Part shown: one piece after another, positions 1-52,547 of the stretch
Layout of the letters: every line of letters starts with the position of its first letter
Numbering within the stretch: the first letter of the stretch is position 1
From: Oscillospiraceae bacterium
GTDB lineage: Bacteria; Bacillota; Clostridia; Oscillospirales; Acutalibacteraceae
Direction: 5' to 3'
DNA: 52,547 nucleotides
NCBI GenBank assembly: GCA_028683785.1
Contig: JAQUHC010000001.1
Span: forward strand, 1 to 52,547
Position numbers and translations under genes: made by a program
The notes under the pieces: generated by a model
Seen by the model: only the letters and a program-made list of their open reading frames with translations
What the model was told of the DNA's origin: nothing
Databases searched by the model: none

Positions 1-1
1 G

Positions 2-139
2 GGCGATGTCATTTTGGTTCTTGAAGCAATGAAGATGGAAAATGAAATCATGTCACCCAGAGATGCGGTTGTTGCCGGTGTACATGTGAATAAGGGTGAA
101 AGCGTTGATTCAGGAAAGCTTCTTATCTCTCTACAATAA
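2..139 (+). CDS. biotinyl carrier domain protein, C-terminal fragment (5' end lies outside the window)
   Basis: Frame 2 reads GDVILVLEAMKMENEIMSPRDAVVAGVHVNKGESVDSGKLLISLQ*. It contains the EAMKM biotin-attachment motif. The TAA stop is at 137-139. Confidence 0.8.
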   Translation, partial: GDVILVLEAMKMENEIMSPRDAVVAGVHVNKGESVDSGKLLISLQ

Positions 140-190
140 AAAGTTTGCTGCTTACACTAATCAAAATCAGAAGGAAAGGGATGAACGAAT

Positions 191-1591
191 TTGTCAAAAG
201 TAGGCATTACCGAGACAATATTAAGGGATGCTCATCAGTCCTTGATTGCAACCCGAATGACGACAGAAGAAATGCTTCCGGCACTTGAAATATTAGACGA
301 TATAGGTTTTTACTCTCTGGAATGCTGGGGGGGAGCAACCTTCGATTCCTGCCTGCGGTTTCTGAACGAGGACCCGTGGGAAAGGCTCAGAACACTTCGT
401 AAAAAGATGCCCAAAACAAAGCTGCAAATGCTGTTTCGAGGGCAGAATATGCTGGGTTATCGGCATTATGCAGATGATATTGTTGAATATTTTGTCCAAA
501 AATCGATAGGCAACGGTATTGATATAATCCGCATATTTGATGCGCTTAACGATATTCGAAATCTTGAAACCTCCATAAAAGCGGCAAAAAAAGAGGATGG
601 GGCCCATGTACAGGTTGCAATTTCATACACCACCAGTCCGGTTCACAATATTGAGTATTTTGTAAAATATGCAAAGGAGCTTGAGGAAACCGGTGCCGAT
701 TCAATCTGCCTTAAAGATATGGCAGGTCTGCTTGTTCCGTTTGAAACCTATGATCTTGTGAAGGCTCTGAAGGAGAGTGTTAAAATTCCCGTTCAGCTTC
801 ACTCGCATTTTACGGCAGGGATAGCAAATATGTCTCTGCTTAAAGGGATTGAAGCGGGAGCAGATATAATCGACACTGCATTATCACCTTTGGGAATGGG
901 AACATCCCATCCGGCTACCGAGTCTATGGTGGCGGCGCTGGCGGGTACCGAGTATGATACCGGTCTAGATCTTAAAAAGCTCAATGTAGCAACCCGGTAC
1001 TTCTCTGAATTGCGCCATAAATATCTTGAAAACGGGCTGCTTAACCCGAAGATGCTGGAAGTTGACACCAACGCCTTGATTTATCAAGTCCCAGGCGGTA
1101 TGCTCTCCAATCTTGTAAGTCAGCTTAAACAGTCGGGCAATGAGGATAAGCTGGATGAGGTTCTGATGGAGGTTCCGAGAGTTCGTAAGGATTGCGGCTA
1201 TCCGCCTCTGGTCACTCCGTCATCCCAGATTGTGGGCACCCAAGCCGTGTTTAACATTATCGGCGGCGAGCGTTATAAGATGGTAACCAAAGAGTTCAAA
1301 GGACTTGTCAGGGGTGAATACGGCCGTACTCCTGCACCGATTAGCCCAGAATTCACAAAAAAAACAATCGGTGACGAACAGCCGATTACCTGCCGTCCCG
1401 CCGACCTGCTGCAGCCCGAGCTTGAAAAAATGCGCGGAGAGATCAGCGAGTGGTATGAGCAGGAAGAGGATATACTCACATATGCTCAGTTTGGTCAGGT
1501 TGCGCTAAACTTTTTTGAAAAGCGTCGCAACAAGAAATACGGCATAGACACAAACCATCTGGATACCGAGAATTTGGTTCATCCGGTTTGA
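191..1591 (+). CDS. carboxyltransferase (5S-type) subunit of a biotin-dependent enzyme, oxaloacetate decarboxylase alpha / pyruvate carboxylase subunit B-like, lacking its own biotinyl domain
   Basis: 466-aa ORF with a TTG start just after AGGAAAGGG. Blocks such as ITETILRDAHQSL, ECWGGATFD, KDMAGLL and HSHFTAG are typical of the OadA/PycB carboxyltransferase domain. The ORF ends without an AMKM domain. Confidence 0.85.
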   Translation: MSKVGITETILRDAHQSLIATRMTTEEMLPALEILDDIGFYSLECWGGATFDSCLRFLNEDPWERLRTLRKKMPKTKLQMLFRGQNMLGYRHYADDIVEYFVQKSIGNGIDIIRIFDALNDIRNLETSIKAAKKEDGAHVQVAISYTTSPVHNIEYFVKYAKELEETGADSICLKDMAGLLVPFETYDLVKALKESVKIPVQLHSHFTAGIANMSLLKGIEAGADIIDTALSPLGMGTSHPATESMVAALAGTEYDTGLDLKKLNVATRYFSELRHKYLENGLLNPKMLEVDTNALIYQVPGGMLSNLVSQLKQSGNEDKLDEVLMEVPRVRKDCGYPPLVTPSSQIVGTQAVFNIIGGERYKMVTKEFKGLVRGEYGRTPAPISPEFTKKTIGDEQPITCRPADLLQPELEKMRGEISEWYEQEEDILTYAQFGQVALNFFEKRRNKKYGIDTNHLDTENLVHPV

Positions 1592-1661
1592 CATCTAACA
1601 GGTTGACAGAAGGCGGCATTCACTGGTAAAATAAAGAACAACCGCTAAAGGAATGAACAGT

Positions 1662-2540
1662 ATGATAAGAAGCATGACCGGGTATGGCAGGTTCCAACAA
1701 ACCATCGACGGGATGGATATTACCGTGGAAGTTAAATCGGTTAATCACCGTTATTATGAGTATTCCTCAAGGGTTCCGCGTGCCTACGGCTTTTTAGATG
1801 AATATTTAAAACCCCATATTCAGAAAACCATATCCCGTGGTAAGGTTGACGTTTATGTATGGATAGAAGCGATTGACGCTCCGCTTGGTGCTGTAAACCT
1901 CAATTATACTCTGGCAGAAGGTTATTTGCAGGCGCTTAACGAGCTTAGCAAAAAATACGGGCTCAAAAATGATATTTCCGTTGCATCCCTTGCGCGATTT
2001 CCCGATGTTCTGACCGTTAGGCGTATGGCAGAGGATGAAGAGGCTGTATGGGTGATTGTCAGGCAGGTTGCAGATGGAGCTCTTGAGCGATTTGTGAGCA
2101 TGCGCGAGCTAGAGGGTGAAGCTCTGCGTAAAGACATAATTCAACGCGCCGCCGCCATTTTGGAGTCGGTAAAAATTGTTGAGGAACGCTCACCGATTAC
2201 GGTTAAGGAACATATGGATAGGGTGGAAGCTCGTATGCTTCAGCTTCTTAACGAAGCACCCATAGATGAGCAGAGAATATTGACCGAGGCTGCATTATAT
2301 GCGGATAAGACTGACGTGGCAGAGGAAACGGTAAGGTTGCGAAGCCATCTTAAACAGCTTGAAACCATGCTTTCAGGGGATGAACCTGTCGGACGCAAGC
2401 TGGATTTTCTTGTTCAGGAGATAAATCGCGAGGCAAACACCATAGGTTCAAAGTCTCAGGATGTTACCCTTGCAAGGGTTGTTGTGGATATCAAGTCAGA
2501 AATCGAAAAAATCCGCGAACAAATACAGAATATTGAATAG
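1662..2540 (+). CDS. yicC: YicC/YloC family stress-induced protein (endoribonuclease YloC-like)
   Basis: N-terminus MIRSMTGYG and C-terminus DFLVQEINREANTIGSKS are family hallmarks. AAAGGA lies 9 nt upstream of the ATG at 1662. The ORF track starts at 1653. Confidence 0.85.
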   Translation: MIRSMTGYGRFQQTIDGMDITVEVKSVNHRYYEYSSRVPRAYGFLDEYLKPHIQKTISRGKVDVYVWIEAIDAPLGAVNLNYTLAEGYLQALNELSKKYGLKNDISVASLARFPDVLTVRRMAEDEEAVWVIVRQVADGALERFVSMRELEGEALRKDIIQRAAAILESVKIVEERSPITVKEHMDRVEARMLQLLNEAPIDEQRILTEAALYADKTDVAEETVRLRSHLKQLETMLSGDEPVGRKLDFLVQEINREANTIGSKSQDVTLARVVVDIKSEIEKIREQIQNIE

Positions 2541-2603
2541 ATGATCATTTCTATAAAACCGAATTTATCAACTGACAGGGTATAAATCAGGTTAAGAAGG
2601 GAT

Positions 2604-2888
2604 ATGGGAATAATAATGAAGCTTATAAATATCGGCTTCGGCAACATGATTTCTGCAAATCGTCTTATAGCTATTGTCAGCCCCGAATCGGCACCGATTA
2701 AGCGTGTTATTCAGGATGCCAAGGACAGGGGCTCTCTTATTGATGCCACCTACGGGAGACGGACACGCGCCGTCTTGATTACCGACAGCGATCATGTTGT
2801 CCTTTCTGCTGTACAGCCCGAAACGGTTGCCAATCGTTTCAATGACCATGACGACGGTGCGGAGGAGGAAGTTGACGCGGATGAATAA
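2604..2888 (+). CDS. remA: RemA/DUF370 biofilm-matrix regulator
   Basis: [74 protein letters not shown] is near-identical in pattern to B. subtilis RemA. An alternative ATG lies at 2616. Confidence 0.9.
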
Positions 2889-3492
2889 GCGCGGGATGTT
2901 AATAATACTATCCGGTCCTTCGGGGTCGGGTAAGGGAACCATTGTAAGACGGCTTCTTAAAGCGCGGGATGATACGGTTTTGTCTATATCTGCCACAACC
3001 CGTTCTCCACGATGCGGTGAGCAAGAAGGCATACATTATTATTTTAAGACACATTCCGAGTTTAAAGAACTGATAAAGCAGGGTGAGCTTCTCGAATTTG
3101 CCGAATATAACGGGAATTATTATGGGACGCCGGAAGAACCCGTCCGCAAGCATTTAATTGAAGGTAAAAATGTTATTTTGGAGATTGAAGTGCAGGGAGC
3201 CGAAAGGGTAATGAATTACCGCTCCGATCTTGTGTCGATATTTATCACCATTCCAACCATGGTTGAATTGGAGCGCCGTCTGCATGAACGCGGAAGCGAA
3301 TCAGAGGAAACAATTTGCAGGAGAATGGAGATTGCAAGGCGGGAGTTGTCCCGCGCATTCCGTTATGATTATGTTGTACTTAATGATGAGGTACCGCTTG
3401 CTGTAGAGCGAATAAACACAATAATAAATGCAGAATCTATGAGGTATTCTCGTATGGAAAATTATATAATGGAGGTAATCAACAATGCTTAA
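2881..3492 (+). CDS. gmk: guanylate kinase
   Basis: [21 protein letters not shown]-loop, followed by [21 protein letters not shown]. The ATG at 2881 overlaps the remA stop. The ORF-track start at 2794 is upstream read-through. Confidence 0.95.
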
Positions 3493-3700
3493 ACCAACAG
3501 ATATTGATAATATTAAGGGTAATCATAATAAATATTCCCTTGTCATTGCGGTCGCCAAACGCGCCCGCCAGATTGCAGGCGAAGCCGAGGACAAAAGCAT
3601 TATAATGACAGAAAAGCCCGTTAGTCTTGCTATTAATGATTTTATTAGCGGACAGTACAAGGTTTTATCTTCGGATAATAACAATGATAGTTTAAGATAA
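3485..3700 (+). CDS. rpoZ: DNA-directed RNA polymerase subunit omega
   Basis: 71 aa. The NKYSLVIAVAKRARQI motif is present, and the gene sits after gmk as in Bacillus. Confidence 0.85.
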   Translation: MLKPTDIDNIKGNHNKYSLVIAVAKRARQIAGEAEDKSIIMTEKPVSLAINDFISGQYKVLSSDNNNDSLR

Positions 3701-3744
3701 TAATGCTTAATGCAGTTTGGTCGTAAAGCAAAGGGGAGAAATGT

Positions 3745-6210
3745 ATGGTACTGCCGAAAGTAGCTAAAATTGCTGTAGAGCAGGCTGCGCTTCATTTCGA
3801 CAAGCTTTACGATTATTATATTCCCGAATCACTCGGGGAGCTGAAACGCGGCTGTCGTGTAATAGTCCCATTCGGCGGCGGAAACCGAAAACGTCAGGGC
3901 ATTATTGTGGGCTATGATGTTGTGCCCAATGTAAGTAAATTGAAGCCTGTTTTTTCGGTGTATGATAAGCAGCCTTTGTTGAATGATGAAATGATGGATT
4001 TGGCGCTCTGGATGAAGGAGCGCACTTTTTGCAGTGTCTTTGATGCCGTTCGTGCCATGCTGCCAACCGGGTTTTATCTAAAAATTAAGCCGGTATATAA
4101 GGCGGCTGAATGTGATAAGAATATTATTGATGGCTTAACCGGTGAAGAAAGAGCAATATTTGACTGCGTTGTCGGATATACCGACGGGATTGACCGGGAT
4201 AGACTGCTGACCAAGCTGGGACTTACATTGGATAATGATCTGCCTGATCGAATGTCTCGTAGCGGATTACTGATACGCTCGGATGATGCATTCCGGAATG
4301 TAGGAGACGCGACGGTTCGCATGGTAAAGCTAACGGCGGAGGGGGAAGAGTTGTCCGAAGCGGTTGCAACATCATCCTGCACTCAAAAGCAAAAGAAGGT
4401 TATTGACCTGCTGACCGAGGTCGGCTGTGCATCGATTCGTGAAATCGGTTATTTTTGTTCGGTCACTTCTGCCGTTGTGACCGCTCTCGAAAAAAAAGGG
4501 TTGGTTGAGTGTTATGATAATGAGGTACTCAGGACTCCTTTCACACAAAACTTAAAGCCCGAAATCGAGTCGGTCTTGTTAAACGAGCAGCAGCAAAGGG
4601 CTTTTGATGAGCTGTATCGATTATATAAAACCGGTAAGCCGTCGGCATCACTGCTGTATGGGGTGACAGGCAGCGGTAAAACAGAAGTTTATATGAATTT
4701 AATAGATCGAGTTATTAAGGACGGCAAGCATGTTATTGTATTGGTTCCGGAAATATCTCTGACCCCCCAGATGCTTCATATATTTTTAGGAAGATACGGA
4801 AGCAGGGTGGCTGTGCAGCATAGCGGGCTTGCAATCGGTGAACGGATGGACGAATGGAAGCGTATTAAAAGAGGAGAGGCGCAGATTACCGTGGGTACAC
4901 GGTCGGCTGTTTTTGCCCCGGTGGAGAATTTAGGTCTTATTATAATGGATGAGGAGCAGGAACACACCTATAAATCAGAGTCATCCCCCCGTTATCATGC
5001 AAGGGATGTGGCACGATATCGTTGCGCCAAGCAAAATGCAATGCTTCTTTTGACCTCCGCTACTCCGTCTGTCGAGACCTATCATGCCGCCTTGACCGGA
5101 AGATATGCTTTTCAGAAACTAACCTCTCGATATGGTGAAGCTCGACTTCCGGAGGTTGAAGTTGTGGATATGAGGCAGCAATCCGAAGCGGTGGCGGGCG
5201 GCATTGTCAGTGAAAGGCTTAAGGAAGAAATTGATAACACGCTGGAGCAGGGTAGACAGGTGATTTTGCTTCTCAACCGCCGTGGTTTTCATACCTTTGT
5301 ATCCTGCCGCTCATGCGGTCATGTAATAAGCTGTCCGTCCTGCAGCATCAGCCTAACATACCATCGTACCAACGGGCGGCTGATGTGCCACTATTGCGGA
5401 CATTCACAGGAGCCTGTAAGCCAATGCCCGGAATGCACCTCGTCAAAAATCCGTTATTCGGGATTGGGAACACAGCGGGCTGAGCAGGAGCTGGAGCAGC
5501 TTTTTCCGTCTGCATCTATTTTACGAATGGATACCGATGTTACTATGTCCAGATTCGCATACGAAAAAAATTTCAGCAGGTTTGCAAAAGGCGAATATAA
5601 CTTGATGATAGGCACCCAGATGGTTGCAAAAGGACTGGATTTCCCGAATGTCGGGCTGGTGGGTGTATTATCGGCTGACCAATCGCTTTACGGAGGGGAC
5701 TTCCGCAGTTTTGAAAACACCTTTGCTTTGTTAACCCAAGTTGTGGGGAGAGCAGGACGGCGGGAAATTGAGGGTAAGGCATTAATTCAAACATTCACCC
5801 CCGAAAATTATGTGATTGAACTCGCTTCGCAGCAGGATTATGAAGGCTTTTTTGAAACCGAAATAGCCGCCAGAAAAATGATGCTGTATCCTCCATATAC
5901 CGATTTATGTATGTTCGGGTTTTCGGGTATTGATGAGAAATCGGTTCAACAAGCTGCGTTTCGTTTTCTGAAAATGTTAAAGCATACCGTGACAAACGAA
6001 TATAAGCAATTACCGGTAATAGTACTTGACCCTACTCCCGCGGTCGTTGCCAGGGTGGCAGGGAAATACAGATATAAGCTGATTATGAAGACCAGAAATA
6101 ATGCATTAATGCGCGAAATGACATTTCGGCTTATATCCGAGTTTTCCAAAGCATCGGAAAATAAATCAATATCATTATTTGTCGATATAAATCCGGTCGG
6201 AATAATGTAA
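3745..6210 (+). CDS. priA: primosomal protein N' (replication restart helicase PriA)
   Basis: 821 aa. Walker A GVTGSGKTEVY, DEEQ box, and the Cys-rich zinc region CRSCGHVISCPSCSISLTYHRTNGRLMCHYCGHSQEPVSQCPEC. Confidence 0.95.
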   Translation: MVLPKVAKIAVEQAALHFDKLYDYYIPESLGELKRGCRVIVPFGGGNRKRQGIIVGYDVVPNVSKLKPVFSVYDKQPLLNDEMMDLALWMKERTFCSVFDAVRAMLPTGFYLKIKPVYKAAECDKNIIDGLTGEERAIFDCVVGYTDGIDRDRLLTKLGLTLDNDLPDRMSRSGLLIRSDDAFRNVGDATVRMVKLTAEGEELSEAVATSSCTQKQKKVIDLLTEVGCASIREIGYFCSVTSAVVTALEKKGLVECYDNEVLRTPFTQNLKPEIESVLLNEQQQRAFDELYRLYKTGKPSASLLYGVTGSGKTEVYMNLIDRVIKDGKHVIVLVPEISLTPQMLHIFLGRYGSRVAVQHSGLAIGERMDEWKRIKRGEAQITVGTRSAVFAPVENLGLIIMDEEQEHTYKSESSPRYHARDVARYRCAKQNAMLLLTSATPSVETYHAALTGRYAFQKLTSRYGEARLPEVEVVDMRQQSEAVAGGIVSERLKEEIDNTLEQGRQVILLLNRRGFHTFVSCRSCGHVISCPSCSISLTYHRTNGRLMCHYCGHSQEPVSQCPECTSSKIRYSGLGTQRAEQELEQLFPSASILRMDTDVTMSRFAYEKNFSRFAKGEYNLMIGTQMVAKGLDFPNVGLVGVLSADQSLYGGDFRSFENTFALLTQVVGRAGRREIEGKALIQTFTPENYVIELASQQDYEGFFETEIAARKMMLYPPYTDLCMFGFSGIDEKSVQQAAFRFLKMLKHTVTNEYKQLPVIVLDPTPAVVARVAGKYRYKLIMKTRNNALMREMTFRLISEFSKASENKSISLFVDINPVGIM

Positions 6211-6246
6211 AGCATATTACCTATTTCTCTTGAAAGGATGAACAAG

Positions 6247-6717
6247 ATGGCTATAAGAAAAATAATAACCGAAGATGACCAAACTCTATACAAGGTGAGC
6301 CGTCCGGTAACCGAATTCAATGAAAGATTATGGCAGCTTATCGATGATATGAAGGATACCCTTAAAAAAGCAGATGGTGTGGGTCTTGCGGCACCTCAGG
6401 TCGGTGTTTTGCGCCGGTTATTCATTATTGATATGGGTGAAGACGGCGTTGTGGAGGTTATTAATCCTGAAATTATTGAAAAGAAGGGTAAGCAGGAGGA
6501 TGTTGAGGGTTGCTTATCCTGTCCTGGTGAATACGGTATAACCTGCCGCCCTAATTTTGTAAAGATAAAGGCTCAGGACAGATACGGAAAAGAGTATACT
6601 CTGGATGGTGAAGGTTTATCAGCGCGCTGTATCTGCCATGAGAATGACCATTTAGAAGGTATTATATTTAAAAAGCATGTGATTCGGATGCTTGACCCGG
6701 ATGAACTGATTGGTTAA
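6247..6717 (+). CDS. def: peptide deformylase
   Basis: GVGLAAPQVG, EGCLSCPG and HENDHLEG metal-binding motifs. The GAAAGG RBS favours the ATG at 6247 over 6238. Confidence 0.95.
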   Translation: MAIRKIITEDDQTLYKVSRPVTEFNERLWQLIDDMKDTLKKADGVGLAAPQVGVLRRLFIIDMGEDGVVEVINPEIIEKKGKQEDVEGCLSCPGEYGITCRPNFVKIKAQDRYGKEYTLDGEGLSARCICHENDHLEGIIFKKHVIRMLDPDELIG

Positions 6718-6740
6718 AAGAAGAAAGGCAGGTTACGGAA

Positions 6741-7712
6741 TTGAAAATTGTATTTATGGGAACACCGGAATTTGCCGTTTCATGCCTTAACAGGATTGTC
6801 CATGACGGACATGATGTAGTTCTGGCAGTAACCCAATCAGATAAGCCAAAGGGACGTGGTTATACATTAACTCCGCCGCCTGTAAAGGTGTGCGCCTTAA
6901 CACATAACATCGAGGTTTATCAACCGTTTGTACTGAAAAATAATAAAGAGGCATTGGAGAAAATTAATCAATGCCACGCCGATGTTGTCATTGTGGTGGC
7001 ATACGGACAAATTCTGCCGCCGGAAATTCTTGAACTTCCCAAACACGGATGTATCAATGTGCACGCATCCCTACTCCCTAAATACAGGGGGGCAGCTCCC
7101 ATACAGTGGGCAATCATTAACGGTGAGAAACATACCGGAGTTACAACAATGCTGATGGATGCGGGGTTGGATACCGGGGATATGCTTTTAAAACGAAGTG
7201 TCGAAATTACGCTCGACATGACAGCGGGGGAGCTTCATGATCTGCTTGCTAGAGAGGGGGCAGATGTACTTTCCGATACATTGAGATTAATGAAATCAGG
7301 CAGATTAAATCCTGTTAAGCAGGATGATTCACTTTCGAGCTATGCTCCGATGCTAAGTCGTGAATTAAGCCCAATCGATTTTAATAAGCCTGCAATATCG
7401 GTTCATAATTTAATACGCGGGCTTAATCCATGGCCGTCGGCATATACCAAGGTTGGGGGAAAAAAGCTAAAAGTCCACTCTTCACAGCCTATAAACGGAA
7501 ACCAATCCCCACCAGGCACCGTCATAAGTACATCTCCGCTTACCATAGCGTGCGGGGGCAACACCGCAATAGAATTAATTGAGGTACAGCTTGAGGGAGC
7601 AAAACGAATGGCATCAGAAGTATATTTGAGAGGTCACCCTTTGGATATAGGTCGGGTATTGCCCGAAACAATATTATTTTTGGGTGCGGACGGAGAAACC
7701 GCTGATGAATAA
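6741..7712 (+). CDS. fmt: methionyl-tRNA formyltransferase
   Basis: MKIVFMGTPEFA N-terminus with a TTG start. HASLLPKYRGAAPIQWAIING motif. Confidence 0.95.
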   Translation: MKIVFMGTPEFAVSCLNRIVHDGHDVVLAVTQSDKPKGRGYTLTPPPVKVCALTHNIEVYQPFVLKNNKEALEKINQCHADVVIVVAYGQILPPEILELPKHGCINVHASLLPKYRGAAPIQWAIINGEKHTGVTTMLMDAGLDTGDMLLKRSVEITLDMTAGELHDLLAREGADVLSDTLRLMKSGRLNPVKQDDSLSSYAPMLSRELSPIDFNKPAISVHNLIRGLNPWPSAYTKVGGKKLKVHSSQPINGNQSPPGTVISTSPLTIACGGNTAIELIEVQLEGAKRMASEVYLRGHPLDIGRVLPETILFLGADGETADE

Positions 7713-9075
7713 AAACGCGCGCCGTCTTGCGACCGAGGCATTGATTAGCGTACATCAAGGGGGCGGTTACTCAAGCGCGGTACTTGACCTGCTGCTTACC
7801 GACCGAAATGATGAAAATGCGATATCTTCCGCCGATCGGGCGCTTATATCAAGGCTTTTTTACGGTGTGCTTGAACGCCTTATCACCCTTGATTATATTA
7901 TAGAGCGGCATTCAAGTGTCCGCATTAAAAAAATGCATCCGATTGTTCGAGAACTGCTGCGGCTTGGCTGTTATCAGCTTATATACATGGATAAAATACC
8001 AGCTTCAGCCGCCGTGAACGAAACGGTAAAGCTTGCGCGTTCAATGAAGCAGGATAAAGCGGCGGGATTTATAAATGCCGTTCTTCGCGCAGTGAAACGC
8101 AATCGCGATCATTTGTTTGACGATCTTCCCGATAATGAGCAGGGGCTTTCGGTTCGAACCTCCTGCCCGGTACAGCTTATTAAGCTCTGGTCATCAGATT
8201 ACGGAAATAAGACGGCGGTGCTTTTGGCAGAAAGCGCAAATCAACCTCCCCCCGTAACAATTCGCCTTAATACAATCAAGATAAAACAAAAAGAATTTGA
8301 AAATATACTTAAAAAAGCCGAAATAGAATTCACCAAAAATCCCTTCCTTTCGGCTTGTTATGACATAAAAGACGGCACATGCTTAAAAAGACTTGCAGAA
8401 CTTCCCGAAAACTGTTATTATCATCAGGATACAGCGTCACAGTTTTGCTGCATGGCTCTGGGTGCTCAGCCGGGCGAACGGGTTGCGGATGTATGTGCGG
8501 CTCCCGGCGGTAAAAGCCTTACCCTGGCGCAACTTATGGAAAATGAGGGGGAAATACTGGCTGGGGAGATAAATCCGTCAAAATGTGATGCAATGGAACA
8601 GCGCATAAAGCTTGCCGGTGCAACAAATATAATTACCGTTGTCAGGGATGCATCAAAGCCTTGTCCGTCCTCGCTTATAGAGAAATTTGATCGTGTATTA
8701 TGCGATGTACCCTGTTCCGGTTTGGGGGTTATCAGAAGGAAACCCGAAATCAGGTATAAACCGATTGATAGCTTTGCTTCGCTTCCTGAAATTCAGCTGT
8801 CAATTCTCAATGAATCATCAAGGATGGTTCGTCAGAGCGGTGTGCTTCAATATTCAACCTGCACGCTGAACAAGGCTGAAAATGAGCAGGTAACCGATCG
8901 ATTTTTAAGCCTGCATCCCGAATTTTCGCCCCGTATTTTGCCAATAGAAAACTGCTTTCACGCATTGACTCGGCAACCCTCACATCAGATAACCCTTCTT
9001 CCTCCGATACATGGTACCGACGGCTTTTATATTGCCGGTTTTACCAAAAACGCGAAGACTGCCGAATCGAGGTGA
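7705..9075 (+). CDS. rsmB: 16S rRNA (cytosine967-C5)-methyltransferase
   Basis: NusB-like N-terminus followed by a SAM methyltransferase core (DVCAAPGGKS, DVPCSGLGVIRRKPE, YSTCT). The ATG at 7705 overlaps the fmt stop. Confidence 0.9.
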   Translation: MNKNARRLATEALISVHQGGGYSSAVLDLLLTDRNDENAISSADRALISRLFYGVLERLITLDYIIERHSSVRIKKMHPIVRELLRLGCYQLIYMDKIPASAAVNETVKLARSMKQDKAAGFINAVLRAVKRNRDHLFDDLPDNEQGLSVRTSCPVQLIKLWSSDYGNKTAVLLAESANQPPPVTIRLNTIKIKQKEFENILKKAEIEFTKNPFLSACYDIKDGTCLKRLAELPENCYYHQDTASQFCCMALGAQPGERVADVCAAPGGKSLTLAQLMENEGEILAGEINPSKCDAMEQRIKLAGATNIITVVRDASKPCPSSLIEKFDRVLCDVPCSGLGVIRRKPEIRYKPIDSFASLPEIQLSILNESSRMVRQSGVLQYSTCTLNKAENEQVTDRFLSLHPEFSPRILPIENCFHALTRQPSHQITLLPPIHGTDGFYIAGFTKNAKTAESR

Positions 9076-9079
9076 CTAT

Positions 9080-10111
9080 ATGGCTCTTATCGACTGTAAA
9101 TCACTGACGCTTGAGGAACTGCGTTTTCATCTGGCATCCATGGAGGTTCCTGCTTATCGTGCGGCTCAAATTCGCTCATGGCTGGATCGCGGTGTGACGA
9201 ATTTTGACGATATGGGTAATATTCCCCTAAAATTAAGGGCTGAATTGAATAAAAAATTTCACATTTCTTCAGTAAAAATCGAAAAAAAGCTTGTATCTGC
9301 AAGGGATAATACTGTAAAATATCTTTATGCCCTTGACGACGGCGAAAATGTGGAATCAGTATTGATGGAGTATCATCACGGGTGGTCTCAGTGTCTATCC
9401 ACCCAGGTCGGATGTAAAATGGGGTGCTCCTTTTGTGCAACCGGGATGGACGGCTATGTCCGCAATCTTCTTGCCTCTGAAATGTTGGCACAAATTGAAT
9501 CCGCACAATCCGATCATGGGGTTCGCGTTTCTTCAATCGTACTTATGGGAATGGGCGAACCTCTGGATAATTTCGATAATGTGATACGCTTTTTGCATTT
9601 GCTTGGTCAACCGGGCGGTATTCAAATCGGAATGAGGCATGTATCCCTTTCCACCTGCGGTCTTGTTGACAAAATATATGAGTTGATGGAGTATAAGCTT
9701 CAACTCACATTATCTGTTTCTCTCCATGCTCCGAATGACAATATCAGGTCACAAATGATGCCGATTAACAAGCGGTGGCCGATTTCGGAGTTGCTCAAAG
9801 CCTGCAGCATTTACGCAAAGACTACAGGGCGGAGGATATCCTTTGAATATGCAATGGTAGATGGAGTCAATGATTCCGATGAATGTGCAATGGAGCTTGC
9901 CGCCCGTCTTAAAGGAATTCTCTGTCATGTAAATCTAATACCTCTTAATTCTGTACCGAAAAATAAACTTCGACGCAGCTCGGATGAGAGGCTTGGCTCG
10001 TTCAAAGCGATTTTAGAAAAGCTGGGTGTCAATGTTACCGTGCGGCGCACATTGGGATCGGATATTAATGCATCCTGCGGTCAGCTTCGTCGCAACAAGG
10101 AAAAAGAGTAA
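9080..10111 (+). CDS. rlmN: 23S rRNA/tRNA (adenine2503-C2)-methyltransferase, radical SAM
   Basis: CX3CX2C cluster in GCKMGCSFCATG, then GMGEPLDN and a C-terminal SCGQL motif. The ATG at 9080 follows GAGGTG. Confidence 0.95.
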   Translation: MALIDCKSLTLEELRFHLASMEVPAYRAAQIRSWLDRGVTNFDDMGNIPLKLRAELNKKFHISSVKIEKKLVSARDNTVKYLYALDDGENVESVLMEYHHGWSQCLSTQVGCKMGCSFCATGMDGYVRNLLASEMLAQIESAQSDHGVRVSSIVLMGMGEPLDNFDNVIRFLHLLGQPGGIQIGMRHVSLSTCGLVDKIYELMEYKLQLTLSVSLHAPNDNIRSQMMPINKRWPISELLKACSIYAKTTGRRISFEYAMVDGVNDSDECAMELAARLKGILCHVNLIPLNSVPKNKLRRSSDERLGSFKAILEKLGVNVTVRRTLGSDINASCGQLRRNKEKE

Positions 10112-10147
10112 TATATTCATTAGTTTTATACTATTGATTATAATAGG

Positions 10148-10891
10148 ATGATAGGGGGGGATAACTTGAAAGCATATGGCAAAACAGATACCGGGCGTGT
10201 CCGTGAAAGCAATCAGGATGCATTTATCTGCGGAACAATTGCTGATGACGGATTGTTTTGTGTTGTTTGTGACGGTATGGGCGGAGTCAACGGCGGCAGC
10301 GTCGCCAGCTCTACTGCAGTCAAGGTTATTTCCGACCGGATTATCGATGTATACCGAGAGGGGCTTGCAGACAAATCAATACGGAATCTTATGGAATCTG
10401 CTATTGCTGCTGCCAATATAGATATTTATGATGCATCAATGGCGGATGTAAATCTTCACGGAATGGGAACCACCGTGGTTGTAACCATAGTTATAGGCAG
10501 AAAAGTATATATAGCCCATGTCGGTGACAGCCGTGTTTATTTTATAAATGATGATGGTATTGAGCAGATTACAAGAGATCATTCCATTGTGCAGGCAATG
10601 GTCGAAAAGGGGCAGCTCTCACAAAACGAGGCACGCACTCATCCGCGTAAGCATTTCATAACCCGGGCTTTGGGCGTAGATGATATCGTGGATTGTGATT
10701 ACGGCGAAATGGAATTAAAAGAAGAAGAGCTATTACTTATCTGTACCGACGGTCTGACAAATTTGATAGAGACTGATGAAATATATAAACTTGTAAAATC
10801 CACCGACACCGAAGCTGTGCCGGAAAGGCTTATACATGCGGCAAACATGGCCGGAGGCAGTGATAATATTACTGTAGTTGTCATTGCTTAA
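10148..10891 (+). CDS. prpC: PP2C-family Ser/Thr protein phosphatase (Stp/PrpC)
   Basis: GKTDTGRVRESNQDAF, VCDGMGG and GGSDNITVVV motifs. A TTG at 10166, preceded by a poly-G RBS, is an alternative start. Confidence 0.9.
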   Translation: MIGGDNLKAYGKTDTGRVRESNQDAFICGTIADDGLFCVVCDGMGGVNGGSVASSTAVKVISDRIIDVYREGLADKSIRNLMESAIAAANIDIYDASMADVNLHGMGTTVVVTIVIGRKVYIAHVGDSRVYFINDDGIEQITRDHSIVQAMVEKGQLSQNEARTHPRKHFITRALGVDDIVDCDYGEMELKEEELLLICTDGLTNLIETDEIYKLVKSTDTEAVPERLIHAANMAGGSDNITVVVIA

Positions 10892-10919
10892 AAAAAAGTT
10901 AGTTCAGGGGTGATTTTTC

Positions 10920-12998
10920 ATGGATAAATATATTGGAAAGCGGCTTGACGGCAGATACGAAATCCGTGAGGTTATCGGTGTCGGCGGAATGGCGTACGTC
11001 TATAAGGCGTATGATACCATTGACGACAGGACTGTTGCCGTAAAAATATTAAAGGATGAATTTCTTGCAAACGAAGAATTTACCCGCCGCTTTAAAAATG
11101 AATCCAAAGCCATTGCAATACTGTCGCATCCAAACATTGTAAAGGTTTTTGATGTAAGCTTTGGCGATCGAATTCAGTATATAGTAATGGAATTTATTGA
11201 TGGGATTACACTTAAAGAATATATCGATCAACAGCAGGATATTCGCTGGAAAGAAGCGGTACACTTTACCGTTCAAATATTGCGCGCCCTTCAGCATGCT
11301 CACGATAAGGGGATAGTTCACAGGGATATCAAGCCTCAAAATATTATGCTTCTGGCAGACGGAACCATAAAGGTTACCGATTTCGGAATAGCCCGTTTTG
11401 CACGCAGTGATATTCGACTTACAAGTGCAACCGAAAAGGCAATAGGTTCGGTACATTATATCAGTCCTGAACAGGCACGCGGCGAAATTACCGATGAAAA
11501 GGCCGATATATATTCCGTGGGTGTTATGTTGTATGAGATGCTTTCCGGTAAGCTTCCTTTTGAAGCGGATAATGCGGTTTCTGTTGCAATCATGCAAATG
11601 CAGACCGAGCCTGAAAATCTGCATGAAATTAATCCGGATATTCCCGACGGGCTTGAGGAAATCACCGTTAAAGCAATGCAAAAGGATCCGGCAAAAAGGT
11701 ATCAGTCTGCTGCCGAAATGCTGTATGATATTGATGAATTCAAACGCAATCCCAGTATTCACTTTGCATATAAATATTTCGTCGATGAAACGCCGACACG
11801 CTTTGTCGAAGCTATAACCAGGGTTAAGGGCGCAGATGGGGCTGAGGATAACGTTTCCGAAGCCGGAGATGAATACGATGAAGATGAGGGAGAGCATAAG
11901 AGTACGCCGGTAATTCCTATTTTGGCGGCGATTGCAGGTGCTTTTGTTCTTGTCGGATTACTGTTTGCCGGCATCGTATTTATGCTGAAAATCTTCGGGG
12001 AAAAGCCTACCGAAGAGGTTGAAGTTCAAAATTTTATCGGGATGAACTATGCCGATGTAGTAAACAATAAAGAATATCTTGATAAATTTAGTTTTGATTC
12101 GAATTTTGTGAATAGTGAAACGGTGCCGGAGGGTGAGATTATTGAGCAAGAGCCCAGAGCTCCTACCAAAATTAAATTAAAAAAGGCGGTTAAGCTGACC
12201 ATCAGCAAAGGACCTCAGATGATAACAATACCTGATGTCAGAAAGAACGAGCATAAGGATGTTGTTGAGCAGAGGCTTGTTAACAGTAACTTTAAGGTTC
12301 AGTTTATCCAAAAGTCAAGCGAAGAAGTAGAAGTGGATTTTGTTATCAAAATTCTGCCGTCTTCGGGAGAGCAGCTTGCCAAGGGAAGCACCGTACAGGT
12401 GTTTGTAAGCACAGGAAAAACGCCTGTACCGGATGAAAAGGTTCCGAATATTGTTCTCACCAATATAGAGACTGCCAAAGAAACCATATTACAGAACAAT
12501 TTTATCGTAGGAAAGACAGTGTATATAAATCATAATAGTTATCCCAGAGACACCGTCATAAGCCAAAATCCCGCAAAGGATACAATGCTGGCTCCCGGCT
12601 CAGCCATAGATATAACGGTTGCATCAGGATTTAAAGACTTTGATTTGGTGGTTCCTATGCCGAATACCACTACGCCACTGGATATGATTGTTTATATTGA
12701 CGGTAAGCATGCGGCTAAGTTTGATAATAATAACTTTGTACCGATTAATACGGCAATTTTGAAATTAACCGAGACAAAAGGTCAATATGACGTTCTTATA
12801 AAGCTTAGGAAGCATACGGCTACAGGCAGCGAAGGATTTAATGATTATGTCAGATATACGGTGTACAGTAATGAGCAGTACAGTGAAATAACCTTTGGAC
12901 CCCAATACAATGAAGTATCAGGCGCAACCTCCTCCACTACCTCAAACACCACCTCAACAAGCATCACAACAACGACATCCACGACCGTATATAATTAA
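10920..12998 (+). CDS. prkC: Ser/Thr protein kinase with extracellular PASTA repeats
   Basis: Kinase motifs GVGGMAYVYKA, VAVK, HRDIKPQN and DFG, then a TM segment (IPILAAIAGAFVLVGLLFAGIVFML). PASTA-like repeats and a Ser/Thr-rich tail follow. Confidence 0.95.
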   Translation: MDKYIGKRLDGRYEIREVIGVGGMAYVYKAYDTIDDRTVAVKILKDEFLANEEFTRRFKNESKAIAILSHPNIVKVFDVSFGDRIQYIVMEFIDGITLKEYIDQQQDIRWKEAVHFTVQILRALQHAHDKGIVHRDIKPQNIMLLADGTIKVTDFGIARFARSDIRLTSATEKAIGSVHYISPEQARGEITDEKADIYSVGVMLYEMLSGKLPFEADNAVSVAIMQMQTEPENLHEINPDIPDGLEEITVKAMQKDPAKRYQSAAEMLYDIDEFKRNPSIHFAYKYFVDETPTRFVEAITRVKGADGAEDNVSEAGDEYDEDEGEHKSTPVIPILAAIAGAFVLVGLLFAGIVFMLKIFGEKPTEEVEVQNFIGMNYADVVNNKEYLDKFSFDSNFVNSETVPEGEIIEQEPRAPTKIKLKKAVKLTISKGPQMITIPDVRKNEHKDVVEQRLVNSNFKVQFIQKSSEEVEVDFVIKILPSSGEQLAKGSTVQVFVSTGKTPVPDEKVPNIVLTNIETAKETILQNNFIVGKTVYINHNSYPRDTVISQNPAKDTMLAPGSAIDITVASGFKDFDLVVPMPNTTTPLDMIVYIDGKHAAKFDNNNFVPINTAILKLTETKGQYDVLIKLRKHTATGSEGFNDYVRYTVYSNEQYSEITFGPQYNEVSGATSSTTSNTTSTSITTTTSTTVYN

Positions 12999-13909
12999 TG
13001 GCTGAATTAACAGGAAGGAATACGATGACCCTGCTTTTGGAAGGCGTAATCTTGAAATGCGTCGGCGGCTTCTATTATGTTGAAGCCGCCGATATTGTAT
13101 ATGAATGTCGGGCAAGGGGGATATTCAGAAAGAGTGGAATAACCCCGGTTGTCGGGGATGTCGCGCGTATTTCAATATTGGATGATAGTACCGGCTGGCT
13201 GGAGGAAATCGGGGAGCGGCGTAACATACTGGTGCGTCCGCCGGTGGCAAATCTGGACATACTGGTTATTGTCGTCTCGATAACCGAGCCCGAACCCAAC
13301 ACCCTTGTGATCGATAAGATGATTGCAATTGCAGAGAAAAATCGGATTGAGCCTGTTATTGTGATTACAAAATCCGATTTGCAGGATACCAAAAGGCTTG
13401 AGCAAATATATGAATACTCTGGGTTTGAGGTTTTTTCTGTTTCTGAAAAAACAGGAGAAGGGATTGAATTTTTAAGAAAACGCCTTACCGGGCATCTGAG
13501 TGTTTTTTGCGGTAATTCCGGTGTAGGTAAATCAAGCCTTATAAACGCACTTGATTCTTCTCAAACCAGTCAAACCGGAGAGATTAGCAAAAAGCTGGGC
13601 AGGGGTCGTCATACCACCAGAACCGCAGAAATATTCAAATTGAGTTTTGGCGGAAGGATAGTTGATACCCCCGGCTTTTCTTCCTTAGACTTTGAGCACA
13701 CCGTTCGAATATATAAAGAGGAATTGGCATCTTGCTTTCGCGATTTTGATGATTATGTTGAAAAATGCCGTTTTACCGGCTGCTCACACATTAAAGAAAA
13801 AGATTGTGCAGTTCTCGAGGCTGTTAAAAATGGCGGTATTATGAAAGAACGCCATGATAATTACAAGGCTATATATGAGGAAATTAAAAATCTAAAGGAA
13901 TGGAACTAA
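12998..13909 (+). CDS. rsgA: ribosome small subunit-dependent GTPase A
   Basis: Circularly permuted GTPase motifs (ITKSDL, GNSGVGKSSLINAL, DTPGF) and a C-terminal zinc cluster CRFTGCSHIKEKDC. An alternative ATG at 13025 has a better RBS. Confidence 0.9.
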   Translation: MAELTGRNTMTLLLEGVILKCVGGFYYVEAADIVYECRARGIFRKSGITPVVGDVARISILDDSTGWLEEIGERRNILVRPPVANLDILVIVVSITEPEPNTLVIDKMIAIAEKNRIEPVIVITKSDLQDTKRLEQIYEYSGFEVFSVSEKTGEGIEFLRKRLTGHLSVFCGNSGVGKSSLINALDSSQTSQTGEISKKLGRGRHTTRTAEIFKLSFGGRIVDTPGFSSLDFEHTVRIYKEELASCFRDFDDYVEKCRFTGCSHIKEKDCAVLEAVKNGGIMKERHDNYKAIYEEIKNLKEWN

Positions 13910-13952
13910 TATTAATCACATTTTGTATAAGTGATTAGTATCGGCGGAGGGA

Positions 13953-14612
13953 ATGACATTGGATATTAAATCCGCAGAATTAAGACGCTGTGTGATATGC
14001 GGCGCAGCTCCGGTCGAAAATATTAATATTCTCAAACCTCTGCTTCATGAGGACGATTGGGTAATTGCGGCAGACGGCGGTATAAATTTGGCAAAACAAC
14101 TGGGCCTTGAAATAGGACAGATTGTGGCGGACTTTGATTCCATTTCCCGTGAACAAGCTGACGATACTGATGCGCCTGTTTCTTTGCTCCCTGTTAAAAA
14201 AAATGACACAGACACCATGGCGGCAGCGCGTATAGGGCTGGAACACGGCTTTAAGAATTTTTTGCTTCTGGGCGCAAGCGGCGGACGGCTTGACCATACC
14301 TTTGGTAATCTTGCGGTTATGCTTTTTTTGGTGCAAAACAATGCAAAAGCGGTTTTGGCAGATGAACACAATATTGTAGAAATGCATCTTCCCGGTAGGG
14401 TGATTGTCGAACCGGTAAAGGATTGTTTTTTATCACTTCTGCCTTACGGAGGAACGGTTTCGGGATTGACCGTCCATAATGCCGAATATGAGCTGGTAAA
14501 TGCCACATTGACACCTGATTATCCGTTGGGAGTAAGCAACGAATTTTTAAACCGCTCTGTCGAAATATTTTTTAAACAAGGAGTCCTGATGATTTTTCTT
14601 TCAAAAGACTGA
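13953..14612 (+). CDS. thiN: thiamine pyrophosphokinase
   Basis: VIAADGG, ADFDS, KNDTDT and GASGGRLDH motifs. The position matches B. subtilis yloS. Confidence 0.85.
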   Translation: MTLDIKSAELRRCVICGAAPVENINILKPLLHEDDWVIAADGGINLAKQLGLEIGQIVADFDSISREQADDTDAPVSLLPVKKNDTDTMAAARIGLEHGFKNFLLLGASGGRLDHTFGNLAVMLFLVQNNAKAVLADEHNIVEMHLPGRVIVEPVKDCFLSLLPYGGTVSGLTVHNAEYELVNATLTPDYPLGVSNEFLNRSVEIFFKQGVLMIFLSKD

Positions 14613-14697
14613 CACCATATTTACAGTCCCGGAATATGCTGTACTAAGACGCGGAAAACCGCCGTAGTCGATATCGGTATAAGGGATGGTGTTGGTG

Positions 14698-14841
14698 ATG
14701 AGACGATGTAACTGTGCAGGCTTTGTTTTTGCCGCTTTCGGAGCCGGACTTTTACTGGCGACCATTTGCCCGGTGCAGTTTATACTGATATTGGCTGCTG
14801 TGGCACTTATATTCATGGGTTTTTGTCTGGTAAAAAACTGA
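14698..14841 (+). CDS. candidate 47-aa hydrophobic micro-protein (MRRCNCAGFVFAAFGAGLLLATICPVQFILILAAVALIFMGFCLVKN)
   Basis: I translated this by hand; it is below the ORF-track cutoff. It predicts two TM-like stretches. Its stop lies 15 nt before spoVM. The RBS is weak. Confidence 0.3.
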   Translation: MRRCNCAGFVFAAFGAGLLLATICPVQFILILAAVALIFMGFCLVKN

Positions 14842-14856
14842 ATGGAGGAGTCACGG

Positions 14857-14949
14857 ATGAAGGTAGTAGTGGTAAAAAGCCCTAAGATTATCGGGGGGGT
14901 ACTTCGTAAAATATTCGGAATAAAAAAACAATATTACATAGAACATTGA
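14857..14949 (+). CDS. spoVM: stage V sporulation protein M-like 30-aa peptide
   Basis: GGAGGAG RBS lies 6 nt upstream. MKVVVVKSPKIIGGVLRKIFGIKKQYYIEH aligns with B. subtilis SpoVM MKFYTIKLPKFLGGIVRAMLGSFRKD, with MK, K7, PK, GG, R17 and G21 conserved. It sits downstream of thiN, as in Bacillus. Confidence 0.7.
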   Translation: MKVVVVKSPKIIGGVLRKIFGIKKQYYIEH

Positions 14950-14963
14950 TTAGTACCAAACAA

Positions 14964-15055
14964 TACTAATTTAAAATAAACATATAGAAATATCATAATA
15001 ATAAGAAGATACATATTGACTTTGATATTATTTATGTTTATAAATTAAATCAGTA
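14964..15055 (+). repeat. AT-rich hairpin repeat, copy A (MITE-like family with TACTAA...TTAGTA ends)
   Basis: tactaatttaaaataaacatatagaaatatcataata...gactttgatattatttatgtttataaattaaatcagta. It is near-identical to copy B at 17982-18071. The two arms are reverse-complementary. Confidence 0.85.
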
Positions 15056-15151
15056 TCCGGAATAAAAGTGGCTGTTGCAAAACCAAGGTTGAGCATCAGC
15101 CTCTTTTATCAGTTTTTGGTATAATACAGGTTCCTAAAGGAGGGGAGCTTT

Positions 15152-15787
15152 GTGCGACATACCAGAAAAAGCAGAGTCAAAAGGACTATTATCTTGATTT
15201 TCTCTGTTATAATAATATTGGGGATTTTGACAATTTGGCTGATTGACCGAAAGGTTCGTCCCATGATTCAAACCTATGGCAATAATCAAGCGGTTACAGC
15301 GGCGACAAGAGCGGTCAATGATGCGGTTGAAAAGGTGTTAAGAAAGACAAGTATTGAATATGACAGGCTCTCTTCGGTTATCAAGGATGAACAGGGAGAA
15401 ATATCCTCTATTGAGATAAACACCGGCAATGTAAATCTGGTAAAATCCGAAGTGAGTACGGCTATATTGGAAGAGCTGGGAAAACAGAAATTTCAAGAGG
15501 TAGAAATACCGGCAGGTTCTCTTGCCGGAGGCTTGCTTACAGGACGCGGTCCGAATATAAACATTAAAGTACCAATGAATTCAACGGTTGAAACTTCGTT
15601 TTCAAATAAATTTGAAGGTGCGGGAATCAACCAGACTAGACATTACATAACCATCGATGTAAAGGTAAAGATATTTACGGTAATACAGGGAAAAAGTATA
15701 GCAACAGAGGTGGAAACCGGCTTTACCGTCGCAGAGTGCATAATTGTCGGTGAGGTACCGCAATGGATGGTTGCCCGCACTCAATAA
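15152..15787 (+). CDS. yunB: sporulation protein YunB
   Basis: GTG start after AAAGGAGGGGAG. N-terminal TM segment, then the GPNINIKVP...GINQTRHYITIDVKV...IVGEVP pattern typical of YunB. Confidence 0.8.
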   Translation: MRHTRKSRVKRTIILIFSVIIILGILTIWLIDRKVRPMIQTYGNNQAVTAATRAVNDAVEKVLRKTSIEYDRLSSVIKDEQGEISSIEINTGNVNLVKSEVSTAILEELGKQKFQEVEIPAGSLAGGLLTGRGPNINIKVPMNSTVETSFSNKFEGAGINQTRHYITIDVKVKIFTVIQGKSIATEVETGFTVAECIIVGEVPQWMVARTQ

Positions 15788-15792
15788 AAGCT

Positions 15793-15821
15793 TTGCATGA
15801 ATATATTGTATTTGGTATAAT
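15793..15821 (+). promoter_or_regulatory. sigma-A type promoter for ligA
   Basis: TTGCAT (15793-15798), a 17-nt spacer, then TATAAT (15816-15821) with an upstream TG (extended -10). Confidence 0.6.
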
Positions 15822-15850
15822 GTTCTTGAGTTTTGACCCTATAAAGATAA

Positions 15851-17866
<2,016 letters not shown>

Positions 17867-17886
17867 TTATGGTAAAATATCGATAT

Positions 17887-17924
17887 AAAAACCGCCGTGA
17901 ACTATAATTCTCGGCGGTTTTCTT
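17887..17924 (+). terminator. rho-independent terminator of ligA
   Basis: The stem aaaaaccgccg pairs with cggcggtttt and is followed by a T-rich run. Confidence 0.8.
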
Positions 17925-17981
17925 ATGCTTATCACGCTTAATGAGATTGGTATTAGCCATCGGTTGAGTTTATGCTGCTTA

Positions 17982-18071
17982 TACTAATTTAAAATAAATA
18001 TATAGAAATATCATAATAAGAAGATATACAACGGACTTGGATATTATCTATGTTTATAAATTAAATTAGTA
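17982..18071 (+). mobile_element. AT-rich hairpin repeat, copy B (MITE-like), flanked by a perfect TTA/TTA duplication
   Basis: TTA at 17979-17981 and again at 18072-18074 flank TACTAATTT...AAATTAGTA. The right arm contains the last codons and the stop of the minus-strand gene 18061-18771. Confidence 0.75.
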
Positions 18072-18771
18072 TTACAACCATCATGTTGGGATATATCTCA
18101 TTTAATAAATCATCAGGATAATGCTCATCAAGAAATTTCTCAATACTGTTTGTGGGTGAAACACCAATCCGCCTTCTGCTTTGCCTTTCCAATGCCATGG
18201 CGGATATAAGCATATTGATCAACATAAAAATGCTTAAAACAACGGTCAATATCTTATTTATATATTTGGGTATACGGTCAATAAGTGAAGAAAGTCTCGG
18301 ATATATTTCTTTTACCCATATCAGCCCGAGCAACCCCCAGATAAAAGAATACATTATGTTTGTACGACCGTTAAAATTATATTGTGTATGGCTGTATTCC
18401 CAAGAAACCGTGCCAAATGCGAGTTCCTGACAAAAACTGCACAAATATTCAAATGCGCCGCCGATAACCGCACTCCCGAGAAAAATCCAGAGATCCCGCT
18501 TGTTCCTTAACCGCCTGAGACAAATGGTCAACAAAGCCGCCCCAACTCCATAAACAGGGTTAAACGGTCCGTATATTACTCCGACACGGCTTTCATATCG
18601 GCCCCGCATGATTATGCAGTACAGTGTTTCAAAAACGACGCCGATAAAACATCCGATGAGAAAGATCCAAAACAGCTTTGAATAGTTTAATTTATCGGTT
18701 GCTTTTTGCCGGTATTTGTTTTTGTTTTCCTTGACAAAAACCGGTTTACTCATTTTCATTTCTTTTTGCAT
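18061..18771 (-). CDS. multi-pass membrane protein of the putative ABC-transporter type IV (CmpB/DUF1113-like) family
   Basis: FWIFLIGCFIGVVFETLYC...GVIYGPFNPVYGVGAALL pattern. AAGGTGG RBS sits ahead of the ATG at 18771. The C-terminal ILI* is encoded by repeat copy B. Confidence 0.65.
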   Translation of the reverse strand: MQKEMKMSKPVFVKENKNKYRQKATDKLNYSKLFWIFLIGCFIGVVFETLYCIIMRGRYESRVGVIYGPFNPVYGVGAALLTICLRRLRNKRDLWIFLGSAVIGGAFEYLCSFCQELAFGTVSWEYSHTQYNFNGRTNIMYSFIWGLLGLIWVKEIYPRLSSLIDRIPKYINKILTVVLSIFMLINMLISAMALERQSRRRIGVSPTNSIEKFLDEHYPDDLLNEIYPNMMVVILI

Positions 18772-18882
18772 ATGATTCACCACCTTGGTTGTAATGCAGA
18801 CAGGAAAAAATTACTCCGATTTTCATGTAAATAAAGGGGGAAGATAATATTCATGATTTTATAATTCGGAGGGTAAAGATTA

Positions 18883-19317
18883 ATGGCAAGGCTGAGAAAA
18901 ATAAGATGTACAATACTGCTTTTTTTAATCGGCGGAACCGCATATAATATATTAGAGCTGTTATGGAGGGGATATACCCATTGGACAATGTTTTTTGTGG
19001 GTGGTATATGTTTTAATTTAATCGGGCACATCCATACAATATGCAAGCGCCACCTTGTTATTCGCTGCGCTTTATGCTCGCTTGCGATATCATTAATAGA
19101 ATTTATCAGCGGCTGTATATTTAACCTGCGACTTAAAATGAATGTATGGGATTACAGCGAAATGTTTATGAACATTAAAGGTCAGGTTTGTCTGCTTTAC
19201 AGCGTATTATGGGGTGCATTAAGTTTAATAGCCCTGCCCATTTATAAATGCTGTATCAAGCATATAAACAATAAAAAGGATACGAATTCCGGATTAAAGG
19301 TCACGCAGAGGATATAG
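18883..19317 (+). CDS. shorter membrane-protein paralogue of the same CmpB/DUF1113-like family
   Basis: GGAGGG RBS. LFLIGGTAYNILELLWRG...NVWDYS...LLYSVLWGALS resembles the neighbouring divergent gene. Confidence 0.6.
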   Translation: MARLRKIRCTILLFLIGGTAYNILELLWRGYTHWTMFFVGGICFNLIGHIHTICKRHLVIRCALCSLAISLIEFISGCIFNLRLKMNVWDYSEMFMNIKGQVCLLYSVLWGALSLIALPIYKCCIKHINNKKDTNSGLKVTQRI

Positions 19318-19321
19318 GGCA

Positions 19322-19963
19322 TTATATTTTTCTTGCAATAAAGTCAGGACAAATACTTTGAAGAGGGCAAAAATCACAGCGCGGTTTCCGCGCCGAACAT
19401 ATATCACGTCCGAACAGAACAAGCCTGTGGCAAAATGCATTGCTTTCTTCGGGTGGCAATAAATCACGCAATTCCATCTCCACTTTATACGGGTCTTTGG
19501 TGTTGCAAAGCCCTAAACGGTTGGAAATACGTATGCAATGTGTATCTGCGACTACCGCCGGCTTGCCAAATATATCCCCCACAATAAGGTTGGCTGTCTT
19601 GCGCCCAACCCCGGGAAGCTTGATTAATTCTTCAACAGTGTCCGGAATAATCCCTTTATATACATCCCGCAGCATTTTTGTCATCGCCACAATGTCGCGA
19701 GCCTTGGTTTTATATAAACCGCATGAATGTATGTAGGATTCGACCTCTTTAACATCGGCTTCGGCAATATCTTCAAGTGAAGTGTAGCGTTCAAATAAAG
19801 CGGGTGTAACCAAATTTACACGCGCATCGGTGCATTGAGCGGAGAGGCGGGTCGCTATCAAAAGCTCAAGCGCGCTGTATGATGTAAGAGAACATTCCGC
19901 ATCCGGATATAGTTGCTTCAAGACTGCAATTGCCTTGTTTGCTCTTTCTTTTTTATTAAGCAT
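19322..19963 (-). CDS. nth: endonuclease III
   Basis: HhH-GPD motif LPGVGRKTANLIV, catalytic D in VADTH, and the 4Fe-4S cluster CSARKPRCDFCPLQSIC. Confidence 0.95.
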   Translation of the reverse strand: MLNKKERANKAIAVLKQLYPDAECSLTSYSALELLIATRLSAQCTDARVNLVTPALFERYTSLEDIAEADVKEVESYIHSCGLYKTKARDIVAMTKMLRDVYKGIIPDTVEELIKLPGVGRKTANLIVGDIFGKPAVVADTHCIRISNRLGLCNTKDPYKVEMELRDLLPPEESNAFCHRLVLFGRDICSARKPRCDFCPLQSICPDFIARKI

Positions 19964-20116
19964 GATGATTCCGTTTCTATTAATTTATTATTTTTGGTAT
20001 AAATACATTTTATCGCAAATTGACTGTATGGTCAACCGCTGTGTTGTCTCCGCAAATGGGATTGAAATATGATATAAATATGTTATTGTAAAAATATATT
20101 AATAAAGGGAAATAAT

Positions 20117-20617
20117 ATGCTTAAAGGCTTTGCTCCCATTGCATCGGATGATGCGCTTATATTAATACTCGGAACCATGCCGTCTGTAGCCTCTATACAA
20201 CACGGACAGTATTACGGTCACCCCAAGAATGCTTTCTGGCGAATTATTTTCGGCCTTTGGAACGAGGAACCCCCTCTTGAATACGAGCTGCGGGTGAAAT
20301 ACTTAAAGGAAAAGCGGATAGCCCTGTGGGATGTACTGAAAGGCTGTGAAAGGCAGGGGAGCGCAGACGCCTCGATCCGAAAGCCTCAGCCAAATGATTT
20401 TAATATATTGGCAGATAAATGCCCCAATTTGGAAGCGATTTTCTTCAATTCAAATAATGCGGCGGAATATTATAAAAGACTCGTAAAGCCGGATGTGTTT
20501 TATAACCTTAAAAAAACCGTCCTGCCCTCCACCAGCCCTGCTCGCGCTATGCTTTTTGAAAAAAAACAGGAGATGTGGATGCCGGTAAGGGAAGCGCTGG
20601 ATAGAATTTTAAATTGA
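20117..20617 (+). CDS. uracil-DNA glycosylase superfamily protein, DNA-deoxyinosine (hypoxanthine) glycosylase-like
   Basis: GFAPIASDDALILILGTMPSVASIQHGQYYGHPKNAFWRII matches the family-6 UDG N-terminal pattern as I recall it. Confidence 0.6.
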   Translation: MLKGFAPIASDDALILILGTMPSVASIQHGQYYGHPKNAFWRIIFGLWNEEPPLEYELRVKYLKEKRIALWDVLKGCERQGSADASIRKPQPNDFNILADKCPNLEAIFFNSNNAAEYYKRLVKPDVFYNLKKTVLPSTSPARAMLFEKKQEMWMPVREALDRILN

Positions 20618-20624
20618 TGTGAAA

Positions 20625-20671
20625 AGGTCTGTCAAAAAAGAGAAGTTACTCTTTTTTGACAGACCTTTTAT
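20625..20671 (+). terminator. rho-independent terminator
   Basis: An 18-bp stem, aggtctgtcaaaaaagag pairing with ctcttttttgacagacct, followed by TTTTAT. Confidence 0.85.
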
Positions 20672-20777
20672 GTACAGTAATCCACATACTATGCATGTGG
20701 TAACCGGATGCTTTATAATAATCGCACGGGAGGATATGGAATCCTCCCCTACGGTTTATGTTGTAACATAATTATTC

Positions 20778-20805
20778 TTGTATTATTTTTTGATTATGAT
20801 ATACT
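20778..20805 (+). promoter_or_regulatory. candidate sigma-A promoter upstream of corA
   Basis: TTGTAT, a 16-nt spacer, then TGaTATACT (extended -10). This would give a leader of about 140 nt. Confidence 0.4.
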
Positions 20806-20953
20806 GTTTACTGTGAAACAATCCATGATTAATTGTCAAAAGACGGAGGTGGATATGGTGAGCCCTGACCCTGCAGGTCGATTATGTCGGTATAAATCAA
20901 ATATCGGGACGCGCCGTATCCTCGGTTGACGCGCCCCGGAAAGGGGTGTGCAA

Positions 20954-21880
20954 ATGATCAAATATTACAAAACAATAGACGGCCGCATTTGCCGGTTGGA
21001 TGAGCTTGAGGATGGCTGCTGGATTGATGTAGTTAATCCGGATGAGCGTGAAGTAGATTTTCTTATCTCACGCTTTTCGCTAGAGCCCGACTTCCTCCGT
21101 GCATCTCTGGACGAGGAGGAATCGGCACGTATCGAAAGCGAGGACGGAAATACTCTGGTGATTTTCGATACTCCGGTTTCGGGGAAAAGTGATGTGGGGA
21201 TCACTTATTCGACCATGCCTATCGGGATTTTGGTTACCCCCGACCATGTTATTACCGTATCGTTGCGGGAGAATGCCATAATCAAAGAATTTACCGAAGG
21301 CGTTGTAAAAAATGTTCAAACCGGATTAAAAACACAATTTGTCCTCTTTATCATTCTGCGGGTCGCGACACGGTTTTTGCAATATCTAAAACAGATTGAT
21401 AAAATTTCTATTTTACTGGAGAAACAGCTTCGCAAATCCATGAAGAACAAGGAGCTTATTCAGCTTCTTGATTTACAAAAATCGCTTGTATACTTTTCAA
21501 CTTCGCTGAAATCGGATGAGACCACCCTCGAAAAAATGATGCGCGGCAGATATATAAAGCTGTATGAAGAGGATCAGGACCTTCTGGAGGATGTACTTAT
21601 CGAGATAAAGCAGGCTGTTGAAATGTCAAGCATATATCTAAACATTCTTTCAAACACCATGGATGCTTTTGCTTCGGTGATATCCAACAACCTTAACATC
21701 GTAATGAAGATATTGGCTTCAATTACAATTGTTATTTCCATACCGAATATTATTGCGGGCTTTTACGGAATGAATGTTAAAGGGTTGCCGTTTGCCCAGT
21801 TTTTCTGGTTCCCGGTCATATTATCGGTTGCTTTAATGGGGGTAGTTGGTTTTTTACTGCACAAAAAGGATATGCTGTGA
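20954..21880 (+). CDS. corA: CorA-family magnesium/cobalt transporter
   Basis: C-terminal two TM segments with the YGMN signature (AGFYGMNVKGLP). The GAAAGGGG RBS favours the ATG at 20954. The ORF track starts at GTG 20948. Confidence 0.9.
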   Translation: MIKYYKTIDGRICRLDELEDGCWIDVVNPDEREVDFLISRFSLEPDFLRASLDEEESARIESEDGNTLVIFDTPVSGKSDVGITYSTMPIGILVTPDHVITVSLRENAIIKEFTEGVVKNVQTGLKTQFVLFIILRVATRFLQYLKQIDKISILLEKQLRKSMKNKELIQLLDLQKSLVYFSTSLKSDETTLEKMMRGRYIKLYEEDQDLLEDVLIEIKQAVEMSSIYLNILSNTMDAFASVISNNLNIVMKILASITIVISIPNIIAGFYGMNVKGLPFAQFFWFPVILSVALMGVVGFLLHKKDML

Positions 21881-21889
21881 TAAATTTAT

Positions 21890-21917
21890 CCGTTCCCCCG
21901 CAGGGGGGACGGATTTT
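21890..21917 (+). terminator. rho-independent terminator of corA
   Basis: ccgttccccc pairs with ggggggacgg, followed by ATTTT. Confidence 0.75.
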
Positions 21918-21967
21918 ATGTAAGAGGACAATCTGAATTAATATATTATGAAGGGAATATAAAATAT

Positions 21968-22726
21968 ATGCCGTCTTTTAATCAGCAAGCCATGTATCAT
22001 ATTGCGCTTACCGAGGAGCAGGGAGCCGAATATGCGATAATAACCGGCGATCCCGGTCGGGTTGAAAGCATAGCCCGACTGCTTGATTCGCCCGAATTTG
22101 TGGCAAGCAATCGTGAATACACCACATGGGCGGGGAATATCGGCGGACGGCGTATTTTGGTTACTTCACACGGAATCGGCGGGCCTTCAACGGCGATATG
22201 CGTTGAAGAGTTGGCGCTTTGCGGGGTTAAAACAATAATACGCGTCGGAACCTGCGGCGGTATGTCTCAGTCGGTTTACGGCGGGGATCTGGTAATCGCA
22301 AATGCCGCCATCCGACAGGAGGGAACCTCCCTTGAATATCTTCCGATTGCATTTCCCGCCGTATCCGATTTTGATGTAACCTCCGCATTGGTTAAGTCTG
22401 CGGACGAGATGGGGGAAAGGTTTCATGTTGGGGTTGTGCATTGCAAGGATTCATTTTACGGACAGCACAAGCCGGAAGAGTCTCCCGTGTCATATCAGCT
22501 GCAAAATCGGTGGCAGGCGTGGATAAGAGGGGGTTGCCTTGCTTCTGAAATGGAATCTGCCGCACTGTATACCGTGGCTGCAGCCAAGGGGCTGAAAGCC
22601 GGATGCATACTGCATGTAGTATGGAATCATGAGCGGGAAGCCGCCGGTCATAAGAACAAACCGATACATGATACCACACACGCGGCAAAGGCAGCCGTCG
22701 GAGCAATAAGGCTTCTTATGAAATAA
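21968..22726 (+). CDS. udp: uridine phosphorylase
   Basis: Collinear with E. coli Udp: GDPGRVE, REYTTW, GIGGPSTAICVEEL, RVGTCGG and EMESAAL. Confidence 0.85.
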   Translation: MPSFNQQAMYHIALTEEQGAEYAIITGDPGRVESIARLLDSPEFVASNREYTTWAGNIGGRRILVTSHGIGGPSTAICVEELALCGVKTIIRVGTCGGMSQSVYGGDLVIANAAIRQEGTSLEYLPIAFPAVSDFDVTSALVKSADEMGERFHVGVVHCKDSFYGQHKPEESPVSYQLQNRWQAWIRGGCLASEMESAALYTVAAAKGLKAGCILHVVWNHEREAAGHKNKPIHDTTHAAKAAVGAIRLLMK

Positions 22727-22736
22727 ATTATATTAC

Positions 22737-22774
22737 AAAAGACATGGACGGGAATCCCCCGTCCATGTCTTTTG
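22737..22774. terminator. bidirectional rho-independent terminator shared by udp (+) and rubredoxin (-)
   Basis: gacatggacggg pairs with cccgtccatgtc, flanked by AAAA on the left and TTTT on the right. Confidence 0.8.
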
Positions 22775-22823
22775 TTCACAGGATTATTTGCTTTATTATT
22801 ATGCTGAATCAATCGAGCTCTTA

Positions 22824-22985
22824 CTACTCCGCCGGGTCAAACATATCCTTGCCGACACCGCAGACCGGGCATACAAAATCTTCCGGTAAATCCTCAAAAG
22901 CAACGCCGGGTGCAATCCCTTGTTCCTCAACCCCGACAGACGGATCGTATTCATAACCGCAGACAGAGCAAACATACTTTTTCAT
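22824..22985 (-). CDS. rubredoxin
   Basis: Hand translation of the minus strand gives [53 protein letters not shown]. It has two CxxCG knuckles. At 53 aa it is below the ORF-track cutoff. Confidence 0.9.
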
Positions 22986-23081
22986 ACTTTTATTCATCCT
23001 TTACTATAAAATACAGTAATACTACTGTAATACTGTCAATTGTATCGCGCTTGCATAGAATGGGAGGAAGGAGGTATTGTT

Positions 23082-23762
23082 ATGAACAACCGGGACAGCA
23101 GCGCGATTATCACAATGCGGGAGACCAAGCGGGATTTTAACTATAACAAAATTACCGTTCTTTCGCTGAGTATCAGCCGACCGGAGGTGATGTTGGTCAA
23201 TAATCCGCAGGCACAATTACGCATCAACAGTCGTTATTATGCTCAGGCAAATTCATTCTATCGTATGACATCAACAACCTTGTACAGGCAGGCGGTTCAA
23301 TTTTACCATGAATCAGTAAAAAATGATTTTCCGTTTCGTCCATTTGACGCGGTGATGAATTATGATATCACATTTAATCAGGCCTGCTATTTGAGCAGTT
23401 ACTCCGACAGATATCAGTATACCGGAGGAGCTCACGGAAGTACCCTTAGGGCTTCGGACACATTCAGCCTTAAAACAGGGCGGCGTCTGCCGTTGTCTCA
23501 TTTCTTTCAGGCGGGATTTAATTATCGCGGTTTTTTGATAGGTCAGATAATAAAGCAGGCAGACAGAAATATGCAGAGCCAACCTATATACTTTGAAAAC
23601 TATCGTGAATTAATTGTTCAGCATTTTAATCCTGCAAGCTATTTCCTGTCCCCTGAAGGTATCAATATCTATTATCAGCAATATGAGATTGCACCGTATG
23701 CTTCGGGTATTATTGTGTTTACCGTCCCTTACGGCGGCGCGGTCAACAAGCCATCCTGTTGA
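23082..23762 (+). CDS. DUF3298/DUF4163 domain protein (PdaC/RsiV C-terminal-like)
   Basis: Strong GGAGGAAGGAGG RBS before the ATG at 23082. YSDRYQYTGGAHGS and YEIAPYASGI motifs are typical of DUF3298. Confidence 0.65.
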   Translation: MNNRDSSAIITMRETKRDFNYNKITVLSLSISRPEVMLVNNPQAQLRINSRYYAQANSFYRMTSTTLYRQAVQFYHESVKNDFPFRPFDAVMNYDITFNQACYLSSYSDRYQYTGGAHGSTLRASDTFSLKTGRRLPLSHFFQAGFNYRGFLIGQIIKQADRNMQSQPIYFENYRELIVQHFNPASYFLSPEGINIYYQQYEIAPYASGIIVFTVPYGGAVNKPSC

Positions 23763-23857
23763 TGCCGTAATACCAAATGCAAACCTTTGTTTACATAAAT
23801 CGGAAAATGGGTTATAATGCCGATAAAAGGAAAATGTTAAATATAGGGGGAAGTGCG

Positions 23858-25390
23858 GTGTTTGCACGCGTCAACAGCATGGGACTTATCGGAATAGACG
23901 GTTTTTTAATAGATGTCGAAGCCGACCTTTCACAGGGATTGCCGGGGTTTGATGTGGTAGGATTGCCCGGCGCAGCCGTGCGTGAATCGCGTGACCGTGT
24001 TCGTGCATCAATGAAAAACTGTGGTTTTACATACCCGGTAAGCCGTATCACGGTCAATCTTGCACCGGCTGATGTACGCAAGGAGGGCTCTGTATACGAC
24101 CTGCCGTTATTGCTCGCGCTTTTAAAGGCAAGCGGTCAACTTGAAATGCCGCTGGATGAATCCGCTTTTGTAGGTGAACTGTCGTTAGCGGGGGAGGTAC
24201 GCCCTATACGCGGCGTTCTGCCTATGGTTTTGGCTGCACGCGATTCGGGGATAAAGAGGGTCTTTGTACCGACAGATAACGCCGCCGAAGGTGCGGTGGT
24301 TGACGGTATTGATGTTATTCCGGTATCCTCGGTATCATCCCTGCTCGGGCATCTGTCCGGCGCTGCCGTCATCAGTCCGGCCGTCCCCGAGGATTTCCCA
24401 AATATTTTTATGTCATGCGGTATAACCAACGACTTTTCCGATATTTGCGGACAGGCTGTCGCACGTCGTGCACTTGAGGTTGCGGCTGCGGGTTCTCATA
24501 ATATTTTACTCATAGGTCCGCCCGGCTCGGGAAAAAGTATGCTAGCGCGGCGGCTGCCGTCAATACTTCCGGATATGACACAAGCAGAGGCACTGGAAGC
24601 CACAAAAATTCATTCTATTGCAGGTACGCTGCCCGGAGGGGCAGGTCTTCTTAAAAGCAGGCCATTCCGTTCACCTCATCACGGAGTTTCAGCAGCGGGG
24701 CTTACCGGCGGGGGTACCGTCCCGCGCCCCGGGGAGGCTTCTCTGGCACATCAAGGGGTGCTTTTTCTGGACGAGCTGCCCGAATTTTCTCGGGTGGCGA
24801 TGGAAGCGCTTCGTCAGCCTCTTGAGGATTCGCGCGTTACAATATCACGGGTCAGTGCTTCGCTTACCTATCCATGTTCATTTATGCTGGTGGCCGCCAT
24901 GAATCCGTGTCCGTGCGGGTATTTCGGTCATCCGACAAGGCAGTGTAAATGCTCTCCCGTTGCTCAGCAGTCGTATCTTGCGCGTATTTCCGGGCCTTTA
25001 CTTGACAGGATCGATTTACATATAGAGGTGCCTCCGGTTGAATATGAGCAGCTGTCATCCAAACAGCCGTCCGAAAGTTCGGCAGAAATCAGGGAGCGTG
25101 TGAATGCTGCACGATTGCGCCAGCTTGAACGCTTTAAAGGTACCGAGGTTTCATGCAATGCGCGTATTCATCCCGGAATGCTGCGTGAAACATGCGCAAT
25201 GACCGATTCGGCATCAAAAATGCTCCAAGGTGTATTTGATAGAATGGGGTTGTCGGCCAGAGCTTATGACCGACTTTTAAAGGTGGCACGCACCATAGCA
25301 GACCTTGACAGCGCGGATATTATTGATACACAACACTTAGCCGAGGCGGTGCAGTATCGCAGCCTTGACAGGAAATATTGGCGAAAATGA
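23858..25390 (+). CDS. comM: YifB/ComM family Mg-chelatase-like AAA+ ATPase
   Basis: VFARVNSMGLIGIDG N-terminus, Walker A GPPGSGKSM, LFLDELPEF and the zinc-like CPCGYFGHPTRQCKC. The start is GTG 23858 or ATG 23834. Confidence 0.9.
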   Translation: MFARVNSMGLIGIDGFLIDVEADLSQGLPGFDVVGLPGAAVRESRDRVRASMKNCGFTYPVSRITVNLAPADVRKEGSVYDLPLLLALLKASGQLEMPLDESAFVGELSLAGEVRPIRGVLPMVLAARDSGIKRVFVPTDNAAEGAVVDGIDVIPVSSVSSLLGHLSGAAVISPAVPEDFPNIFMSCGITNDFSDICGQAVARRALEVAAAGSHNILLIGPPGSGKSMLARRLPSILPDMTQAEALEATKIHSIAGTLPGGAGLLKSRPFRSPHHGVSAAGLTGGGTVPRPGEASLAHQGVLFLDELPEFSRVAMEALRQPLEDSRVTISRVSASLTYPCSFMLVAAMNPCPCGYFGHPTRQCKCSPVAQQSYLARISGPLLDRIDLHIEVPPVEYEQLSSKQPSESSAEIRERVNAARLRQLERFKGTEVSCNARIHPGMLRETCAMTDSASKMLQGVFDRMGLSARAYDRLLKVARTIADLDSADIIDTQHLAEAVQYRSLDRKYWRK

Positions 25391-25397
25391 TAATATA

Positions 25398-27215
25398 TTA
25401 ATCATCACTCAGCTTAAGAACCGCCATAAACGCCTCCTGCGGCACCTCAACGCTGCCCAGCTGGCGCATACGCTTTTTGCCTTCTTTTTGCTTTTCAAGC
25501 AGCTTCTTTTTTCGGGTGATATCGCCGCCGTAACATTTAGCAAGCACATCCTTGCGTAAAGCGCGTACCGTCTCTCTGGCGATTATTTTGCCCCCGATGG
25601 CGGCTTGAATCGGCACTTCAAACATCTGCCGTGGAATATTATCTTTTAACCGCTCACAAATTTTGCGGCCACGAGCATATGAGTTGCCCTCAAAAACAAT
25701 AAAGCTCAGGGCATCCACGATTTCACCGTTCAAAAGAATATCCAGCTTGACAAGATTGGATTTTACATAACCCTTTAGCTCATAATCAAAGCTGGCATAT
25801 CCCTTGGTGCGGGATTTCAGAGCATCAAAGAAGTCGTATATAATTTCATTAAGCGGAAGCTCATAATGTATATCAACCCTGGTCGTGTCGAGATATTTCA
25901 TGTCAATAAATACTCCACGCCGCTGTTGGCATAACTCCATAATATTACCCACATATTCATTCGGTGAGTATATATGGGCATCCGTGACCGGTTCCTCGGC
26001 AGAGGTTATCTGCCCGGGGTCGGGATAATTGGTTGGGTTATCTATTTCAATCACCGAGCCGTCGTTGAGGGTGATACGATAGATTACACTGGGGGCGGTG
26101 GTGATAATATCAAGGTTATATTCACGCTCCAATCGCTCCTGCACGATTTCCATGTGAAGCAGCCCCAAAAAGCCGCAACGAAATCCGAATCCCAGCGCGA
26201 CCGAGGTTTCGGGTTGGTAGCTTAAAGCAGCATCATTAAGCTGAAGCCGTTCAAGTGCTTCTCGCAGGTCCTGATAATGAGCGCCGTCGGCAGGGAAGAT
26301 GCCGCAATAAACCATCGGGTTTACCTTTTTGTATCCCGGCAGGGGCTGGGCTGCCGGGCGGTTTGCCAAGGTAATGGTATCTCCCACGCGTGCATCACCC
26401 ACTGCCCTGATTGAAGCGACAATATATCCGACTTCACCCGCATGCAATGATTCACACGGCTCCAGCCTTCCAGGGCGCATTATGCCGGCTTCCACCACCT
26501 CAAATTCTGCTCCGGTAGCCATCATTTTTATGGTATCGCCGAAATGAACAACGCCCGAAACCACACGAAAGTACACGATAACACCGCGATAGCTGTCATA
26601 ATAGCTGTCAAAAATCAATGCCTGAAGGGGTTGGTCATCATCCCCCTTGGGCGGAGGAATGAGGTTGATTATCGTCTCAAGCACCGCTTCAATATTGATA
26701 CCCTGCTTGGCCGAAATGGCAGGGGCATCAGAGGCATCGATACCGATAATATCTTCAATTTCACGGCGCACCTCATCCGGGCGGGCGGAGGGCAGGTCAA
26801 TTTTGTTAATGACCGGAACAATTTCAAGCCCGTGATCGACAGCAAGATAGGTATTGGCAAGGGTTTGCGCCTCAATTCCCTGAGAGGCATCTACTATAAG
26901 AATAGCGCCCTCGCAGGCGGCAAGTGAGCGTGACACCTCATAATTAAAATCAACATGGCCGGGGGTGTCAATAAGATTAAATGTATAGGTTTTCCCGTCT
27001 TTGGCATCATAATTAAGGGTAACGGCATGAGCTTTTATGGTTATGCCGCGCTCACGCTCAAGATCCATGCTGTCAAGCAGCTGTTCCTCCATATCGCGTT
27101 GGGCAACCGCCTGTGTTTTTTCCAAAATACGGTCAGCAAGTGTGGATTTGCCGTGGTCTATATGTGCAATTATGCAAAAATTACGGATTTGGTCGCGGGA
27201 TGTCAAAAATAACAC
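25398..27215 (-). CDS. lepA: elongation factor 4 (translational GTPase LepA)
   Basis: [24 protein letters not shown] and NKID G-motifs, plus the conserved LepA C-terminal domain. A TTG at 27206 after GAGGTG is an alternative start. Confidence 0.97.
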
Positions 27216-27242
27216 CTCATTGTTTTATTTGTTTTTCAATTC

Positions 27243-27271
27243 AGTATAACAAAATATATTTTAAAATACAA
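27243..27271 (-). promoter_or_regulatory. candidate sigma-A promoter for lepA
   Basis: The minus strand reads TTGTAT, a 17-nt spacer, then TATACT. Confidence 0.45.
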
Positions 27272-27280
27272 TATTTTGTA

Positions 27281-27324
27281 TTTTAAAAAAGGGTGCTGAA
27301 AATGAATTCCATCATTTTCAGCAC
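27281..27324 (-). terminator. rho-independent terminator (minus strand) ending the HPr-like gene transcript
   Basis: A 13-bp stem, gtgctgaaaatga pairing with tcattttcagcac. On the minus strand it is followed by CCCTTTTTTAAAA. Confidence 0.7.
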
Positions 27325-27375
27325 ATATTTGTAATGCTTATTTGTAGACGAGAAAGGCAGACGGAGTTTTGCTGA

Positions 27376-27572
27376 TACTAATTTATACTAAATCCAACTA
27401 TAACTATTCCATAATTATCGCTCATGGCGCGTTCTTCCTATACTAATTTAAATTAGTATTAGGAACGCATCGCTCTATTCTGGAATGTTTTAGAATGGAT
27501 TTAGTATTAATTATAAACATGGATAATATCCAAGTTTATTATGATATTTTTATATATTATTTTTAATTAGTA
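27376..27572 (-). mobile_element. AT-rich hairpin repeat, copy C (reverse orientation, 15-bp internal deletion), split by a nested 121-bp insertion
   Basis: Segments 27376-27385 and 27510-27572, when joined, align end-to-end with the reverse complement of copy B. The right end overlaps the stop codon of the HPr-like gene. Confidence 0.75.
27386..27506. mobile_element. 121-bp palindromic element nested inside copy C, flanked by a TTA/TTA duplication
   Basis: Perfect 11-bp terminal inverted repeats, TACTAAATCCA and TGGATTTAGTA. The arms show imperfect complementarity throughout. The centre is a perfect 20-bp palindrome, ATACTAATTTAAATTAGTAT (27440-27459). TTA lies at 27383-27385 and 27507-27509. 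Confidence 0.7.
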
Positions 27573-27841
27573 TCAGAATCGGTTCCGTAAAGGTTTAGGC
27601 GGAAAAGCCTGCTTTCATCTTCGGGGTCGCTGCAGACGACGGTTGCTTCGCCGACATTGCCCCAGTCAACCGTACTTGACAGCGCAAGGAGTTGGGTAAG
27701 CCTGCTCTTGAGATTGAGGACGTCCCCCTCGGATGTTTTAAGTAACACTTCGCCTTTTGCGGTGGATGCAAATTCGATCAGCTTGTTGAATTCGAAATTG
27801 TGAATGGTAAAACCGGCCATATAAATCGCTCCTTTCAACAT
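27563..27841 (-). CDS. divergent HPr-like (PTS phosphocarrier fold) small protein
   Basis: TIHNFEFNKLIEFAS aligns with the HPr block GIHARPATMLVQTAS, VLNLKS with the Ser46 region KVNLKS, and GEATVVCSDPEDE with G.E.T....G.DE. An ATG at 27820 has the better RBS (AAAGGAG) but would remove strand 1. Confidence 0.45.
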   Translation of the reverse strand: MLKGAIYMAGFTIHNFEFNKLIEFASTAKGEVLLKTSEGDVLNLKSRLTQLLALSSTVDWGNVGEATVVCSDPEDESRLFRLNLYGTDSDTN

Positions 27842-28038
27842 GAGGCTTATAACTCAAAATTAAGCCTGATATAATTATACTGAATATTTTGGTTTTATTC
27901 AACCCACAAATTGCTGAATATATAATTATTTGAGCTAAATTGAATGACATATTACACAATCTATGATTTATATCGTTAAAATATGTTATATGAATATTTT
28001 GTTTGCAAAAGGTTTAACAAAAGGTTCACAAATTGATA

Positions 28039-28067
28039 TTGACATGGGTGCGTGGTAATGGTAAATT
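28039..28067 (+). promoter_or_regulatory. sigma-A promoter of the hrcA-grpE-dnaK-dnaJ operon
   Basis: TTGACA (28039-28044), a 17-nt spacer, then TGgTAAATT (extended -10). It lies immediately upstream of CIRCE. Confidence 0.55.
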
Positions 28068-28075
28068 ATATATAG

Positions 28076-28102
28076 TTAGCACTCGGCAAGCCGGAGTGCT
28101 AA
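28076..28102 (+). promoter_or_regulatory. CIRCE operator (HrcA binding site)
   Basis: A perfect TTAGCACTC-N9-GAGTGCTAA inverted repeat. Confidence 0.95.
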
Positions 28103-28131
28103 CTGCAAATAATATGAAAGGATGTGGAGGT

Positions 28132-29187
28132 ATGGAATTAAATGAACGCAAACAGAGAATTTTGTCAGCCGTAATCGATATATTTATACGCACAGGTGAG
28201 CCGGTCGGCTCCAAGGCATTGGTTGGATTGCTTGATAATTCGGTTTCATCCGCCACCATCCGAAACGAAATGGCAGAGTTGGCGGCAATGGGTTACCTTG
28301 AGCAGCCACACACATCCGCCGGGCGGATACCCACGGCCATTGCTTTCAGGCTTTATATTGACAAGCTTATGAAGAGAAACGAGCTTTCTGAGCAAGATAG
28401 GCGAGGAATTGACGGGATGCTGACACATGCGGCAGACGACCCGGAAAAGCTTATCGGGACGGCGTCTCAGGCTTTGGCGGAAGAGACGGGATGCATAGCC
28501 GTTACCACAACCCCTACCGGGAAAACCGCAGACATCCGAATGATTGATGTTTTGCGTATATCTTCACTCTCGGCTGCATTACTGCTTATGAGCGGCTCCG
28601 GTCTTCTTCGTACAAAGGTATGCAGGTTTGACAGGGTGATAAGCGACAACACGCTGGAAATGCTGTCACAGCAGCTTAATCAAAACTTTTGCGGCTGCTC
28701 TCTTTCAGATATTGGACTGCCGCAGATACAGGGTATGGTTGTTTCGCTTGGTGAGCACGGGCTTTTATGTGCACCTGCTCTAAACGCATTTTATCAGCTT
28801 GTACAGGAATCGGCTGAAGCTGAGGTATTGCTTACAGGGCAGCTTAACCTTCTCCGCCATCCCGATTACGAACCTGAACGTGCCCGTGATCTGTTGTCCT
28901 TTCTTGCACACCGTGAACTGCTGTCCGGTCTGCTGACTGCAATGCCCAATGGGCTTCGTGTTGTAATAGGAAGCGAAAGTCAAAGGCCGGAGCTTGACGG
29001 GTCAAGTATAATTGTTACAAGATACAAATTGGGCGGGGGACCGGACGGCTCCATCGGCATTATCGGACCGCTTCGCATGAATTATGCGACGGAAATACCC
29101 CGCATTGAATATTTTGCATGGTCAATAGGCAAAATTCTTGATGAGATTATGGGCGAAAACAACGGAAGGATTATTAATGAGGAATAG
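28132..29187 (+). CDS. hrcA: heat-inducible transcription repressor HrcA
   Basis: MELNERKQRILSAVIDIFIRTGEPVGSKAL N-terminus after a GGAGG RBS. The ORF-track start at 28033 runs through the promoter and CIRCE. Confidence 0.95.
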   Translation: MELNERKQRILSAVIDIFIRTGEPVGSKALVGLLDNSVSSATIRNEMAELAAMGYLEQPHTSAGRIPTAIAFRLYIDKLMKRNELSEQDRRGIDGMLTHAADDPEKLIGTASQALAEETGCIAVTTTPTGKTADIRMIDVLRISSLSAALLLMSGSGLLRTKVCRFDRVISDNTLEMLSQQLNQNFCGCSLSDIGLPQIQGMVVSLGEHGLLCAPALNAFYQLVQESAEAEVLLTGQLNLLRHPDYEPERARDLLSFLAHRELLSGLLTAMPNGLRVVIGSESQRPELDGSSIIVTRYKLGGGPDGSIGIIGPLRMNYATEIPRIEYFAWSIGKILDEIMGENNGRIINEE

Positions 29188-29199
29188 GGAGGCAATACC

Positions 29200-29790
29200 G
29201 TGGACAATACGGAAACTACAAAAACGCCCGATACCCAAGAGGTAGCACCCGAGGCGGAAAAACAGGATGTTAAATCGGCAGAAAATGAGAAGCCCGATTC
29301 ATCCTGCAAGTCGGCTAAGACCGGCAAAAAGGAGGATGAACGAAAACGGCTTCGGGAGGAAAATGAGAAATTAAAGCATGAGCTTTCCGATCTCGACGAT
29401 GTTTATCGTCGTATGCTTGCTGAATATTCAAACTATAAACGGCGCACCGAACAAGAAAAGGAGCAGTTGGGCAATTATGTCAAGTCGGAAACACTGAAAT
29501 CCCTTCTTCCGGTACTGGATAATCTTGAACGCGCTGTAAATGCTCCGCCCGGAGATGAATATAAAACCGGCATTGAAATGATAATTCGCCAGTTAGCCGA
29601 ACTGCTTACTGCTCAGGGGCTGGATACAATAAACCCTTTGGGAGAGGTCTTTAATCCTGAAATTCATCATGCGGTAATGCGTGTTGATGCCGAGGGGGTT
29701 GAGCCCGATACGGTCACTCAGGTATTTCAAAAGGGATACAGGCTGGGCGAAAGATTGCTTCGCCCAGCAATGGTTAAGGTTGCAAATTAA
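29200..29790 (+). CDS. grpE: nucleotide exchange factor GrpE
   Basis: GTG start after GGGAGG. YKRRTEQEKE coiled coil and the C-terminal FNPEIHHAV...GYRLGERLLRPAMVKV. Confidence 0.95.
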   Translation: MDNTETTKTPDTQEVAPEAEKQDVKSAENEKPDSSCKSAKTGKKEDERKRLREENEKLKHELSDLDDVYRRMLAEYSNYKRRTEQEKEQLGNYVKSETLKSLLPVLDNLERAVNAPPGDEYKTGIEMIIRQLAELLTAQGLDTINPLGEVFNPEIHHAVMRVDAEGVEPDTVTQVFQKGYRLGERLLRPAMVKVAN

Positions 29791-29827
29791 TTTATAATAT
29801 AAATGAACTAAAGAATGGAGAATTTTT

Positions 29828-31657
29828 ATGGCAAAAATAATTGGTATTGACCTTGGTACAACAAATTCATGTGTATCCGTGATTGAAGGCGGAGAACCTG
29901 TTGTTATTCCCAATGCCGAGGGATCGCGCACTACACCGTCGGTTGTTGCATTTAAAAAGGACGGAGAGCGCATTCTCGGGCGGGTTGCCAAGCAGCAGGC
30001 AGTTTCCAATCCGGATCGCACCATTTCATCAATAAAAAGAGAGATGGGCAGCAAATTTACCGTAAATATTGACGGTAAAGCATACACCCCTCAAGAAATA
30101 TCAGCCATGATTTTGACAAAGCTCAAGGAGGATGCCGAGGCTTATCTCGGTGATAAGGTAACCGATGCGGTTATTACCGTTCCGGCTTATTTCACCGATT
30201 CACAGCGCCAGGCAACGAAGGATGCGGGCAAAATTGCAGGTCTTGAGGTAAAGCGTATAATCAACGAGCCGACAGCTGCCGCGCTTGCTTACGGTATTGA
30301 TAAGGGTAATGACCAGAAGGTTATGGTTTATGACCTTGGCGGCGGCACATTTGACGTTTCGGTAATCGAGATGGGGGACGGTGTTCAGGAGGTTTTGGCC
30401 ACCGCAGGTAACAACCGTTTAGGCGGTGATGATTTCGATCAAAAGATTGTTGATTGGATGGTCGCCGAATTTAAAAAGGATAACGGTATTGACCTGTCAA
30501 AAGATAAAATGGCTTTGCAGCGTCTGCGTGAAGCTGCCGAAAAATCAAAGGTTGAGCTTTCAGGTTCCACCACCAGCTCGATAAATCTTCCCTTCATCAC
30601 GGCCGATGCATCCGGACCGAAGCATCTTGATTTCACCCTGACACGCGCCAAATTTAACGAGATGACTGCTTCACTTGTTGAAGCCACCATGGGGCCGGTT
30701 CGTCAGGCATTAAGCGACTCGGGGCTAAGCAAGGATCAGATAAACAAGGTACTGCTTGTCGGAGGTTCTACCCGTATTCCCGCCGTGCAGGAAGCTATAA
30801 AGGATTTTATGGGGAATGAACCGTTTAAGGGAATTAACCCCGACGAGTGTGTTGCTATGGGGGCAGCCTTACAGGCGGGCGTTCTCGGAGGAGATGTCAA
30901 GGGACTGTTGCTTCTCGATGTTACGCCGCTTTCGCTCGGTGTCGAAACAATGGGCGGAGTTATGACAAAGGTAATCGAGCGCAACACAACCATTCCCACA
31001 AAAAAGAGCCAGATATTCTCGACAGCCGCCGACAATCAGCCGTCTGTTGAGGTTCATGTGCTTCAGGGCGAGCGTGATTTTGCCAAGGATAACAAGAGCC
31101 TCGGAATGTTCCATCTTGACGGAATTGCCCCTGCTCGTCGCGGTGTTCCGCAGATAGAGGTTACCTTTGATATTGATGCAAACGGAATTGTAAATGTGAG
31201 CGCAAAGGATCTCGGCACAGGGCGTGAACAGCATATTACAATCACCTCCAGCACCAATATGTCCAAGGATGATGTTGAAAAGGCCGTGCAGGAAGCTCAG
31301 CAGTACGCCGAGGAGGATAAAAAACGCCGTGAAGAGGTGGAAACCCGCAACGCCGCCGACCAGATGGTTTATCAGTGCGAAAAGACAATAGGTGAGCTTG
31401 GAGACAAGATTGAGGAAGACGATAAGAACGAGCTTAATAACAAGATTGACACATTGAAAGAAGCCCTTAAAGGGGATAACATTGAAGATATCAAGGCCAA
31501 GCAGGAGGAGCTTACCAAGAAATTCTACGAAGTCTCCGAAAAGGTATATAAAAATGCCGCTCCCCCGCAGGACGGCGCTCCGGATGGCGGAGCAGCCGAC
31601 GGAACTCAGGATGGTAATCCGGAGGATGGTCAGTTTTACGACGGCGAAGTAAAATAA
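29828..31657 (+). CDS. dnaK: molecular chaperone DnaK (Hsp70)
   Basis: [20 protein letters not shown] and [14 protein letters not shown] signatures. 609 aa. Confidence 0.98.
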
Positions 31658-31663
31658 ATTACA

Positions 31664-31705
31664 AAATCCACCGTGAGGTATTTGCGGTGGATTTATCCCT
31701 TTATT
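31664..31705 (+). terminator. rho-independent terminator or attenuator after dnaK
   Basis: aaatccaccg pairs with cggtggattt and is followed by a T-rich tract. Confidence 0.65.
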
Positions 31706-31715
31706 ATTTGATTAG

Positions 31716-31752
31716 TGCCTTTCCGTTTACGGAAAGGCATGGAAAGGCATGG
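31716..31752 (+). promoter_or_regulatory. dnaJ leader hairpin: anti-SD CCTTTCC paired to the first of two tandem GGAAAGGCAT boxes
   Basis: A perfect 10-bp stem, tgcctttccg-ttta-cggaaaggca (31716-31739). A second ggaaaggcat copy lies at 31741-31750. The dnaJ ATG is at 31760. Confidence 0.35.
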
Positions 31753-31759
31753 TTCTTTA

Positions 31760-32899
31760 ATGGCCGAGGATAAACGTGATTATTACGAGGTGCTGGGCCT
31801 CGGAAAAGGTGCTTCGGAGGATGAAATAAAAAAGGCATATAGAACGATGGCAAAAAAATACCATCCCGACCTGAATCCCGGTGATAAACAGGCTGAAGCT
31901 CGGTTCAAAGAGGTTAATGAAGCCTATGAGGTTCTTTCGGATAGCCAGAAAAAAGCCCGTTATGACCAGTACGGTCACGCGGGAGTTGACCCGAATTTCG
32001 GGGCGGGAGGCTATCAGGGATATGGCTTTGACGGAATGGATTTCGATCTGGGCGATATATTTTCCTCGTTTTTCGGTGGGGGTGGCAGGAGACAGAACCC
32101 CAATACGCCCAGACGGGGCAGTGACATTTCTTCACAGGTGGTTATTTCGTTTGAGGAAGCCGCACGCGGCTGTAAGAAGCAGGTGGACATACGGGTTGTA
32201 ACAAGCTGTAGAGAATGCGGAGGCAACGGTGCCGCCAAAGGAACAACACCTAAAACATGTTCTTCATGTAACGGCAGCGGACAGGAGCGAAAACAGCAGA
32301 GAACGCCCTTCGGGGTGGTTCAGACACAGACAGTATGTTCGAAATGCCGCGGCAAGGGCACGATTATCGTTAATCCATGCCGTGAATGTGATGGAACCGG
32401 TCATGTCCGAACATCTACCTCAGTCGGAATAAATATCCCCGCAGGAATTGACGACAGACAGGTCATAAGCATACGCGGCAAGGGTAATGCCGGAACAAAC
32501 GGTGGTCCTCCAGGTGATTTGCAGGTGGCGGTTGCTGTTAGACCCCATCCGGTTTTTGAGCGTGACGGATATAATGTGTGGTATGAGATGCCCCTAACCT
32601 TTGCACAGGCTGCCCTTGGTGCAGAGGTTGAGGTACCTACATTGGACGGAAAGATAACTTACACAATAAAAGAGGGCACCCAGCCGGGGGACATGTTTAC
32701 ATTAAAGGGCAAAGGAATTCCCAACATCAACGGACGGGGACGAGGAAATCAAATTCTAAAAGTTACGATCGAAGTACCGCAAAAGCTTAGTAGCTCCCAG
32801 AAAAAGCTTTTAAAAGAATTTGAGGAAGCCAGCGAAGAGAACAATTATCCAAAACGAAAAAGCTTTTTCAAAAAAGTCAAGGATGCATTTAATTCATAA
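31760..32899 (+). CDS. dnaJ: molecular chaperone DnaJ
   Basis: J domain (DYYEVLGL...KKYHPD), G/F-rich linker and four CxxCxGxG zinc motifs. The ORF-track start at 31715 lies inside the leader hairpin. Confidence 0.97.
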
Positions 32900-32906
32900 T
32901 ATTTAT

Positions 32907-32940
32907 AAAAAGGCACCCGAAATCACGGGGTGCCTTTTTC
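32907..32940 (+). terminator. rho-independent terminator of the dnaK operon
   Basis: aggcaccc pairs with ggggtgcct, followed by TTTTT. Confidence 0.85.
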
Positions 32941-32977
32941 AAATATGAATAAAGTTTCATGTAATATTGAATAATTA

Positions 32978-33006
32978 TTGATTTTATACAACTTTTATTG
33001 TATTAT
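32978..33006 (+). promoter_or_regulatory. candidate sigma-A promoter for the ABC transporter / pyr gene string
   Basis: TTGATT, a 17-nt spacer, then TATTAT. Confidence 0.5.
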
Positions 33007-33043
33007 ATAAACTATGAAAATTGAAATAGAGGAGTGGTTACAA

Positions 33044-33832
33044 ATGAAAAGGTCAATAGGTTTAATTCTGGTTCTTTGCATGATTACGGTTATTGTTTCG
33101 GGCTGCGGTGTTAAAAAGAACACCGTTTTCGGGGTCGATGATCTTCCGGGTAAAAAAATCGGGGTCCAGCTTGGAACAACAGGTGATATCTATGCTTCCG
33201 ATTATGAAAAGAAAGGCTCCACAATTGAGCGTTATAACAAGGGTGCTGATGCTGTTCAGGCTCTGAAACAGGGCAAAATTGACTGTGTTATAATCGACAA
33301 CGAGCCTGCCAGGGTTTTTGTGGAAAAGAATGAGGACCTTAAAATATTGGATGAACCGTTTGAGGTTGAGGATTATGCAATTTGCATTGATAAAGGGAAT
33401 ACCGAATTAAAAGACAAGATCAATGCAGCTTTGGCGAAGTTAAAATCCGACGGAATATTGGAAAATATTATTAATAACTATATCGGAGATGACACAAAGG
33501 GCAAAACCCCCTATGTTTCACCATCAAATGTAAGCAGGTCAAACGGAGTACTTAAAATGGCTACCAATGCTGAATTTGAGCCCTATGAGTATATGGAAGG
33601 GGATAAGGTAGTCGGAATAGATGCCGATATGGCTCAGGCGGTTGCCGACATTCTCGGTATGGAGCTCAAAATCGAAAATATGGAATTTGATTCAATTATA
33701 ACCTCGGTACAGAGCGGAAAGGCCGATATCGGTGTAGCGGGCATGACGGTTACCGAAGATAGAAAGAAGAACGTGGATTTCACCGACTCCTATACAACCG
33801 CGACACAGGTTATAATCGTAAGGGTAAAATAA
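33044..33832 (+). CDS. amino-acid ABC transporter substrate-binding lipoprotein with circularly permuted domain order
   Basis: Lipobox VSGC. The usual C-terminal part of an SBP_bac_3 protein (DLPGKKIGVQLGTTGD...YAICIDKGNTELKDKINAALAKLKSDG) comes first. The usual N-terminal part (LKMATNAEFEPYEY...GIDADMAQAVA...GKADIGVAGMTVTEDRKKNVDFTDSY) comes last. Confidence 0.8.
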   Translation: MKRSIGLILVLCMITVIVSGCGVKKNTVFGVDDLPGKKIGVQLGTTGDIYASDYEKKGSTIERYNKGADAVQALKQGKIDCVIIDNEPARVFVEKNEDLKILDEPFEVEDYAICIDKGNTELKDKINAALAKLKSDGILENIINNYIGDDTKGKTPYVSPSNVSRSNGVLKMATNAEFEPYEYMEGDKVVGIDADMAQAVADILGMELKIENMEFDSIITSVQSGKADIGVAGMTVTEDRKKNVDFTDSYTTATQVIIVRVK

Positions 33833-33915
33833 CTTACATCATTACATATTAATTACTCGGTGGGGTTGAAATTTTTAACCCCGCCTTGTATTTAATAGAA
33901 TTAGGATTTGAAATA

Positions 33916-34653
33916 ATGAGCTTTATTATAAGATTTATAAATAATTTTATAGATAATTTTTCGGATAAATTCTATCAGAATATAATTGCCGAGAACAGAT
34001 GGCAGCTGATAATTAAAGGGCTTCTGATTACATTGGAGGTTACCTTTTTTGCGGTTTTATTAGGTATTGTCATAGGCTTTGTTGTTGCTATTATTAGGTC
34101 GACATATGAGACAACCGTCAAGCCCAATTTACTTTTCAAAATTATTAATTTTATATCCAAGGTATATCTTACCGTCATCAGGGGAACGCCGGTTATAATT
34201 CAATTGTTGATTGTATATTTTGTTATATTTGCATCGGTTGATATAAATAAGGTGGTAGCCGCAGTAATTGCATTCGGCATTAATTCGGGGGCTTATGTTG
34301 CCGAAATTGTTCGTTCGGGAATTATGTCGGTGGATAAAGGGCAGTTTGAGGCCGGTAGAAGTCTTGGACTTAATTATTTCCAGACCATGATCACCATCGT
34401 ACTGCCCCAGGCGCTCAAAAATATTCTTCCTGCATTGGGAAACGAATTTATCGTGCTTTTAAAGGAAACCTCGGTTTCAGGTTATATCGCATTAATGGAC
34501 TTGACAAAAGCGGCTGATACAATAAGGAGCAGGACATATGAAGCATTTTTCCCGCTACTTACCGCAGCATTTATATATCTGATACTGGTTATGATATTAT
34601 CTGCAGGAGTGACAAGACTCGAAAGGTGGCTGCGTAAGAGTGATCGTCGTTAA
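33916..34653 (+). CDS. amino-acid ABC transporter permease (HisM/GlnP type)
   Basis: The EAA-loop region [41 protein letters not shown] is present. The ORF-track start is a TTG at 33886. Confidence 0.9.
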
Positions 34654-35365
34654 AAATCTTCACAAAAAATTTAATAGCGAAATTGAAGTATTAAGAGGTG
34701 TGGACCAACATATAAGACCGGGTGAGAAGGTCGTTATTGTAGGTCCCTCCGGCTCAGGAAAATCTACATTCTTGCGCTGCCTTAATCTGCTTGAGCAGCC
34801 GACGCAGGGCGAGATATGGTTTGACGGTCAGCTTATAAATGCGAAAAATGTCGATATTGATAAGGTCAGGGCGCGTATGGGGATGGTGTTTCAGCATTTC
34901 AACCTGTTTTCCCATAAAACCGTTATTCAGAATATTACCCTTGCTCCCATCAAGTTAAAGCTGCAAAGCCCGGAAGAGGCTAAAGAAAATGCATTACAGC
35001 TGTTAAGGCGTGTAGGCCTTGAGGATAAGGCAGATGCATATCCTTCTCAGATTTCAGGCGGGCAAAAGCAGAGAATTGCAATTGTTCGTTCTCTTGCAAT
35101 GAACCCCAAAGTTATGCTGTTTGATGAACCGACATCGGCTCTCGATCCCGAAATGGTGGGGGAGGTTCTGGATGTTATGAAGGAGCTTGCGGATAGTGGT
35201 ATGACAATGGTGGTCGTTACCCATGAAATGGGCTTTGCAAGAGAGATTGCAACAAGGGTGCTGTTTATGGATGACGGTAAAATACTCGAGGAAGCTCCGC
35301 CTAAGGAGTTCTTTTCAAATCCGGAAAACCCGAGACTTAAAGAGTTTTTATCCAAAATACTATAA
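34640..35365 (+). CDS. amino-acid ABC transporter ATP-binding protein
   Basis: Walker [10 protein letters not shown], signature ISGGQKQR, Walker [12 protein letters not shown]. The GTG start overlaps the permease stop. Confidence 0.95.
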
Positions 35366-35398
35366 TGAGTACTAAGATCATTTTTGCAGGGAAGTGAA

Positions 35399-36682
35399 TT
35401 GGTGGAAAAGCTCCTGATTAAAGATGCGTTTATTATAGATCCTGCAACCGATATTCAGGACAAGCTTGATATGCTTATCACAGACGGACGGGTTGCCGCA
35501 ATTGCTCCCGGTATCAAGGCTGAGGATGCCGAAGTGATAAACGCGGATGGGCTGGTATGCGCTCCAGGTATTGTTGATATGCATGTTCATCTCCGTGACC
35601 CCGGACAAACTTATAAAGAGAATATCGAATCCGGTTGTTGCGCAGCAGCAGCAGGGGGGGTTACAACGGTTGCTTGTATGCCCAATACACAACCTGTAAG
35701 TGATAATACCGAGATAATCGGTGATATAATAAATCGCTCAAGCAATGCCCGCACTCATGTTTATCCCGTAGCTGCGGCAACCAAATCACTTGAGGGGCAG
35801 GAATTAACCGATTTTTCGGCTTTAAAAGCGGCGGGTGCCATTGCGATATCCGACGACGGACGACCGATTTCAACCGCCGCCATGATGGATGCAATGAAAA
35901 ATGCAGCGTTATGCGGGCTTAAGGTATTATCTCATTGTGAGGATTTATCGCTGGTTCGTGGCGGAATTATGAACGAGGGGGATGTATCGCGAAAACTCGG
36001 TGTACCGGGAATTCATCGTGCTGCTGAAGAGGTTGGAACGGCACGGGATATTGCTTTGTCCGCGGCGACAGGATTGCCTGTTCATATCTGCCATGTAAGC
36101 ACAAGAGGAAGTGTCGCTTTGATAGTGGATGCAAAGAAACGAGGCGTTCCGGTAACCGGTGAGACAGCCCCTCATTATTTTATGTTGACTGATAAACTGC
36201 TTGAAAAGCGGGATGGGGATTATCGAATGAATCCTCCTCTCCGCACACAGGACGATGTGAATGCGGTTATTGAGGGATTGTGTGACGGTACGCTGACCGC
36301 TATTGCAACCGACCATGCACCCCACTCTCCCGAAGATAAGGCGGATTTTATTAATGCGCCAAACGGCGTTATAGGGCTTGAAACCTCGCTCGCGGCGGGA
36401 ATTACGGCGCTGGTTAAACCCGGGTATATCACCCTTGCACATCTACTGGCTTTGATGTCAGCCAATCCGGCAAACATACTCGGAATTTCTGCCGGTTCAT
36501 TAAAAATAGGATCACCCGCTGATGTTGTCATTTTTGATCCATCCGAAGTTTGGACGGTATCCTCCGACAGGTTGCACGGAAAATCTAAGAATACACCCTT
36601 TAAGGGAATGAAGCTGTATGGAAGTGTAAAAACTACATTGTTGAGCGGTCGGCCGGTTTATAAAAACGGTAGTATTGTTTAG
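35399..36682 (+). CDS. pyrC: dihydroorotase
   Basis: DMHVHLRDPG metal motif, plus the HCEDLSL and TDHAPH blocks. The start is uncertain: the ORF track gives 35384, and TTG 35399 or GTG 35402 are alternatives. Confidence 0.9.
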   Translation: MVEKLLIKDAFIIDPATDIQDKLDMLITDGRVAAIAPGIKAEDAEVINADGLVCAPGIVDMHVHLRDPGQTYKENIESGCCAAAAGGVTTVACMPNTQPVSDNTEIIGDIINRSSNARTHVYPVAAATKSLEGQELTDFSALKAAGAIAISDDGRPISTAAMMDAMKNAALCGLKVLSHCEDLSLVRGGIMNEGDVSRKLGVPGIHRAAEEVGTARDIALSAATGLPVHICHVSTRGSVALIVDAKKRGVPVTGETAPHYFMLTDKLLEKRDGDYRMNPPLRTQDDVNAVIEGLCDGTLTAIATDHAPHSPEDKADFINAPNGVIGLETSLAAGITALVKPGYITLAHLLALMSANPANILGISAGSLKIGSPADVVIFDPSEVWTVSSDRLHGKSKNTPFKGMKLYGSVKTTLLSGRPVYKNGSIV

Positions 36683-36704
36683 GTGACATGAAAGGATATA
36701 AAAT

Positions 36705-37622
36705 ATGGCATTGGATCGTTTAATCGAAGCAATAAAACGGACCGGTAATCCTTCGGTTGCGGGGCTCGACCCAAAGCTTGAATATATACCGGAATATATG
36801 GTAAATGCAGCATTTGACGAATACGGTCAGACGCTGGAGGGAGCCGCCGAGGCACTGCTGAGTTTTAATAAAGGGATTATCGACGCCATTTGTGATATAG
36901 TTCCTGCCGTAAAACCCCAGGCTGCTTATTATGAAATGTACGGCTGGCCGGGAATGCGGACTCTTGCCAAAACCATTGAATATGCCAAAAGCAAGGGTAT
37001 GTATGTAATAATTGACGGTAAACGCAACGATATCGGCAGCACCATGGAAGCGTATGCCGCGGCGCATTTAGGGACTGCAAGGATTGGAAAAAATACAATA
37101 CCTGCCTTTGGTGGGGATGCACTTACCGTAAACGGGTATCTCGGTAAGGACGGCATAATGCCTCTGATCGATGTATGCCGAATTTCTGATGCGGGAATTT
37201 TCGTTTTGGTAAAAACATCAAACCCATCCTCAGGCGATTTACAGGATAAGATTATTGAAGGCAAGCCGGTATATCATCATATGGGTCGGCTTTGCGAGGA
37301 GTGGGGCAGAATGCTTCCCGGCAGATACGGATATTCGGGTGTAGGAGCCGTTGTTGGCGCCACATGGCCGGAACAGCTGTCAGAGCTACGCGCCAAACTT
37401 CCGCACACCTTTTTCCTTGTGCCGGGATATGGTGCTCAAGGGGGCGGGGCAGCTGATGTTAAGGGTGCTTTTGATAAGGATGGTATCGGCGGGGTGGTCA
37501 ATTCATCCAGAGGAATTCTCTGTGCATGGAAAAAGGAGGGTTGTGCTCCCGAAGATTATGCGGGGGCTGCCCGCCGTGAGGCTTTGCGTATGAAAAACGA
37601 TATCATCGCTGTTATCGGCTGA
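36705..37622 (+). CDS. pyrF: orotidine 5'-phosphate decarboxylase (type 2, long form)
   Basis: GLDPKLEYIP, IIDGKRNDIGST and LVPGYGAQGG motifs. Confidence 0.9.
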   Translation: MALDRLIEAIKRTGNPSVAGLDPKLEYIPEYMVNAAFDEYGQTLEGAAEALLSFNKGIIDAICDIVPAVKPQAAYYEMYGWPGMRTLAKTIEYAKSKGMYVIIDGKRNDIGSTMEAYAAAHLGTARIGKNTIPAFGGDALTVNGYLGKDGIMPLIDVCRISDAGIFVLVKTSNPSSGDLQDKIIEGKPVYHHMGRLCEEWGRMLPGRYGYSGVGAVVGATWPEQLSELRAKLPHTFFLVPGYGAQGGGAADVKGAFDKDGIGGVVNSSRGILCAWKKEGCAPEDYAGAARREALRMKNDIIAVIG

Positions 37623-37624
37623 AA

Positions 37625-38416
37625 TTGGGAGTGGAAGATTTGAGATATACTCAGGAATTTGGGAAAATATTAAATAAAACCGAGATTGCCAAGGGTACTT
37701 TTGATGTAATACTTCATTCACCCGAAATTGCCAAGATCGCGGCGGTAGGGCAGTTCGTAAATATTCTTTGTGACGGCTTTACTCTTAGGCGTCCAATTTC
37801 GCTTTGCGGTTTTAATTCTGAAAAAGGGATATTAAGAATTGTATTTGAAGTCAGGGGCAAGGGGACCGAATGGATGTCTCGGCTGCAAGTCGGGGATGAT
37901 ATGGACATTATAGGTCCGCTAGGACATGGTTTCGGATTGCTCGATTCATCAAAAAAGGCTGTTATCGTCGGGGGAGGCGTCGGTACCCCGCCGCTGCTCC
38001 CGGTTGCACAGTTTTACCGTGAAAATGCAACGGTTATTACCGGTTTCAGAAACGCTTCCGCCTCAATATTACAGGACGATTTTGCACAAGCGGGGACCAA
38101 CTATATTTTGTGTACCGATGATGGTTCTGCAGGAATACACGGCCTTACTACACAGGCGCTTGAACAATATCTTAATAAAAATACCTGTGATATTATATAC
38201 ACCTGCGGTCCCAAAGTAATGATGCATGGCGTGGCAAGGCTAGCTGAAGAACATAAAATTAATTGTCAGGTGTCGATGGAGGAACGAATGGGTTGCGGAG
38301 TCGGCGCCTGCCTTTGCTGTGTTTGCCCGACCAAGGATGACAATGGAAATCACTTGACACGCGTTTGCCTTAACGGTCCGGTATTTATGTCAACGGAGGT
38401 GGATTGGGATGCCTGA
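37625..38416 (+). CDS. pyrK: dihydroorotate dehydrogenase electron-transfer subunit
   Basis: FAD/NAD-binding RRPISL motif and a C-terminal 2Fe-2S cluster, CGVGACLCCVC. A TTG at 37640 is an alternative start. Confidence 0.9.
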   Translation: MGVEDLRYTQEFGKILNKTEIAKGTFDVILHSPEIAKIAAVGQFVNILCDGFTLRRPISLCGFNSEKGILRIVFEVRGKGTEWMSRLQVGDDMDIIGPLGHGFGLLDSSKKAVIVGGGVGTPPLLPVAQFYRENATVITGFRNASASILQDDFAQAGTNYILCTDDGSAGIHGLTTQALEQYLNKNTCDIIYTCGPKVMMHGVARLAEEHKINCQVSMEERMGCGVGACLCCVCPTKDDNGNHLTRVCLNGPVFMSTEVDWDA

Positions 38417-39320
38417 TATGAGTGTTAAAATATGCGGTGTAAGCTTCAAAAACCCTGTTATAGCGGCATCCGGCACCTATGGATATGGGATGGATTATAA
38501 TGAATTCTATCCCATATCTCGTTTGGGAGGAATATCGTGTAAAGGCACGACACTTGTCGAAAGGGCTGGCAATCCCGCCCCCAGAATTGCTGAAACACCA
38601 TGCGGTATCTTAAATAGTGTAGGTCTTCAGAACCCGGGAGTGGGACGATTTTTAACTTCTTATCTACCGCGGTTAAAAAAACAGAATATAGTTGTGATAG
38701 CAAATATCGCGGGCAATTCGGTTGAAGATTATTGCAAAATGGCAGAGCGGTTGAAAGAGTCCCAAGTTGATATAATAGAGCTAAATATTTCGTGTCCGAA
38801 TGTAAAGCAAGGAGGAGTTAATTTCGGCATTTTACCTGGAAGCGTCGCCGAGGTTACATCACAGGTCAAAAAACACTCTGACAAACCGTTGATGGTAAAG
38901 CTTACTCCGAATGTTACAAGCATCGGAGATATTGCAAAAGCCGCAGAGGGTGCGGGTGCAGATGCTTTATCCTTGATAAATACCCTGACCGGTATGCGTA
39001 TAGATATTAAAACACGCCGACCTATCTTACGAAATAATACGGGGGGTCTTTCCGGTTCGGCGATTTTTCCGGTAGCCCTCCGCATGGTTCGTGAGGTTTA
39101 TAAATGCGTAAAAATTCCGGTAGTGGGAATGGGCGGTATCTCATCATGGGAGGATGCCGCTGAAATGATGATCGCGGGTGCAAGCGCGGTTCAGGTGGGT
39201 ACGGCCAATTTTCGCGATCCCTTTGCTTGCATTAAAATTATCGAGGGACTTGAAAGTTTTGCTGATTCACTTGGATTGAAAAGCATTGCCGAGTTGACCG
39301 GAACACTTAATGAATGGTAA
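38409..39320 (+). CDS. pyrD: dihydroorotate dehydrogenase B, catalytic subunit
   Basis: NPVIAASGT, ELNISCPN, KLTPNV and GGLSG motifs. Confidence 0.95.
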   Translation: MPDMSVKICGVSFKNPVIAASGTYGYGMDYNEFYPISRLGGISCKGTTLVERAGNPAPRIAETPCGILNSVGLQNPGVGRFLTSYLPRLKKQNIVVIANIAGNSVEDYCKMAERLKESQVDIIELNISCPNVKQGGVNFGILPGSVAEVTSQVKKHSDKPLMVKLTPNVTSIGDIAKAAEGAGADALSLINTLTGMRIDIKTRRPILRNNTGGLSGSAIFPVALRMVREVYKCVKIPVVGMGGISSWEDAAEMMIAGASAVQVGTANFRDPFACIKIIEGLESFADSLGLKSIAELTGTLNEW

Positions 39321-39337
39321 AAGGAATGAGCCAGAAA

Positions 39338-39760
39338 ATGAGGATTTTTGCGGTTGATTTGGGCAAGGTGAGGACAGGGTTGGCAGTTTCCGATCAAACC
39401 GGATCTATCGCGGTGCCTGCCGGAACGGTAGTCCAGCGTGATATAAAAAAGCTGGTTTTACAAGTGTCCGACGAGGCAAAAAAACAAAAAGCCGATTTAA
39501 TTATTGTGGGACATCCCCGAAACATGGACGGTTCTTGCGGAGAAAGCGCCCATTTCGCTGAGAATTTTGCCATTGAGCTTGAAAAGGAAAGCGGAATACC
39601 CATTAAGCTCTGGGATGAGCGCATGACCACCATGTCCGCTATTGGAATATTAAACGAGACAAACACCCGTGGAAAAAAGCGAAAAACGGTTATTGACACG
39701 GTTGCTGCAACAATAATATTACAGGATTATCTTGACTCGATTAATAATAATCAATTATAA
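39338..39760 (+). CDS. ruvX: putative pre-16S rRNA nuclease / Holliday junction resolvase-like YqgF
   Basis: MRIFAVDLGKVRTGLAVSD N-terminus, then IIVGHPRNMDGS and DERMTT motifs. Confidence 0.9.
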   Translation: MRIFAVDLGKVRTGLAVSDQTGSIAVPAGTVVQRDIKKLVLQVSDEAKKQKADLIIVGHPRNMDGSCGESAHFAENFAIELEKESGIPIKLWDERMTTMSAIGILNETNTRGKKRKTVIDTVAATIILQDYLDSINNNQL

Positions 39761-39843
39761 AAGCCGATAAAACGGAGTGACGCGTTCTAAATAATAATTA
39801 TATTGTAGCTTTTATTTGAGATTAGTATAAGAGATATTTTATA

Positions 39844-42800
39844 TTATTTAAAGTAAAGTATACCGCTTTCAAAGATATGTTGGTCCTTGTTACCGGGTAC
39901 ATTTTTATACAGGTTTTCGCCCATTCTTTCACTGTGCCCCATCTTACCCAGTATCCGTCCGTCCGGTGATGTAATTCCCTCAACAGCACAGAGGGAGCCG
40001 TTGGGATTCCATTCAATATCATCCGATGGTTTTCCGTCAGGGGAGACATATTGCGTGGCTATCTGTCCGTTTGCAGCCAGCTTATGCAGAATGCTGTCAT
40101 TTGCGTAGAACCTGCCCTCACCATGGGAAACCGGAACACAATGGATGTCGCCCGTATCGCATCCCGAAAGCCAGGGCGATTTTACCGATGTAACACGGGT
40201 ATAAACCATACGACTTACATGTCGCCCCAGAGTATTGAATGTCAAAGTTGGATCCTGTTCACTGAGCTCAATTATGCGGCCATAAGGAACTAGCCCCAGC
40301 TTAATAAGTGCCTGAAACCCGTTACATATTCCCAGAATAAGACCATCACGCTTTTCTATCAGCTCGGCAATCGCATCCGAAATACGCGGGTTGCGGAAGG
40401 TTGTTGCAATAAATTTACCCGAACCGTCCGGCTCATCACCGCCCGAAAACCCACCGGGCAGCATGACAATCTGTGAAGAACGGATGGCTTGCTCCATATG
40501 CTCGATGGTTTCTTCAATATCTGAAGCGGATAGATTTTTTACCACCAAAATATCGGTGATACCTCCGGCGCGCTCAAACGCCCTTGTTGTATCATATTCG
40601 CAGTTTGTACCCGGGAAAACAGGAATAAATACACGCGGACGGGCGGTATGAATTGCAGGAGCAGCTTGATTTCGCTTGTTATAAAGCGGCACAGAGGGGA
40701 GCATAGACGGCTTTTCCGCAGGAACGGTGGGGAAGATGCCCTCCAGAGTTCCCATCCATTTTTCAATCAGGCTGTCAAGCGGCAGTTCCCTGTTGTCGAG
40801 AATGACCGAATTGTCCTCCATTGTGGAGCCAAGTAGCTTATATTCGAAGTCGGCAAGACATAAATCCCCCTCCTTAAGCTCTACAATAAATGAGCCGGCA
40901 AGTGGTGCAAACAGGGTTGATCTGTCTATGCTGCCATTAAAGGCAAATCCGATTTTATTACCAAAGCACATACGGGCAATAGTAGCGGCAACGCCTCCTT
41001 CTCGTACAACCGAAGCCGACAAAATCGCACCGCTTTGCACCAAAGATGAGACGGCTTTGAACAATTTCATAGCATTTTTAAAGTCCGGAAGACGAGATTG
41101 TTTATCCACAGGCAGGGGTAAAAAAGCAACCAGAGAACCGTGTTCATGAAAGGCGGCGGTTCCGACCTGTGACGCTTTAACCATATCAACGGCAAAACTG
41201 ACAAGTGTGGGGGGAACATCAAGCTCGTTAAAGCTGCCCGACATTGAATCCTTGCCACCTATTGACGGAACACCAAATTCTCTTTGAGCGATAAACGCTC
41301 CCAAAAGGGCTGCCGCAGGTTTGCCCCAGCGCTCGGGAACATCCCGCAGTCTTTCAAAATATTCCTGAAAGGTGAGACGGGCGTGAGACGGGTCGGCACC
41401 CATTGCCGCCAGCTTGGCAAGCGATAAAGTAACTGCAAATGCTGCACCGTGAAACGGGCTCCAGCGTGAAATTCCGGGTATAAAACCGTAGGTCATGGCT
41501 GTTGCGGTATCGGTTTCACCCGAAACAACAGGCAACTTAGCTGTCATTCCGTCTTCGGGGGTTAATTGATATTTTCCTGCAAAGGGCATGTTCACTGTCG
41601 CGGCACCAATGCTGGAATCAAAGCGTTCTGCAAGCCCCTTCTGGCTTGCAACCTCAAGCCGTCCGAGATTTTCATAGAATGCATCTGCAAGCGATAAAAG
41701 CGATAAATTTGCCGGAACGGTTGTCCGATAATCGGTGTCGGGATTTGGGGGGATTATTTTAGCATTGGCAGTTTGGGTAACCCCGTTGGTATTAAGAAAA
41801 TCACGTGAAATATCCACTATGGTATCGCCGCGCCATTCCATGCGTAACCTTGCTTCACGGGTTACGATTGCAACAGGGGTAGCTTCAAGGTTTTCTTTTT
41901 GGGCGGCTTTTATAAATACATCGGTATCGTCGGGGTTCAGAACAACCGCCATACGTTCCTGTGATTCGGATATTGCAAGCTCGGTACCGTCTAACCCTTC
42001 ATACTTTTTCAAAACGCGGTCAAGCTCGATATCAAGCCCGTCAGCGAGCTCTCCGATTGCTACACATACCCCTCCTGCGCCAAAGTCGTTGCAGCGGCGT
42101 ATCATACGGGATACAACAGGGTCACGGAACAATCTTTGTATTTTGCGCTCGGTGGGAGGATTGCCCTTTTGCACCTCGGCGCCGCATGTATCAATCGAGT
42201 CGGTGGTGTGTGCCTTAGAGGAACCAGTAGCCCCTCCGCAACCGTCACGGCCTGTACGGCCACCCAGCAGCACAACAACATCACCCGGTGCCGGTACTTC
42301 TCTTATAACATTTTCTTTTGGAGATGCTCCGATAACCGCACCGATTTCCATCCTCTTTGCAACATATCCGGGGTCATAAAGCTCGGAAACCTGACCTGTT
42401 GCAAGCCCAATTTGATTTCCGTATGATGAATAACCGGCGGCTGCGCCGGTTGTAATTTTTCGGGTGGGAAGCTTGCCGCTAAGGGTATCTGCAAAGGATA
42501 CCCGAGGATCCCCGCTGCCTGTAACCCGCATTGCCTGATATACATAAGCCCTGCCGGAAAGCGGGTCGCGTATCGCCCCGCCGAGGCAGGTTGCAGCCCC
42601 GCCGAAAGGCTCAATTTCGGTGGGATGGTTGTGGGTTTCATTTTTAAATTGAACCAGCCAGCTTTGGGTTTGACCGTCAATTTCAACAGGAACCTCGATT
42701 GAGCATGCGTTTATCTCATCCGACTCGTCAAGGTCGGGTATCAAACCACGCTTTTTAAGCAACCGCATTCCCATTGTTGCCATATCCATAAGGGTGACAT

Positions 42801-43617
42801 TCTTCTTGTTTATACGGTCGCCGTATACCTCTTGCCTTGCCTCGTAATACGCCGAAAGAGAAGCTTCGATTACTGAGGAAAGAGCCCCCCGTTCCACCTC
42901 GATGTTATCTAATTTGGTAAGAAAAGTGGTGTGCCGGCAGTGATCCGACCAGTAGGTATCAATAACCTTTAATTCCGTTACGGAGGGATCACGCTTTTCC
43001 TCATCTCTGAAATAGCTTTGGCAAAAAGCAAGGTCTTCCTGTGACATGGCAAATCCGACCGAATTCCAATATTCTTCAAGCTGCTCCGCCGTCATTGATA
43101 TAAATCCGGTTACTCTGTGCACATCTTTCGGCTGTTTTACAGGCATATCCAGAGTTTCAGGCTTGTCCGGCGATGCAATTCGCGATTCAACAGGGTTTAC
43201 CAGATATGCTTTAATCTTTTTTAATGCCTCGCTATTTATATTGCCGTGCAGGCAGATCACCCGAGCAGATGCAACCTTGGGGCGTTCACCCTGGGTTAAA
43301 AGCTGCACGCATTGGGCGGCCGAATCAGCACGCTGGTCATATTGTCCGGGCAGATATTCCATTGTGAACATTCGCCAGCCTTCGCCGGGTGAAAAGGTTT
43401 CATAGTATACATCATCCACATTGGGCTCTGAAAACACGGTATCACATGCGAGTTTAAATTCTTCGGGTGACAGTCCCTCAACATCATATCGGTTAAGCAA
43501 ACGAACAGATTTAAGGGAGCTAAACCCCAAATTGACACGCAGGTCAGAAAGCATGCCGGCTGCCTCTACATCAAAGCCACGACGCTTTTCTACAAATATT
43601 CGAATAACATTTGGCAT
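39844..43617 (-). CDS. purL: phosphoribosylformylglycinamidine synthase, single-chain large form
   Basis: 1257 aa. AIRS-like repeats (NHPTEIEPFGGAATCLGGAIRD) and a C-terminal glutaminase domain (GICNGFQAL...HGEGR). Confidence 0.95.
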   Translation of the reverse strand: MPNVIRIFVEKRRGFDVEAAGMLSDLRVNLGFSSLKSVRLLNRYDVEGLSPEEFKLACDTVFSEPNVDDVYYETFSPGEGWRMFTMEYLPGQYDQRADSAAQCVQLLTQGERPKVASARVICLHGNINSEALKKIKAYLVNPVESRIASPDKPETLDMPVKQPKDVHRVTGFISMTAEQLEEYWNSVGFAMSQEDLAFCQSYFRDEEKRDPSVTELKVIDTYWSDHCRHTTFLTKLDNIEVERGALSSVIEASLSAYYEARQEVYGDRINKKNVTLMDMATMGMRLLKKRGLIPDLDESDEINACSIEVPVEIDGQTQSWLVQFKNETHNHPTEIEPFGGAATCLGGAIRDPLSGRAYVYQAMRVTGSGDPRVSFADTLSGKLPTRKITTGAAAGYSSYGNQIGLATGQVSELYDPGYVAKRMEIGAVIGASPKENVIREVPAPGDVVVLLGGRTGRDGCGGATGSSKAHTTDSIDTCGAEVQKGNPPTERKIQRLFRDPVVSRMIRRCNDFGAGGVCVAIGELADGLDIELDRVLKKYEGLDGTELAISESQERMAVVLNPDDTDVFIKAAQKENLEATPVAIVTREARLRMEWRGDTIVDISRDFLNTNGVTQTANAKIIPPNPDTDYRTTVPANLSLLSLADAFYENLGRLEVASQKGLAERFDSSIGAATVNMPFAGKYQLTPEDGMTAKLPVVSGETDTATAMTYGFIPGISRWSPFHGAAFAVTLSLAKLAAMGADPSHARLTFQEYFERLRDVPERWGKPAAALLGAFIAQREFGVPSIGGKDSMSGSFNELDVPPTLVSFAVDMVKASQVGTAAFHEHGSLVAFLPLPVDKQSRLPDFKNAMKLFKAVSSLVQSGAILSASVVREGGVAATIARMCFGNKIGFAFNGSIDRSTLFAPLAGSFIVELKEGDLCLADFEYKLLGSTMEDNSVILDNRELPLDSLIEKWMGTLEGIFPTVPAEKPSMLPSVPLYNKRNQAAPAIHTARPRVFIPVFPGTNCEYDTTRAFERAGGITDILVVKNLSASDIEETIEHMEQAIRSSQIVMLPGGFSGGDEPDGSGKFIATTFRNPRISDAIAELIEKRDGLILGICNGFQALIKLGLVPYGRIIELSEQDPTLTFNTLGRHVSRMVYTRVTSVKSPWLSGCDTGDIHCVPVSHGEGRFYANDSILHKLAANGQIATQYVSPDGKPSDDIEWNPNGSLCAVEGITSPDGRILGKMGHSERMGENLYKNVPGNKDQHIFESGILYFK

Positions 43618-43899
43618 TTATTATACCGTGCCTTTCTATGCCGTTCGGCACAAAGATATCTTAATTATAAATCTGTTAATTTCATGCAATAGAACTATAA
43701 ACTATTTTACCACAGATGAAAACAAAGACAAGGGTAAAATGGAATGAAAATATATCACCTGCGGGCATAGAAATTGTTTACCGATATATCCACAGAGTAT
43801 TAAAAGGTTGAATCTGCGTGAAAATGAGTTATAATAAATTTGTCGCAACCTTTTACATCGACGGTCGGGACACAAACCTTTCGAAAGGTTGGAATATTT

Positions 43900-45096
43900 A
43901 TGGTTGAATTTTTAAAGCGTACATGGGCACAAATAAATCTTGATGCAATTGAGAATAATTTTCGCGTTATAACAAAATCACTGTCTCCCGGCTGCCAAGC
44001 CATGGCTATTGTTAAGGCGGATGCATACGGACACGGAGCCGGATATGTTTCCCGCACCTTGCGGGATGCCGGTGCCACATGGTTCGGGGTGTCAAATCTT
44101 GATGAGGCGCTGCAAATACGAAACGAGGGGATTGACCAATCCATTCTCATTCTTGCATATACTCCCCCTGCACAAGCATTAAGATTAGCCGCAAACCGTA
44201 TCACTCAAACCGTTTTTACAAGCGAGTATGCACAGCAGCTCAGCCGTTCGGCGGTAAATTCCGGTGTAAAGGTGAGGGTACATATAAAGCTGGATACCGG
44301 GATGTCACGTATCGGATTTATTTGCCAATGCCATGATGATATAAATAAATCGGTCGAAGAAATTGCCGAAGTCTGTTCTCTTCCGGGGCTTGAAGCTGAG
44401 GGTATATTCACCCATTTTACATCGGCGGATGAGGAACAGGGCGAGCAATATACCCGGGTGCAGTTTGAATATTTTCAAAGGGTAATTGAGCTGCTTGGTG
44501 ACAGAGGAGTCAAATTTGCATTAAAGCATTGCTGTAACAGTGCTGCCACCATGAGATTTCCGGAAATGCATCTGAATTTGGTTCGCCCCGGACTTATACT
44601 GTATGGGTTGGCACCTGCACGGTGGATGCAGGATAAGTTATTTCTTACCCCTGCAATGGAGCTGAAAACCGTGGTTTCCATGATAAAGACAGTACCTGCC
44701 GGAACCGCAATAAGTTATGGACGCACCTATACAACAAATGGGGAAATGAAGCTTGCAACCCTTCCGATTGGATATGCAGACGGATTTCCTCGGGTAATGT
44801 CCAACCGTGCCGAAATGCTGATAAACGGAAGACGGGCTCCTGTTGTAGGTCGTGTGTGCATGGACCAGTGTATGATTGATATAACCGGAATGGATGAAGT
44901 CAAAGAAGGCGTAACCGTCACAGTGTTCGGGCATGATAGGGATGAGTTTCTGACTGTTGAGAGATTTGCCGAGTTGGCAGATACCATAAATTATGAAATT
45001 ATTTGCAGTATAGGAAAGAGAGTGCCTCGTATTTATCAAAGTAAAGGGCAAACAATAGGTCAGCTGAATTATATTGGACAATACAAGGAGGATTAG
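43900..45096 (+). CDS. alr: alanine racemase
   Basis: RTWAQINLDAIENNF, the PLP-lysine block AIVKADAYGHG, and PIGYADG...GRVCMDQ. Confidence 0.95.
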   Translation: MVEFLKRTWAQINLDAIENNFRVITKSLSPGCQAMAIVKADAYGHGAGYVSRTLRDAGATWFGVSNLDEALQIRNEGIDQSILILAYTPPAQALRLAANRITQTVFTSEYAQQLSRSAVNSGVKVRVHIKLDTGMSRIGFICQCHDDINKSVEEIAEVCSLPGLEAEGIFTHFTSADEEQGEQYTRVQFEYFQRVIELLGDRGVKFALKHCCNSAATMRFPEMHLNLVRPGLILYGLAPARWMQDKLFLTPAMELKTVVSMIKTVPAGTAISYGRTYTTNGEMKLATLPIGYADGFPRVMSNRAEMLINGRRAPVVGRVCMDQCMIDITGMDEVKEGVTVTVFGHDRDEFLTVERFAELADTINYEIICSIGKRVPRIYQSKGQTIGQLNYIGQYKED

Positions 45097-45098
45097 AT

Positions 45099-45602
45099 AT
45101 GAACAAACATTTATCATTAGCCTTTGTAGTGTTTTTAATATTTATTTTTATACTTGCGGGATGTAAAAAGGATGAACCGGTTTCTTCTGTCGTTCAAACA
45201 ACAACCCCGGCTACCATGCCAACGCTTTTGGATGTTAAAATTGACGATCTTGTGACCTCGGAACAGGTGAGCAACGCATTGGGAGTAAAAGTGGGGGAGG
45301 CAATAGTAACCGATCAAGATACAGCCGTGCGTTATTATTCGGAAGACGGCGGTTCATATTGTGATATCGGGATGTTGAAATGCTCCAGAGAAATTTATGA
45401 TTCCACCGTTTCAGAATATACCGACGCGGTAGATACACTTAATCTGGGACAGGTGGCAAAATGGAGCTCAAACAGCAAGCAGCTTTTGGTTTATAACGGA
45501 AGCTATATGATAAGTGTTTCGGCGGTTTCTGAGGGTAAAAGCGATGAGAATTTGTTGATTTCCGCTCGTCAGATTGCCGCTCTTGTATTGGAAAAAATGT
45601 GA
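45099..45602 (+). CDS. hypothetical lipoprotein
   Basis: Signal peptide with an LAGC lipobox. I recognise no family. Confidence 0.6.
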   Translation: MNKHLSLAFVVFLIFIFILAGCKKDEPVSSVVQTTTPATMPTLLDVKIDDLVTSEQVSNALGVKVGEAIVTDQDTAVRYYSEDGGSYCDIGMLKCSREIYDSTVSEYTDAVDTLNLGQVAKWSSNSKQLLVYNGSYMISVSAVSEGKSDENLLISARQIAALVLEKM

Positions 45603-45665
45603 TATGAAAATCTTTTAACCCAACAAATCCGAGCATAAAAACCAGAAAAGGACAACAAGCTAATA

Positions 45666-45971
45666 ATGAACACATTTGATAGGATTTACGAGATTGTAAA
45701 AAGAATTCCAAAGGGCCGTGTATCTACCTATGGACAGGTAGCCTGTATCGCAGGCAATCCAAGATGGGCGCGGGTTGTGGGGTACGCGCTTCATGCGAAC
45801 CCCGACCCTGCTTCAATTCCGTGCCACCGTGTTGTGAACAGGAGGGGGGAGACCTCATCGGCTTTTGCGTTTGGCGGACAAGACCGTCAAAGCATGCTCC
45901 TTGTGACGGAAGGGGTTCCGTTTTTGCCTGACGGAAGGGTTGATTTAAGCCTTTGTATGTGGTGGGGTTAA
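45666..45971 (+). CDS. MGMT-family single-domain protein (methylated-DNA-protein-cysteine methyltransferase DNA-binding domain)
   Basis: IPKGRVSTYGQVA and the retained active-site-like IPCHRVV motif. At 101 aa there is no N-terminal Ada/Ogt domain. Confidence 0.75.
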   Translation: MNTFDRIYEIVKRIPKGRVSTYGQVACIAGNPRWARVVGYALHANPDPASIPCHRVVNRRGETSSAFAFGGQDRQSMLLVTEGVPFLPDGRVDLSLCMWWG

Positions 45972-46042
45972 TAATACTTTTTGCATATCTTAATTACTCC
46001 CGGCATATTGTTATTGTAGAGAAAATGCAGGGAGGAAAGGAA

Positions 46043-46342
46043 ATGCGTTGCCGTATTACCGACATGCACAATAAGGAAGTTATAAATATAAGTGACGGTA
46101 GCCGTCTTGGCTGTGTTGATGATGTGGAAGTTGACACATGTACGGCGCAGATTGTTGCTATCGTGGTTCACGGTCGCCCAAAGTGTCTGGGTTTGCTTGG
46201 GCGTGAGGAGGATATAGTGATCGGATGGAGACATATCAGCGTTATCGGTGAGGATACCATACTTGTCAATTATGAATGTCCTTGTAAACCGCATAAGCAT
46301 AAAGGCAGGGGAATATTCTCGGACATTTTTTGTAGCAGATGA
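46043..46342 (+). CDS. YlmC/YmxH family sporulation protein (PRC-barrel)
   Basis: MRCRITDMHNKEVINISDGSRLGCVDDVEVDTCTAQIVAIVV pattern. GGGAGGAAAGG RBS before the ATG at 46043. Confidence 0.8.
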   Translation: MRCRITDMHNKEVINISDGSRLGCVDDVEVDTCTAQIVAIVVHGRPKCLGLLGREEDIVIGWRHISVIGEDTILVNYECPCKPHKHKGRGIFSDIFCSR

Positions 46343-46399
46343 GGAAATAATGATTTAAAAATAACCAAGTATTGATTTTTTTGATCGGGTGTGGTAAGG

Positions 46400-46666
46400 T
46401 AATGCAATAAACGCATTGATAGAGAGAGTACCTCGTGTTTTTTCGTATAAGAGAAGGTTGTCATAGGCTGAAAGCAATCTGCGAAAAAGGCGGGAGAAGT
46501 TCACTCCGGAGCGGTAGGGCTGAAAATTTAGTAGGCTCTGACGGGTGACGCCGTTAAATGTCTTAAAAGTGTTTATTTATGCATATTGTTTTGCATACGA
46601 TGAAAATCAGGGTGGTACCGCGGAGGAATGACCTTCGTCCCTTTTATGGGGACGGGGGTATTTTTA
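46400..46666 (+). promoter_or_regulatory. T-box riboswitch leader, Phe-specific (UUC specifier)
   Basis: Stem I AGAGAGAGTA at 46421-46430. Specifier context GAAG-TTC-A, with TTC at 46500-46502. T-box sequence AAAATCAGGGTGGTACCGCGG at 46603-46623. The terminator ccttcgtccc / gggacggggg followed by a T-run lies at 46632-46666. Confidence 0.9.
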
Positions 46667-46721
46667 TATAAATATAATTAAAATAATAATTCGGTGCTTA
46701 GTATAAATATTAGGCAAATGC

Positions 46722-47765
46722 ATGGAAAGGATGGTCATTTTGAAGGAAAAATTAGAGCAGCTTCGTCAGCAGGTTTTAGAGCAATTAAACGACATGACAG
46801 ATGAAAAAGAGCTGAATGAGCTGAGAGTACGGGTTATGGGTAAAAAGGGTTGGCTTACCGAAATATTGCGGGGGATGGGCGGACTGCCTGCCGAGGAGCG
46901 TCCAAAGGCGGGTCAGCTTGTCAACCGTGTGAGACAGGAGCTTGAAAATAAATTTGATGAAGTGGAATCAAACATCAGCGAGCTTCTTAAGAATGCCCGT
47001 CTAAAGGATGAATCCCTTGACATTACCCTGCCCGGGAAGAAGCATGAATTGGGCGGATTGCATCCTCTTAACGGTGTTTTGGAGGAACTTATTGATATAT
47101 TCGGTTCGATGGGATTTGATGTTGTTGAAGGGCCGGAAGTAGAAACAGATTATTATAACTTTGAAGCATTAAATGTACCAAAGGATCACCCCGCGCGGGA
47201 TGATCAGGATACCTTTTATATTGCTGAAAACCTGCTTTTACGCACACAAACATCCTCTGCCCAGATACGCACCATGGAAACCCAAAAGCCGCCGATTCGC
47301 ATGATCTGTCCCGGCCGCGTTTACAGGGCGGATGAAGTGGACGCAACCCATTCCCCGGTGTTTCATCAAATGGAGGGGCTTGTGATTGATAAGGGCATTA
47401 CCATGTGTGACCTAAAGGGAGTGCTTGAACAGTTTGCCAAGGAAATTTACGGACCCGAAACAAAAGTAAGGTTCCGGCCTTCGTTTTTTCCTTTTACAGA
47501 GCCGAGTGTCGAGGTTGATGTCAGTTGCGGTGTGTGCGGCGGTAAGGGCTGCCGCGTATGCAAGGGAGCCGGTTGGATAGAAATTCTGGGAGCGGGTATG
47601 GTGCATCCGAATGTGCTTTCGGGCTGCGGTATTGACCCTGAGATTTATTCCGGCTTTGCCTTCGGAGTAGGACTTGATCGGCTTACCACTACCCGTCATA
47701 AAATCAGCGATATACGCCTGCTGTTTGAAAACGACCGTTGTTTTCTTGAACAGTTCAATCGCTAG
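46722..47765 (+). CDS. pheS: phenylalanine-tRNA ligase alpha subunit
   Basis: Class II motifs ([30 protein letters not shown]). A TTG at 46740, 9 nt after GGAAAGG, is a plausible true start. Confidence 0.95.
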
Positions 47766-47779
47766 AGGAGGTTTAAAAC

Positions 47780-50170
47780 ATGAAAGTATCATTAAATTGG
47801 CTTGGTCATTATGTAGATATAAATGTGCCGTTATCGGAGCTCTGCGACAAAATGGTGATGTCCGGATTTGAAGTGGATGGTATAGAGGATTTATCCGAGT
47901 CTATGAAAAATGTTGTGGTAGGGCAGATTGAAAGGCTGGAAAAACATCCGGATGCTGATAAACTGCAGATATGTTTTTTAAATGTGGGAAGTGATATGCC
48001 TTTACAGATAGTAACCGGTGCAGATAATGTGTTTGAAGGTGCTCTGGTACCGGTCGCATTGCATGATTCGCATCTGCCAAACGGTATGCATATAAAAAAA
48101 GGAAAACTGCGGGGGGTGGAATCCTTCGGAATGCTCTGTTCTGGAGAAGAGCTTTGTCTGAAAGATTCTGATTATCCGGGTGCAGAGGTAAACGGCATAC
48201 TGATATTAAATGATGAGTATCCTGTCGGAACAGATATGCGATCCGTGCTGGGGCTGAATGATGTAATAATCGACTTTTCTGTGACTGCCAACCGCCCCGA
48301 CTGTCAGAGCGTTTTGGGAATTGCCCGGGAAGTGGCGGTAGCACTTAAAACGAAACTGAAAATACCTGTACCTGAGTATAAAACCAAGGGAGGCAATATT
48401 AAGGAGTATATTTCCGTTACCGTCAAGGATTACGAGCTTTGTCCGAGATATCTGGGCAGGACGGTAGCGAATGTTCGAATAGGAAAATCACCCGACTGGA
48501 TGAAAAAGTGCCTTAAAGCCGTGGGTATGCGCCCAATTAATAATATCGTTGATATTACAAACTTTGTCATGCTGGAAACAGGGCAGCCCATGCACGCATT
48601 TGACCTTAGGGATGTAAACGGCAGTCAAATAATTGTCCGCCGTGCTAAGGCGAATGAGAGCATAACAACTCTGGATGGCAAGCGACACACCCTTACACCG
48701 GAAATGCTTGTTATAGCTGATGCAAAGCAGCCGTCATGTCTTGCGGGAATAATGGGCAGTCTGGACAGCGAAATTAAGGAGGACACTAACTCAATATTTT
48801 TCGAATCTGCCAAGTTCCGCCGTGACAGTGTACGCCGCACTGCGCGTCATTTGGGTATGCGCACCGAATCCAGCGCGAGGTTTGAAAAGGGTATCGATAT
48901 TATGAATGTTGAATACGCCATGGAGCGCGCACTCCAGCTGATTTATGAGCTGGATGCAGGGGATATTATCGAGGGGGTTATCGATTGCAACGCAGGATTA
49001 CCCCAAGAAAGGGTGCTTAATGTATCGGTATCCGGTATTAACGCTCTGCTAGGACTGGATATTTCTGCAGATGATATGGTTGAAATTCTGAACAGACTCT
49101 CAATAAAAACAACAAACTCAGGTGATACTTTAACCTGCGCAATTCCATCATTTCGGGACGATATCGAAGGGCGGGCGGATATTGCCGAGGAAATAATGCG
49201 CATTTACGGCTATGACCATATTATCGGTACCCCGATGAAGGGCGCAATTGTTCGCGGTAAAAAACCGTATGACCGTCTTTGCGCTGACAAGATAAAAATC
49301 AGACTGGCAGCTCAGGGGTTATATGAAATTATGACATACTCATTCATCAGCGGAAAGGCCTTGGATATGCTGGACATTTCGGCCGATGATGAACGCCGCC
49401 GTTCTGTGGTTCTACGCAATCCGCTGGGTGAGGAATATTCGGAAATGCGTACCCAGCTTGTAAGCAGTATGCTGAATGTGCTTTCTACAAACTATAACAG
49501 AAAAATATCGGCGGTAAGATTTTTTGAAATAAGCAAGGTTTTCATACCGAAATCAATACCTGCCGTATCGCAGCCTGAGGAGCGCTATGCTCTGTGCATA
49601 GGTTTATATGGTGAAGATGAAAATTTCTTTACTCTTAAAGGAATTGTGGAAGATATCCTATCCTGCTTTGGGATATCGGCCGAATATGACAGGGATAATC
49701 AACCTTATCTGCACCCCGGTCGTCAGGCATCGGCAATGTCGAACGGCTTTCCGGTTGCGGTTTTTGGTGAAATACACCCTGATACAGCAGAACGCTTTGG
49801 CATAGACACCCGTGCCTATATTGCCGAAATCAGAATGGATAAGCTTATTGATGCTCCGGTTGAAGCTGTACTATATAAACCTCTGCCGCGTTTTCCGGCT
49901 ATCGAGCGCGACCTTGCCCTGACCTGCGATAAGGAGCTACCGGTTGCGGAAATCGAGAAGACCATTCGTTCATCCGCCGGAAAAAATCTGGAGGATATTT
50001 GGCTGTTCGATGTTTATCAGGGGGCACAAATTGCCGATGGACAAAAGAGCGTTGCATACCGTCTGGTGTTCCGAAATCCAGAGGCAACCCTTAAAGATGA
50101 AGATGTTGATGCCTCTTTGAGCAAGATGATTAAGAATTTAAAGGAAAAAGGATGCGTTTTGAGGTCATAA
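47780..50170 (+). CDS. pheT: phenylalanine-tRNA ligase beta subunit
   Basis: 796 aa. tRNA-binding N-terminal domain, B3/4 and B5 domains, and a C-terminal FDX-ACB domain. GAGGAGG RBS. Confidence 0.95.
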   Translation: MKVSLNWLGHYVDINVPLSELCDKMVMSGFEVDGIEDLSESMKNVVVGQIERLEKHPDADKLQICFLNVGSDMPLQIVTGADNVFEGALVPVALHDSHLPNGMHIKKGKLRGVESFGMLCSGEELCLKDSDYPGAEVNGILILNDEYPVGTDMRSVLGLNDVIIDFSVTANRPDCQSVLGIAREVAVALKTKLKIPVPEYKTKGGNIKEYISVTVKDYELCPRYLGRTVANVRIGKSPDWMKKCLKAVGMRPINNIVDITNFVMLETGQPMHAFDLRDVNGSQIIVRRAKANESITTLDGKRHTLTPEMLVIADAKQPSCLAGIMGSLDSEIKEDTNSIFFESAKFRRDSVRRTARHLGMRTESSARFEKGIDIMNVEYAMERALQLIYELDAGDIIEGVIDCNAGLPQERVLNVSVSGINALLGLDISADDMVEILNRLSIKTTNSGDTLTCAIPSFRDDIEGRADIAEEIMRIYGYDHIIGTPMKGAIVRGKKPYDRLCADKIKIRLAAQGLYEIMTYSFISGKALDMLDISADDERRRSVVLRNPLGEEYSEMRTQLVSSMLNVLSTNYNRKISAVRFFEISKVFIPKSIPAVSQPEERYALCIGLYGEDENFFTLKGIVEDILSCFGISAEYDRDNQPYLHPGRQASAMSNGFPVAVFGEIHPDTAERFGIDTRAYIAEIRMDKLIDAPVEAVLYKPLPRFPAIERDLALTCDKELPVAEIEKTIRSSAGKNLEDIWLFDVYQGAQIADGQKSVAYRLVFRNPEATLKDEDVDASLSKMIKNLKEKGCVLRS

Positions 50171-50243
50171 GCCTCTTGAAAAATTTGTATAAGTACAGTA
50201 TAATGTATTTATACATTTTAATTCTGAAGGAAGTTAAGGCATA

Positions 50244-50332
50244 TACTGATTTAATATTAATATATAGAAATATCTTTATATAAGTTATATAATAGGCTTA
50301 GGTATTATCTATGTTTACAAATCAAATTAGTA
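50244..50332 (+). repeat. AT-rich hairpin repeat, copy D (diverged centre)
   Basis: The 5' 32 nt and the 3' 33 nt or so match copy B with a few mismatches. The central loop region differs. The flanks are ATA and TTA. Confidence 0.8.
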
Positions 50333-50365
50333 TTATTAACCGGCAAGAGAAGCGGAGGCGTAACA

Positions 50366-50611
50366 ATGCTGGACAGAACCATGACCTTTTCCATCGGGGA
50401 TGAAAAGGAACAGGAAATGAAGCAGATACTGACAACGGTTTACGATGCCCTCAGAGAAAAGGGATATAATCCGATAAACCAACTTGTTGGGTATTTATTG
50501 TCGGAAGACCCAACCTACATCACAACGCATAACAACGCCCGCAGCCTCATACGACGACTGGACCGCGATGAATTACTGCGTGCCCTGGTTCAATCATATC
50601 TCAATGATTAG
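50366..50611 (+). CDS. ireB: IreB/UPF0297 family regulatory phosphoprotein
   Basis: [50 protein letters not shown] is the DUF965/IreB signature. Confidence 0.85.
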
Positions 50612-50741
50612 TTATACTGGGAGCTTTTGACGATTTATTGGTAGTGTCGGCAGCTCTTTTCATGGATTGGTTATACAATAACTTATTTTAATGGAACTGC
50701 CCTGTTAATACGAAAGAAAGGCAATCCGAGGAGGAATGGCA

Positions 50742-51056
50742 ATGGCGGCCGAAAAAAGCGAGAAAAAAAGCGGCGGTAAAAATAAATTTTTGATGTATAA
50801 AGGAAGACCGCTGGTACGTTCGGGAAATGTTTTATATTATGGTAATATGTTCGAAGAATTTGTTGTTATGATTCAAATTCTTACCACCAAAAAGGTGGGG
50901 GACTTGACCGTTGCAGATAAGGTTCAGATTCAACTGATGTCGACCGACCCCGATCTTCGCATGAAAGACAGAATTTCTAAAAAGACCGAAAAAAGAGGTC
51001 TTTATAATGCAATGGATTTTGGCTCTGTCTGGCTCGAGCGCTCACTGGAACAATAA
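50742..51056 (+). CDS. hypothetical protein
   Basis: GAGGAGG RBS 7 nt before the ATG at 50742. Lys-rich N-terminus. I recognise no family. Confidence 0.5.
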   Translation: MAAEKSEKKSGGKNKFLMYKGRPLVRSGNVLYYGNMFEEFVVMIQILTTKKVGDLTVADKVQIQLMSTDPDLRMKDRISKKTEKRGLYNAMDFGSVWLERSLEQ

Positions 51057-51067
51057 TTAACCGCTTA

Positions 51068-51110
51068 ATCCCTGCGTTCGGGGGCTATCCCGACGCAGGG
51101 ATCGTTTGAT
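51068..51110 (+). terminator. rho-independent terminator
   Basis: A 14-bp stem, atccctgcgt(t)cggg pairing with cccgacgcagggat, followed by CGTTTGATTT. Confidence 0.7.
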
Positions 51111-51197
51111 TTAATATTGTATTTTCTATCTCCCTCCTCATATTAATATGATGTTTGTCATATAAATTACTATTAACAAATACGGGGGAGTTAGAAT

Positions 51198-51704
51198 ATG
51201 TTTGTATATTCATTCAAGGCTTCTAAACGGCAGATAATTTCCATGATTTTATGCGCAATTATGCTTATTGCCGTTTTAATTGTCGCCATAATTTGGCCGC
51301 TCGGAAAAACATCGGCGGAAACCTATAAGCCGGTTCAGGGAAGCAGCAACGATGAAAGGGTTGCATTTCTGAAAGCTCTGGGGTATGAAATCGATACCCA
51401 AAATCCTGTGGTCAAGGAAGTGCTTATTCCGGACGAGTTTGACGAGGTGTTTGAGCGCTATAACAATATCCAAAAGGAAGCGGGTATGGATCTCTCCGTT
51501 TATCACGGCAAGAGGTTAAAGAACTGGACCTACCGCGTACTGAACATACCGGATCAGGGAGAGGTTTTGGCAAACTTGTATATTTATAAGAATAAGATTG
51601 TCGGAGGAGATATTCATTCGACGGCATTGGATGGATTTATGCACGGATTGATACAACATAAAACAGGTCAAAAATCAAATACAAAAGCCAATCCTAAATC
51701 ATAG
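51198..51704 (+). CDS. DUF4830 domain protein (N-terminal membrane anchor)
   Basis: TM segment, then NDERVAFLKALGYEID...IPDEFDEVFERYNNIQKEAGMDLSVYHGKRL...YIYKNKIVGGDIHS. This matches the DUF4830 pattern as I recall it. Confidence 0.7.
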   Translation: MFVYSFKASKRQIISMILCAIMLIAVLIVAIIWPLGKTSAETYKPVQGSSNDERVAFLKALGYEIDTQNPVVKEVLIPDEFDEVFERYNNIQKEAGMDLSVYHGKRLKNWTYRVLNIPDQGEVLANLYIYKNKIVGGDIHSTALDGFMHGLIQHKTGQKSNTKANPKS

Positions 51705-51721
51705 AAATCCAGCATATTATT

Positions 51722-52070
51722 ATGAACAAGCCCGCCGGAGTGGTCAGTGCTTCAAGAGCCCCCGATAATAAAACTATTATCAATCTCATACCGGATGATT
51801 TCAAAAGACAGGGGCTGTTTTCGGCGGGCAGATTTGATAAAAATATCGCAGGGAAGATGAAACCAGAGCTTTTTAAAGGGACAAGCCTCAAGGATGGAAC
51901 ATTCTGCCGCCCCGCAGAACTGAAGGATATTGAGTTTATGGATAATCCGACTGTTGAAATAGATATTTTTTTAAAAGAATGATCTTAAAGGGCAATTTCG
52001 GATGATGAGAAAAATTATGCATTCGCATGCCGGAGTTTTTGTTGATTTTGTCATTGGATATATTATATAA
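51722..52070 (+). pseudogene. decayed RsuA/RluB-type pseudouridine synthase remnant (5' truncated, internally deleted, frameshifted)
   Basis: MNKPAGVVSAS...LFSAGRFDK resembles LNKPxGvvS...GRLDKDTxG but lacks the TxGLLLLTNDG block and the S4 domain. After the stop at about 51980 a shifted frame reads GQFRMMRKIMHSHAGVFVDFVIG, resembling EGKxHQvRRMfxxxGxxVxxLxRxxiG. Confidence 0.6.
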
Positions 52071-52222
52071 AGTAGTCATACAATCTTTGTTTATAAAAAG
52101 CATGGCTAATTAGCAAAAAATCTGTTATATTATAAATAGCGTAATAATGCTAATTGTGTTATTATATAAGAAAGTTGTATTTGAAAAAATTATTACTTAC
52201 GCAAATTTGGGAGGTTTTCTAA

Positions 52223-52547
52223 ATGGCAAGTTTATCACTGAAGAAAATTCACAAGAAGTATCCGGGCGGTGTTGTGGCGGTATCGGATTTTAATCTCGAT
52301 ATCAAGGATAAAGAGTTTATAATCCTGGTCGGCCCTTCAGGTTGCGGAAAATCGACAACACTCCGTATGATTGCCGGTCTGGAAGAAATTACGGATGGGG
52401 AACTGTACATCGGCGATAAGATGGTCAATGATGTTGCTCCCAAGGATAGAGATATAGCCATGGTGTTCCAGAACTATGCTCTGTATCCTCACATGACAGT
52501 GTTCGAAAACATGGCATTCGGGCTTAAGCTCCGCAAGACTCCAAAGG
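52223..52547 (+). CDS. sugar-type ABC transporter ATP-binding protein (MsmK/UgpC/MalK-like), 5' part only
   Basis: GGGAGG RBS. Walker [19 protein letters not shown] and the [25 protein letters not shown] block. The gene runs off the window end. Confidence 0.9.

Follow-up and report, generated by a model that had tools for sequence, protein, structure and literature searches.

Four AT-rich hairpin repeats in the genome of an uncultured Oscillospiraceae bacterium were found to be insertions that code for nothing: one of them is bounded by a 3-bp target-site duplication, another contains a nested element, and the sites of all four are empty in relatives. It is highly probable that these repeats, along with the other elements that carry the same ends, are MITEs moved in trans by a DDE transposase of a type producing 3-bp T-N-A duplications. 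We infer both the mobilisation in trans by such an enzyme and the lack of any function of their own in the copies. The initial annotation of this DNA had regarded the repeats as an unnamed family that, if mobile, would be non-autonomous, and this reading is supported by the empty sites, the duplication at one copy, the nesting and a reverse case, in which a relative carries an element at a site that is empty here.

Repeat copies and their host

The host is an uncultured Oscillospiraceae MAG. Sequence near-identical to the 52.5-kb stretch of DNA that was analysed (referred to below as the window) was found in GCA_041859895.1 (contig JBFLFZ010000001.1), in GCA_028704865.1 and in three Logan assemblies. 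These five assemblies are approximately 100% identical over the parts of the window that they cover, and thus there is no sign of recent activity of the elements. Of the four copies, named A to D, copy A is contained in four of the assemblies, copy D in three and copy B, at its complete length, in one, while copy C is in none of the loci that were fetched. Two Logan contigs from different samples end at window position 18005, which is 24 nt into B; such an end is at most a hint of a repeat or of heterogeneity in this place. All open reading frames of at least 150 aa in the window belong to housekeeping or sporulation genes, and this check agrees with the earlier statement that the 52.5 kb hold no transposase gene. 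In the 9 kb of host DNA past the right end of the window, a group II intron, an ISL3 transposase and an ISLre2 transposase are present. TACTRAT ends, which are typical of the elements described here, were found on none of the three, and no further copy of the repeat was detected in these 9 kb. Across the 62 kb neither a Y1 nor a RAYT gene was seen.

Copies A (14964–15055, 92 bp), B (17982–18071, 90 bp), C (27376–27572) and D (50244–50332, 89 bp) were all recovered where the initial annotation had placed them, with A, B and D on the + strand and C inverted, and they constitute what we call family 1. The lengths of the copies range from 73 to 92 bp, the lowest value being that of C after removal of the element nested in it. 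The GC content of A, B and D is 14–17% versus 44.5% across the window, in accordance with the description of the repeats as much more AT-rich than their surroundings. Similarity within the family is far beyond chance. The most conserved block is the 18-mer TATTATYYATGTTTAYAA, which occurs exactly four times in the window; when up to three mismatches are allowed, nine matches are found versus 0.76 expected, and none of 100 shuffles reached nine. The tip TACTAATTTAA, with one mismatch at most, matches ten times in the window (2.07 expected), each time at an element end. A and B had been called nearly identical and share 89% identity over their full length, and the alignment of the copies also confirmed that D retains the arms of the family and has a different loop. 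Across the four copies, conservation of the arms greatly exceeds that of the loops. One may ask whether AT-rich intergenic DNA of such low complexity could look alike by chance, or whether an assembly artefact is involved, given that two short-read contigs end inside B. However, the shuffles, the end-to-end alignment of the copies and their occurrence in independent assemblies from several samples exclude such an explanation, and we consider its probability negligible.

The two arms are reverse-complementary and imperfect, as had been stated: in family 1 they match at 24–26 of 32–33 aligned positions, and perfect pairing is limited to the terminal 9–11 bp. When all six full elements are considered (A, B, D, the outer element of C, the element nested in it and one element of a relative, the last three being described below), the arms match at 24–27 of 32–34 positions. 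The z-scores for RNA folding of the + strand are moderate (−2.4 to −3.7), while for DNA folding z-scores of −1.8 and −2.8 were obtained and copy D folds no better than its own shuffles. The claim that the elements encode nothing was borne out by early stops in all frames from either family-1 end: in two frames a stop is reached after no more than 6 and 11 nt, and in the third within 10–67 nt. In their size (73–121 bp across families, with no coding capacity), in the presence of terminal inverted repeats and in their dispersal (four family-1 copies plus two other elements in 52.5 kb), the elements conform to what is expected of MITEs.

Any role as terminators that the initial annotation might imply for the hairpins could not be upheld. 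No copy was called in a terminator scan and none has the GC-rich stem and T-run of an intrinsic terminator; genuine terminators instead adjoin A and C. In addition, an Rfam covariance-model search gave no match overlapping any copy, even with E values up to 10.

Insertion sites, nesting and target-site duplications

The relatives used for comparison include L011 (GCA_028706415.1), L163 and L012, with LigA identities of 89%, 85% and 82%, respectively. According to the initial annotation, a mobile repeat should not be present at every orthologous locus, and presence/absence polymorphism does exist between species, since all four sites were found without the element in relatives.

Copy B, which has perfect 11-bp terminal inverted repeats (TACTAATTTAA/TTAAATTAGTA), lies antisense at the end of a CmpB-like membrane gene (18061–18771, − strand), where the final three codons and the stop (…MMVV-ILI*) come from the right end of the element. 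TTA stands on both sides of B, on the left (17979–17981) and on the right (18072–18074), so that the minus strand of the host reads GGTTG-TAA-[B]-TAA-GCAGC, with GCAGCATAAACTCAACCGATGGCTAA on the right side. Deletion of B together with one TAA restores a reading frame that ends …MMVVSSINSTDG* and leaves GTAAGC, which matches both L012 and L163, neither of which carries the element. The sequence reconstructed for the state before insertion, …ATGATGGTTGTAAGCAGCATAAACTCAACCGA…, can be aligned over the junction with both L012 (…ATGATGGTGGTAAGCGAAAGCTAA) and L163 (…ATGATGGTGGTAAATGAAATTAACTCAACCGA…, ATGATGGTGGTAAATGAAATTAACTCAACCGAATCA…). Uninterrupted tails of this gene end …MMVVNEINSTESSKR in P0243/L163 and …MMVVSES* in L012. 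The cut-off ancestral tail (…V-SSINSTDG*) is still found at 17953–17981 on the − strand and is homologous to the tails of relatives, the stranded SSINSTDG* matching NEINSTESSKR of P0243. Given that the restored frame aligns with uninterrupted relatives, B is read as an insertion into the TAA of GTAAGC that duplicated these 3 bp and exchanged a polar tail of 8 residues for ILI. A 2-bp TA model and a model without duplication were also tried at this site, and neither restores GTAAGC, whereas the 3-bp model does.

Copy C is composite. It had been described as split by an insertion, which is correct; what had been missed is that this insertion represents a further hairpin element, 121 bp long and from another family. 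The outer family-1 element (27376–27385 and 27507–27572, − strand) is 73 bp long without the nested element and one TTA, and in this form it can be aligned with A, B and D over its whole length. Compared with them, it shows a loop deletion of 18 nt, and not of 15 bp as had been given, and two single-base gaps. The nested element, called C-mid (27386–27506), has the ends TACTAAATCC…GGATTTAGTA and lies between TTA at 27383–27385 and TTA at 27507–27509, having entered the outer element 10 nt from the end of the latter. Its hairpin is strong (z = −7.0 for DNA folding), and its length is 100 bp when its own insert is not counted. This insert comprises an 18-bp perfect palindrome, TACTAATTTAAATTAGTA (27441–27458), which sits at the tip of the C-mid hairpin, consists of two 9-bp family-1 ends joined together and is flanked by CTA and TTA. 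It may be what is left of a family-1 copy after a deletion between the TTAAA direct repeats of its two arms. Copy C as a whole is, judging from its parts, a nest of three levels, namely the outer family-1 element, C-mid and the 18-bp family-1 remnant. Of the models tried at the nested site, the one with a 2-bp TA duplication leaves 4 extra nt and was rejected in favour of the 3-bp model, and the one with no duplication was also discarded, as only the 3-bp model restores the family consensus.

One end of copy C forms the end of a gene at 27563–27820 on the − strand, to which it contributes the last two codons and the stop (…GTDSD-TN*). This gene had been labelled HPr-like, but it has no Pfam match and is a member of a conserved hypothetical family of approximately 84 aa, the homologues of which end …GTDxxK*. 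None of the reconstruction models yields …GTDxxK* as the ancestral end of the gene at C. A bidirectional terminator hairpin (27293–27324) follows downstream, with C placed between the stop codon and the terminator. At the same site, L142 has the stop, 28 nt and the terminator, and no element.

The ends common to all families are TACTRAT…ATYAGTA. In the six full elements, each of the twelve ends starts with TACTRAWT, and a TAWAAC-like motif is located 14–20 nt inward in most of these ends. Seven elements are known in total if the 18-bp remnant is counted. Perfect TTA/TTA flanks are seen in three of the seven; in element orientation these are TTA and TTA for B, TAA and TAA for C-mid, and TTA and TTA for the element of L011. 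Three more elements show a mismatch of one base between left and right flank (TGA and TCA for the outer element of C, ATA and TTA for D, TAA and TAG for the remnant), and A has no duplication (CAA and TCC), the duplication thus being imperfect in four of the seven. An A immediately before and a T immediately after the element are present in all seven cases. Furthermore, 11 of the 14 flanking triplets fit T-N-A, the exceptions being the left CAA and the right TCC of A and the left ATA of D. TTA accounts for only 2% of the trinucleotides of the window, and therefore three perfect pairs among seven elements are not due to chance. The flanks fit a 3-bp T-N-A duplication that would be partly eroded in older copies. 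A duplication of fixed length, as in MITEs, is confirmed for B against the uninterrupted relatives.

The same flanks could be viewed differently if the elements were palindromic IS200/IS605 derivatives, or REP-like sequences moved by a RAYT. In that case an HUH/Y1 enzyme would insert a single strand 3′ of TTA without any duplication, and the second TTA would be the element's own last three bases; a 3-bp duplication and a terminal-TTA element inserting after TTA cannot be told apart by sequence. Single-strand transposases favour hairpin-type structures, and here the whole element is a hairpin, the 18-bp remnant is at a hairpin tip and C-mid is inside the inverted repeat of another element. The ends of IS200/IS605, however, are asymmetric: hairpins are subterminal, and the cleavage motifs of the left and right end differ. 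The ends described here, by contrast, are symmetric, true terminal inverted repeats that are perfect over the outermost 9–11 bp. The matching trinucleotides left and right of three independent elements and the lack of a Y1 or RAYT gene across the 62 kb also speak against single-strand insertion, as do the weak hairpins of family 1, among which D, as DNA, does not differ from its shuffles. We thus regard this explanation as improbable and prefer a DDE transposase with a 3-bp duplication.

With respect to their position, the copies are more diverse than the initial annotation suggested. Only A fits the statement that the copies directly follow stop codons, as B and C supply the stop codons of their genes and D is found in a 5′ leader. 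Copy A starts 14 nt after the stop codon of a SpoVM-like ORF (14947–14949) and ends 14 nt before the hairpin (15070–15101) of an intrinsic terminator on the + strand (15070–15108; GGCTGTTGC…GCATCAGCC followed by a T-run). Since this genuine terminator is outside the element and downstream of it, A is transcribed within the 3′ UTR. In L011 the SpoVM-like stop is followed, after 7 nt, by the same terminator with no element in between; besides the element, the flank of this site differs by a further 20 nt. Copy D begins 73 nt after the pheT stop and ends 33 nt before the start codon of ireB (50366). It is downstream of a promoter-like site (50176–50204, with an 11/12 promoter match), and its location between this site and the start of the gene places it in the ireB 5′ leader. 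In L141, IreB is identical and the promoter is retained, but neither element nor hairpin is present, and the pheT-ireB gap is approximately 92 nt versus approximately 195 nt in the window.

Such positions would also suit cis-acting RNA or DNA signals kept by the host, e.g., 3′-end stabilisers, RNase III sites or protein-binding palindromes, as A, C and D are in transcribed UTRs (stop-terminator or promoter-start intervals). The strong conservation of the arms relative to the loops points in the same direction, and so does the operator-like appearance of TACTAATTTAAATTAGTA and TACTAAT half-sites in two prophage-like contigs. However, none of the four sites is occupied by an element in relatives, in which the same promoter and terminators are nonetheless present. 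The orientation is not fixed either, with B antisense and A, C and D sense to the neighbouring gene, and neither an Rfam match nor terminator features were found. The four copies show no compensatory changes, and conserved arms are also expected of ends to which a transposase binds. Finally, the prophage match represents one independent event and fits coincidence. A role as host signals is therefore, in our opinion, very improbable, and insertion by a transposase acting in trans remains the preferred reading.

Distribution, proposed mechanism and significance

L011 carries an element of a third family, which is 101 bp long (TACTGATTCC…GGAATTAGTA) and is located between a terminator and yunB; the corresponding site of the window is empty. 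No such elements were detected in the more distant relatives L012–L015, L141, L142 and L163–L165. A scan of 185,579 species-representative genomes with the pattern AAATATC-N(10-40)-TATTATYYATGTTTAYAA, in a set that possibly does not include the host genome, returned five matches, all of which were in unrelated phyla, lacked the family ends and were dismissed as chance. With the same limit as to the host genome, both family-1 arms gave 0 matches in JGI metagenomes, and the family-1 arm patterns had no real match among viral contigs. An end-to-end pattern proved too unspecific for viral contigs, with at least 120 chance matches in coding DNA. The C-mid ends TACTAAATCCA…TGGATTTAGTA had 16 matches in metagenomes, none of them convincingly related; most were unrelated longer palindromes in which the inverted repeat extends past the pattern, and such false matches are frequent because a palindrome needs only one 11-mer match. 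When plasmids were searched with B and phages with C by blastn, nothing significant was obtained, and a text search of the literature for the terminal sequence gave no match. The view that the repeats belong to no named family thus stands with respect to Rfam, plasmid and phage records and the text search. The families thus seem to be restricted to this organism and the nearest of the relatives sampled. As for the 18-bp palindrome TACTAATTTAAATTAGTA, a scan of viral contigs detected it in two homologous prophage-like contigs, where it is accompanied by extra TACTAAT half-sites.

Under the preferred reading, a transposase encoded elsewhere would bind the shared ends, i.e., the TACTRAT tip and the TAWAAC-like motif approximately 14–20 nt further in. 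It would then excise or copy the element and insert it at T-N-A, mostly TTA/TAA, with duplication of 3 bp. No transposase gene between TACTRAT ends was found in the window or in the 9 kb beyond its right end. At least three families with the same tip would have been active in this uncultured Oscillospiraceae lineage, the first comprising A, B, the outer element of C and D, the second C-mid and the third the L011 element. The landing sites would be AT-rich spots at gene ends, other copies included, as may be exemplified by C-mid in the end of the outer element and by the remnant at the C-mid hairpin tip. An insertion into the last codons, as at B and C, would exchange a short C-terminal tail and leave the gene active. 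Because stops follow so early from the family-1 ends, only a short tail would be swapped, and this helps to explain the tolerance of insertions in two gene ends. The copies may now be passive passengers in a 3′ UTR (A), in a 5′ leader (D) and in two gene ends (B and C).

A broader proposal, which is possible but which we consider doubtful, is that the TACTRAT elements form a MITE superfamily with a transposase outside the catalogued bacterial IS groups. One candidate would be a divergent bacterial relative of PIF/Harbinger/IS5 with specificity for TTA/TAA. It would occur in uncultured Oscillospiraceae only, with a preference for TAA stop-codon regions and hairpin tips, and the ends would limit read-through so that insertions at gene ends are harmless.

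In two genes of this MAG the C-terminus and the stop codon are written by a transposon end, and in one case the ancestral tail is left stranded. If the repeat is not masked, gene callers and comparative analyses misread the affected genes. The locus also offers a compact MITE case in an uncultured gut or fermenter Oscillospiraceae, with three families, nesting, duplication and empty sites; to our knowledge, such elements are essentially uncatalogued in Oscillospiraceae. Should the partner transposase come to light, a usable new IS/MITE entry would be defined by the TACTRAT ends along with the TTA duplication. The elements are three new lineage-restricted families of a well-known kind and do not represent a new kind of system. 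The understanding of how MITEs work is unchanged, and for the specialist this is a neat example without surprise.

Comparison with known mobile elements

Similarly to REP/BIME and PATEs, the elements are extragenic palindromes with a short conserved terminal motif and are often found between convergent genes. REP/BIME and PATEs are moved by HUH/Y1 enzymes and have neither a target duplication nor true terminal inverted repeats, whereas here terminal inverted repeats are present, TTA stands on both sides (a duplication and a terminal TTA being inseparable by sequence, as mentioned) and no RAYT/TnpA was seen. Rickettsia palindromic elements (RPEs) are palindromic mobile repeats that are tolerated inside protein-coding genes, and the tolerated presence of B and C in gene ends is reminiscent of them. 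However, RPEs insert in frame and are translated as an extra peptide, while in the present elements stops come early in two of the three frames, so that replacing a C-terminal tail is all that they can do. The two groups are not similar in sequence.

The Correia elements of Neisseria and RUP of Streptococcus pneumoniae are bacterial MITEs that duplicate TA, and RUP is linked to an IS630-type transposase. In common with them, the elements studied here are non-autonomous, hairpin-forming repeats of approximately 100 bp in intergenic regions or UTRs, are co-transcribed with neighbouring genes and vary in presence between related genomes. They differ from Correia elements and RUP in that only a 3-bp model reconstructs B and the nested C, and their terminal sequences are unrelated. 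An origin as IS630/Tc1-mariner-derived MITEs was also rejected, as a TA duplication accounts for neither B nor the nested C.

The closest counterparts in terms of duplication are, in bacteria, the IS1031 group and, in eukaryotes, the Tourist/mPing MITEs, the latter belonging to the PIF/Harbinger superfamily, which is related to IS5. IS5 ends usually start with GG or GA, unlike the TACTRAT tips observed here. The IS1031 group, which is part of the IS5 family, has been described as having an exclusive 3-bp direct repeat at 5′-TNA-3′ (PMC12016507), and a duplication of TTA/TAA is on record for Tourist/mPing MITEs (PMC4561436). The TACTRAT tips are distinct from the repeat GAACCTGTCTAGTATCT of the IS1031 group, in a comparison with the repeat of one member; on this basis, IS1031-group ends were not recognised, and a DDE_Tnp_1-type transposase was found near none of the copies. 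The 3-bp duplication at 5′-TNA-3′ nevertheless agrees with that of the IS1031 group. Like the IS1031 group and Tourist/mPing MITEs, the elements are short, non-coding and AT-rich with terminal inverted repeats, have a 3-bp T-N-A duplication that is mostly TTA/TAA, show a preference for gene ends and UTRs, and include a copy nested within another copy.

Insertion sites and ends of the hairpin elements

Copy A, one of the four AT-rich family-1 hairpin elements in the window, is bordered by 14 nt on its left (14950-14963) and 6 nt on its right (15056-15061) that have no counterpart in L011, the locus of the closest relative (GCA_028706415.1), and a clean target duplication is absent. A lone TTAGTA lies immediately 3' of the SpoVM-like stop codon, within 14950-14963. 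L011 itself carries a 101-bp hairpin element, TACTGATTCC…GGAATTAGTA, with TTA/TTA flanks, followed by a short tail (element and tail, L011:9086-9203). Extra end-like hexamers, TTAGTA and TCAGTA, were observed in this tail, spaced by TTA/TAA, and may be relics of additional insertions at one spot.

Contig ends also fall, or are predicted to fall, inside the elements. Two Logan contigs from different samples both terminate at window position 18005, exactly 24 nt into copy B, and a further contig start is predicted by arithmetic at about 27482, inside C-mid, the second-family hairpin element nested in copy C. These ends could represent assembly breaks, induced by the repeats or by AT bias, or alternatively strain heterogeneity.

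Genes and signals around the elements

Copy D contains a sigma-70-like match of 10/12 (TAGAAA, 17 nt, TATAAT; window 50265-50293) directed towards ireB, the -10 hexamer of which is supplied by the element's own loop. On the basis of this consensus match only, D could provide a second promoter for ireB. Upstream of pheS/pheT, the segment 46407-46645 matches the T-box leader family of Rfam (RF00230) at 120.6 bits, an ordinary feature that is expected here. In addition, directly 3' of an ORF ending at 20617, the 21-bp arms AAAAGGTCTGTCAAAAAAGAG and CTCTTTTTTGACAGACCTTTT form a perfect inverted repeat around a spacer of 6 nt (20622-20669), an arrangement that probably corresponds to a bidirectional terminator.

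The gene at 27563-27820 on the minus strand, flanked by lepA and hrcA in this genome, was described as HPr-like in the initial annotation, a designation that was not upheld: its product carries no Pfam domain and belongs to a well-conserved hypothetical family of approximately 84 aa, for which a homology search found 301 homologous clusters. At 1-7 kb past the window's right end, mobile elements of different types are clustered (L136:12382-18739, the extended host locus): two transposases, of the ISL3 and ISLre2 families, and the reverse transcriptase of a group II intron, the start of which coincides with the break point of two other assemblies.

Similar palindromes in other DNA

The exact 21-mer TTATACTAATTTAAATTAGTA, together with additional TACTAAT half-sites, is present 5' of the first gene in two homologous prophage-like IMG/VR contigs of 29-30% GC with an adjoining tRNA gene (L145:1434-1466; L146:1095-1139). 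This arrangement looks like an operator, and its match to the 18-bp remnant, the palindrome of two joined family-1 ends at the C-mid hairpin tip, is probably a coincidence. A GC-richer, unrelated palindromic repeat family, CTGTTAGT-TACTAAATCCAGTCCCCCCTCGGGGGG…, surfaced in the scan with C-mid ends because of a shared 11-mer only (L148, L153, L154, L156 and L162; JGI sample Ga0307982 and Ga0222687). Several contigs of a single JGI metagenome carry copies of this repeat, which resembles a MITE family from a different organism.

Follow-up and report, generated by a model that had tools for sequence, protein, structure and literature searches.

How did the last codons of a bacterial membrane-protein gene come to lie inside a dispersed repeat? 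The question is raised by a 52,547-nt stretch of DNA from an Oscillospiraceae bacterium (GCA_028683785.1, JAQUHC010000001.1:1-52547; hereafter, the window), in which a minus-strand gene of the Pfam family PF06541 runs into a repeat copy, designated copy B, with TTA on either side. An earlier note on this DNA, made from the sequence alone, had proposed that the repeat is an insertion that duplicated its TTA target and exchanged the end of the gene for its own codons. We hold with high confidence that a 90-bp MITE inserted at this position, duplicated TTA and remade the end of the PF06541 gene. The relevant features of the window are collected in Table 1.

Table 1. Positions in the window of the repeat copies, the genes that they alter and associated features (rc, reverse complement)
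Feature	Position	Strand	Description
Copy A	14964-15055		92 bp, 89% identical to copy B; flanks CAA/TCC
G+C-rich hairpin between ligA and the membrane-protein gene	17887-17924		A-run and T-run flanks; read by eye
Stranded relic of the ancestral 3' end	17953-17978	-	with A17979, SSINSTDG and stop TAA (rc 17953-17955)
Left copy of the TTA target-site duplication	17979-17981		read from the sequence; orthologous empty sites with one TAA/TTA
MITE copy B	17982-18071		90 bp, 17% G+C, non-coding; tips TACTAATTT...AAATTAGTA
Right copy of the TTA duplication	18072-18074		overlaps the gene's Val and Ile codons
PF06541 (ABC_trans_CmpB / 'putative ABC-transporter type IV') membrane-protein gene	18061-18771	-	Pfam; 236 aa
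Copy X	27376-27572	reverse orientation	short relative of A/B/D; flanks TGA/TCA; two nested insertions
Element Y	27386-27506		121 bp, tips TACTAAATCC...GGATTTAGTA; inside X; flanks TTA/TTA
Termini-only mini element	27441-27458		18 bp, TACTAATTTAAATTAGTA; inside Y; flanks CTA/TTA
Small conserved gene	27563-27820	-	85 aa, no Pfam match; last residues and stop from copy X
Degenerate remnant, probably of a related element	39759-39827		right end ...TTTGAGATTAGTA, then TAA; weak, partial similarity
Copy D	50244-50332		89 bp, 83% identical to copy B; flanks ATA/TTA

The direct flanking of copy B by TTA was borne out at the level of single bases. Translation of the minus strand from 18061 to 18090 gives PNMMVVILI*, and the last three codons (ILI) and the stop TAA (rc 18061-18063) lie inside the repeat and are therefore supplied by its arm, as had been claimed. 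The minus strand from 17953 to 17979 translates as SSINSTDG*, and when copy B and one TTA are taken out, the gene ends in ...YPNMMVVSSINSTDG* and the window DNA reads ATGATGGTTGTAAGCAGCATAAACTCAACCGATGGCTAA. This reconstruction recovers the predicted frame ...NMMVV-SSINSTDG-stop, and the proposed swap of eight ancestral C-terminal codons for three element codons is correct; only the ancestral stop, which the earlier note had placed at rc 17954-17956, was one base off. The relic of the ancestral end is now untranslated. The hairpin between ligA and the membrane-protein gene is probably a shared bidirectional terminator that stayed intact after the insertion, and a consensus scan did not list it, as its loop exceeds 8 nt. 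An Rfam match to BSnc120 on the terminator region was far below threshold and was discounted. The only Rfam family found in the window was a T-box leader upstream of PheS/PheT (46407-46645, RF00230, 120.6 bits), which is kept in a sister species (L031 1897-2133); nothing was found on the elements or on the G+C-rich core of the sister species' MITEs described below.

Copy B has the anatomy of a MITE. It is small and non-coding, with stops in every frame from either end, and its G+C content contrasts with about 44% for the window. Counting the adjacent A/T, its terminal 12 nt (ATACTAATTTAA) are perfectly inverted, the same tips recur on copies A, D, X and Y (short inverted termini of the form TACTRAT...ATYAGTA), and the predicted fold is a long hairpin (-17 kcal/mol, z about -3.7). 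The two-ended terminal pattern was matched three times in the window compared with 0 in 100 shuffles, and a 13-nt terminus was matched 13 times compared with a shuffled mean of 3.5 and a maximum of 9. The copies are dispersed in unrelated contexts, at four loci of the window, with further copies nested within them. Six genome-contig and two viral-contig matches of the two-ended pattern were attributed to chance, as their interiors and taxa are unrelated; the flanks of the two viral-contig matches are not T-N-A.

Evidence for an insertion comes from the orthologous loci, which share the gene order UDG, EndoIII, small CmpB, CmpB and then convergent LigA. The nearest homologues from other organisms have 72-75% protein identity; all of the 44 closest extend past YPNMMVV, and none of these 44 ends in VVILI. 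In the sister species (L001 and L028; 80-85% nucleotide identity locally), the site reads GGTGG-TAA-ATGAAATTAACTCAACCGA on the gene strand, and the orthologue (ATGATGGTGGTAAATGAAATTAACTCAACCGAATCAAGTAAAAGGTGA) ends in ...VVNEINSTESSKR*. The earlier note had proposed looking for an SSINSTDG-like tail in orthologues, and INST is indeed common to the sister tail and the reconstructed tail of the window (AACTCAACCGA at the DNA level), the relic aligning codon by codon with the sister's NEINSTES... (I-N-S-T, then D versus E). In a more distant relative (L005), the site is GGTGG-TAA-GCGAAAGCTAA, which reads ATGATGGTGGTAAGCGAAAGCTAA and ends in ...VVSES*, and another genome (L004) is also without the element and has one TAA at the site. 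At both syntenic uninterrupted sites, which belong to other species (the nearest with about 80% nucleotide identity over the gene) and not to strains polymorphic for the insertion, a single TAA (TTA on the plus strand) occupies the position of TTA-element-TTA in the window, in support of the target-site duplication that had been proposed. Neither the sister species nor L005 has copy B. BLAST alignments of the sister species with the window end exactly at the element borders of copies B, X and D; at copy B, the alignment halts at position 18072, the first base beyond the element. Because the relatives hold one TAA at the exact insertion point, the lineage of the window gained a 93-bp insertion (90 + 3) at the end of the PF06541 gene.

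Presence and absence by themselves give no direction, and these comparisons are made at the level of species; the element might instead be ancestral here and have been cleanly lost from the sister lineages, with VVILI as the older ending and the longer tails as secondary. However, the successive outgroups (L001/L028, then L005), as well as L004, all lack the element and show a single TAA in its place, the 44 nearest homologues in other organisms all extend past VV, and the stranded DNA of the window is still an in-frame homologue of the sister tail. Repeated precise excision, each time including one copy of the duplication, is also far less parsimonious than one insertion. We regard such a loss as very improbable, and the gain of copy B in the window's lineage is the reading that we follow below.

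The insertions A, B, D and X/Y occur at identical positions in three more conspecific assemblies (GCA_041859895.1 with a 237-kb contig, GCA_028704865.1 and SRR28826804) and are therefore fixed in the species, as far as the four assemblies represent it, whereas the sister species is without all of them. The exchange of the C-terminal tail was probably neutral, since the tail beyond YPNMMVV varies freely in length and sequence among homologues. The sister species has an element of its own near this gene: a 63-bp element (TACCAATCTCAA...TTGAGACTGGTA; L001 1944-2012) with TAA/TAA flanks lies just upstream of the gene's start, where the window holds 7 nt.

The other copies in the window were compared with the sister species in the same manner. 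The PheT-IreB spacer, which contains copy D, measures 195 nt in the window and 102 nt in the sister species (L031-33), a difference of 93. The site reads GAC-TTA-TAAAC in the sister and GGC-ATA[D]TTA-TTAAC in the window; as the empty site is TTA, the target of copy D was TTA, and the left copy has mutated since. At the site of copy X, the sister has 2 nt and the window 202 nt, which fits 198 + 3 after alignment. Element Y, a different element with the same tips, sits within copy X, 10 nt from one of its ends, and X without Y and one TTA is the sequence expected from A/B/D. The predicted RNA fold of Y is a strong hairpin (-40 kcal/mol, z -8.1). The mini element within Y, together with the flanking A/T, is a 20-bp perfect palindrome, so that the window contains a nest of three levels: the 18-bp mini element within Y within X. 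Copy A shows no duplication; the sister is without it, and the length difference is 113 nt rather than 93 plus or minus 2. Given this difference and a terminus-like GATTAGTA at 14948-14955, 8 nt to its left, copy A appears to have a complex history, and the site suggests an older, mostly deleted insertion, which would explain the missing duplication. The sequence at 39759-39827 is probably what is left of a related element, with a core resembling the sister's Y-like elements. In the conspecific 237-kb contig, followed for about 10 kb beyond either edge of the window (about 20 kb in all), no further copies of A/B/D came to light. The internal pattern ATATARAAATATC-N(14-40)-TATTATYYATGTTTAYAA had 0 matches in the genome-contig and metagenome-contig collections; neither of these includes the A/B/D subfamily or the window's species. 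Three small 'genes' are called in the conspecific loci, of which a 43-aa call (L023 8955-9086) overlaps copy D, a 30-aa call (L014 13823-13915) overlaps copy A and a 47-aa call (L022 10740-10883) lies in the TPK-YunB spacer just upstream of A; the two calls overlapping copies D and A are probably annotation artefacts caused by the repeat.

These filled and empty sites also bear on where the element ends. Correia and RUP elements duplicate TA, and all copies in the window read ATA/CTRAT...ATYAG/TAT, with TA on each side of the core; on this ground, the repeat could be an IS630/Tc1-mariner-type MITE resembling RUP or Correia, with a TA duplication and true ends CTAATTT...AAATTAG. However, removal of the core and one TA from copy B leaves GTTGTAATATAAGC, which is 5 nt longer than GTGGTAAGC / GTGGTAAAT and disrupts the frame in which the conserved INST tail is otherwise read. 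The insertion of Y in X, compared with the paralogues, gives the same contradiction, and the difference of 93 nt in the spacer of copy D equals 89-90 + 3. The empty sites fit the element plus 3 nt rather than the core plus 2 nt. Because of the 5 extra nucleotides and the broken frame, we reject the TA duplication, which is extremely unlikely, and retain the 90-bp element with its TTA duplication.

Other small insertions tipped with TACTR...YAGTA occur in the sister species where the window has an empty site, among them the 101-bp element Z with TTA/TTA flanks and others with TAA/TAA or TCA/TCA flanks. A related family, a 156-bp MITE with termini TACTGYTCTCAAGTAAAA and a G+C-rich palindromic core, is present at at least 81 loci in the sister's metagenome (JGI 3300014206, Ga0172377; L034-L113, L031 and L018); it was collected by a metagenome scan with the long terminus of one subfamily, and nearly all of the 81 loci come from one metagenome. 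The flanks of this family are T-N-A in 103 of 103 cases (TAA 49, TTA 39, TCA 8 and TGA 7), and 34 of the 40 complete copies have identical 3-bp duplications (TTA 18, TAA 13 and TGA 3). In the window, the flanks are perfect TTA/TTA at B and Y, match at two of three positions at D, X and the mini element, and do not match at A, so that within the A/B/D subfamily the duplication is perfect only at B; taken together with the related family, the catalogue of flanks favours the consistent 3-bp duplication on which the earlier note had staked its reading. Given the 103 T-N-A flanks and 34 identical duplications, these comparisons of sequence settle a 3-bp T-N-A footprint for the TACT...AGTA elements. 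A 3-bp T-N-A duplication with TACT...AGTA tips is the same sequence as a 1-bp N duplication with ATACT...AGTAT tips in a T-N-A target.

The sister family also includes termini-only copies of 47 bp with T-N-A flanks (L039, L055, L081 and L084), analogous to the 18-bp mini element of the window, and mosaic elements with differing terminal modules around common cores, both of which may be the expected products of internal deletion and gap repair after cut-and-paste transposition. A second kind of sister insertion (L018 3874-4034) has GGTCRYCTCTAAAAA-type inverted ends around the same G+C-rich core; its duplication is ambiguous, with TAA and one extra A compared with the window's empty site at 29794/29795. 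An extra 227 nt upstream of lepA in L017 (GCA_028706415.1), which consists of an N run and duplicated sequence (6402-6502), was set aside as a scaffolding artefact.

Two further alternatives can be weighed against these flanks. In AT-rich DNA, three nucleotides will match by chance in a few per cent of cases, and the TTA match and the alternative frame could on that account be coincidental, the repeat having originated at this position as a regulatory or structural sequence. Against this, the alignment breaks exactly at the element borders, the same element stands in unrelated contexts and in nested copies, and T-N-A is found at 103/103 related-family flanks; coincidence is effectively refuted, with a vanishingly small chance of being correct. 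The repeat is, on the other hand, a short palindrome, rich in AT and mostly intergenic, a duplication is missing at copy A and no DDE partner was found, all of which would suit a REP/BIME- or PATE-like palindrome spread without target duplication by an HUH enzyme (IS200/IS605 or RAYT). Yet the filled sites of B, D and Z have two T-N-A copies where the empty sites have one, identical duplications occur in 34/40 copies of the related family, and the inverted repeats extend symmetrically to the very tips, instead of the asymmetric subterminal hairpins of such palindromes. With a duplication present and symmetric ends, an HUH origin is highly improbable. The anatomy fits a non-autonomous DDE transposon that may have been moved in trans with a 3-nt staggered cut.

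The PF06541 gene is not the only one whose end was altered. The small conserved gene that takes its last residues and stop from copy X ends in ..GTDS-DTN* in the window compared with ..GTDSK* in the sister orthologue. The ends of A/B/D have stops in all three frames within 1-12 codons at both ends (TAC TAA / CTA ATT TAA / ACT AAT TTA AAA TAA), and an insertion in the last codons of a gene costs just a short tail swap for this reason. Of 87 ends in the related family, 15 adjoin a reading frame of 80 codons or more without a stop before the duplication, although some of these frames may be spurious; the stop is the duplication itself (TAA or TGA) in 5 of the 15 and the element's own TAA, 16 nt further in, in 8. 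The simplest reading of the gene-end insertions is a T-N-A, AT-rich target choice combined with purifying selection against insertions further upstream.

Searches for a transposase-encoding element bounded by these termini covered the window, about 20 kb of additional sequence from the same species, about 250 kb of sister contigs, plasmids and viral contigs, and found none. An autonomous relative sharing the termini was likewise not found in L014-L033 and L034-L113, in addition to the window and the plasmid and viral collections. BLAST of copy B and the sister MITE against plasmids gave no match. An all-against-all comparison of open reading frames in the 250 kb of sister contigs revealed no repeated protein, and hence no insertion-sequence copies are present there. 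Larger elements between sister-family ends (874 bp, 778 bp and 3.2 kb) were considered as autonomous partners and rejected, as they contain passenger genes only: a small protein, an ArsR-like regulator with a ferredoxin-like protein, and a PBP1-like protein, each between two MITEs. A few kb past the end of the window, a conspecific contig (L023 12382-18739; JBFLFZ010000001.1) encodes a group II intron RT (RVT_1 + GIIM), an ISL3 transposase and a UPF0236-type protein; TACT termini were found on none of these three neighbours.

From these data, the following sequence of events can be proposed. A transposase supplied in trans would recognise the short inverted termini and cut with a 3-nt stagger at a T-N-A target, which for copy B would be TTA on the plus strand, i.e. 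the TAA spanning codons GTA and AGC of the membrane-protein gene. The enzyme would join the element to the cut ends, and gap repair would double TTA. The interrupted reading frame closes after three element-encoded residues (ILI), because every frame entering either end of the element meets a stop within a few codons, and the ancestral eight-codon tail SSINSTDG with its stop is left stranded downstream. The insertion is later than the split from the sister species and is fixed in all four available conspecific assemblies. Our best guess is that the mobilising enzyme would be a DDE transposase with a 3-nt stagger, possibly IS5-group/PIF-Harbinger-like.

The locus thus provides a fully reconstructed case of a bacterial MITE remodelling gene 3' ends, with two cases in one 52-kb window, to which the related family adds 8 candidates, open frames of 80 codons or more that are closed by the element's TAA. 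In uncultured Oscillospiraceae, the elements apparently form a modular and as yet undescribed MITE superfamily whose footprint is strictly T-N-A; one of its subfamilies has 81 or more loci in a single metagenome. In practical terms, they break contigs, change C-termini in annotated MAGs and give rise to spurious small gene calls, such as the 43-aa call over copy D. The conceptual addition is small, since MITEs, T-W-A/T-N-A footprints and MITE-driven frame changes are all known and the event is an ordinary one for its class; prokaryotic MITEs that land in coding genes and alter the product have already been documented (PMC10969869, review).

Among known systems, the Rickettsia palindromic elements (RPEs) and intragenic ERIC/BOX are comparable in that small palindromic repeats occur in coding genes and change the product. 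RPEs, however, add an in-frame internal peptide, whereas copy B truncates the frame, which stops after three element codons instead of being translated through. Of such frame-truncating insertions, only those in the last few codons survive.

The CACTA/En-Spm (CMC) elements have tips CACTR...YAGTG and a 3-bp duplication. The tips TACTR...YAGTA and the 3-bp duplication of the present elements resemble them, at four of five nucleotides in the tip, a likeness that may mean nothing, and CACTA elements differ in being large and eukaryotic and are not known to follow a T-N-A target rule. We consider it unlikely, though conceivable, that the TACTR...YAGTA / T-N-A elements of an uncultured Oscillospiraceae lineage constitute a modular MITE superfamily that is mobilised by an undescribed transposase outside the IS5 group (e.g. 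a bacterial relative of the eukaryotic superfamily with CACTA-like tips) and has a selected 'safe landing' at gene 3' ends. If this were true, the T-N-A target, which includes the stops TAA and TGA, and the stop-rich termini would have been selected in a gene-dense genome; both features can also be read as a by-product of AT-richness and purifying selection.

The suggestion of an IS5-group or Harbinger-type enzyme in the earlier note is reasonable, since the IS1031 group of IS5 has a three-nucleotide target (PMC2516522) and PIF/Harbinger elements duplicate T-W-A (PMC4482050). The IS5 groups with 3-nt targets (IS1031, possibly IS427/ISL2) are similar to the proposed source of mobility in being bacterial DDE insertion sequences related to PIF/Harbinger. 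T-N-A is the target consensus for these groups, and the ends of IS5-family elements start with GA or GG, so that TACT tips would be atypical of IS5. Membership of the TACT elements in IS5 cannot be claimed, and because no transposase partner was found, the link to IS5/Harbinger is one that we infer. Tourist-like and other PIF-Harbinger elements share with the present elements a 3-bp T-W-A duplication at AT-rich targets, a small non-coding body, short inverted termini, many copies and a frequent location near gene ends; TAA and TTA make up 88 of the 103 related-family flanks, and the 3-bp duplication itself is present, as TTA at copy B. The termini of PIF-Harbinger elements usually begin with G, not TACT, the host here is bacterial (Oscillospiraceae), and TCA and TGA are also used, so that the target is T-N-A and not a strict T-W-A. 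On the whole, the repeat belongs to an apparently undescribed MITE family of a well-known kind.

Follow-up and report, generated by a model that had tools for sequence, protein, structure and literature searches.

A 200-bp composite at the end of an HPr-like gene in an Acutalibacteraceae-like bacterium is probably a nest of miniature elements that duplicate T-N-A

Tourist MITEs (PIF/Harbinger) duplicate TWA and are often nested in each other in maize and rice, and the bacterial Correia, RUP and ERIC elements have TA duplications and either are associated with IS630-type elements or lack a known partner. The elements of all three families (Correia in Neisseria, RUP in Streptococcus pneumoniae, and ERIC) are co-transcribed, form long hairpins, and can change the ends of reading frames (PMC3184786, PMC10969869, PMC3049150). 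They are MITEs of ~100-150 bp that are located at or inside gene ends, like the elements described below, but they share no sequence similarity with them. The cyanobacterial MITEs, i.e. MaeMITE of Microcystis aeruginosa and Nezha of Anabaena and Nostoc, are small, non-coding, and palindromic, and they are present in many copies, most of which are intergenic (PMC2779907, PMC3184786). The IS1031 group of the IS5 family prefers 5′-TNA-3′ and exclusively generates a 3-bp repeat (PMC12016507).

Here we describe a 200-bp composite in the genome of an Oscillospiraceae bacterium (assembly GCA_028683785.1), which is probably a nest of non-autonomous elements (MITEs) that use T-N-A as their insertion site and duplicate it. 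The whole stretch of DNA that was analysed comprises 52,547 nt of contig JAQUHC010000001.1 and is called the window throughout. The locus is also carried by two further assemblies, GCA_041859895.1 and GCA_028704865.1, and by one Logan assembly. Homologues of proteins encoded in the window are assigned to Acutalibacteraceae, Oscillospiraceae, or Clostridia. MITEs, TNA-duplicating elements, and nested MITEs are known kinds, and the families found in this Acutalibacteraceae-like lineage appear to be undescribed. The IS1031 group shares the TNA target and the 3-bp duplication with the elements described here, but its inverted repeats begin with GAxCC (ISLrh: GAACCTGTCTAGTATCT), whereas the ends found here begin with TACTAA. 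A derivation from this group would be read from the duplication itself; no transposase gene was found between an element-length pair of these ends in ~1.1 Mb of retrieved loci. The transposase genes near the window are of the ISL3 and UPF0236 types and are not bounded by TACTAA-type ends. Just past the right end of the window (L129:12382-18739), a group II intron reverse transcriptase/maturase, an ISL3-family transposase, and an UPF0236 protein are encoded. L130 and L131, the two short-read assemblies of this species, stop just before the group II intron, suggesting that the intron is multi-copy.

On the minus strand, the order of features is a conserved gene for an 85-aa protein (27563-27820), the composite, a terminator-like hairpin (27293-27324, minus strand), and lepA (25398-27215). 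The hairpin has a 13-bp stem followed by CCTTTTTT, including a run of T, and is separated from the composite by 48 nt. The 85-aa gene is located next to hrcA, and the hrcA-grpE-dnaK genes have the opposite orientation to the 85-aa gene and lepA. A CIRCE operator (TTAGCACTC-N9-GAGTGCTAA) is present at 28076-28102, just upstream of hrcA, and is adjoined by a promoter-like site, TTGACA-17-TAAATT, at 28039-28067.

The 85-aa protein is found throughout Oscillospiraceae-like genomes as a conserved protein, with 301 homologues, and H7, K38, and S39 are invariant. The earlier note had labelled it HPr-like. At the sequence level, the label is not backed by searches against Pfam, NCBIfam, and PDB sequences, none of which gave a match, but it is reasonable at the level of the fold: the predicted structure (pLDDT 72.7) has the order β-α-β-β-α-β-α, and its top 20 PDB matches are all HPr or Crh proteins, with TM values of 0.47-0.58. 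The residues K38-S39, which are part of LNLKSRL, resemble the HPr Ser46 site. As judged from the structural model, the protein may be an unannotated divergent relative of HPr/Crh that is linked to the heat-shock operon. Residues 80-85 have pLDDT values <50, and the tail is predicted to be disordered.

The outer part of the composite belongs to a family of ~92-bp inverted-repeat elements, the host family, with four copies in 52.5 kb that are 75-91% identical. Their ends are ATACTAATTTAA...TTAAATTAGTAT, and the arms are 35 nt long and imperfect. A search for uninterrupted copies, as the earlier note had proposed, was successful within the window: copies A (14963-15056), B (17981-18072), and D (50243-50333) are all on the plus strand, uninterrupted, and 81-91% identical among themselves, with the value of 91% for A and B. 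Copy D lies 73 nt downstream of pheT. The pheS-pheT genes are preceded by a T-box leader (46407-46645, plus strand; Rfam RF00230, 120.6 bits). Copy C (27376-27572, minus strand) is split into the parts 27376-27385 and 27507/27510-27572; it reads TACT...AGTA, and its orientation is reversed relative to A, B, and D. A further 9 kb and 8.3 kb of sequence flanking the window contained no additional copies of the host family or of the inner element. A putative decayed copy just upstream of A (14949-14955, TTAGTA) was rejected, its score being no better than those of shuffled sequences.

The host family shows a perfect flanking repeat in only one of four cases, i.e. copy B with TTA on both sides. 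Two copies are near misses: D is flanked by ATA and TTA, and C by TGA (27373-27375) and its imperfect partner TCA (27573-27575), both of which are T-N-A with unlike middle bases. On the gene strand, the right flank of C is located within the codons TCT GAT. Copy A, flanked by CAA and TCC, has no duplication. The copies differ from their surroundings in composition, with GC contents of 12-17% compared with 32% for the inner element and 44.5% for the window, and with 14-19 TNA triplets per 100 nt compared with 7.8 in the window. The motif ATACTAAWTY occurs nine times in the window, with an expectation of 0.65, and all nine instances lie within the elements described here. Within 18 nt, the terminal repeat of the host family contains a stop codon in each of the three frames. 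In the case of copy B, its right end (18061-18072) forms the terminal I-L-I-stop of a minus-strand, CmpB-like ORF (18061-18783), the counterpart of which in locus L001 has a Pfam match to ABC_trans_CmpB.

Copy C becomes a regular family member when its two parts are joined. The rejoined segments 27376-27385 and 27510-27572 align end-to-end with A, B, and D at 75-83% identity, and the right-hand part of C (27507-27573) matches B with a blastn E value of 4e-11. We tried all pairs of boundaries for an excision and scored the products by how well they agreed with copies A, B, and D. The best family alignment was obtained when 123-124 bp were removed exactly at 27383-27510, and four equivalent 124-bp excisions each correspond to the 121-bp segment plus one TTA. 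The excision thus restores a contiguous host copy, which supports insertion of the inner segment by transposition. A parse of the composite into two overlapping host-type units (27375-27459 and 27440-27573) was rejected, because 27375-27459 matches B only with E = 0.32, and because the split-copy parse restores the contiguous family alignment. The predicted form that lacks the inner element reads ...ATACTAATTTAATTATAAAC..., and the predicted form that lacks both elements reads ...GATTCTNAGCAAAAC.... The coordinates that had been reported for the composite, the inner segment, and the TTA flanks are all correct. The alignment of the joined segments with copy B also holds, at 83% identity, with a central gap of 16-18 nt and one indel of 1 nt.

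The inner element (27386-27506) is 121 bp long, has a GC content of 32%, and reads 5′-TACTAAATCC...GGATTTAGTA-3′. It is bounded by TTA on the left (27383-27385) and on the right (27507-27509), the two copies of its target-site duplication. Its terminal 11 bases are perfectly inverted, and the arms (27379-27415 and 27477-27513) comprise 37 nt with 76% complementarity; they have a GC content of 37% and are unlike the host element. There is no coding capacity, with stops in all six frames. The inner element is therefore small and non-coding and has terminal inverted repeats and a target-site duplication, as MITEs do; with regard to the several copies also typical of MITEs, one copy of the 121-bp sequence is present in ~70 kb of the genome, including 17 kb of extra flank.

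Independent copies of the 121-bp element, for which the earlier note had asked, were not found in these ~70 kb or in metagenome, viral, and plasmid collections. A scan of JGI metagenomes with 12+12-bp ends retrieved five unrelated elements and no second copy of the sequence. Viral contigs contained no second copy, the scans being blank or yielding chance matches in AT-rich coding DNA, and blastn against plasmids gave no match to the composite and none to a Microcystis element. The matches listed in the scan of the genome collection include no copy of the inner element from this genome. The Logan contigs break ~25-26 nt inside the inner element (L003:10314-10339) and inside copy B (SRR28826804_67, near 18005), which hints at repeat-induced breaks, although a simple k-mer argument does not fit.

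In contrast to the full sequence, the ends of the inner element are widespread. Species-representative genomes (one per species) were scanned with its 10-bp ends at matching spacing, which yielded >112 loci as a lower bound. Among the matches listed, the hosts are mostly Microcystis, Pleurocapsa, Xenococcaceae, and Waterburya, together with one Verrucomicrobiota MAG, in which the element is a clean case flanked by TAA on both sides. The members are palindromic elements of 108-138 bp with varied interiors (e.g. L036:5459-5577 and L053:3586-3694; loci L004-L115), and many of them contain short G/C-rich tandem repeats. For 109 elements among the matches listed, both flanks are readable; 97 of them have T-N-A on both sides, and in 78 the two triplets are identical (TAA 34, TTA 18, TCA 15, and TGA 11). 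Moreover, T is found at position -2 of 93% of the ends among the matches listed. As far as sequences can tell, the flank rule is a 3-bp target-site duplication at TNA. A duplication of TA, as for IS630/mariner-type elements, was considered and rejected, since the duplicated triplet includes the variable middle base of T-N-A.

At each of its ends, the inner element agrees with this class in 11 of 11 terminal bases, and its TTA/TTA flanks agree as well. These ends and flanks fit the rule of more than 100 small elements elsewhere, which supports transposition of the inner element as well. Past base 11, the resemblance to the cyanobacterial elements is only loose, and the subterminal consensus of the class (~GGTTA.TAAA, positions 11-20) is not seen in the window, which has AACTATAACT and ATTCTAAAAC instead. 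We thus place the inner element in the class by its ends and its duplication, not by overall homology. The cyanobacterial elements retrieved from Microcystis, Pleurocapsa, and Xenococcaceae have the same ends TACTAAATCC, lengths of 108-138 bp, and the same TNA duplication as the inner element; their interiors and subterminal sequences differ from it, and the host here belongs to the Clostridia (Acutalibacteraceae-like). Their lengths also differ from the published MaeMITE consensus lengths of 176-429 bp, and no published MITE name was matched to them. A full-text literature search with the end sequences retrieved primers only. In Microcystis (L028:7067-7087; L031:3868-4005; L095:5445-5577), elements of the class abut via a common TAA (GATTTAGTA-TAA-TACTAAATC) or contain an internal second left end, and insertion into or beside one another thus appears to be frequent in the class.

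The centre of the inner element adds a possible further tier. It contains an 18-bp perfect palindrome, TACTAATTTAAATTAGTA (27441-27458), which equals two host-type 9-bp ends that abut with nothing between them, and either half exactly matches the outermost 9-10 nt of A, B, and the left end of C. When TACTAATTTAAATTAGTA is removed together with the TTA, the palindrome TTCCTAGGAA remains. On its two sides, the 18-bp sequence has CTA (27438-27440) and TTA (27459-27461), which are not a perfect repeat. We put the chance that the centre represents such a third tier at about even. The centre may stem from a host-type element that entered the inner loop and lost its interior, it may have entered as a minimal end pair as such, or it may be a native part of the sequence of the inner element.

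At its other end, the composite reaches into the 85-aa gene. The stop codon (27563-27565) and the three codons before it, GAT ACT AAT TAA in total, coincide with the terminal repeat of copy C. The sequence on the gene strand is ACC GAT TCT GA/T ACT AAT TAA, where the slash marks the start of the terminal repeat, and the gene of the closest relative ends with ACC GAT TCA AAG TAA. The C-terminus reads ...LYGTDSDTN here, compared with ...LYGTD-x-x-K in homologues with 75-87% identical proteins. These comparisons indicate that the last residue K of the protein was probably replaced by DTN, and that ~190 nt of strongly pairing RNA were probably inserted after the coding end, ahead of the terminator. 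The composite had been described as lying between the stop codon and the terminator; the terminator is indeed located beyond it, but the stop codon and the last three codons are inside copy C.

In related genomes for which the DNA was read (83-87% identical protein, ~150 kb), a terminator follows within ~20-40 nt of the stop codon, and no TACTAA-type ends are present in the related loci in these ~150 kb. The absence of either element from the related loci implies that both element families were acquired in this lineage and that the last codons of the gene were the insertion site of copy C. As regards the comparison of strains that the earlier note had suggested, the three assemblies in which the locus is present do not differ across the composite, so that no polymorphism is available, and the next relatives (≤87% protein identity) lack both elements. 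A composite that is conserved as a single unit in related genomes, which had been named, together with a lack of copies elsewhere, as the outcome that would speak for a structured RNA, was not observed, since every related species examined lacks it. The central proposal that the inner segment, with its own TTA duplication, is nested in copy C is supported by the optimum of the excision scan, by the ends and the TNA rule of the class, and by the empty relatives.

A history in three steps would account for the composite. A ~92-bp host-type element with the ends TACTAATTT would have entered the last codons of the HPr-like gene, so that the ancestral ...K-stop became D-T-N-stop from the terminal repeat of the element and the terminator was displaced downstream. 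The 121-bp element with TACTAAATCC ends would then have entered a TTA located nine bases inward from the end of the host-type element, duplicating TTA. The perfect duplication of the inner element and the imperfect one of copy C (TGA/TCA) fit with C being the older insertion. The pair of host-type ends that forms the 18-bp sequence in the inner loop would be a third insertion, or a host-type copy without its interior. A DDE transposase acting in trans may bind the ~11-bp ends and make 3-nt staggered cuts at TNA, as for the IS1031 group of IS5 and for PIF/Harbinger. AT-rich host copies would attract insertions, their TNA density being roughly double that of the genome, and this density is enough to explain elements landing in each other. 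Transcription of the composite would give a highly structured RNA that follows the coding end, precedes the terminator, and has no selected function.

We weighed this history against other origins of the composite. It is unlikely that the inner 121-bp palindrome is non-mobile and arose locally, be it by a hairpin-driven replication error, by growth of a palindrome, or by a one-off capture of foreign DNA, with TTA flanks that are coincidental. The single copy found in the searches made is what such an origin predicts, part of the sequence could come from the surrounding element, since the centre repeats host-type ends, and TTA is frequent in DNA with 12-17% GC. However, chance would then be required for both 11-bp ends to match >100 elements elsewhere that have a 3-bp TNA duplication, the arms, at 37% GC, are unlike the host element, and the optimum of the excision coincides with the position of the duplication. 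A more remote reading takes the TACTAA units as REP/REPIN-like sites of a RAYT-type tyrosine or IS200/IS605-type single-strand transposase, arranged in a BIME-like cluster. This would agree with the six TACTAA motifs that alternate in orientation over 200 bp and with a strong potential for DNA hairpins (DNA fold z = -7.4 vs shuffles). Such systems make no target-site duplication, in contrast to the 3-bp TNA duplication that is the rule here, the host copies are whole ~92-bp AT-rich units with long imperfect arms and not ~20-bp REP hairpins, which are short and GC-rich, and the split copy C rejoins exactly. Together, these differences make a REP-type origin highly improbable.

The composite might also be maintained because it works as a structured signal at the RNA or DNA level, e.g. 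by stabilising the mRNA, as a processing site, or as an array that binds protein, with its likeness to transposons reflecting nothing but its origin. Bacterial MITEs in transcribed regions have been documented (PMC3184786, PMC10969869), the composite is positioned between the coding end and the terminator, and it folds with -63.2 kcal/mol (z = -8.0 vs shuffles, RNA). A very stable fold is, however, an automatic result of nested inverted repeats. No Rfam match at the gathering score falls into the composite, the only match in the window being the T-box leader at 46407-46645, the composite is absent from every related species examined, and the three carriers are identical, so that there is no covariation. 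We regard a maintained function as very unlikely, less so than the REP-type origin and more so than the local one. The reading of the composite as nested MITEs that duplicate T-N-A is the one that we prefer.

A broader proposal is that TACTAA-ended, TNA-duplicating elements form a group that spans phyla (Cyanobacteria, Verrucomicrobiota, and Clostridia) and is moved by a transposase lineage that has yet to be tied to these ends. We consider it speculative and rather doubtful. If it were true, the 18-bp centre would be a natural minimal substrate, indicating that 9 bp per end suffice for insertion, and the elements would preferentially target each other's AT-rich ends.

For the annotation of such genomes, the nested MITEs are a warning that C-termini and long "structured 3′ UTRs" can be transposon and not regulatory RNA. 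The 11-bp end and the TNA duplication that the inner element has in common with abundant cyanobacterial elements provide a lead for finding the transposase. The locus offers a clean and datable order of insertions in a lineage of uncultured gut or digester Clostridia, in which MITEs recast gene ends: copies B and C, two of the four in the host family, provide the last codons and the stop codon of the neighbouring gene.
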